This document shows positions 1 to 36,308 of a DNA stretch of 36,308 bases, piece by piece. The notes under the pieces were generated by a model. It was not told the origin of the DNA. It ran no database searches and saw only the letters and a list, made by a program, of their open reading frames with translations. Source of the DNA: Armatimonadota bacterium (GTDB lineage Bacteria > Armatimonadota > Armatimonadia > Armatimonadales > Armatimonadaceae). Each line of letters starts with the position of its first letter. Position 1 is the first letter of the stretch. The stretch is from the NCBI GenBank assembly GCA_043754515.1, contig JAYUUO010000157.1, positions 1 through 36,308 of the forward strand. Reading direction: 5' to 3'. Made by a program: the position numbers and the translations under genes.

Positions 1-20
1 TTCTCCCAGGACTCCCGTAG

Positions 21-196
21 CTCCCTCCCCCGGGTACCCTCTGGGTGCCCCTCCCTCATCGGAATGAGAGAGGGGGAACTCGGCGGGTACGAAGTCCGAC
101 GGCTTCGCGGTTCGCCCAACGATTCTGCACTTGACGGGTTCCCCCTCTCTTATTCCGATGAGGGAGGGGCACCCAGAGGGTACCCGGGAGAGGGAG
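21..196. repeat. Long inverted repeat (59-bp arms, 2 mismatches), REP/REPIN-like, downstream of namZ
   Basis: 21-79 is the reverse complement of 138-196 except at 2 positions. Related GAGGGGCCGGGG-type motifs follow at ~205-243. Confidence 0.85.
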
Positions 197-293
197 TGAC
201 AGGTAGGGGCCGGGGGGAGCGGCGAGGCGAGGGGCCGGGGGCCAAGGCGAGGCGAGGGAGGGAGACTCACACGGCAGGGCCAGAGATCACTCA

Positions 294-1460
294 TTACTCG
301 TAGAGCAGAAACTCCTTACGCGCCGCGATAAACCCTTTCAGATCCGGTTGCCAGCGTCGCGCAAGCTGTGTGTAATCCTCGCCCGCGAGCAAACCGTCCA
401 TTACGGAGCGGTTGGCGAGTAGGGTCATATACTTCGACGCTTGCCACTCCTCTGGGTACAGGGCGCGTAGGCTCATCACGATCTCCAGACCCGCCCGCAC
501 CGGCGGGAACTTGACCCGGTCGGTGACGAGCAGTTGAACGCCGCCACAATTCTCGCCCGCGAACACCGAGGCGCGCGGCGTGAATCGCACCGGCACGAAG
601 CGGACGCCGGGGAGGTTCCGTGCGTTCAGCGAGTACGCGAGGGCGCGTTCGTTGATCCACGGCGCGCCGAACTTCTCGAACGGCGTGTCCGTCCCGCGCC
701 CCACCGAGACGTTCGTGAACTCCAGCAAGCCGACGCCGGGGTACACGGTCGCCTGCGCCAGCGAGCGCATGTTCGGCGAGGGATCAATCCACGTCAGCCC
801 GGTCGCATCCCACCAGTCACCGCGCTTCCAGCCCTCGCATTTGACCACAATCACCCGCGCCTTGAAGTCGCGCTCGGCGTTGATCAGGAGGGCGAGTTCG
901 CCGATTGTCATGCCGTGCCGCACCGGGATCGGGTGAAAGGCGGTGAAGGATAGGCGGGTGTCGTCGGAGAGCGGCCCCTCGACGAGCAGCCCGCCGATGG
1001 GGTTCGGGCGGTCACAGACCACGACGCGCAGATCCCGTCTCCCGGCGGCGAGCAGGCAGTGCCCGAGCGTGGAAAGGTACGTATAGAAACGGGTGCCGAC
1101 GTCCTGAATGTCGAATACCAGCGTATCTATCCCGGCGAGCATTTCGGGCGTCGGCTCCTGACGCGGGCCGTAGAGCGAGAACACGGGCAGCCCCGTCCTC
1201 TCGTCCGCGCCGTCCGGGATCAACGCGTCGTCCGCGCCACGGATGCCATGCTCCGGCCCGAACAGCACGCGCAGGCTAACGCCTGGCGCGGCGTGGAGCG
1301 CGTCGGCAGTGGCGGTTCGTCCGTCACGTAGTAGCCCGGTGTGGTTCGTGATCAGCCCGACGTTCGCGCCCGAAATCGGCGCGAAGCCGTCGCGGGCGAG
1401 GACGTCAGCGCCGGTCATAACGGAGGGCAGTTCGGTCTCGATAGGAAAGTCGCTAGACAT
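294..1460 (-). CDS. namZ: Exo-beta-N-acetylmuramidase NamZ family (DUF1343)
   Basis: Motifs VGLITNHTG, LFGPEHGIRG, FDIQDVGTRFYTY, DRPNPIGG, PSPNM, SVGRGTDTPFE. Start taken at ATG 1460 (MSSDF); the longer 1817 start looks like a spurious extension. Confidence 0.9.
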   Translation of the reverse strand: MSSDFPIETELPSVMTGADVLARDGFAPISGANVGLITNHTGLLRDGRTATADALHAAPGVSLRVLFGPEHGIRGADDALIPDGADERTGLPVFSLYGPRQEPTPEMLAGIDTLVFDIQDVGTRFYTYLSTLGHCLLAAGRRDLRVVVCDRPNPIGGLLVEGPLSDDTRLSFTAFHPIPVRHGMTIGELALLINAERDFKARVIVVKCEGWKRGDWWDATGLTWIDPSPNMRSLAQATVYPGVGLLEFTNVSVGRGTDTPFEKFGAPWINERALAYSLNARNLPGVRFVPVRFTPRASVFAGENCGGVQLLVTDRVKFPPVRAGLEIVMSLRALYPEEWQASKYMTLLANRSVMDGLLAGEDYTQLARRWQPDLKGFIAARKEFLLYE

Positions 1461-1611
1461 GTTGTGCGCTCTGTTATACCGCGCCGCCCCGTGTTTTAGT
1501 TGAGCGGGGTCGTTTGTGATGCACGGTGCGATGGGTAATTTCGGATGACGCGCCGGAAACAATGTAACCGGGGCGACCACACCGAGACGACATAACCAGG
1601 GAACAACGACA

Positions 1612-1900
1612 ATGGCAATGACTGTAGTGGGGCCTTGCGATGACGCGAGTGACGCGTAGGCAGCGGAGCGGGACCTCGGAGCCGCGGGGTTCAAGAGCAG
1701 CGAATTGAAGACGATGCACGGCAACGCGGCGAATATACAGGGCGAACTCGGCAACCATGGCGTCCCTGACACCGACATCCTGAAGGCAGCACCGAGCAAA
1801 GATGACCTGAAAACCACCTACGGGGTCGCGAGCGATCTGCCGTCGCAGTACGCCGACAACGTATACCTGCACGCAACCATCGCGCAGGTATACGTTGTCG
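1612..1900 (+). pseudogene. Degraded general stress protein (YflT/17M-like N-terminus), in-frame stop at 1657
   Basis: AGGGA RBS, then MAMTVVGPCDDASDA*AAERDLGAAGFKSSEL…LGNHGVPDTD, resembling the 'TVVGLFD…A..A.RDL..AGF…L…GVP' pattern. The 3' end is approximate. Confidence 0.5.
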
Positions 1901-2057
1901 GTTCGGGCGGCTCCCCGACGCTAACAAACGCGTCGGGAGGCCGTCCTCATTACATAGACAGGCGTCGCATTGGCATTGCGCGCGCTGGTTTGAGCGGCGG
2001 GCGTCGGTGGTACAACGGGGGTACCGCGCCGTAACCGCGCCCCCTAAGGAGTACCTA

Positions 2058-3164
2058 ATGCCCACCTCTCGACGCACTTTTCTGCAGGACGGTATCGCCG
2101 TGACCGGTGCCGCCGCGGGATTGACCTCGCTCACCGGATCCGTCGCCGCTTCCCCAGAGCGGACACCGCCCGCTTCCCCTGCTCCCAAATCGCCCACCGA
2201 CGCGCCGGGCACGGTAACCCTGTTCCCAACCCCGGACACGGTTCGCAAGGGCGACATGCTCTACCGAGTACTAGGGCGAACGGGAGAACAGGTTTCGCTG
2301 ATCGGCCTGGGCGGCTATCACATCGGTAAGCAAGATACGGACGCCGAGAGTATCCGAATCATCCACGCCGCCATTGATCGTGGGATTACCTTTATGGATA
2401 ACTGCTGGGACTACAACAATGGCAACAGCGAAGTCCGGATGGGCAAGGCTCTGAAGGATGGCTATCGGGCGAAGGTCTTCCTGATGACGAAGATTGACGG
2501 TCGTACCAGCGCGTCCGCGACCCAGCAACTGAACCAGTCGCTTGAGCGGCTACAAACCGACCATGTAGATATCGTGCAGTTCCACGAGATCCTGCGCATG
2601 GAGGACCCCGACCGCGTGTTCGCGAAGGGCGGCGCACTGGAGGCGGTGCTTGCGGCGAAGAAGGCCGGGAAGGTGCGCTACATCGGATTTACCGGTCACA
2701 AGGACCCCATTATCCACCTTCGGATGCTGGAGGTGGCGGACCGGAACGGCTTCCACTTCGACGCGGTACAGATGCCGCTGAATATCATGGATGCCCACTT
2801 TCGCAGTTTCCAGGAGGGCGTGATCCCGGTGCTGTTGCAGAAACAGATCGGCATCCTGGGGATGAAAACGTTCGGCGACCACTTCATCCTCGACCACGTG
2901 CTCGCGAACAAGCTTACAACGCCGATTGAGATGTTGCACTACTCGATGTCGCTCCCGACTTCGGTCGTGATCACGGGGATTGACCGGATGGAGATATTGG
3001 ATCAGGCGGTGGAAGCCGCGAAAACGTTCAAGCCGATGACGGCCGGGCAGGTGGCGTCTCTACTAGCGCGGACGAAAGTCGCCGCGTCTGCGGGCGAGTA
3101 CGAGTTGTTCAAGACCACGCCGCGCTTCGACGGGACGGCGCGTAACCCGGAGTGGCTGGGATAG
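2058..3164 (+). CDS. Aldo/keto reductase with twin-arginine (Tat) signal peptide
   Basis: AAGGAG RBS; SRRTFL Tat motif; YRVLGRTGEQVSLIGLGG, DNCWDY, FLMTK, SLERLQTDHVD, GKVRYIGFTGH. Confidence 0.9.
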   Translation: MPTSRRTFLQDGIAVTGAAAGLTSLTGSVAASPERTPPASPAPKSPTDAPGTVTLFPTPDTVRKGDMLYRVLGRTGEQVSLIGLGGYHIGKQDTDAESIRIIHAAIDRGITFMDNCWDYNNGNSEVRMGKALKDGYRAKVFLMTKIDGRTSASATQQLNQSLERLQTDHVDIVQFHEILRMEDPDRVFAKGGALEAVLAAKKAGKVRYIGFTGHKDPIIHLRMLEVADRNGFHFDAVQMPLNIMDAHFRSFQEGVIPVLLQKQIGILGMKTFGDHFILDHVLANKLTTPIEMLHYSMSLPTSVVITGIDRMEILDQAVEAAKTFKPMTAGQVASLLARTKVAASAGEYELFKTTPRFDGTARNPEWLG

Positions 3165-3366
3165 AGGGAGCGTCATCGATCCGCACCGCCGCCTGCCTAT
3201 GTGGGGCGTGCGTATGACGAGGTGACAGAGGTCGTGAATTGCAGTAGGTTCCTAGCCGGGGCGCGTCGGGGCGGGAACGGCCCGCCGTCCGTCGCGAACA
3301 ACGAAACGATGATGCGATCACCCTACCACCTCCGACGATTAGCGACGCTCTATGTCCGGCGTGTGA

Positions 3367-4446
3367 TTACAAATTAACCGCGAAGCCCGAACGTGCTGAC
3401 CGGTACATCGCCTCGATCAGTTGGATCGGGCGTCGCCCCTCGTGTCCGGGGATCGCCGGTTGCATCCCCGTACGTATCGCGCGAATGAAGTCCTCAATCT
3501 GTGCGCGGTGCGAGTCGCCCCATTCCGGCTCCGCCCGCGCCGCCATCGTGCCGCCTTTCGCCACCATGTCGGCGTGAGGCGCGGCATCCTCGCCGCCCTC
3601 TCGGACGCCGGATCGCGTGCGTAGCTCCTTTAATCGGTCACCCTCTATGATCGCCGTGCCTTCTGTTCCGAAGATCTCGATTCGCGCCGGGAATCCGTCG
3701 TACGCCGCAGTGGTCGCGGACAGGGTTCCGAGCGCGCCGCTCTCGAACCGGAGCGACGCGGCTAAGACGTCCTCGACCTCGATCCGCGCGTGCGCCGCCC
3801 CGACGCTGTAGAGCGCGGAAACGGTGGACACGTCTCCCGCGAGATACAGCAGAACATCCACGGTGTGTATACCCTGGTTCATCGTCGCCCCGCCGCCGTC
3901 CATCGTCCAGGTCCCGCGCCAGTCGCCGGAGTCGTAGTACGCCTGGGTCCGGTACCAGGGCACGGCGGCGTTCGCGAGCACAATCCGCCCCAGCATGCCC
4001 GCGTCAATCGCCGCCCTTACCGCCCGCGTTGCCGGGTCGAAGCGGTGCTGGCTGACGATTGACAGCACCTTGCCGGTCGCGGCCTCGGCGGCGATGGCGG
4101 CGTCGCACATGGCGACGGAAACGTCCATCGGCTTCTCCGACAGCACGTGCTTCCCGGCGTGCATCGCCGCGATAGCCGTGGTCATGTGCAAGCCGCTCGG
4201 TGTGCAGAGGCAAACCGCGTCAACCTCCGGGTCACGCAACACCTCGGCCTCGTTCGTATATACTTTCGCCACTCCGAACGATTCGGCGAGTGACAGGGCG
4301 CGTTCGGCGACCGGATCGCACACAGCGATTAACTCGGCACCGCCCCCGCTCGCGGCGATCTCCTGGATCGCTTTCGCGTGCGTGGGCGCGATGGTGCCGC
4401 ATCCGATGATGGCGAACCGAACGGGCGCGGAAGGCGTCGTTGTCAT
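3367..4446 (-). CDS. Gfo/Idh/MocA family oxidoreductase
   Basis: IIGCGTIA Rossmann motif, LCTPSGLH, HVLSEKPM, WRGTWTMDGGGATMNQGIH. Start ATG 4446 lies 6 nt after an extended -10 (TGCTACAAT). Confidence 0.92.
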   Translation of the reverse strand: MTTTPSAPVRFAIIGCGTIAPTHAKAIQEIAASGGGAELIAVCDPVAERALSLAESFGVAKVYTNEAEVLRDPEVDAVCLCTPSGLHMTTAIAAMHAGKHVLSEKPMDVSVAMCDAAIAAEAATGKVLSIVSQHRFDPATRAVRAAIDAGMLGRIVLANAAVPWYRTQAYYDSGDWRGTWTMDGGGATMNQGIHTVDVLLYLAGDVSTVSALYSVGAAHARIEVEDVLAASLRFESGALGTLSATTAAYDGFPARIEIFGTEGTAIIEGDRLKELRTRSGVREGGEDAAPHADMVAKGGTMAARAEPEWGDSHRAQIEDFIRAIRTGMQPAIPGHEGRRPIQLIEAMYRSARSGFAVNL

Positions 4447-4591
4447 AGCGCGATTGTAGCACGCGAGGGCGGGGCGTGCCTTCATGTGGAGAGCGAAACG
4501 CGACCCGGTGGCGATCGCGTTTCGGCCTTCGGTGGCACACTCTATAGGCGCGGTCGAAGCAAGCCCCGCGCCCGACGGAAGGTGACTGCTC

Positions 4592-5170
4592 ATGTCCGAA
4601 CGTTTTCTGTTCGCTCGATTCCTGGTCGCGGTACTTCTCAGTATCGGCGTTTGTACCGCCGTTTTTACACCCACGCCCCCGGCGGCAGTGGTGAAAGAAT
4701 ATCCGATCGCGAAAGGCGGTTGGCACGACGATTTCCGACAGGAGCACATGCCCGAGAACCTGTTCGCGTCGCGCCTGCGCATCCATCAGGGAACGTTCAT
4801 GATGTATGGCTCCGAACATGGCAAGCGCACAGGGCCGTCCCCGATACAGGTCGCGTTTGTCACGAATGTGTCCTCCCGCCCGCTCTATTATGCCGCTTAC
4901 AATGGCGGAGTTACCAACGAGTCACCGGGAAGTCTATTCGACTACACGGAAGAGTTGCGGGGCGGGGTTTGGGGCGTGGGGGGTGAATGTTCCTGTGGAG
5001 ACGGCTTAGACGAATATGAGCTCAAGCCGGGCCAGACCGTCACGTTCCGCTCCCACCAGTGGAAGGGTTCACGACTCCGCCAACGCCAGTGGATGGAGTT
5101 TTGGGACCTCTCGTCCACAAAGCAAGTATCCTCGTTGACTATGGTATTCGACACCGGCATTAAGCGATGA
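4592..5170 (+). CDS. Secreted/membrane-anchored hypothetical protein, paralog of 5383-5961
   Basis: N-terminal hydrophobic segment; shares FASRLR, VTNxS, DYTEELRGG, CGxG.(D/E)EYEL..GQ and WM.F.DL with the next ORF. Confidence 0.75.
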   Translation: MSERFLFARFLVAVLLSIGVCTAVFTPTPPAAVVKEYPIAKGGWHDDFRQEHMPENLFASRLRIHQGTFMMYGSEHGKRTGPSPIQVAFVTNVSSRPLYYAAYNGGVTNESPGSLFDYTEELRGGVWGVGGECSCGDGLDEYELKPGQTVTFRSHQWKGSRLRQRQWMEFWDLSSTKQVSSLTMVFDTGIKR

Positions 5171-5382
5171 GCGGGTCGTGGGACGGTCGTCGGTTAGACC
5201 CGAAGGGCGTGGGGTGGAAAGTAACTAGGCAGTCACTATGGGCATGAGATCGTAGCCTACTGGAACCGATTAGAACGTAATTGAGAATTCTGTTGAGGGC
5301 ACTCTGGCGAACGCTCGCGTGAAGGTCCGACTACGAAGCGGGGACTAAGGAAGCGTTCCACACCCAGAAAGGAGCGCTATCC

Positions 5383-5961
5383 GTGTCCGGAAGATCCATC
5401 CATATTCCTTTCGCATCCGCCGCTTGCGTAGGCATTTTCGCCTTGTCGGCGACCGGTGTGTTCGCACAAGAGGGGCGTCAGCCCGACTATGACACCCCCT
5501 TATGTCGCCTGTTTCGGAGTCGCGGCGTCGGCATTAACACGTTCGCGTCGCGCCTTCGTATGCGGCGCGAGACCGTGGAGGCCGTTTCGCCCGACGGGAA
5601 GCGCGCCACAACCGATCAACCCGTCGTTGTTGTGACGAATCTATCCCGCGCCTCGCTCTTCTACGGCATGTACTCCGGCAACACCGGGGACGTGCTGAAC
5701 TCACTCGACTACACGGAGGAGTTGCGAGGCGGGAAATGGGTGCCAACTATGCGGGGTTATTGCGGCACCGGTATTGAGGAGTACGAACTGAGGGCGGGGC
5801 AGTCCGCGCGCTTCTATTGTCCACTGCCCGCTACGGGACAAGAGGCTCCGCGACGCCGCTGGATGGTGTTCTACGACCTTCCACATCACAGTAAGGTTGG
5901 CCAGAAATCGGTAGCCCTTACACTGCTTCGCGGCGCGGGCGAGTCAATGGACGTGCCGTAG
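5383..5961 (+). CDS. Secreted hypothetical protein, paralog of 4592-5170
   Basis: AAAGGAG RBS before GTG; signal peptide ending VFA-Q; motifs shared with the upstream ORF. Confidence 0.75.
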   Translation: MSGRSIHIPFASAACVGIFALSATGVFAQEGRQPDYDTPLCRLFRSRGVGINTFASRLRMRRETVEAVSPDGKRATTDQPVVVVTNLSRASLFYGMYSGNTGDVLNSLDYTEELRGGKWVPTMRGYCGTGIEEYELRAGQSARFYCPLPATGQEAPRRRWMVFYDLPHHSKVGQKSVALTLLRGAGESMDVP

Positions 5962-6045
5962 GATGATCACCTCCCCATGTGCCCGCTGTTCCACTGTGGT
6001 AAGGACAAGAATCAAAAATTCGCTCATGATGGCCTGACGAGTCGG

Positions 6046-6246
6046 CTACTGCGCCATGTACTCGACCCGGCAGTACTCTGTCTTCAAATGGTCGAAGTCT
6101 TTGTCCGTTGTGATTAGCGTCAGTTGGTAAACATACGCCGTCGCCGCGATCCACAAATCGTTTATGAGCAACGTGTTCCTCGGGCCACCGCGCACAAGTA
6201 GCAACAGGATGTTTGTGTCGAGGAGGTATCGGTCTGTTTCTACCAA
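6046..6246 (-). pseudogene. vapC: VapC/PIN-domain toxin with large internal deletion
   Basis: YLLDTNIL (PIN N-terminus) is joined almost directly to NDLWIAATA…LITTDKDFDHL (PIN C-terminus). Only 66 aa versus ~130 aa typical. Confidence 0.8.
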
Positions 6247-6286
6247 GAAGGCTATGCCCCCTTGGGGAGATAATCGCCGAGCGGTT

Positions 6287-6463
6287 TCACTTCGCCCGAC
6301 TCGATGAGCCGATCGAGTTCCGCCGAGCCATTGAAATCCGGATGGGCCGTACGGAGGCGGTGCGTAGCCTCAATCGTCCTTCCGGCGTAGTGCCGAATCG
6401 CTCGGCTTCGACGCGGACAGCGTTGTGAACCTCATCCGGTAATTCCAGGGTAATGGTCGTCAT
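6287..6463 (-). pseudogene. Probable antitoxin (RHH-like N-terminus), apparently frameshifted
   Basis: AAGGA RBS; MTTITLELPDEVHNAVRVEAERFGTTPE immediately upstream of the PIN gene; the 3' part reads better in another frame. Confidence 0.55.
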
Positions 6464-6683
6464 AGATAGTTCCTTAAGTGCTCACGGCGCAAACCGCCCA
6501 TACTCAGGCCCACGCTATGCGGTAGCCTATAATGTCTCGTAGAGAACGCCGCGCTGCTAGGCGGCTTCGGCGAGGGCATGTAAAGATTATAAGACTTGTT
6601 TCCCATCCCGTCAATACATAGAAGTGTGGGAGGCTCCTGATAGTGGAGGGGGTAGGATGGTGTGAAGCGAGCCGTCCGCAATG

Positions 6684-6827
6684 TTACGCATCCGGTGTCG
6701 CATCCGCATCCTCCGCCGCCGGGGCAACGCCTTTGAACGGCGGTTGTTCGGGCGATGGTTCTTCCGCGTGTTTTGCCACGCATAAGAGTGTAGATTTTAT
6801 CCGGTCGGCGGCACGATTTTCTTTCAC
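6684..6827 (-). CDS. Possible small acidic protein (47 aa)
   Basis: GGAGG followed closely by GTG; MKENRAADRIKSTLLCVAKHAEEPSPEQPPFKGVAPAAEDADATPDA; no recognisable homology. Confidence 0.25.
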   Translation of the reverse strand: MKENRAADRIKSTLLCVAKHAEEPSPEQPPFKGVAPAAEDADATPDA

Positions 6828-7142
6828 ACATCCTCCAAATCCGGCGTTTATAATGCGGTCACCCACCGGATGGTGGCAAATCGGTTCCGACACACGGGTG
6901 CGAGTCGTCGGCGCGGGGCAGGGTGTGACCGGATACCGCCTTATGTGGCCGTACCGCATCAGGTCTGTGGCAGTCGCGACTCCCGAAATGTCCGCTCGGC
7001 AAACAAATACTCAGACGAACAAGGCGCGTCGGGCGTACGTCAACAACACGGTTCGCGGAACGTGATCGCGCCGGCATTGATGCAAACCGATTGGACTTCG
7101 ACTTCGCGCGATACAGCGCGATAGAGAGAAACACAACATTTC

Positions 7143-8843
7143 ATGACACCACCAATTCGAGCTCTCAGAAGAGCCTCCGGCCTCACAATCGTGGGAATAA
7201 CGGGTATAGCCGCTATATTGGCCCTCGTCTCCGGTTGCGGGGGCGGCTCCTCGTCGCCGCCGGACGTCGCCGCCACCAACCCGCCGCCGAACAATAATCT
7301 CCCGCCGACCGGGACGGGGCCGGTCATTCCGCAACCGAACAACGACAGGAATAGCGCGCTCCTCGCCAGCGGCCAGTCCGCGCCCGCCTGGACCGTCTAC
7401 CATCCGACCGCGGCTCAGCCGACTAAGGCGTGGACAGTGCTCGTCTACATGAACGGCGCGAACGACCTCGGGTCGGGGGCGGGGAACTTCGACATCGGGA
7501 ACGTGCTCCAGATGGAACAGGTCGGCTCTAATAACAACCTCAACGTCGTCCTGCAATGGGAGGCGGAAGCCTTCCAGTACACGGGCGGCAACGGTGCCAC
7601 GGTGAAATCGAATCCGGCGTGGACGGGCACCCGCCGCTACTACATCACTAAAAACACCGGCGACAGCGACGCCAATATCCACTCCCCGGTGATTTCGCAG
7701 AACGACTACGTGGATACCGGCGACTGGCAGAGTTTGCATGATTTCGTCCAATGGGGCGCGCAGGCGTACCCGGCGCAACACTACTGTCTCGTCGTCTGGG
7801 ATCACGGGGCGGGGTGGCGGGCGCAGACACTCCAGATCACGAACCGGAAAATTCGGGTAAATGGGGTAATGCGGGCGGTTCGCTCGCGCGCCGCGTCGGG
7901 GACGATGGCGTCACGCGCCGTGCCGACACACCGTGGGGTGGCGTTCAACTACTCCACTGGGACGTTCATAGACACCGATCAGCTACCAGAAGCGATTAAT
8001 ATCGGTAATCTGGCGGCTCAGAAGTTCGACCTTTTGTCGTTCGACTGCTCCCTGGTACAGATGGTGGAGGTCGCCGAGGAGGTGTCCAATCCAGGCGGAG
8101 CGGCGCCGAACGGCTACATCCCGCCGACCTACATCGAGGGGTCCGAGGAAAGCCCGCCGGGAACGGGACTACCGTACGATTCTATTCTCGCTAACCTTGC
8201 GAATAACCCGTCGCAGGATCCGTTGTCTCTGGCGAAGAGTTTCTGCGACGAGACCATCAACCGCTATGGGATCGCTTCGAGTTCGACCCAATCCGTCGTC
8301 AGCACCGCGCGGATGGCCGGTCTTGTTAACTCTCTGGACACGCTGGGCAGAGCACTGACCAACGTCCAGGGGACGTGGGGGCCGGAAATCGCGCTCGCGC
8401 GGAGCAATGCCGAAACGTTCGCCACGGGCGAGGGGGGGGGCGTGGGCAACTGGTACCGGGATTACCATGATCTGTTGGACTTCACTAATCTTCTAAGCAC
8501 CCCGTTTAGCACGACGACCTTCGTCAACGACCCCGGTGTGCTAGACGCCTGTGACGCGGTGAAGGAGGCAGCGAACGGTGCGATAGTCTACAACCGGAAC
8601 GGGAACCAGCATCCCAACTCGAGCGGCTTATCCATTTGGATACCCAGTCCCGACGATTTCACGACGGCGGAGACGCAACAGAGCAACTTCTACGTCCCCA
8701 ACGCCACCGACGTCGGGCCGACGGATCAGTTGTACACGAACCTGTCTATCGCGTCGGCGGCCCCGAACTGGCTGAGTTTCCTACAGACCGGCCCGTCGCC
8801 CTACACGCCGACGAACTCTCCGGCCTCGCGCGGCTCGCAGTGA
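7143..8843 (+). CDS. Clostripain-family (peptidase C11-like) lipoprotein
   Basis: Lipobox LVSG-C; WTVLVYMNGANDL, MEQVGS, DFVQWGAQAYPAQHYCLVVWDHGAGW, FDCSLVQMVEVA, GSEESPPGTG, GLSIWIP. Confidence 0.88.
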   Translation: MTPPIRALRRASGLTIVGITGIAAILALVSGCGGGSSSPPDVAATNPPPNNNLPPTGTGPVIPQPNNDRNSALLASGQSAPAWTVYHPTAAQPTKAWTVLVYMNGANDLGSGAGNFDIGNVLQMEQVGSNNNLNVVLQWEAEAFQYTGGNGATVKSNPAWTGTRRYYITKNTGDSDANIHSPVISQNDYVDTGDWQSLHDFVQWGAQAYPAQHYCLVVWDHGAGWRAQTLQITNRKIRVNGVMRAVRSRAASGTMASRAVPTHRGVAFNYSTGTFIDTDQLPEAINIGNLAAQKFDLLSFDCSLVQMVEVAEEVSNPGGAAPNGYIPPTYIEGSEESPPGTGLPYDSILANLANNPSQDPLSLAKSFCDETINRYGIASSSTQSVVSTARMAGLVNSLDTLGRALTNVQGTWGPEIALARSNAETFATGEGGGVGNWYRDYHDLLDFTNLLSTPFSTTTFVNDPGVLDACDAVKEAANGAIVYNRNGNQHPNSSGLSIWIPSPDDFTTAETQQSNFYVPNATDVGPTDQLYTNLSIASAAPNWLSFLQTGPSPYTPTNSPASRGSQ

Positions 8844-8850
8844 TGCTTCT

Positions 8851-8914
8851 CGCCAACTACGCGGACTCCGTGCCGGGATCTAATCGTCCCGACACGGAGT
8901 CCGCGTAGTTGGCG
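8851..8914. repeat. 28-bp-arm hairpin (27/28 match, 8-nt loop); terminator or REP/MITE-like doublet
   Basis: 8851-8878 versus reverse complement of 8887-8914. Confidence 0.75.
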
Positions 8915-8947
8915 GGGCGGCGCACGCGGTTCGGCGCGAAATTAGGC

Positions 8948-8976
8948 TTGCTTTGTGTTTGCGTTTATGTTACACT
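8948..8976 (+). promoter_or_regulatory. Sigma70 promoter for a leaderless ARH transcript
   Basis: TTGCTT-N17-TACACT with TGn extension, 6 nt before ATG 8983; no SD. Confidence 0.65.
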
Positions 8977-8982
8977 AACGCT

Positions 8983-10011
8983 ATGGAAAACGGATCTATA
9001 GCGGGATGCCTTTACGGCATGGCAATCGGGGACGCGCTCGCCGCGCCGGTGGAGTTTCTGCACGACACGGTCACCATTGAGGGGCACTTTGCGCGGAGCT
9101 GGTTTGGTACCGGCACTAGAACACTCCAGGTGACAGACGACACGCAGATGGCACTGGCGGTCGGCGAGGCGTTAATGGCGGCTCCGCGCCCGTACACGGC
9201 GTCGGGTGTCGAGCCGCCGTTGCGCCGGGAATTCGTCAGGTGGATGGACTCGCCGGAAAACAACCGCGCCCCCGGCATGACGTGTACGTCGGCGTGCCGT
9301 CGGCTCGGCGAGGGGTTGCCGTGGACACAGGCGACGGTGGTCAACTCGAAAGGGTGCGGCGCGAACATGCGGGTGCAGTCGGTCGGCCTGCTCCTCGGCG
9401 AAACGGCGGAAACCCGCGCCGCGCTCGCGCAGTTTCAAGCCGCCGTTACACATGGTCATCCCACAGCGCTGGCCGCGTCCGACCTCACGGCGTGGGCGAT
9501 CCACGACCTCGCGACCGGCGGTGCCCCTGACACATTGCCCGCGCGGCTGACCGAATACGCCCGTTCTCAGCGCACGAAGTACCACTTCGACTGGCTCGGC
9601 GATCTGTACAAGCAGGGGATTCTCCCGTCTGCGACCGGGTTCATCTCCAGAGGATGGGACGAGTGCCTCGCGATCCTCGGCCGGCTACAGGCCGCAGTGG
9701 TACTCGGCGACCGCGCCGCCGATCCGTGCGACGCCACCGGGGAAGGCTGGATCGCGGAGGAGGCGTTCGGCACCGGCCTGTTATCATTCCTGCTCTACGT
9801 GGACGACCCTTCCGCCGCCCTGCGCCGTGCCTCGGTCACGTGCGGCGACTCCGACAGCATCGCGTGCCTCGCCGGGGCGTTCGTCGGCGCGTACCACGGC
9901 ATCGAAGCGTTCCCGCTCGCATGGCGCGAACGGATCGAGTATTGCGAGCGTATTGACGCTCTGACCGCGTTCCTCGAATCGGGGGCGCGGGCGGTGGTAC
10001 ACGCGGGGTAG
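8983..10011 (+). CDS. ADP-ribosylglycohydrolase (DraG/ARH family)
   Basis: GMAIGDALAAPVEF, VTDDTQM, GCGANMR, THGHP, GDSDSIACLAG. Confidence 0.92.
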   Translation: MENGSIAGCLYGMAIGDALAAPVEFLHDTVTIEGHFARSWFGTGTRTLQVTDDTQMALAVGEALMAAPRPYTASGVEPPLRREFVRWMDSPENNRAPGMTCTSACRRLGEGLPWTQATVVNSKGCGANMRVQSVGLLLGETAETRAALAQFQAAVTHGHPTALAASDLTAWAIHDLATGGAPDTLPARLTEYARSQRTKYHFDWLGDLYKQGILPSATGFISRGWDECLAILGRLQAAVVLGDRAADPCDATGEGWIAEEAFGTGLLSFLLYVDDPSAALRRASVTCGDSDSIACLAGAFVGAYHGIEAFPLAWRERIEYCERIDALTAFLESGARAVVHAG

Positions 10012-10032
10012 ATCATGGCATAATAAGGGATC

Positions 10033-11232
10033 ATGGCACCTCCTACCCCGCCTCTCCCGACATGCGTGACGGCCGATGAGATGGCGGAACTGCTCGGCAT
10101 CACCGTGGCCGAACTGGATCGGCTACGCCGCGCCGGGCAGGTGACCGGGCACGCGGCGGCGGGGAGCGGGTTCTTTTCCCTGAAGTGGGAGTACGACAGC
10201 GGTGCGATTCGTGAGTTCGATGCCCGAAAGCGCGGCAAGGGCGAGGAGCAGGACGTCGCCTCTAGCGAATTGGCGCGGACGGCGAACGCCATTCTGGTAA
10301 AGGCTTTCGAGAGTGGTGCGTCGGGTATTGTCATCCAACGCGACAGAACAGGAAAGTGCGTCAAGTGTCGTAACGCCGGGGTGCTTCGCGATGTCATGGG
10401 CATTCCCGACGCTTCCCTGAAGTCGCTGATTCGCCGCTACCTCATGATGGCGGGCGTGGACAACCCGCTGGAATTGGGCGTGCCGCGTCAGGGTAAGATC
10501 CCGGTTCGCTGGAGGGAGAAGCCGTACACGGTGATCGCCTACTCGTTGCCCACTATGCGGGGGACAAAACTTGTTTTAAACATCTTCTCCGAATAACGAC
10601 AACCGCAATTGGAAGCAACTAGGAATGCCGCCTGATACCGTTCCAACAGTGATGCAACTGCTCGATCCGAGCCGGGCCGGGTTGTCCTGTTCTCCGAGGA
10701 GGATTTGACGACCACGTTGCGCAGTGCGTTGCGCCTGATAGGCCGCGACACGAGCGACACCCATTTGCTAAGTTACGACATGTTCCCCGATGTTGGGAAC
10801 GCCACGGTCGTCGTTTGTAACAGCGGGACCGGATTGTCTGTCGAGGAGGGGGTACGCCTGTCTGTGTTACAGGGCGCGGCACTTCTGGTTATCCCCGCTA
10901 TTTATGATGGCAGAGTCGCGCAAGCCGCCATCGAAGCGGTGGCGAGCGGAGTAACGGTCTGGGCCGGGGTACGTCGGCGCGTCCCCAGAATCAAGAGCAT
11001 CGGGGAACGGTGGGTGGAGATCGGTATGGATTGGGAAACCACGCGCCCTTTGTTACGTGGGATGATCGGGAAGCAACTTCAGCGCATTCTGTGCGGCGCC
11101 TGCAAGGTCGCCCGACCGTTGACGGAAGAGAAAAAGTCGTGGCTGGATCGGGTGGATGTGGCCGTGCCGGAAGTCGTCTACAACGCGAAAGGCTGTGACC
11201 GGTGCTGTTCCTGGAAAAGTGGGGCGGGTTGA
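10033..11232 (+). pseudogene. Excisionase-type HTH fused to a degenerate PilB/GspE-like ATPase; two compensating frameshifts, truncated after the Zn motif
   Basis: HTH: VTADEMAELLGITVAELDRLRRAG. PilB-like segments: ANAILVKAFESGASGIVIQ…GVLRDVM…PRQGKI…SLPTMRGTKLVLNIF; WKQLGMPPDTV in the +1 frame at 10592-10681; TTTLRSAL; QRILCGACK…KGCDRC. Confidence 0.7.
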
Positions 11233-12257
11233 ATGATAAGTATATGATCTTCTCCCGGAACATCAAGATGGGTATGGCGTTCTCCGGGTGGGACCCGGTG
11301 TTCGCGAACGCTTGTTACGAGGTCGCCCGGCGGCAGATCAGGGACAGTATCGGGACGGGGGAGTCGTGGTCGCTTTTGCATCTGGTCAGGTTAGTTTTCC
11401 GGTTGAACGCCTCCGACGCCAACGAATGGTTCCGGCGTGCCACAGAGGCACAGATCAAGGAGGGTAATGACGCCGCGTCCGCGTTGCAATACATCCCGCC
11501 CATGGCCGCGCAAGGCGATGGGGTGCGGGCCGATACGGCAATGATGCTACTCAATGGCACGTTGGACACGCAACCAATGGAAGCGAAACGACTGATAGAG
11601 GGCTGGGTCGTGGACGGGACGCTGACGCTGAAGGACAACGCATACGGCAGTGGATACTACTCGGATTTGTTCCTGCGGCTGGCAAAAAACCTCGCGCCGC
11701 TCGACCCGGAGGGTGCTGGATGGGTCGCCGCCCGAACGCCAGAATACATGCGCTGGCGGGCGCAACTCTATGCGGCTAGCGGGATACTCGACCCGGCGGC
11801 GCGGCGGAAAGCGTACCTGGCGGCGGTCGGCGGCGAGCGGGAAAGTGAGAGGCTGTCGCGATATGATCTGTGTCTCGAACTCGCCCGGCGTACCAGTGAT
11901 ACGAGCCTCGCGACGGAGATGCGCGGCAAAATGATACACGATCTAAGCGACACCAGCCGCATGTTCGACGGTAACGTCGTTTCGCTAGTTTACCAACTCG
12001 GCGACATATTACCGGATGCTTGCCGCATGCGGCTCGAAATGGAGATCTGGCACGTGCGCGAGTTGAACCCGGAGCGGGCTGACCAATTATGGCTGATCAC
12101 CTCGCCGCTACGGGCCATGGCGTGGCTCGACCCCGACCGCGCTGTGGAGATAGCCGAGAGTCTGGGCAACCCGAAATCTGTCGCACAGGGCAAATACGAG
12201 ATAATTCGCTCCCTGCTCACTCCCTCCGATAGGTGGCGCTCCCTATACCCGTATTAG
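11202..12257 (+). CDS. Hypothetical helical-repeat-like protein, possibly the C-terminal fragment of a larger gene
   Basis: 351-aa ORF without clear RBS or start, overlapping the PilB-like remnant; helical patterns such as LAPLDPEGA and MAWLDPDRAVEIAESL. Confidence 0.55.
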   Translation: MLFLEKWGGLNDKYMIFSRNIKMGMAFSGWDPVFANACYEVARRQIRDSIGTGESWSLLHLVRLVFRLNASDANEWFRRATEAQIKEGNDAASALQYIPPMAAQGDGVRADTAMMLLNGTLDTQPMEAKRLIEGWVVDGTLTLKDNAYGSGYYSDLFLRLAKNLAPLDPEGAGWVAARTPEYMRWRAQLYAASGILDPAARRKAYLAAVGGERESERLSRYDLCLELARRTSDTSLATEMRGKMIHDLSDTSRMFDGNVVSLVYQLGDILPDACRMRLEMEIWHVRELNPERADQLWLITSPLRAMAWLDPDRAVEIAESLGNPKSVAQGKYEIIRSLLTPSDRWRSLYPY

Positions 12258-12372
12258 AAGTAAAACAGTAGTTGAACCTGTTCAAAAAAAGTAGCGCGCT
12301 TCATGCCGCCCGTTGTATAATCACGGCAACGTCCTTCGATTGTGAAAGAAGGCACGAAGTGACACATAACTA

Positions 12373-13134
12373 ATGGCGGTAGCAAACCAACAACCGAATA
12401 GCGGCTCCGTCCTGCCCGCGCCGGACGAGAAGCACGACTACGTCCGCGAGATGTTCGACGGCATCGCGCCGACATACGATCGCCTGAACTCGGTGCTGTC
12501 CGGCCCGCTCCATCACGCCTGGCGGCGCGTCGCCACCCGACAGGCGGTCCTCAAGCCGGGTGACATCGCGCTCGACGTTTGCACTGGGACCGGTGACTTC
12601 GCGCTAGAACTCGCCCGCGCGGTCGGTGAGACAGGGCACATCCAGGCCACCGACTTCTCCGCGCCGATGCTCCGGATCGGGGAGCGAAAAGCGCGGCTTC
12701 GTGACTACCCGAACACGACCTGGGCGGTCGCGGACACGCAGGCGTTGCCGTTCGCCGCGAACACGTTCGACGCCGTGACGGTCGGGTTCGGCATCCGGAA
12801 CGTCGCCGACATCCCGCTTGGCATCCGCGAAATGACGCGCGTCGCGAAACCTGGCGGTCGCGTGGTGATCTTGGAGTTTAACCAGCCGACCAACCCGCTG
12901 TTCGCGGCACTGTACAAATGGTATTCGTTCACAATACTGCCGCTGATGGGCGGCATGGTCTCCGGGCGCAAAACGGCGTACGAGTACCTGCCGCAGAGCG
13001 TCGCCGCGTTCCACTCGCGCGACGAGATCAGCGATATGATGCGCGGCGCGGGGCTGGAGAATATCACCGTTACCGATCTGACCGTGGGGACCGTGGTGAT
13101 CCACCGGGGTACCAAAGCATACACGCCGGGATAG
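12373..13134 (+). CDS. menG: Demethylmenaquinone/ubiquinone methyltransferase MenG/UbiE
   Basis: VREMFDGIAPTYDRLN, LDVCTGTGD, VGFGIRNV, EMTRVAKPGG, AYEYLPQSV; TATAAT at 12316-12321. Confidence 0.93.
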   Translation: MAVANQQPNSGSVLPAPDEKHDYVREMFDGIAPTYDRLNSVLSGPLHHAWRRVATRQAVLKPGDIALDVCTGTGDFALELARAVGETGHIQATDFSAPMLRIGERKARLRDYPNTTWAVADTQALPFAANTFDAVTVGFGIRNVADIPLGIREMTRVAKPGGRVVILEFNQPTNPLFAALYKWYSFTILPLMGGMVSGRKTAYEYLPQSVAAFHSRDEISDMMRGAGLENITVTDLTVGTVVIHRGTKAYTPG

Positions 13135-13183
13135 AGCGCCGAACGGATACCAGGCGGCGCGTTAGAAAGCGGAGCATGAACCC

Positions 13184-14182
13184 ATGAACACTGCGGCACC
13201 CAAACAACCTTCGCTCCTCGCCCCCGTCGAGGACGACCTCCGCGCCGTCGAGGAGCAACTACTCGCGGCGACGCGCTCCGAGATCGGGCGCGTGCGCGAC
13301 ATTTCCGGGCACACGCTCCTTTCCGGCGGTAAGCGGCTCCGCCCCGCGCTGGCACTGCTCTCCGCGCGTCTGGTCGGGCGCACGTTCCCGGCGAAGCGCG
13401 CGTACGCGGCGGCGTCGGCGGCGGAAATGATCCACATGGCGTCCCTCATGCACGACGACGTGGTGGACGAGGCACCGGAGCGGCGCGGCAGGCCGACTGC
13501 GAACAGCGTTTTCGGCAACGGTATCACGGTCCTGACGGGCGACTTCCTGCTCGCAAAGGCGATCTCGCTTCTCGCGCACAATGACGAAAACCTGGCCATA
13601 GTCCGCGTTTTCAGCGACGTGACGGTTGGGATGGCAGAGGGCGAAGTCCTACAAGCGTCCGTCGCGCACGACCTGACGATCACCCCCGACACCTACGAGG
13701 AGGTCATACGGCGTAAGACCGCGCTGTTCCTATCCGGCTGTTGCGAGACGGGCGCGATGGTCGGCGGCGGCACCCCGGACGAGGTTCACGCCCTGCGGGA
13801 TTACGGCTTGCATCTCGGGGTAGCATTCCAGATCGCCGATGATTTGCTCGACTTTTTAGGCGACCCGAAGAACACGGGCAAGCTGCTCGGCACCGATCTG
13901 AAGGACGGGCGTGTTACCCTGCCGCTGATCCATGCCCTCGCCGTGAGCGACGCGGAGACGAAGGCACACCTGTCCACCCTGTTCGCGACAGTCAACCTGT
14001 CCGATGCCGAAGTCGCGACGATGACCGGGATTATCGCCCGCGCGGGCGGCTTCGAGTACGCCCGGTCGGTCGCGGAGCGGCGCGCGGAACGCGCGGTCGG
14101 CGCGCTATCGGCGTTCGCCCCGACCCCGTTCCGGGAGACGCTGGAGAATCTGGCGCGGTACGTGACTGCGCGGGATCGGTAG
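13184..14182 (+). CDS. Trans-polyprenyl diphosphate synthase (HepT/IspB-like)
   Basis: GGKRLRP, LMHDDVVD…RRGRPT, GDFL, KTA, FQIADDLLD; GGAG RBS; follows menG. Confidence 0.93.
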   Translation: MNTAAPKQPSLLAPVEDDLRAVEEQLLAATRSEIGRVRDISGHTLLSGGKRLRPALALLSARLVGRTFPAKRAYAAASAAEMIHMASLMHDDVVDEAPERRGRPTANSVFGNGITVLTGDFLLAKAISLLAHNDENLAIVRVFSDVTVGMAEGEVLQASVAHDLTITPDTYEEVIRRKTALFLSGCCETGAMVGGGTPDEVHALRDYGLHLGVAFQIADDLLDFLGDPKNTGKLLGTDLKDGRVTLPLIHALAVSDAETKAHLSTLFATVNLSDAEVATMTGIIARAGGFEYARSVAERRAERAVGALSAFAPTPFRETLENLARYVTARDR

Positions 14183-14407
14183 GGGAGGCCAGGCGACGGG
14201 GTTGCCTGCATATCTCAGGCCTATCGGGTACCGGTACTTTGTCGGGCTAAAGCCGGACACAACCTATTATGCCATGCCAGCTTAAGGGAAGGTCGGTTTC
14301 ATTGGATCGTCTGAGAGTGGAATACACATCTGGATGGTCGTTGAGTGGAGAGGGGTCAGGAGTCCCCTAAGAACACCACACAAGTTACCAGCAAGCAGGG
14401 TTAATCA

Positions 14408-14693
14408 GGACGGGTAAATACCCTGGAGCTCGCTCCGCAAACGGTTGGGGTATGTTCGGCTCTCAGGAGGCGAGCTTTCGTAAAAGCGGCTTTCATGCCG
14501 CTCTCACCGGCAGATATTCCGGAGCTTGCTCCGGGGAAAATTATTCGCTGAAAGCGCGACGGGTTCAATACCTTGGTGCCTGCACCGTTCCTGTTTTGGG
14601 CGTCTATGCCGCTTTCAGGCGACATAGTCTTGTAGGGGACTATCGGGTCATCGTCCTGCAAATACCTCGGGGCTTGCTCCGAAGAAAATTATT
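14408..14693 (+). repeat. Two degenerate ~150-bp tandem units carrying four AATACC-hairpin motifs
   Basis: Motifs at 14417, 14513, 14567 and 14661 (spacing 96/54/94); both units start GACGGGT and end GAAAATTATT. Confidence 0.7.
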
Positions 14694-15038
14694 AAATGCG
14701 GAATACATAAAATCTATTGTCAGGCCCTTTTGTTGCTGAGTTATGGTGGCCAGGTAACAGTGCTAAATCAAAAACCCTCCCTTTCACGACCAAATCACAA
14801 AGATGGTGTGTCACTCCATGCTCGGTTCTGGTTCATGACTGCCTCAAAGTCTTTGACCTTAGCAGGATAACGCGCCGGGTCAGTCGTCTCAAGCAGACGA
14901 CTGGCGTGACCCTGTGAGCCCCCGCAAAAAGCTGTCTTGCTTCCTGCAAATTTAATCACTGTGCTATCGTGCTAAGGTTTCAAATTTTTTCCGAGACCGA
15001 ATAAATTTTTTAAGCTTCCTTTCGACCAGCGAGTAATA

Positions 15039-15064
15039 TCTTCTGTAAAAGGAGTTATGCGCTA
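15039..15064. promoter_or_regulatory. dif-like tyrosine-recombinase site (TAA-N6-TTA)
   Basis: TCTTCTGTAA-AAGGAG-TTATGCGCTA; the right arm read on the minus strand is TAGCGCATAA (cf. XerC arm GGTGCGCATAA); directly upstream of integrase remnants. Confidence 0.5.
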
Positions 15065-15151
15065 TAATCCCACGATGGACATCACTGAGACCCGCCCCGC
15101 TTTCCGAGCTACTTACCGCCGTCGGCGCGACGCTAGCCGGGGTGCGGCGCG

Positions 15152-15464
15152 ATGAGCCTCGTCCTCCCTAGCTAGGGCGAGGCGGCCGCGCTAGTCCCCG
15201 TTCCCACGACCGGCGATCCGTTCGACGGGTTCGTTCCCGCGCTGCTCGCGCGACGCCGGGGGACGCGGCGACGCGCTGTTCGTCAACTTCTTCCCCACGC
15301 AGATCGAAAACCCCAACGCGCGGGCGGCACGCCTGTGGGCGTAGCGCGAGTTCGCCGCCTGGGCGCGGAAACCCGCCAACCACGCCGACCCACGCACGAC
15401 CAAACTCTACGGCCGCAGTGGTAACGGGGTCGGACCCGATGACATTGGAGATATTCGGGTCTGA
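15152..15464 (+). pseudogene. Tyrosine recombinase remnant: N-terminus fused directly to the catalytic C-terminus
   Basis: VPALLA/DAGGRGDALFVNFFPTQIENPNARAARLWA*REFAAW joined to ANHADPRTTKLYGRSGNGVGPDDIGDIRV* (box II H…TT..Y); contains stops and a frameshift. Confidence 0.75.
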
Positions 15465-15504
15465 TGTATCAGTTAGAATGGATCCTCCATGAAGAACCAA
15501 CGAC

Positions 15505-15715
15505 ATTGTCGCGAGCCGGGGCTTCTACCAATGTTTATGGGGACGGATGGACTTCGACGCGAACCCAGCCACCGAGGTGGAGGGGCAACGCACCGGCGAC
15601 CGCGAAGGCAAGACGCCGTATCTGCCGAGCTGTAAAACGCAAGCCCTGCTCGATCATATCCCGACTGGCGACGTGTTGGGACTTCACGACTGGGCGTAGA
15701 TCGGCACGATGATAA
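15505..15715 (+). pseudogene. Second tyrosine recombinase fragment (middle region)
   Basis: IVASRGFYQCL…ANPATEVEG…GKTPYLPSCKTQALLDHIPTGDVLGLHDWA*IGTM matches the 'NPA..V.GP…GKTPVL…ALLDSI…GLRDRALIG.M' segment of XerC-like recombinases. Confidence 0.7.
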
Positions 15716-15891
15716 GCCGGAAACACAAAACGACTACCACCATCGAACGGTGCTTTACTGGGCGTACTGCTCGCGGAACCGTTTCGTGAACTGTCGGTCG
15801 AGTTTACGTCCTGAACCGACGGCGGTGCGGGCTATATTCGGGCGAGACGGCCTGGTGACCTCAGTGGGTCCTATTCGCGGGAACGTCGGTC

Positions 15892-16788
15892 CTACCGCTC
15901 GTTGCCGATTCCGTGACGGAAGGCTTTCGGGCTGATACGATTCTGCTTTTGAAAGTGGTGATAGAACTGACTGACACTGCCGAACCCGGATTCCAGCGCG
16001 ATCGCGATGACCCCGAGTTCCGTGGTGAGAAGCAGTCGCTGGGCGTGCCAGAGGCAATGTTGCGTACGATACTCCTGAATCGTTACGCCACAGGTCTTCC
16101 GAAAGAGCGTGCTCAGATAATTGGGGTGGAGGTTGACCTCGCGGGCGAGGTCCGCGATTCGAAGCGGGGTGCGGTAGTCGCTCGCGATCCGTGCCACAAC
16201 CCGTTCTATCACTCCGATCTCCCCCTGCGTGAGCAACACCGAGTGCGGCGTCCCTCCCGCGCCGGAATAACTCAGTGCCAGCTGCCCCAGACGTGCCTCC
16301 ACCTCCAGCAGAACACTGCGCCTCCACCCCGGGGCATCCTGTCGCAGATGCCGGTGCCAGCGGAAAAACAGTTCCCGGTCGAAAAGGGCGGTCGTCTCGT
16401 CGTGTTCGCAAACGAACTGGCCTTGAAGAATTGCGTTGACGAACTCGGCGGGTAGGGGCCAGCGCAGAAAAAGGTCGAGAGGAACCGTCAGCCAGTGGAG
16501 AACGCTATCCTCGCGACGTGCCAGCGAGGATCGGATCGCGTAGTGCGGGACGGCAGCCCAGAACGCGCCGATGCGCTGCGGGGGAAGGGCTACCGGAGCC
16601 CCCCCATAAAAGAACGGCAGCGGCGGACCCTCCACGAGAACGAGCTCGATCTCGTTGTGTCTGTGCAACGCGGTGTCATCCTGCGGAAACACGGTACCGC
16701 TCCCTACCCCCGCGATGAAGAAGTAGGGCATACTCGCGCTTCGCTTACGCGGGGAAATCTGAGAATCCCGGAAAGAAACGGGGAGCAT
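15892..16788 (-). CDS. AraC-family transcriptional regulator (MelR-like)
   Basis: HRHNEIEL cupin motif, AFWAAVPH, C-terminal LHPNYLSTLFRK…IALESGFGSVSQFY..F; start could be 16731. Confidence 0.9.
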   Translation of the reverse strand: MLPVSFRDSQISPRKRSASMPYFFIAGVGSGTVFPQDDTALHRHNEIELVLVEGPPLPFFYGGAPVALPPQRIGAFWAAVPHYAIRSSLARREDSVLHWLTVPLDLFLRWPLPAEFVNAILQGQFVCEHDETTALFDRELFFRWHRHLRQDAPGWRRSVLLEVEARLGQLALSYSGAGGTPHSVLLTQGEIGVIERVVARIASDYRTPLRIADLAREVNLHPNYLSTLFRKTCGVTIQEYRTQHCLWHAQRLLLTTELGVIAIALESGFGSVSQFYHHFQKQNRISPKAFRHGIGNER

Positions 16789-16865
16789 GGCGGATGTTTT
16801 CGCATCGGCTTTGCGTTATCCTTCTAACGAAGCGGTCGGAAACGAAATACAGGGTTGTACGGTCT

Positions 16866-17969
16866 ATGCGAAAAATTAATGTCGGTATTATCGGACTCGG
16901 GTTCGGGGCGGAGTTTATCCCCATCTATCAAAACCATCCCTCCGCAGAAATGGCGGCAATCTGCCAGCGCGACCCGGGGAAACTACAGGCGATCGGCGAC
17001 GCCTTCGGAGTCGAACGGCGATATACCGACTGGCGGGAAATGGTCCAGGACCCGGAGCTGGACGCGATCCACATCAACGCGCCAATCAGTGACCATGCCG
17101 CCATGTCCATCGCCGTCCTCCAGGCCGGGAAACACTGCGCTTGCACTGTTCCCATGGCAACCAACAGGGAAGCGTTGAGAACGATCTGCGGGGCGCAGCG
17201 CGACGCGCAGAAAAACTACATGATGATGGAGACTACCCTCTACTCACGGGAGTTTTTCTTTGTCGAAGAGCTACTCAAAAGCGGCAGGATGGGACGTTTG
17301 CAGTTCCTGCGCGCTTCGCATCAGCAGGAAATGGCGGGTTGGCCCGGCTACTGGGAAGGGCTGCCGCCGATGCATTACGCCACGCACTGCGTCAGCCCGC
17401 TCCTCGCATTGGCGGGAACCGAGGCGGAGTCGGTGGTCTGCCATGGCTCGGGACGGATCGCCCCCCCACTCGCCATAAAGTATGGCAGCCCCTTCGCACT
17501 CGAAACGGCGACGATCAAACTGCGCGATTCCGACGTCTGCGCGGAGGTGACACGCTCTTTGTTTGATACGGCCCGTCAGTACCGGGAGTCGTTCGATGTC
17601 TATGGGTCGAAGATCTCCTGGGAATGGTCGCTTATCGAAGGCGAAGAACCGATCCTGCATCATGGCGAGAAGCCGGAACGCGTCACGGTTCCCGATTATG
17701 CCCACCGTCTGCCGACCGATATTCGGGGATATACGACGACCGGCGTCTATGACTCCGCCGCGAATGTCCATTTATCCTTCCAGCAGGGTTCCGGACATGG
17801 TGGTTCCCACCCGCATCTGGCGCATGAGTTTCTCCAGTCGATTGTCGAAGGGCGTGATCCCTTCCCGAATGCGCGGCAGTCGGCCAACTACACCGCCGTC
17901 GGTATCTGCGCCCACGAGTCCGCTCTCCGGGGTGGCGAACGTGTCCTTCTCCCGGACTTCCTTCTCTGA
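16866..17969 (+). CDS. Gfo/Idh/MocA family oxidoreductase
   Basis: VGIIGLGFG, GKHCACTVPMA, PPMHYATH, GHGGSHPHL; divergent from the AraC gene. Confidence 0.9.
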   Translation: MRKINVGIIGLGFGAEFIPIYQNHPSAEMAAICQRDPGKLQAIGDAFGVERRYTDWREMVQDPELDAIHINAPISDHAAMSIAVLQAGKHCACTVPMATNREALRTICGAQRDAQKNYMMMETTLYSREFFFVEELLKSGRMGRLQFLRASHQQEMAGWPGYWEGLPPMHYATHCVSPLLALAGTEAESVVCHGSGRIAPPLAIKYGSPFALETATIKLRDSDVCAEVTRSLFDTARQYRESFDVYGSKISWEWSLIEGEEPILHHGEKPERVTVPDYAHRLPTDIRGYTTTGVYDSAANVHLSFQQGSGHGGSHPHLAHEFLQSIVEGRDPFPNARQSANYTAVGICAHESALRGGERVLLPDFLL

Positions 17970-17984
17970 AAGGGGATACAACCT

Positions 17985-18821
17985 ATGCTTACAGTTCAGC
18001 AGTCGCTCGAGCGCATTTCCGTCTATCGCCCCAGTCAGACCACTCCCGTTCTGACTCAGAACGCGGCGGCGGATCAGCGACCCTATATCCACCCGATCCT
18101 CGCGCCGGATGGCGTCGGGGAACTGACCGAGGACGGACCCGAACACCATCCCTGGCAGCATGGCCTCTATGTCGGTCTCAACGACGTGAATGGTATCGGC
18201 TTCTGGAACGAGGGCCGAACCGGTGACACCCTGTCCGACGGCACGTTTCACCCCCGCCCGCTCGGCGCGCCCGCGGTGTCCGGAAATGCAGCGACCTGGG
18301 AAGTGATCACCGATTGGAAGGCCCCGGACGGGACATTGTTGCTGGTCGAGACGCAAGCACTGCGATTGGCAGACGTGGGCGACACCTTCGTGCTGGATTG
18401 CGATTGGCGGCTTCGGGCCGCGGTCGCTCTGAAATTCGGTGCCTGCGCCTACGGCGGCCTGTTTCTGCGTATGCCCTGGCGTGCGGAGACGGGCGGAGAC
18501 GTACGGACCAGCGAGGGGGCGAACACGCGCGAGGCGGCGGAAGGCCAGCGTGCCCGCTGGGTGGCCCTCGCGATGCCAATACCAGGTCGTGCGAGCGATC
18601 CTGCTGGCATCGCCTTCTTTGACCATCCCGACAATCCCGGATATCCGAACCCGTGGCGCGTCGATGGTAATCTCGGGATCGTTCCCAGTCGCTGCATTCT
18701 CGGAGAATGGACGCTGCCCGAGAACACCGTCTCTAGCAATCGCTATCGTCTGCTCGCTTTTACCGGTCCGATCGACCCGGCCCGGATCGAAAAGGAATGG
18801 ACGCATTTTGCAGCCACATGA
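17985..18821 (+). CDS. PmoA-like/DUF6807 family protein
   Basis: RPYIHPILAPDG…LTEDGPEHHPWQHGLYVG, YGGLFLRM, FFDHPDNPGYPNPW. Confidence 0.75.
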   Translation: MLTVQQSLERISVYRPSQTTPVLTQNAAADQRPYIHPILAPDGVGELTEDGPEHHPWQHGLYVGLNDVNGIGFWNEGRTGDTLSDGTFHPRPLGAPAVSGNAATWEVITDWKAPDGTLLLVETQALRLADVGDTFVLDCDWRLRAAVALKFGACAYGGLFLRMPWRAETGGDVRTSEGANTREAAEGQRARWVALAMPIPGRASDPAGIAFFDHPDNPGYPNPWRVDGNLGIVPSRCILGEWTLPENTVSSNRYRLLAFTGPIDPARIEKEWTHFAAT

Positions 18822-18843
18822 ACCAGAAAGAGAACCATTGACA

Positions 18844-19836
18844 ATGCGATCTGCGATCGTTGTTCACCCCGACTTCGAAGCGTACTGGCCCTTCGCCGCC
18901 GATTATGCCCGCCGCTACTGGAGCCGTCAGGGCGATATCACCTTTGTTCGGTTAGAACCGACGGACCGGCGCCCGGTCGGGGCGGTATTGGACGCCCCCG
19001 AAACGATCACGCGCCTCCTGGCACTGGGGGTTCCCGTCACCGACGCCTGCCTTGACGTGATGCCCGCACTGCGGGAAGCCGCGGTAGACGGGGAGCATGC
19101 CTCCCTTGAAAATCGGAACATCCGCGGCATCACGCAGCGCAATGAGGGTTTCTGGGGACAGTCCGTCGCGGAGTTCGGGCTGGCGCTCACCCTTTGCGGG
19201 CTGCGCCGCATTCCCCAACTGCATCACGCGATGATAACCGACCTGACCCCCTGGGATTATTCCCCGGTCGGGGGAGTCGGACGTCCCGCTCAGCGTGGCG
19301 TTCAGTTCGGGGACGATACCCGGTTTACCAACGGCACGATCGAGGGAAAACGTGTCCGCGTCGTCGGGGCGGGCAATATCGCCAGCCGGTATGCCAGTTT
19401 CATGCATCTGCTGGGTGCCGATGTCGCCGCATGGGACCCGTTCGCCACCGACCCGGCTTTTCATCGTGCCGGGTCGCGCCGGGAGCTCTTCCTGAATCGG
19501 TTAGTGCAGGACGCGGAGATCTTTGCGCCCATGGTCCCGCTGCTCGATAGTACGCGGGGCATCGTTACGGCGGCGCATATCGATGCCTTGCCGCAGGGGT
19601 GTCTTGTCGTGCTCGTGACTCGGGCTCTCATCTGCGATGTCCCGGCACTGCGTCGGCGGGTCCTCGCCGACGAATTGGCCCTCGCCGCCGACGTCTTCGA
19701 TATCGAACCGGTGCCGCTGAATGATGCCTTGCTTGGTCGTTCCAACGTCGTGCATACCCCGCACAATGCGGGGAGGACACAGCAGGCAAACGAACAATGG
19801 GCGGCGGCACTTCTGGCGCAGTTCGATCCGCAATAG
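18844..19836 (+). CDS. D-isomer-specific 2-hydroxyacid dehydrogenase
   Basis: QSVAEFGLAL, VVGAGNIA, PLLDSTRGIV, VTRA, DVFDIEP, TPHNAG (Arg/Glu/His triad). Confidence 0.85.
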   Translation: MRSAIVVHPDFEAYWPFAADYARRYWSRQGDITFVRLEPTDRRPVGAVLDAPETITRLLALGVPVTDACLDVMPALREAAVDGEHASLENRNIRGITQRNEGFWGQSVAEFGLALTLCGLRRIPQLHHAMITDLTPWDYSPVGGVGRPAQRGVQFGDDTRFTNGTIEGKRVRVVGAGNIASRYASFMHLLGADVAAWDPFATDPAFHRAGSRRELFLNRLVQDAEIFAPMVPLLDSTRGIVTAAHIDALPQGCLVVLVTRALICDVPALRRRVLADELALAADVFDIEPVPLNDALLGRSNVVHTPHNAGRTQQANEQWAAALLAQFDPQ

Positions 19837-19957
19837 CGGCGTTCGGACGAGCCAACCGTGCGGCAAGACGGCACGGCGGCGGGATGCAAATTCTCCACTT
19901 CGATGGGCATACCTGGCTTGTGCCTCCCGCGATCCCCGACGGTGACTGATGGGGGAA

Positions 19958-20000
19958 GGCGAATCGGTGACGGGCGATTGCCTGCCGTCAGCGATTCGCC
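19958..20000. terminator. Hairpin between convergent operons (likely bidirectional terminator)
   Basis: GGCGAATCGGTGACGG / CCGTCAGCGATTCGCC, 15/16 pairing. Confidence 0.55.
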
Positions 20001-20012
20001 CGTATGCTCTCG

Positions 20013-22940
20013 CTACCGCCGCTTCGCGACGGCGGGCGTGTCAGCCGGCTCGCCGTAGAAGAAGCCGCGCCCGCCCGTGCCGACATACACACGCCCGAAC
20101 ACCTGCATGTCGCCGATCAGCACGCCGATCCCATTCAGCCCCTGCGACGTTGGGTTCACGCGGACGAATGTCTTGCCCAGATCAATCGAGCGGTACAGCG
20201 CGGCACTCACCGCCGTGTCGCTCGCCGGATGGGTGCCGCCGAGCTGCCCGTAGACGAATAGGGTGGGGGTCTTCGTTCCCGGCGCGGCTTTCCCGAACGC
20301 GGCTTGTACGCTCCACTCGACCCCGCTCAGCCGTGTCCATGTCTTGCCGCCGTCCGCGCTGTGCAGGAGCCCTTTCTCGGACAGCGAGAGCCAGACGTCG
20401 CCCGCCATCCCCGGCGCGGTGAGAAGTTTGTGCGAATCGAAGTGCGCCCCGGCCTGCGTAGGGAGAGTCGCCCGCCGCTTCCATGTTGCGCCGCCGTCCT
20501 CGGACGCGAAGAAGCCGCCATCACGCCGGTCATACAGGTAGAACGTATGCGGCTTTACGCGGTCGGCGGCGAGCGGCTTGAAGAACGTCCAGGGCCCGTC
20601 GCCATTGATACAGCCACTCGGCGCGCCGCTTCCCGCGCTCCATGATTTGCCGCCATCCGTCGTGAAGAACGTCGGCTTGTTCTCGCCTTTCACATCGTCC
20701 ATCGGCATCCAGACCAGGTTATCGGCGTCGTCCGCCGAGACCGCTATCCGCCCGAACTTCGCGCCCGGCGTCGGCTTCGAGGCGAACTCACGGAGCGTCT
20801 TGCCGTTGTCACGCGACACCGCCGCCGTGCCCGAGTTGTTCCACTGCCAGCCGCCCGCGACCGCGATCACATCGGGCATTTTCGGCGAAGCGTCCATATC
20901 AAACACATCCTGGAAAACGTTGCGCCAGCCCTCCGTGCCCGGTTTGCCGTCCGCTGACAGGAGCGGGATCTTGCGCGACGGGTACTTATCCAGCGCGTCG
21001 TGGCGGAACGCGCCGCAGTCCCATACCCCCGACACGAACGCCGCGCCCACGGACGGCGACACGCCCGACGCGACGGTCATCTGCTCTCGCCCCTCGCCGA
21101 ACAGCGACGCCTTCAACTTATCGGTTCCTAGCCCGGTGATGATGCTGGGGCCGGAAAACGACATGTGGTACAGGCTGGTCGGGTCGGCGGTGTCGAACGC
21201 GACATCGGACGCGTTCCCGCCCCAATCGTAGCCGGGGCCGCTATCCCAGGCCGGGTAGCTGACGCGGGCTATCGTGCCGCCGAGTGGGTTCGATTTGTCG
21301 AAGGCATATACACGCCAGGTCTCGCCCGCGTCCTCCGAGTAGTAGACGGTGCCGAGTGCGCCGTAGGTCGGCGCGCAGACTATGCGGCGCGGGTTCTTGG
21401 GGTCCAAGTTGATCCCGCAGAATGCCTTCCCCTTCCCGCCGCTAGGGGTGATGTCGCGCCATATTCCGCCCGCGTACTTCCAGACCGACCCGCCGCCGCC
21501 CGGTTTATCGGCGGTGCCGGAACCGATCGCGGTCACATAGAGCGTGCCGTCCGGAGCGAGCCGCCCGCGCATCGGGTTCGCGCCACCTTCGGGGCCTCCA
21601 CTGAGAAGAGTCCAGGTCATGCCGTCGTCCGCCGACCGGTAGACGCCGCCCGGCACCGTCGGCGCGTCCGGCTCGTCGTCCCGCGCACCCCGATGCACGC
21701 CGACATACAGCAAGTTGCGCGTCGCGTCCGCCGAAACGAACGTCAGGCCGGTGTAGCGGCCGCCTTTTGCCGGGAACGACTTCACGCTCTTCCACGTCCT
21801 TGCCCCGTCCCGCGTCACGAACAGGCCGTCGTTGCGTGTCCCGAACCAGACCGTTTTCGGCGCGCGGGGGTTGATACACAGCCGCTCGCCGCCCTGCTTA
21901 TCGTCCCCGTTTCCCGCACTCAATACCGGCTCGCCGCGCTCGTTTTTAAGCCCCGTTCGCGCCCACGTCTTGCCACCGTCAACCGTTTTCAGCACGTCGT
22001 GCGTTTGCGACCAGCGACCGCCGCCGCCCGCTACGTAGAGGGTATCCGGGTCGGATGGATCAACGGCGACGCTGTCGGCGGTGACCAGGTCGCGGTCTTT
22101 CCACGTCAACTGATCCGAGAGCGAGTCCCAGCGGTGCTTCGCCCGGTTCAGCCGCCAGACCCCGCCGCCGTCCGCCCGTAGATAGACGGTCTCCGGGTGC
22201 GTCGGCGACCAGATCAGACCCGTGGCGTATTCGACACCGCCGTAGATTGCGTTATCCCAGTGGTAGGGCACGATCATGTTCTTGACCGTCACGGGCGCGG
22301 TCGGCGCGACCGGCACCGGGGCACCCGCCGGGTCGGGCGCGGCGATAGCGACGGCAGAAACGTCGTCGAGCCACGCCTTGCCGACCCCGTCCACCGAGAA
22401 GTAGGTGATCACATGCGCCGCGCCAGCCGGTAGATCAACCGTCTTCTCGAAGGATTTCCAGCCCCCTTCGTGCGGGGCGTCAACCGCGATCCAGTCGAGC
22501 TGCTTGCTCCAGTCCGCGTTGAAGACTTGCAGGATGAGCTGGAACTGCTTCCAATCGGTGCCGCTCGCCCTCGTAAACCCACGCAGTTCCACCGAAGCAC
22601 CGGGCTGCGGCACGGAGGCGAACGCGGTTTGTGCGGCACACTTTAGCGGGCTACCGTCGGTGGTATCCAGGCAGAGCGATCCCGCCGCGCCGTGGCCAGA
22701 TGCCATATCGCGCGTGAGACGGACTGAGGCGGATGCCCCTTTCTGTAGCTCCCAGCCGATGGGCACCTTCGCCCCACCGGCGAAATCCCCGTTGGGCAGA
22801 AGATCACCCACCACCCGCGCGCTAGCACAGGTGGCTACCTGTGCGCGCGTGCTGGAACAGGAGACGGTGCTCGCGAGCACCAGACAGGAAGCGGCGACGA
22901 GAGATCGCCGCGAAAGTAACATCATGCTTTCGTGTGTCAT
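20013..22940 (-). CDS. Secreted GH74-like (xyloglucanase-type) glycoside hydrolase with N-terminal CBM4/9-like domain
   Basis: Signal peptide; LLPNGDF…LDDVS CBM-like domain; YLRADGGGVWR and SGVWDCGAFRH (the two catalytic Asp regions); many BNR repeats (SxDxGxTW); GRVYVGTGGRG. Confidence 0.85.
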   Translation of the reverse strand: MTHESMMLLSRRSLVAASCLVLASTVSCSSTRAQVATCASARVVGDLLPNGDFAGGAKVPIGWELQKGASASVRLTRDMASGHGAAGSLCLDTTDGSPLKCAAQTAFASVPQPGASVELRGFTRASGTDWKQFQLILQVFNADWSKQLDWIAVDAPHEGGWKSFEKTVDLPAGAAHVITYFSVDGVGKAWLDDVSAVAIAAPDPAGAPVPVAPTAPVTVKNMIVPYHWDNAIYGGVEYATGLIWSPTHPETVYLRADGGGVWRLNRAKHRWDSLSDQLTWKDRDLVTADSVAVDPSDPDTLYVAGGGGRWSQTHDVLKTVDGGKTWARTGLKNERGEPVLSAGNGDDKQGGERLCINPRAPKTVWFGTRNDGLFVTRDGARTWKSVKSFPAKGGRYTGLTFVSADATRNLLYVGVHRGARDDEPDAPTVPGGVYRSADDGMTWTLLSGGPEGGANPMRGRLAPDGTLYVTAIGSGTADKPGGGGSVWKYAGGIWRDITPSGGKGKAFCGINLDPKNPRRIVCAPTYGALGTVYYSEDAGETWRVYAFDKSNPLGGTIARVSYPAWDSGPGYDWGGNASDVAFDTADPTSLYHMSFSGPSIITGLGTDKLKASLFGEGREQMTVASGVSPSVGAAFVSGVWDCGAFRHDALDKYPSRKIPLLSADGKPGTEGWRNVFQDVFDMDASPKMPDVIAVAGGWQWNNSGTAAVSRDNGKTLREFASKPTPGAKFGRIAVSADDADNLVWMPMDDVKGENKPTFFTTDGGKSWSAGSGAPSGCINGDGPWTFFKPLAADRVKPHTFYLYDRRDGGFFASEDGGATWKRRATLPTQAGAHFDSHKLLTAPGMAGDVWLSLSEKGLLHSADGGKTWTRLSGVEWSVQAAFGKAAPGTKTPTLFVYGQLGGTHPASDTAVSAALYRSIDLGKTFVRVNPTSQGLNGIGVLIGDMQVFGRVYVGTGGRGFFYGEPADTPAVAKRR

Positions 22941-22982
22941 AAAATAAATTAGGAATGTACCGGGCGGTGCTGGGAACAGCGG

Positions 22983-23669
22983 CTACGGATTCGCCCGGAT
23001 TGAAATATCGTCCAGGTTCAGGCTGCCCTCGCCGTCCCCGACGATGCCAATAACGCCGGTAGACGCCGCGCTGTCTACGGGCACGGTCGCTGAGTAGGTC
23101 TTCCACTCGCCGTCTTTTTGGCCGGCGAACGACGCGACAATGACATATTTATTCGATGACCAGTCTTTATTGAGCAACTGGGTGACGATCTCCGCCTGCT
23201 TCCAATTGCCGCGCTTACAGACGATCACGGTCACCGTGAAGGAGTGTCCTGGTGGCACCGGTAGCTTCTTGAAAAGAGACGACGCGGAACGCCCCGCGAT
23301 GCGACCGGCCCCCGGCACCGTCCAGAGTCGTACGGAGGCGGGGGCGGTATGGAACACGTTCTGATCGCGCGTGATGAACATACGTTTATCCGCGAGGTCC
23401 GCGCGCGACCAGCCTGGTATCGTGTCGCTGTGCCCGTCGCCGACGAACTCCGGGTTCTCCAAGCATTGCGCCGTCAGGTCGCCCGGAATGGCTAGGATGG
23501 GGTGGATGGGACTCGCCTCCGCCCTCGCTAGTAGAGCCGATGAGGGCGTCTCTGTCCGCCGCCTGGCGTCGGCCGCGATGTCGTTTTTCCCCCGCATGGC
23601 TACTATGGCGAGGGCCGCGAACACTACCAAGAGCGTGACTGCCCCCATCGGTTTTAAGATGATCTTCAT
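22983..23669 (-). CDS. Membrane-anchored carbohydrate-binding-domain protein (CBM4/9-like)
   Basis: N-terminal TM helix; LENPEF…PGW…GEWKTYS…LNLDDISI; similar to the GH74 N-terminal domain; AAGGA RBS. Confidence 0.7.
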   Translation of the reverse strand: MKIILKPMGAVTLLVVFAALAIVAMRGKNDIAADARRRTETPSSALLARAEASPIHPILAIPGDLTAQCLENPEFVGDGHSDTIPGWSRADLADKRMFITRDQNVFHTAPASVRLWTVPGAGRIAGRSASSLFKKLPVPPGHSFTVTVIVCKRGNWKQAEIVTQLLNKDWSSNKYVIVASFAGQKDGEWKTYSATVPVDSAASTGVIGIVGDGEGSLNLDDISIRANP

Positions 23670-23742
23670 GAGCGATCCTTGTTCGTTATTTACACATGTC
23701 GCGTCCGCGCGGAAAGGTGGGTGATTAATCCGCCCCTGTCCA

Positions 23743-24021
23743 CTACGGCTTCTTCGGCGAACCGCCGACAGGACCCTGAGGGCCAGATATGCCCATGGCG
23801 TTCGGATTCTGCTTTGACCGCTCGGCGAGTTTTTGGTTCACCTGTGCCATCTGCTCTTCGGTGATATGACCGCCACGAAACTTCTCGCGGCTCGCGGCAT
23901 CGGATTTAGCACCCTGCTTCTGTTCCGCCGAACACCCTGTGATGACGGTAGCCGCCCCCCAAAGGGCGGCTACCATCAGCGGAAGCATGCGGCGGCTCAA
24001 CATCGTTGCTTCATTTCGCAT
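23743..24021 (-). CDS. Small lipoprotein associated with the DUF1559 gene
   Basis: Hydrophobic signal with lipobox ITG-C; immediately follows the DUF1559 gene. Confidence 0.7.
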   Translation of the reverse strand: MRNEATMLSRRMLPLMVAALWGAATVITGCSAEQKQGAKSDAASREKFRGGHITEEQMAQVNQKLAERSKQNPNAMGISGPQGPVGGSPKKP

Positions 24022-24025
24022 TCTT

Positions 24026-24922
24026 TTACTTTCGTCGGCTGTTCCACATGTTGTCTTGCGGGCGGTTGTCCGGATCAGGGTTCGTGGCTTCCGGCTTCAT
24101 GGACTTCGCGTGCCCGTCGGTGAAGACGAAGTTGGCCATGCCGCTATGTTTCGTGGACACGCCGCCCGCGACGCCGCCCGGATACGCGGCGGTTTTACTA
24201 CCGGTACCACTCGGAATGCGGGACGCCATCCAGTCAAACCAGTTCACCCAGTTCGGGACGCGCAGGACTGAACTGAAGTTGCCCTCGACGTTGTTACCCA
24301 TCGTGCCGCCGGACTGCTTCAGAACATCATCATTATGCTTTTCAGAGATCATAATAGTCTCGGATGGTCGGACCACGTTCGCGAACGGGGTGCCACCGCC
24401 GTCGGCCAGCTTCGCCGCACACCAGTCGTTCGGGTTCCAGACGCCCATGACCCCGAACACCGGGCCACACCAGTCCGGGTATCCGGGCGCGCCGAGGGTC
24501 TGCTCGTAGCCGTTGGCCGTGTAGGAGATCGGGGAACCCGCCCACGACCAGTCGTCCGGACCGAGCATGTTTGTTCCGATGTGCTGTTGGTCGCTATCAT
24601 CCGGGCAGTGGAACACGGCGAGGCTCTTCACATACGGCTCGGTGTATTTCGCCCAGGTGCCCTGCATCCAGAAGCCGCGATCAACACCGCCCATCGGGAA
24701 CACTTCGTCATAGTCTTGCGAATACTGGATCACGGCGAGGCCCAACTGCTTCTCGTTCGACAAACAGGACGTCTGCCGCGCCTTCTCGCGTGCCTGTGCA
24801 AAAACGGGGAACAGAATCGCGGCGAGAATGGCGATAATTGCTATTACGACGAGCAGTTCGATCAGCGTGAAGCCGCTACGGGCGGCGGGACGGGTCTTTT
24901 CCAAAAGGAGCATACATTGCAT
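24026..24922 (-). CDS. DUF1559 prepilin-type N-terminal cleavage/methylation protein with H-X9-DG motif
   Basis: [70 protein letters not shown] before ATG 24922. Confidence 0.93.
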
Positions 24923-25048
24923 TACTTCTATTCCTTCATCAGTCATTGGTGTCGTTATCATTGTCCCGCGACTATCACTCTGCCTGGCTTACGGGACGGC
25001 TCGCCGGGCAACATTGTTAAATCGTTATGCGGCCTGACCACTTCGGGA

Positions 25049-26047
25049 TCATGTGGTTCCGCCGATCTGGAGTCGTGACGGGATCATTACCTGCTCCCCC
25101 GTCGGCTTCAGACCGCCCTCAATGCGGGCGAGTAGCAGGCCGCTAGCGGCCGCCATCATTTCGGACGCGGAGCCGACCACGGTTGTGAGCGGCCGCTCTA
25201 AAAATTGCCCGTCCTCAATCCCGTCGAAGCCGGAAACCGCGATGTCCTCGGGGATGCGTAATCCGGCGCGTTGCAACGCGCGGCACAGTCCCACGGCGAT
25301 CAGGTCGTTGTGGCAACAGATCGCGCGGGGGCGGTCCGCCGCCGGTCGCTTCGCTATCGCCTCCCCGAGCCGATACCCGGCGGCGCGGGATTCCATGAAA
25401 TCGGTGTCGGCTTCCTCGACCGACAAGCCGGACCGCTCGCATGCCTCCAGAAATCCTCGGTACCGCAGATCCTTGCTGATGGAGCGCGGCGGGATGTTCG
25501 AGATGAAAAGCACCCGCCGGTAGCCGCGCTCGGCGAAATGCGCCCCGGTAGCATAGCCGCCCGCCTTGTAATCGAAGTAGACAGCATCTTCGCCGTCGGC
25601 GCGCGGTACGCCCAGATAAATCGTAGGCACATCCATCGCGCCTTCGCCCAGATATTCGCCGACGTGCTGTGACTCGCCGCCTGCCATCAGCACTCCGTCA
25701 AGTGGCCAACCGCGCAACTTCGCCGGACGCCCGTACACCTCGCCCTGCGGCGGGGCCGCGTCCAGGACGACCTGGTAACCAGCGGCAAGCAAGTGTTTCT
25801 CGGCGGCTTCGGCGAGTGACACGAAATACGGGTTCTGTAATCCGCCGATCAGGAGCGCGATGGTTTGTGTCCTTCGCTTGCCCAGACCCCGCGCGAACCG
25901 ATTCGGCTGGTATCCCAGTGCGCGAGCGGCGTTCACGACCCGGTCCCGAGTTTCCGGTGTGATGCGCGACGGAACCCCGTTCAGGACTTTCGAAACGGTG
26001 CAGGAGGAGACGCCTGCTTTTTCTGCGACACTGCGAATTGAGTTCAT
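25049..26047 (-). CDS. LacI-family transcriptional regulator
   Basis: SIRSVAEKAGVSSCTVSKVLN…LGYQPNRFARGL; CHNDLIAVG; IPEDIAVSGFDG; PLTTV. Confidence 0.95.
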   Translation of the reverse strand: MNSIRSVAEKAGVSSCTVSKVLNGVPSRITPETRDRVVNAARALGYQPNRFARGLGKRRTQTIALLIGGLQNPYFVSLAEAAEKHLLAAGYQVVLDAAPPQGEVYGRPAKLRGWPLDGVLMAGGESQHVGEYLGEGAMDVPTIYLGVPRADGEDAVYFDYKAGGYATGAHFAERGYRRVLFISNIPPRSISKDLRYRGFLEACERSGLSVEEADTDFMESRAAGYRLGEAIAKRPAADRPRAICCHNDLIAVGLCRALQRAGLRIPEDIAVSGFDGIEDGQFLERPLTTVVGSASEMMAAASGLLLARIEGGLKPTGEQVMIPSRLQIGGTT

Positions 26048-26073
26048 GGTACCTTCAGCGAGACAATGCTATA

Positions 26074-26130
26074 GGATAATCGCTTATCCAAAATGTGCAT
26101 TCGTATAGATTATAGGATAACCGGTTATTC
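26074..26130. promoter_or_regulatory. Two LacI-type operators (GGATAAnCGnTTATyC)
   Basis: GGATAATCGCTTATCC at 26074-26089 and GGATAACCGGTTATTC at 26115-26130; central CG; 41 bp apart. Confidence 0.8.
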
Positions 26131-26131
26131 A

Positions 26132-26160
26132 AATGTAACACGACTGTTTCTTTTTGTCAA
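26132..26160 (-). promoter_or_regulatory. Sigma70 promoter of the lacI-DUF1559-GH74 unit
   Basis: TTGACA-N17-TACATT with TGn extension on the minus strand. Confidence 0.75.
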
Positions 26161-26203
26161 GGCCCGAGCGAAAACAGTTCCGGAGAAGTCCCCAAGGATG
26201 GGT

Positions 26204-27838
26204 TTACCAGCGGGCGAGGAGATGCACCGCCGTTCGGTAGGCGAGTGCCTGGATCGTCAGGAATGGGTTGAACGAGCCGTTCGTCACGTGTACGGAGCCG
26301 TCGCCGACATATAGATTCGTGAACTCGTGAACCCGGCAATCCCGGTCCGTCACGCCGTCCGTCGGGTCGTCGCTCATCCGGCAAGTACCCGCCTGATGCT
26401 GGCCGCCGGTAAAGGATGCGCGAGACGGGCTTCCCCATATCTCCACCGCGCCACTCGCGCGGAGCCATTCCCGCGCGCGCTCGTGGATGAACGCACCGGT
26501 CCGCACCGTCTCTGGGTGTACTTCGCCTGAAAGCCGGGCGACGGGTAGCCCGTGCCGATCGCGCACGGTGGGGTCGAGCCGCATGCCCATGTCCGGCGTC
26601 GGTATTTCCTGCACCGGTCCCAGCACCAGGAGAGAGCGGCGATAGTTGAGGCGCATCCACTCCTTCGCGGCGGCCCCCCGGCGCGGGACGCTGGGCGGTA
26701 GATGTCGCTTCCAGAACATCACCGGAAGGATCACGAAATCGTCCGCCAGCATCGCGCCGCCAATAACGCCGTCTGGGTTGCCGTGACAGAACTCCGCCGT
26801 CGCCACCGATGGCCCCGGCCCGATTCCGTCGAACGTGTCCCACGGAAACCGCCCCATTGCCCCCGGATAGAAGTGCCCTTGCAAATGCCGTCCCAAGTGC
26901 TGGTGCTTATTCTTGACACCCGACAGGAGTAGCAGCCGCGCGGTCTCGACCGCGCCGCAGGCGACCACGACCACGGAGGCGCGGGCGAGGCGCGGGTTGC
27001 CGTCCGCGCCGAAGTACGACACCCCGGTCGCGGTCTTCCCGTCGTGCTCGATTCGGAACGCCGTCGCGCCCGCTTCGAGATCGCACCGACCGGAAAGAAG
27101 CGCGCGGGGGATCAGCGTGTTGTGCGTGCCGTTCTTGGCGTCCACCGGGCACGCGAAGCCGGGACACTCGCCGCAGTGGATGCACGCCGGTCGGCCGTCG
27201 CGCGGGATCGAATTGATCGCGAGTGGCACGGGAAATGTCTTCCAGCCGAGTGACGCCGCGCCCGCTCGGAGCGTCCGTCCCTGCGCCGTGTCGGGTGTGA
27301 CCGGGGGCATGGGGTAGGGCGCGTCCGGCCCTGGCAAGTAGCCCGCGCCTAAAGTTGCGGCGTCGCCGCAGACCCCCAGTTCGTGTTCCGCACGCGAATA
27401 GAACGGTGCCAGTTCGTCGTAGCCGATGGGCCAGTCCGCGAGTGAGGAACCGGCAGGCATCCCGTACGTGGATGCCATACGAAAATCGAGCGGATGAAAC
27501 CGCCACGCCTGACCGCCATAGACGCGTGTGCCGCCCCCGCCAATCGCGGCGTTGTTGGAATACGTCCCGTCGCCCGCTAGCACTGCCCGCGCGACACCTC
27601 CCGCGCCCTCGAACACGCGTGGGTTGCCGGGTAGGTCGTCCGGGCCGGCGTTCACGCCGTGTCGCGACAGCCGCTGATTGCGCAGATGATCGCGCCCTAT
27701 GTCGCCGGGGCGCGGCGCGTCTCGTCCTTTTTCGAGGAGTAGGACGCGCTTGCCGCCTTCGCTCATCACCCCCGCTATCGTCCCGCCGCCCGCGCCGGAG
27801 CCGACCACGATCACGTCATAGTCCTTGCCGGTGTTCAA
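26204..27838 (-). CDS. GMC-family flavoprotein oxidoreductase (gluconate-2-DH/glycoside-3-DH large-subunit-like)
   Basis: DVIVVGSGAGGG, GGGTRVYGG, DWPIGYDELAPFY, CIHCGECPGFAC Cys cluster, HQAGTCRM, NPFLTIQALA; TTG start overlaps the upstream stop; GGAGGG RBS. Confidence 0.92.
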   Translation of the reverse strand: MNTGKDYDVIVVGSGAGGGTIAGVMSEGGKRVLLLEKGRDAPRPGDIGRDHLRNQRLSRHGVNAGPDDLPGNPRVFEGAGGVARAVLAGDGTYSNNAAIGGGGTRVYGGQAWRFHPLDFRMASTYGMPAGSSLADWPIGYDELAPFYSRAEHELGVCGDAATLGAGYLPGPDAPYPMPPVTPDTAQGRTLRAGAASLGWKTFPVPLAINSIPRDGRPACIHCGECPGFACPVDAKNGTHNTLIPRALLSGRCDLEAGATAFRIEHDGKTATGVSYFGADGNPRLARASVVVVACGAVETARLLLLSGVKNKHQHLGRHLQGHFYPGAMGRFPWDTFDGIGPGPSVATAEFCHGNPDGVIGGAMLADDFVILPVMFWKRHLPPSVPRRGAAAKEWMRLNYRRSLLVLGPVQEIPTPDMGMRLDPTVRDRHGLPVARLSGEVHPETVRTGAFIHERAREWLRASGAVEIWGSPSRASFTGGQHQAGTCRMSDDPTDGVTDRDCRVHEFTNLYVGDGSVHVTNGSFNPFLTIQALAYRTAVHLLARW

Positions 27839-28197
27839 CGTGCTACCCTCCCGACGGCTGTGAACCCGATCATAGCCATGCCTGCGGGCGACGTATAAAA
27901 CCCATCGGTGATCAGTTCCGCGAGCCGGTGAAACGCCATTCCGGTTTCCGGTGCCACCGCGCACCGGTCGAGTAGTAGGTCCTGCACGGACGGTGGTACC
28001 CCCGAGAACGCGCCTGCGGTGTTCAGGCATGCCAGCAGACCCGACAGGTCGCTCGCGAAGTCGGGTGCCGCTCCGCCCGGCGCGAGTTCGCGGAGTAGGT
28101 AGGGGAGGGCGGCGGGGCCGCCCTCGGGCTCTAGGGCGTCGGCGGGTATTAAGCGGGCGGCGACGCTCCGCAGGGTGCTTAGTTCTTCGGATGTCAT
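27835..28197 (-). CDS. Gluconate 2-dehydrogenase subunit 3 family small subunit
   Basis: TLRSVAARLIPAD…F…Q..LL…FHRLAELITDGFYTSPAG…IGF; translationally coupled to the GMC gene. Confidence 0.82.
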   Translation of the reverse strand: MTSEELSTLRSVAARLIPADALEPEGGPAALPYLLRELAPGGAAPDFASDLSGLLACLNTAGAFSGVPPSVQDLLLDRCAVAPETGMAFHRLAELITDGFYTSPAGMAMIGFTAVGRVAR

Positions 28198-28273
28198 GGT
28201 AATGAAATATATTGCGCTATCGGATCGTGAGTTTCCTTCCTATCGCTCGCCAGCGGCTGGCCAAGGCGTGAGC

Positions 28274-29194
28274 CTACCGACCTGTCACTGGCGGTTGTTG
28301 TGCCGCGCGGCGATATGCGTCGGGGGAGCAGTCGAACCGCGCCCGGAATAGGCGGTAGAAGTAGGACAGTTGCGCGAACCCGCATTCCGACGCGATCTCG
28401 ATAATCGGGCGCATCGTCGTCGTCAAAAGAAGCGCGGCGCGCGCGGTGCGCAGATCGTTGACGTACTGCGTCGGCGTCTTCCCGCTCGTCGCCTTCAGAG
28501 TGCGGGCGAGGTGCGTGTAGCTGACGCCGGTCAGCGTCGTCAGTCGCGGGAGCCCTTCCACGAGGTAATCCGCGTTCGCGGCGAAGGCGCGCCGGGCGCG
28601 GAAGAGCCAGGGTGGGCCGTCGTCGTCCGCGCCGTCGGGCGCGGGCGCGGTTCCCGGGAGGAGGTGCCGCGTTGCTTCCGACAGGAAATGGCACAGGTCG
28701 AGTCGGTCCGGGGGCGGGGCACCGGATAACACCGCCGCGTGGAACCGCTGCAAGGCGGTTTCGAACGTCCCGGAGCAACCTGCCCGTGCCTCGCCGCGCA
28801 ACGCGGCCGCCGGTTGCACGGGCTTGTCCGCCTGCTCCCAGGCGGCGGCGGGCAGTCCGGCGGCGGCGCGGAATGCCACCCAGGAGGCGAATGGGAAGGC
28901 GATGTTCATCCACTGTAGCCGCCGGCCGGGTAGCCCGTTGAAGCCGTGGCTGTCGTCGGGGCGGATGAACAGCAGACTTCCCGCCTCGAGCGGCGTCGTG
29001 TCTATCCGTCCCTCCCGCGACACGCGGTGCTCCCCCGTCCCGACCAGGACGTACATCAGCTCGCAGAAGTCGTGCCGGTGCATCGGGATGTAGGCACCCT
29101 CGTCGTACTGGGCTGCGTGGAGAATGGCGTGGTACGCGGCGTCCCCGGGCAGATCCGCCCACAGCAGGCGAGGTATCGTTTCGTCTTGTGCCAT
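28274..29194 (-). CDS. AraC-family regulator (cupin + HTH, ChbR-like)
   Basis: MHRHDFCELMYVLVGTGEH, FIRPDDSH, IASECGFAQLSYFYRLFR. Confidence 0.92.
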   Translation of the reverse strand: MAQDETIPRLLWADLPGDAAYHAILHAAQYDEGAYIPMHRHDFCELMYVLVGTGEHRVSREGRIDTTPLEAGSLLFIRPDDSHGFNGLPGRRLQWMNIAFPFASWVAFRAAAGLPAAAWEQADKPVQPAAALRGEARAGCSGTFETALQRFHAAVLSGAPPPDRLDLCHFLSEATRHLLPGTAPAPDGADDDGPPWLFRARRAFAANADYLVEGLPRLTTLTGVSYTHLARTLKATSGKTPTQYVNDLRTARAALLLTTTMRPIIEIASECGFAQLSYFYRLFRARFDCSPDAYRRAAQQPPVTGR

Positions 29195-29218
29195 ACGTGT
29201 TATAAATATCTAACAGTT

Positions 29219-30580
29219 GAGGTAGTTTCAAAAATCGGTTCGAGATGCCGACAACTATATCGTGACAGACACCCCCCACTCAAACAACGACCGAGAAGCG
29301 TTTACTCCACCCATGCAAGCATGGGTACCCGCTTTCCCCATACTGGCTGGAGATCCACAACAAACTGTTCCCCTTGCTCGCGGAAGCCGCCCAAGAAAAA
29401 CCGACCGAGCAAATCCAGCGGGTCGCCCAGATACTGGAAATCGTGCGCATCAAGGAGTCTGTATTGGTGAAAAAAGGAGGGGGCAAAGGCAGACCGCAAG
29501 TAGATCGCCGCCCCCTCGCGTGCGCCTTCGTCGCTAAAGCGGTTCTTAATCAAGAAAATCGCCTCGGGCGATTTCTCTGACTACCTGAAACCAAGACCCT
29601 GATCGAGCAACTGCGACAGAACCTCTGACTCCGTAAAGTCTGCGGCATGGATAGTGTGCCGAGTAAGGCAACCTTTAGCCGTGCCTTCTCGTTGTTCTGC
29701 AAGCATGGGTTGGGAGATAAGGTTCATGAAGCCCTCATAGACCAGTTCGTTTCCGGTAAGGGGGATGATCGCCCTATCGTCTTGCACGTCAGCCACGGCG
29801 GAGAAATCGCCCCGAGCGATTTTCTTGATTCGACAGCGGTTGAGTCACGCGAGCGCGGGGGCGGGAAGCGAATCAAGCAAGCACAGGAGAAAAAAACGCG
29901 GCAGACCCTGTGAAGGGGAAGAACGTCCCCCGCCTGAGCCGACCCGCTTGGAGCGTCAAGTGGACTTGCCCTTCGGCGAAGCGTTCTCCGAGTTGCCGAC
30001 GGCTTGTAGCTGGGGAATCAAGCGCGACACGGACGGGAATACCTACCGCTGGCGCGTCGGACAAAACGGATTTTGTCCTGTCTACAAGGCGCATATCTCG
30101 TGGGGGGACAATATGATGCCGTTAGGCTGTTTCATCAGTTCCGCTTCGCTCCACGATAGTCAGGTCGGACAATTTCGCCGCGAAACTTCCTGTCTATCGC
30201 GTTGATGAAACGCTTAACGACATCGGTCACGAGTTTTTATGATCTGATGGGCAGTGCCTACGACGCGGGCAACATCCGTAAGGTGAGCGAAGCATTGGGT
30301 CATGTACCCATCATTGACGCGAACCCGCGACGTGGGAAAAGGGAAGCCGTAGGGGACCCGGTTGCGTGTTATACGTTCGTGCCGGCGGAGCGCGTTCGCT
30401 AGAAAGAGCGCGGTAACGCGGAGCGTGGAAACAGTCGCCTGAAAGACTCTTTCGGCTTGCGTTTTGTACGGGTGCGCGGACACGACAAAGTACACTTGCA
30501 CATCATGTTCGGGATTATTGCTTTGTTCGCCGACCAGTTGCTTAAGCCACTGGTCTGAAAGACATTTTTGAAACTACCTC
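29219..30580 (+). mobile_element. Insertion sequence, 1362 bp, perfect 17-bp terminal inverted repeats, probable TT target duplication
   Basis: GAGGTAGTTTCAAAAAT (29219-29235) / ATTTTTGAAACTACCTC (30564-30580); TT flanks both ends; encloses a DDE transposase. Confidence 0.9.
29262..30558 (+). pseudogene. DDE transposase (DUF772 + DDE_Tnp_1 type; family IS5/IS1182/ISNCY-like, not resolved), inactivated
   Basis: AFVAKAVL, VPSKATFSRAF, DSTAVE, SASLHDSQV, DLMGSAYD (second Asp to Gly), GHVPIIDANPRRG, ERGNSRLKDSFG, RVRG..KV..HIMFG; stops, frameshifts and hairpin insertions. Confidence 0.88.
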
Positions 30581-30582
30581 TT

Positions 30583-32061
30583 ATGACAACACCTTCTTTC
30601 GCATCACGTATTTCGGGCGGCTGGATCGGAAAGTCCGTCGGCGGCACGCTCGGTATTCCCGCCGAGGGCCGTATGGAGCGGCTTTCCTACACATTCTACA
30701 ATCCCATCCCGACCTCGGCACCGCCGAACGACGACCTGGAACTGCAACTGGTCTGGCTCCATCTGCTGGAAACGCGCGGCGTGAACCTGACGCAACGCGA
30801 TTTAGCGGATGGCTGGCTCGCCCATATCCACTACATGTGGGACGAGTACGGGTGCTGTCGCTGGAACCTGCGGCGCGGGGTCCCGGCCGCTGAGGCCGGG
30901 ACGTTCGAGAACCCGTTCGCATCCGGGATGGGCTCGCCGATCCGCTCCGAGATATGGGCGGCGGTGTCGGGCGGTGATGCCGGGCTCGCGGAACGGTACG
31001 CCGCGCTCGACGCGTCTCTGGATCACGGCGTGGAAGGGATCGTGGGCAAGGTGTTCTTCGCGGGAATGCAGGGGCGGGTCCTCGCGGGCGTCGCCGTCGA
31101 GGAGGCACTGCGTGAATCGGTGTCGAAGTTAGATGCCGCGACCGATACCGCCGCCGTGCTCCTCATTGTTCTGAGGAATTACGACAGTGGGGTCGAGGCC
31201 TGGGCATGTCGCGACCGCTTGCTAGCCGCTCACGACAGCGAAAACTTCACCCATGCCCCGCTCAATGTCGCGCTGACCGCGTGGGCGCTTTTTTATGGGA
31301 AGGGCGACTTTAAAGACAGTATTCTGCTCGCCGTGAACGGGGGCTATGACCCCGACTGCACCGGCGCGACCGTGGGCGCGACACTCGGGATGGTGTCCGG
31401 TGAGGAGGGCATCCCCCGCCGCTGGCGCGACCCGATCGGTGACGTGCTCCTGATCGGCCCCGGCATCCAGGGTATTGACGCGCCACGAACGCTGACGGAG
31501 TTGACGCGGCGAACAGTCGCCATTGCCGAGCAGATTCGGCAATCCGGCGCGACCGTTGGCGCGGTGCCGAACCCGGTCGGAAGCATTTCCGTTGCCGATC
31601 TGCCGGGGACGATACAAGTGTCGCCGCTTGGTAGCACGGCTTTCATCTCTTGAGCGAATGGCGAACTGCCCGAAGAAGCGAAGTCGGCGGGCGGCATGAC
31701 GTGGCGGTGGACTATAAACGCTGACGAGTATGGAACCGACTACCAACTGATCGCGCTCGCGTCGGGCGGGTGCCGGTTGTACTTGGACGACGAACTCGCG
31801 TTGACGTGTGCGCCGGGAACGCCGTATGTCCCCGCCACGCATCGGTCTGCGTGTCAGCGGCGGTTCATGGCGGCGAAATCGGAGTACACGGTTCGGGTAG
31901 AACTCGACCGGCGCGGCCCGGAGCAGAGTGCCGGGGTGATGCTCGCCACCGGCAACCTGCATCTCGCGCCGTGGTCGGGGGTGACGCTCCCTCATGTCAC
32001 GCGCCTTGCGCCGCGTGAGCAGTCCGTGGGCCTGTCCGAAGATGATGTTGCCATTGTGTAA
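30583..32061 (+). pseudogene. ADP-ribosylglycohydrolase-family protein with C-terminal beta-rich domain, split by an in-frame TGA at 31651
   Basis: GGWIGKSVGGTLG, PNDDLELQ, GMGSPIRSEIWA, NGGYDPDCTGATVG; ORF 31696-32061 is in the same frame. Confidence 0.75.
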
Positions 32062-32136
32062 CCAGGATAGTTTTTTGCAAGACGTGATATCGCTCGTGCG
32101 GTAGATTAGTACAACCTGAAAGGATATTGACAAACC

Positions 32137-32874
32137 ATGAACTCACGACTGACGCCGGAGCAGATCGGCCACTACAACACGGACGGCTATACGCTCTTTA
32201 AACAGTCTGTCTTTCCCTCCGATAAGTTCGCCGAACTGAAGGCAATTTTCGAGGAAGACCTCGCCCGCTATCCGGAGTGCGATCTCGACATGATCCACAC
32301 CCGCGACGCGCGGCTACTGCCGTTCCTGCTCGCCCCGGAAGTGCTCGACCTAGTGGAACCGCTCATCGGCCCGAACATCGGCCTATGGGCCTCGCACCTG
32401 ATCAGCAAGCCGCCTTTCACCGGCAAGGCGACCCCGTGGCACGAGGACTCGGCGTACTGGGACGGCCGCGTCTCGACCATGGAGGGCATCTGCACCGTGT
32501 GGCTCGCGATTGACCGCGCGACTCCCGAGAACGGCTCGATGGGCGTGATCCCGGGGAGTCAGGTCGGCGGCTTCTCGGAGTATGAGGCGGTTGACGGGGG
32601 CAAAAACATCTTCGGGACGCAGGTCAAGCAGGGCGCGTTCGACGAGTCGAAGTCAATCTACTTCTCGCTGGAGCCGAACGAGTGTAGTCTGCACGAGGGG
32701 CGCATCATCCACGGTGCCCAGGCGAACACGTCACCCAACCGACGCGCGGGGTACACGATGCGCTACTTCCCGCTCACCAGCGAGGTGTTCGCGGACAACC
32801 CGCGCAACGCGGGGCACAAAATCTACCTCGCTCGTGGCACGGATCAGACGGGGCGCAACCGCTTCGCGAACTGA
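32137..32874 (+). CDS. Phytanoyl-CoA dioxygenase (PhyH) family Fe/2OG enzyme
   Basis: TPWHEDSAYW (HxD), VWLAID.ATPENGSM.VIPGS, HGAQANTSPNRR; AAAGGA RBS. Confidence 0.9.
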   Translation: MNSRLTPEQIGHYNTDGYTLFKQSVFPSDKFAELKAIFEEDLARYPECDLDMIHTRDARLLPFLLAPEVLDLVEPLIGPNIGLWASHLISKPPFTGKATPWHEDSAYWDGRVSTMEGICTVWLAIDRATPENGSMGVIPGSQVGGFSEYEAVDGGKNIFGTQVKQGAFDESKSIYFSLEPNECSLHEGRIIHGAQANTSPNRRAGYTMRYFPLTSEVFADNPRNAGHKIYLARGTDQTGRNRFAN

Positions 32875-32907
32875 CGGGGCGTTGGTGCGACAGTACGATA
32901 ACGCATG

Positions 32908-32945
32908 AATCGAGCGGGGGACGGAAACGCCCCCGCCCGATTTTT
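32908..32945 (+). terminator. Rho-independent terminator
   Basis: GC-rich stem GCGGGGG…CCCCCGC with GAAA loop, followed by TTTTT. Confidence 0.6.
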
Positions 32946-33130
32946 CGCTCCTCGGGAATCGCGGGCGACCACGTCACCTCCGTCTAAGACAATTCACAGA
33001 CGCGCTACAAAACATTCTTGCGCCGCGCGGACTATAATGCTTCGGTAGATCAGCCGCGCGAGCCTGTCGTTCGCGCAACCGAATGCGACCGACCCGTTCG
33101 ACTACTTCCCTTACTCAGAAAGCAAAACCT

Positions 33131-34159
33131 ATGAAGCATTTTCCGTCTGTTCTTCTCGCGATTACCGCGCTCGCCGTGCTGACTCTCCCCGCCGCCCATG
33201 CCGCGCCCCCGGTGGACGCCGCGAAGTTCCACGAAATCAAGCGTTTCGAACTCGGCGGCGAGGGACGCTGGGACTACATTATTCTCGACCCGGCCACGCA
33301 CCACCTGTTTATCTCCCGCTCCTCGCATGTGATGGTGGTGAATACAAAAACGGGTAAAGCCATCGGCGACATACCCAACACGACCGGTGTTCACGGGATC
33401 GCGCTCGACACGGTGATGCATAGGGGCTACACCAGCAACGGCGGCGACAATACGGTCACCGTTTTCGACACGAACACGTTCAAGGAAACGAAGCGGATCA
33501 AGGTCGGCACCGATCCAGATTGCATCATTTTCGACCCAGCTACCTCGCGCGTTTTCACATTCAACGGCGACGGCGAATCGGCGACCGCGATTGACACCGC
33601 GACCGGGACCGTGGCAGGTGAGATCCCGCTCGGCGGCAAGCCGGAGTTCGCCGTTTCGGACAGCAGGGGCATGGTCTACGTCAATATCGAGGACAAGAGC
33701 GAGATCGTCGCCATTGACGCCAAAACGCTGAAAATCAAGGCCCGCTACCCGCTCGCGCCGGGCGAGTCGGCGGCGGGCCTGTCTATAGACCGCAAGAGCC
33801 GCCGCTTGTTCTCGACCTGTCACAACGAAAAAATGATCGTGATGGACGCCGATACCGGCAAGGTGCTTGCCTCCCCGACAATCGGCAAGGGCACCGACGC
33901 CAGCGCGTTCGATGAAGCGGCGGGCCTCGCGTTCTCCTCGAACGGCGACGCCACTTTAACCGTTGTCAAGGCGGACGCGGGCGGCAAGTACTCGGTCGTG
34001 GCGAACACCAAAACGGCACCGGGCGCGCGGACGATGACGATTGACCCGACCACGCACACGATCTACCTACCTATAGCGAAGTACGGCCCTGCCGTAGCGG
34101 GCGCGAAGCGACCGACGGCGATCCCCAACTCGTTCGCTATCCTGGTCATCGGTCAGTAG
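33131..34159 (+). CDS. Secreted YncE/YVTN-type beta-propeller protein
   Basis: Signal peptide (AHA-A); GRWDYI, GVHGIA, GKPEFAV, GARTMTIDP; TATAAT at 33033-33038. Confidence 0.88.
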   Translation: MKHFPSVLLAITALAVLTLPAAHAAPPVDAAKFHEIKRFELGGEGRWDYIILDPATHHLFISRSSHVMVVNTKTGKAIGDIPNTTGVHGIALDTVMHRGYTSNGGDNTVTVFDTNTFKETKRIKVGTDPDCIIFDPATSRVFTFNGDGESATAIDTATGTVAGEIPLGGKPEFAVSDSRGMVYVNIEDKSEIVAIDAKTLKIKARYPLAPGESAAGLSIDRKSRRLFSTCHNEKMIVMDADTGKVLASPTIGKGTDASAFDEAAGLAFSSNGDATLTVVKADAGGKYSVVANTKTAPGARTMTIDPTTHTIYLPIAKYGPAVAGAKRPTAIPNSFAILVIGQ

Positions 34160-34427
34160 AGGAACGGCGTCATCGCCCTCCAAAAAAAGAAGTAGGAGTT
34201 ATACGGGTACGCATTCTTGCGCCGGAGTTCCTCCGTCCGAAGAACGTCCGGCAACGGAGTTGCCTATTCGGGCAATCGTCAAAACAAGTTTTGACTGTAC
34301 TTGTTTTGCCGATGACGTGGGTTTCAACCCGCGTTTTTCGGTTGCGTAACTCCTATGAAACAGAGCCAGGACATCCGTGCCCCGGCTCTCGAACTGCTGC
34401 GGCTCCAACCGCCGGACAAATCGACCC

Positions 34428-35564
34428 ATGAACACACATAAAATTACCCGCTCACTGCTCGCGTTCGCCTTGCTGGCGGCGAGCCTGACGGCAACCCTGG
34501 CCGCGAAGATCCAATCGCCCGCGACGGACACAACCGGCGTCGTCAAAGGCCCGTATCCGATGCTACCAACCATGGATTCCGTGACGGTGTGCTGGGTTAG
34601 CGACGCGGAGACGACCGGGGGATCGGTTCGGCTCGCTCCCGCAGTGACTGCCAACCCTGCAACCGGCAAAACGGTTACCGAGTCCGGCGCGAAGACGCGC
34701 TACCACCGGCTCAAGATTGCTGGATTGAAGCCATACACCCGCTACGCCTATCAGGTGACGGAAGGCGGGAAGGCGAGCAAGCCCGCGACCTTTCTCACCG
34801 CGCCGAAGCCGGATCAGCCGTTCCACTTCATCGCCTACGGCGATACGCGCACCCAGCCTGATAAGCACGCGTCCGTGATCGCCCGCGTCCTGACGTTCCA
34901 CCCCGACTTCGTGATCCAGACGGGGGATCTGGTCGCGGACGGCACGAACGAATCGCAGTGGGATGTTTTCTGGCAGATCGAGACTCCTTTGCTCCGTGAC
35001 ACCGCGTATTACCCGGCTCTCGGCAACCACGAGAAAGAAGGCGCGCCCTACTTCCGCTACTTCGGTGTCCCGCAGGAGTACAGTTTCGACTACGGGAACA
35101 CCCATTTCGTCGCGCTCGACACCAACCGTCCGGATTCCGAACTGAAGCAACAGGAGGAGTTCCTGCGCAAGGATCTGCTCGCGCACCAAAAAGCGACATG
35201 GCGCGTCGTATTCTTCCACCACACGCCTTATACCTGCGTGGACAAACCAGGGAGGCGGGAACTCGCGAAGGCGTTAAGCGCACGGCTGGAACCGATTCTG
35301 GTCGAGGGCAGAGTGCAACTCGTCGTTAACGGCCACGATCACGACTACCAGCGGCATGTCCCGCCGTCCGGCATCACGTACCTCGTGACGGGCGGCGGCG
35401 GTGCCCCGCTCTATCCGGTCACGCCGGACACGCCGTACGTCAAGAAAGCGAAGTCGGTGTATAACGACTGCGAGATAACTGTGGATGGTGGAACAATCAA
35501 AGTTCGCGCGGTCGAGCCGGACGGCACGGAGATAGAGCACTTCACGCTAACGGCTAACCGGTAG
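34428..35564 (+). CDS. Secreted purple-acid-phosphatase-like metallophosphoesterase with FN3-like N-terminal domain
   Basis: YGDTR, TGDLV, LGNHE, FFHH, NGHDH motifs; GLKPYTRYAY; signal peptide. Confidence 0.9.
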   Translation: MNTHKITRSLLAFALLAASLTATLAAKIQSPATDTTGVVKGPYPMLPTMDSVTVCWVSDAETTGGSVRLAPAVTANPATGKTVTESGAKTRYHRLKIAGLKPYTRYAYQVTEGGKASKPATFLTAPKPDQPFHFIAYGDTRTQPDKHASVIARVLTFHPDFVIQTGDLVADGTNESQWDVFWQIETPLLRDTAYYPALGNHEKEGAPYFRYFGVPQEYSFDYGNTHFVALDTNRPDSELKQQEEFLRKDLLAHQKATWRVVFFHHTPYTCVDKPGRRELAKALSARLEPILVEGRVQLVVNGHDHDYQRHVPPSGITYLVTGGGGAPLYPVTPDTPYVKKAKSVYNDCEITVDGGTIKVRAVEPDGTEIEHFTLTANR

Positions 35565-35642
35565 TGTTCCCCGACCCCAGTCGCGGCGGGTGCAAGGCTG
35601 GAAATAAGCCGCTGATCACCGCGGCGAGCGAATCAGAAGCAG

Positions 35643-35680
35643 AACGGAGGCTGAAAGCATCATCGCTTTCAGCCCCCGTT
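35643..35680. terminator. Bidirectional terminator between the phosphoesterase and the tRNA operon
   Basis: AACGGAGGCTGAAAGC / GCTTTCAGCCCCCGTT stem. Confidence 0.65.
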
Positions 35681-35705
35681 TTGATGAGGATCACCGGTAT
35701 GAAAC

Positions 35706-35779
35706 CGGAGATGACGGGGCTCGAACCCGCGACCTCCGCCGTGACAGGGCGGCGCTCTAACCGACTGAGCTACACCTCC
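35706..35779 (-). tRNA. tRNA-Asp(GTC)
   Basis: Cloverleaf GGAGGTG…CTGTCAC…GGGTTCGAGCCCC…CATCTCC-G; CCA not encoded. Confidence 0.95.
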
Positions 35780-35806
35780 AAACGAACCGTGCCCGCAGAT
35801 CCGGGA

Positions 35807-35878
35807 TGGGCGAAGAGGGATTCGAACCCCCGACCTTGACTGTGTAAAAGTCCTGCGCTACCACTGCGCCATTCGCCC
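35807..35878 (-). tRNA. tRNA-Val(TAC)
   Basis: GGGCGAA…loop TTTACAC…GGTTCGAATCC…TTCGCCC-A. Confidence 0.93.
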
Positions 35879-35943
35879 GTATCCGATCCGGCCGCGATCA
35901 AGAGCGAATGCCCCCTGTTCCCGGTAAGAGAAGCACGAAGCAA

Positions 35944-35972
35944 AGTATAACGTGCTTAGCCCCCGCTGTCAA
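35944..35972 (-). promoter_or_regulatory. Promoter of tRNA-Val/Asp
   Basis: TTGACA-N17-TATACT on the minus strand. Confidence 0.8.
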
Positions 35973-36032
35973 GTCAACTTCGGAACTTTCACTGGGTGGA
36001 TGGTCGGATGTACCCCGGCTGGCCGTCGCTCC

Positions 36033-36061
36033 TTGACAACGTAGCACGCTCACGGTAGCAT
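36033..36061 (+). promoter_or_regulatory. Promoter of tRNA-Arg/Ser
   Basis: TTGACA-N17-TAGCAT. Confidence 0.75.
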
Positions 36062-36100
36062 AACGAGGCTCCCCGCGAACCATCCGGTTCGCGCGTATTG

Positions 36101-36174
36101 CCCGCCTTAGCTCAGTTGGATAGAGCAGGCCCGTCCTAAGGGCAAGGTCGGGGGTTCGAGTCCCTCAGGCGGGA
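36101..36174 (+). tRNA. tRNA-Arg(CCT)
   Basis: CCCGCCT…loop GTCCTAA…GGTTCGAGTCC…AGGCGGG-A. Confidence 0.92.
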
Positions 36175-36182
36175 TGAAGCGG

Positions 36183-36268
36183 GGAGAGGTCGCATAGTGG
36201 TCTAGTGCGCTCGCCTCGAAAGCGAGTGTGGTGATGAGCCACCGCGGGTTCGAATCCCGCCCTCTCCG
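36183..36268 (+). tRNA. tRNA-Ser(CGA)
   Basis: GGAGAGG…loop CTCGAAA, long variable arm, GGTTCGAATCC, CCTCTCC-G. Confidence 0.95.
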
Positions 36269-36308
36269 CTTACAAAGAAAAGGGTCGCTCCGCGCATACA
36301 CGCGCGGA

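Follow-up and report, generated by a model that had tools for sequence, protein, structure and literature searches.

Short hairpin insertions concentrated in the mobile DNA of an Armatimonadota genome

The question raised by this locus is how a single dead insertion sequence (IS) came to be interrupted by five short DNA hairpins. The IS occupies 29219-30580 of the window, which is the whole 36,308-nt stretch analysed, and is bounded by perfect 17-bp terminal inverted repeats, with TT on both outer flanks. It is present as a single copy in its own assembly (G000; 5.13 Mb in 313 contigs, 92.7% complete). In profile searches its C-terminal piece matches DDE families, weakly, and open reading frames of its homologues match the IS1182 and IS5 NCBIfam models below their cut-offs. 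The element appears to consist of a DDE transposase gene between terminal inverted repeats and can be called IS5/IS1182-like, with every family score under the cut-off. The gene is dead: in addition to the inserts it contains premature stops at 29626 and 30400, the former one among several point lesions unconnected with the inserts. In the homologues L036 (254-1385) and L034 (243-1390) the transposase is laid out in two overlapping frames around an A-run, an arrangement that suggests a programmed frameshift. The features of the host IS are as follows.

29219..30580, plus strand: dead IS5/IS1182-like element (DDE group) that carries the inserts between perfect 17-bp terminal inverted repeats
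29219..29235, plus strand: left terminal inverted repeat, from the inverted-repeat match
30564..30580, minus strand: right terminal inverted repeat, from the inverted-repeat match
29626..29628, plus strand: premature TGA (Trp in homologue L033), from the alignment
30400-30402, plus strand: premature TAG

The five inserts, numbered as in the preliminary description of this DNA, lie within it as follows.

29308..29331, minus strand: insert 5, a CGGGTA-type hairpin of 24 nt, net +19, with ~5 target bases replaced (homologue alignment)
29551..29580, minus strand: insert 1, T plus a 29-nt CAGAG...CTTG core, antisense to the transposase (homologue alignment)
29798..29827, plus strand: insert 2, G plus a 29-nt core, in frame (+10 codons), directly before the Asp of S-H-D-S-T
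30057..30081, plus strand: insert 3, T plus a 23-nt core plus T, net +24 (homologue alignment)
30165..30193, plus strand: insert 4, T plus a 27-nt core plus T, substituting for 3 target bases (net +26) and causing a frameshift

That these segments are insertions is evident from related elements. Homologue L033, which spans nearly the whole host IS (70% over 1327 columns, gaps included), lacks all five; L036 lacks inserts 1-4, and L036, L014, L096 and L098 agree over the parts they cover. Relative to these empty homologues the net lengths are +30 for inserts 1 and 2, +24 for insert 3, +26 for insert 4 and +19 for insert 5, the last measured against L033, L098, L096 and L036. The interrupted motifs are VLN-LPE (insert 1), SH-DST (insert 2), WR-GYK (insert 3) and QV-AI (insert 4). 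Insert 1 introduces an in-frame TGA (29578-29580) into the transposase and has an exact copy at an unrelated site (C143:12119), and insert 3 replaces one G of the conserved Gly codon in W-R-G-Y-K. Logan contigs from another sample of the same study (X4) run gap-free over insert 5, most of insert 1, most of insert 2, and inserts 3 and 4. In a different study (X5) inserts 2 and 3 are present and 26 nt are missing at insert 4, in a more diverged segment; in a third (X6) insert 2 is present. Both X5 and X6 additionally have the family of inserts 1 and 2 (family A) beside a flank unlike the host IS. Because homologous IS copies lack the segments and other samples carry them, all five are confirmed as genuine hairpin insertions of 24-30 bases and not artefacts of assembly. 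The preliminary description, which had reported hairpin segments interrupting the transposase at these five places, is borne out, as is its remark that inserts 1 and 2 are near-identical in opposed orientation (25/30 identical).

Insert 5 stands apart. Its relatives are one copy at C119:8738 and one within a MITE family, and for insert 5 and this MITE relative the net length, judged by eye, is the core minus 5. It belongs to a separate sub-class, with a CGGGTA tail, that replaces about 5 target bases.

The class to which the hairpins belong is larger than the five described. The class comprises 154 curated copies at 97 independent sites, with 90 distinct sequences, the frame (T)C-hairpin-TG and cores of 20-33 nt. 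For curation, lists were merged and doubtful rows removed by eye: 3/55 from one list, and from a list of 183 rows six named look-alikes and most rows without an AAA/TTT core. Family A has 26 matches in G000 at no more than 2 mismatches and 6 in the related genome G002; no match occurs in the remaining 39 of 40 relatives or with a reversed control. Searching the genome for the strict scaffold common to inserts 1-4, C-RGA-S-stem-TCY-TG, gives 39 occurrences, as opposed to 0-5 for each of 14 control flank variants. Gaps between paralogues uncovered more families, with other stems. In a location-blind scan, C before and TG after the hairpin were found in 231 of 1410 records with an AAA/TTT core, not deduplicated; the mirror cell held 220, and 38/48 cells at most 29.

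The constant part of the class is (T)C...TG alone. The outer three pairs differ between copies yet stay fully complementary (AGA/TCT, GGA/TCC, GGC/GCC, GGT/ACC, GTC/GAC, GCA/TGC, GCG/CGC and others); palindrome correction can produce complementary stems without selection. The GTCGGA-like head described earlier shrinks to (T)C, with G two bases before the C in 22/55 copies, and of the GATT that inserts 1 and 2 were said to abut, the G is the element's own last base and ATT is no fixed target.

Outside this genome the class is sparse. A second family pattern matches 14 times in G000 and 3 times in G003, the other 30 of 31 family members having no match. A loose pattern run over 301 genomes of the phylum gives 20 matches in G000 and at most 4 in any of the 300 others, and among the matches listed from outside G000 most, judged by eye, are without complementary stems. 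Among the relatives, the class is found only in two congeners; G001, of the same genus and 85% complete, has no clear copy. Scanning genome contigs for family A yielded 4 loci, all in one Armatimonadota MAG and not counted as additional independent support, and two element patterns had 0 matches in viral contigs.

Elements of the class also nest in one another, and the window contains an example in addition to the IS.

34277..34297, plus strand: sixth class member of the window, with a CGTC...ACTG core, nested in a degenerate CGGC-type core
about 34269-34311, minus strand: degenerate CGGC-type core hosting the sixth member, within a MITE at about 34193-34355

This MITE, of ~160-230 bp with TAGGAGTTACGCGG ends (34193-34355 in the window), has about 51 loci in G000. 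Its copies record the stepwise gain of at least three nested hairpin inserts, the C35 copy having none and those on C27 and C156 having extra ones.

The flanks of the 97 independent sites define the target. Upstream, C prevails at -5 (63/97, p 2e-12), a purine at -3 (A 55 and G 23 of 97, p 8e-18) and T at -1 (63/97); downstream, the base at +1 is A in 32 and T in 31 of 97, and +3 favours a pyrimidine (C 45, T 36 of 97; p 2e-9). The resulting two-sided consensus, C-N-R-N-x-N-Y, is alike in the AGA, GGC, GGT and GGA families, and is constant while the hairpin foot differs between families. Element base 2 covaries weakly with the flank at -1 to -3 (nominal p 0.001-0.005 among 56 tests). The symmetry of the bias is partial (-5 versus +5, p 7e-4; -1 versus +1, p 8e-6), and with regard to a target in the form of a mini-hairpin there is no excess complementarity between -k and +k over the 97 sites. 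Both orientations occur on one contig (8 plus and 7 minus on C143, 9 versus 3 on C138), and local GC skew, itself weak, is positive at 42/87 sites. It had been proposed that the inserts sit beside a fixed short motif and lack a multi-base target duplication; the latter holds for the dispersed family, and in place of the former there is a degenerate, two-sided bias.

Empty sites in paralogues and relatives reveal what happens at the join. One target base, x, is exchanged for two junction bases in 28/34 comparisons (14/19 in a first set and 14/15 in a second, whose query assumed one base); the other 6/34, insert 4 among them, violate the one-base rule or are ambiguous. The net insertion length is the core plus one base, and x may be kept, doubled or replaced. 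It is kept on at least one side in 14/28 cases and on neither side in 14/28, although some 'replaced' bases may be later substitutions, the empty sites being taken from homologues of 60-95% identity. The cases of loss include two conserved Gly codons (insert 3 and C147:7721) and a MITE with ~90% identical flanks. The bases at -1 and +1 are equal in 41/97 sites against 27 expected, and 27/97 have T/T junctions.

Where the hairpins lie is equally distinctive. At least 66/97 independent sites fall within IS genes, prophage-like DNA or MITEs. By scripted labelling, transposase matches lie no more than 400 nt away from 30 of the 97; the prophage-like contigs C138 and C143 account for 20, other contigs of phage or plasmid type for 6, a MITE for 4 and the neighbourhood of RHS for 1, which leaves 36 unlabelled. 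Of these 36, 5 were reassigned to transposases on further matches, so that 31/97 are without a label. Frames flanking inserts match transposases of the IS630, IS21, IS3/IS481, IS701, ISL3, IS4/IS5, IS66 and IS256 groups, and RHS repeats, phage methylases, capsids and ParB as well. The enrichment in mobile DNA is plain in independent sites per 100 kb, with gene and spacer classes defined by a home-made codon model: 26.5 on C138 and C143, 23.5 in repeated non-genic DNA and 2.8 in atypical DNA, as opposed to 1.5 in spacers between typical genes and 0.2 in typical genes. An IS mask (0.7% of the genome, 30/97 sites) was built from insert-holding families, and its ratio is thus inflated and circular. 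The spacers between typical genes contain 4/97 sites, 3 of which adjoin phage capsid genes, and host spacers hold at most 1/97 sites in 262 kb. The ~200-bp MITE adjoins typical genes at 42/51 loci; host spacers therefore tolerate insertions.

Inserts are also clustered. Four in the 1362 bp of the host IS have a Poisson p of about 1e-8 at either genome-wide or spacer density, and four IS relics (on C1, C74, C157 and C184) carry 3-5 separate inserts in 0.3-0.7 kb. The host IS is not enriched in target motifs relative to the genome (120 versus 159 per kb). Inserts at the same site are found in paralogous copies of IS and RHS elements, and G000 and G002 have one in common, in an IS630-like gene; some inserts are therefore old and have been multiplied by their carriers. 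Both the class and its enrichment in mobile DNA are well established.

The contigs C138 and C143 contain 27/154 inserts. They are probably joined through a type I-E CRISPR array (G000:C138 and C143, L100-L103). C138 has a complete cas operon with cas1 and cas2; C143 has the CRISPR array, a HerA-like helicase, an ATPase, an integrase, broken methylases, and phage head and tail genes. The two together are probably a prophage-like element with its own CRISPR-Cas. A Mu-like assignment of C143 was dropped, its left part consisting of the type I-E CRISPR array and the HerA-like and ATPase genes, followed by the integrase, methylase and head/tail genes.

Searches of G000 and its relatives found no candidate for an enzyme that moves the class, and given that the assembly is 92.7% complete the absence of such a gene is not proven. 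Y1 genes are present, with 4 matches in G000 and 16 in G002. It had been suggested that a RAYT or TnpA(Y1) gene flanked by the same hairpins might be found; in a search of G000 and five relatives, the hairpins flank none of the 4 Y1 loci of the genome and none of 20 Y1 loci of relatives (genomes 82-98% complete). Y2_Tnp had no match in 5 genomes, with its control equally blank. Among the same number of genomes there is no small GIY-YIG gene of the Ssn type, the sole match in each being UvrC-sized or a contig-end fragment, and Ku was absent from 5/5 genomes searched. G000 has a retron-like reverse transcriptase (RT), of a family present in 21/31 other genomes of the bacterial family. None of 99 CRISPR spacers contains an element, and none matches a reconstructed empty site.

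Two Y1 genes are of interest in themselves. L001 (G000:C279:5123-5460) is a RAYT-like gene split into two frames, without flanking hairpins of the class. The IS200/IS605 TnpA at L137:1465-1899 (G002:C327), otherwise open, carries a 30-nt in-frame hairpin insert directly before the helix bearing the catalytic Tyr; another copy, on C371, gives a match of equal length.

The hairpins have probably been inserted by a trans-acting enzyme. In the reading preferred here, to which we give a probability of roughly 0.4, this enzyme would recognise the hairpin foot and join the hairpin, with a stagger of one base, to a double-stranded C-N-R-N-x-N-Y target. The element would have one unpaired base at each end and the target would be cut with a 1-nt stagger, so that each junction would be a one-base mismatch. 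Each mismatch might then be fixed to either the target base or the element base, which would leave x kept on the left, kept on the right, doubled or replaced, at constant length. The enzyme would reach mobile DNA preferentially, and copies in host genes would be removed by purifying selection. In the host IS, inserts would have accumulated one by one, and in-frame copies may ride in transposase genes and be multiplied along with them. A one-base staggered double-strand join fits better than the guide chemistry of IS200 and REP systems because the target is two-sided, the foot does not covary with it, and the one-base rule is obeyed in 28/34 comparisons. We know of no prokaryotic transposase with a 1-nt stagger.

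Other routes can be envisaged for the chemistry. The preliminary description had favoured an HUH/Y1 single-strand transposase, of the IS200/IS605 or RAYT type, that would move the folded strand in trans and cut after the invariant TG. The size of the elements, the bulged bases of the folded hairpins, the invariant 3' TG, the lack of multi-base duplication and an asymmetric C four bases before the join all agree with such an enzyme, and the pairing of 5' RGA with 3' TCY in the AGA and GGA families resembles that of a guide with its cleavage site, a pattern familiar from IS608 and ISDra2; Y1 genes, moreover, exist in both genomes. However, the target is unchanged while the foot changes, and the downstream bias at +3 and the apparent loss of x in 14/28 cases are unexpected from clean single-strand transfer. 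No clear orientation bias is seen (8 versus 7 inserts on C143, 9 versus 3 on C138, and 42/87 sites with positive local skew, itself weak), tags are rare, and no flanked Y1 gene occurs among the loci scanned. Of that model, the minimal mobile hairpins without multi-base duplication and their strong concentration in mobile DNA find support, and the fixed motif and the HUH/Y1 hallmarks in their stated form do not; an HUH enzyme is possible for these hairpins, though not the best fit, and we consider it doubtful. An RNA-mediated route, reportedly proposed for the small dispersed repeats (SDRs) of Nostoc, would have an RT copy short hairpin transcripts into DNA breaks, with untemplated A additions giving T-rich junctions. 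T at -1 in 63/97 sites and the 27/97 T/T junctions are in its favour, many cores resemble intrinsic terminators, and a retron-like RT is at hand. Yet a strict length of core plus one is hard to obtain by untemplated additions, nearly all of the 21/31 other family genomes with the RT are without matches to the tested element patterns, no Ku was found in the five genomes searched, and the inserts lie in both orientations relative to host genes, all of which makes this route quite unlikely.

The location of the inserts might not reflect targeting at all, a view that is compatible with any chemistry: insertion would be genome-wide, and purifying selection plus carriage and multiplication by mobile elements would account for the distribution. 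The same-site inserts common to paralogous IS and RHS copies and to G000 and G002, and the depletion of typical genes to 0.2 per 100 kb, are what such a history predicts. Against it, duplicates are already removed from the counts of independent sites, host spacers are nearly empty although the MITE occupies them, the relics on C1, C74, C157 and C184 hold several separate inserts each, and the IS is not richer in target motifs than the genome as a whole. We take the absence of targeting to be a serious possibility, short of an even chance. The remaining alternative, local template-switch mutation (inverted duplication) or assembly error, is suggested by the hairpin shape and by a 40-nt inverted triplication of local sequence at C238:6678. 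The insert sequences are unrelated to their empty sites, however, and the exact copy of insert 1 lies at an unrelated site; template switching is ruled out for inserts 1-4 by such evidence and for insert 5 by its copy at C119:8738, and other samples contain the inserts, which leaves this explanation extremely improbable.

How, then, does the class relate to known short repeats? No published description of it was found in a literature search that excluded supplements and the original Nostoc SDR paper. The closest known kind is the SDRs of Nostoc, likened here through their general features. SDR1-8 of Nostoc and its relatives, reported by Elhai et al. 2008, are mobile repeats of 21-27 nt; several families are said to have a common fold despite little sequence similarity, to occur inside minitransposons and nested in one another, and to have no known enzyme. 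The class resembles them in its short length, in a common fold across unrelated sequences and in nesting. Unlike them, it belongs to another phylum, has no fixed palindromic target such as HIP1, and combines an invariant C...TG frame with the exchange of one base at the join and a strong concentration in IS and prophage-like DNA. SDR5 and HIP1 are discussed in PMC5861425 and PMC4390886, and no SDR-like repeat is reported in HIP1-rich cyanobacteria outside the Nostocaceae (PMC5861425). Passages of PMC3184786 and PMC2884548 contain nothing specific to the class.

REPs have GTAG or CGTC tags, are mainly extragenic and are tied to a Y1 gene (PMC3733652, PMC3116915, PMC8266576, PMC6006769). Like REPs, the class consists of short imperfect palindromes in many copies, and it shares with REP/REPIN systems and their RAYT a size of 20-40 nt, many families per genome and occasional in-frame intragenic copies. 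REPs and REPINs often form doublets and flank their RAYT gene; the members of this class are singletons. At the hairpin foot, on either strand, REP tags are found at few of the 97 sites (GTAG 3, GGAG 2, CGTC 4, TGTC 6), and with 4/97 sites in spacers between typical genes, 3 of them phage, host spacers are not the main location of the class. A tetranucleotide guide 5' of the palindrome sets where IS200/IS605 and REP systems cut (PMC8266576, PMC6006769). The class is like IS200/IS605 ends in having a short bulged hairpin beside the element end and no target duplication, and unlike them in being a single 20-33-nt hairpin with a target that does not track the foot sequence and a target base that is often exchanged; no guide tetranucleotide is apparent, the flank consensus being equal across families with different feet. 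An interpretation of the elements as solo IS605 right ends was abandoned after the flank analysis, which gave one target consensus for different feet. The hairpin repeats of 20-50 nt (SRM/NTS) that accompany Ssn GIY-YIG nucleases (PMC11893778) are of similar size, and the SRM motif published there matches 0/97 sites. Junctions without multi-base duplication set the class apart from DDE-mobilised MITEs, which share terminal inverted repeats with an autonomous IS and duplicate 2 or more target bases, and copies have unrelated flanks on both sides, with no larger element seen.

For SDRs, CGTC repeats and similar elements it is still to be explained how non-coding pieces of DNA of oligonucleotide size spread, and this genome offers 97 independent sites, a target consensus and a testable junction rule. 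If the preference for mobile DNA is enzymatic, it would amount to a new mode of IS and prophage inactivation, and the enzyme responsible would be a compact device for inserting short hairpins; if selection alone is responsible, the class still offers a clean natural record of very small mobile elements from a phylum that has received little study. An extension of the enzymatic reading, which we regard as unlikely, is that the class is a hyperparasite of 21-30 bases living on mobile DNA, or a host system making use of it, with a putative enzyme inserting minimal hairpins selectively into transposase genes, prophages and MITEs. Unlikely on the same terms, the one-base-exchange reaction would differ from the DDE, HUH and recombinase chemistry described to date and would progressively disable its targets.

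Several minor observations were made in the same assemblies. The inverted triplication at G000:C238:6678-6721, 40 nt long, is an event of the template-switch type and is unrelated to the hairpin class. The retron-like RT of G000 (L125, C263:16200-19835) is family-wide, 470 aa long and lies directly downstream of a gene with SWIM and BRCT domains. A second CRISPR type is present in G000, at C61:627-5342 (71 repeats), C77 and C302. Three contigs of the assembly, C172, C87 and C260, are matched by eight spacers at 94-100% and probably represent phage or plasmid DNA that is resident or was co-binned. Lastly, Cas1 is represented by two profile matches ~90 codons apart in one frame of 453-462 aa (G000:C61:6011-7114 and G002:C94:4426-5496), and the gap between them is possibly an intein or an inserted domain.
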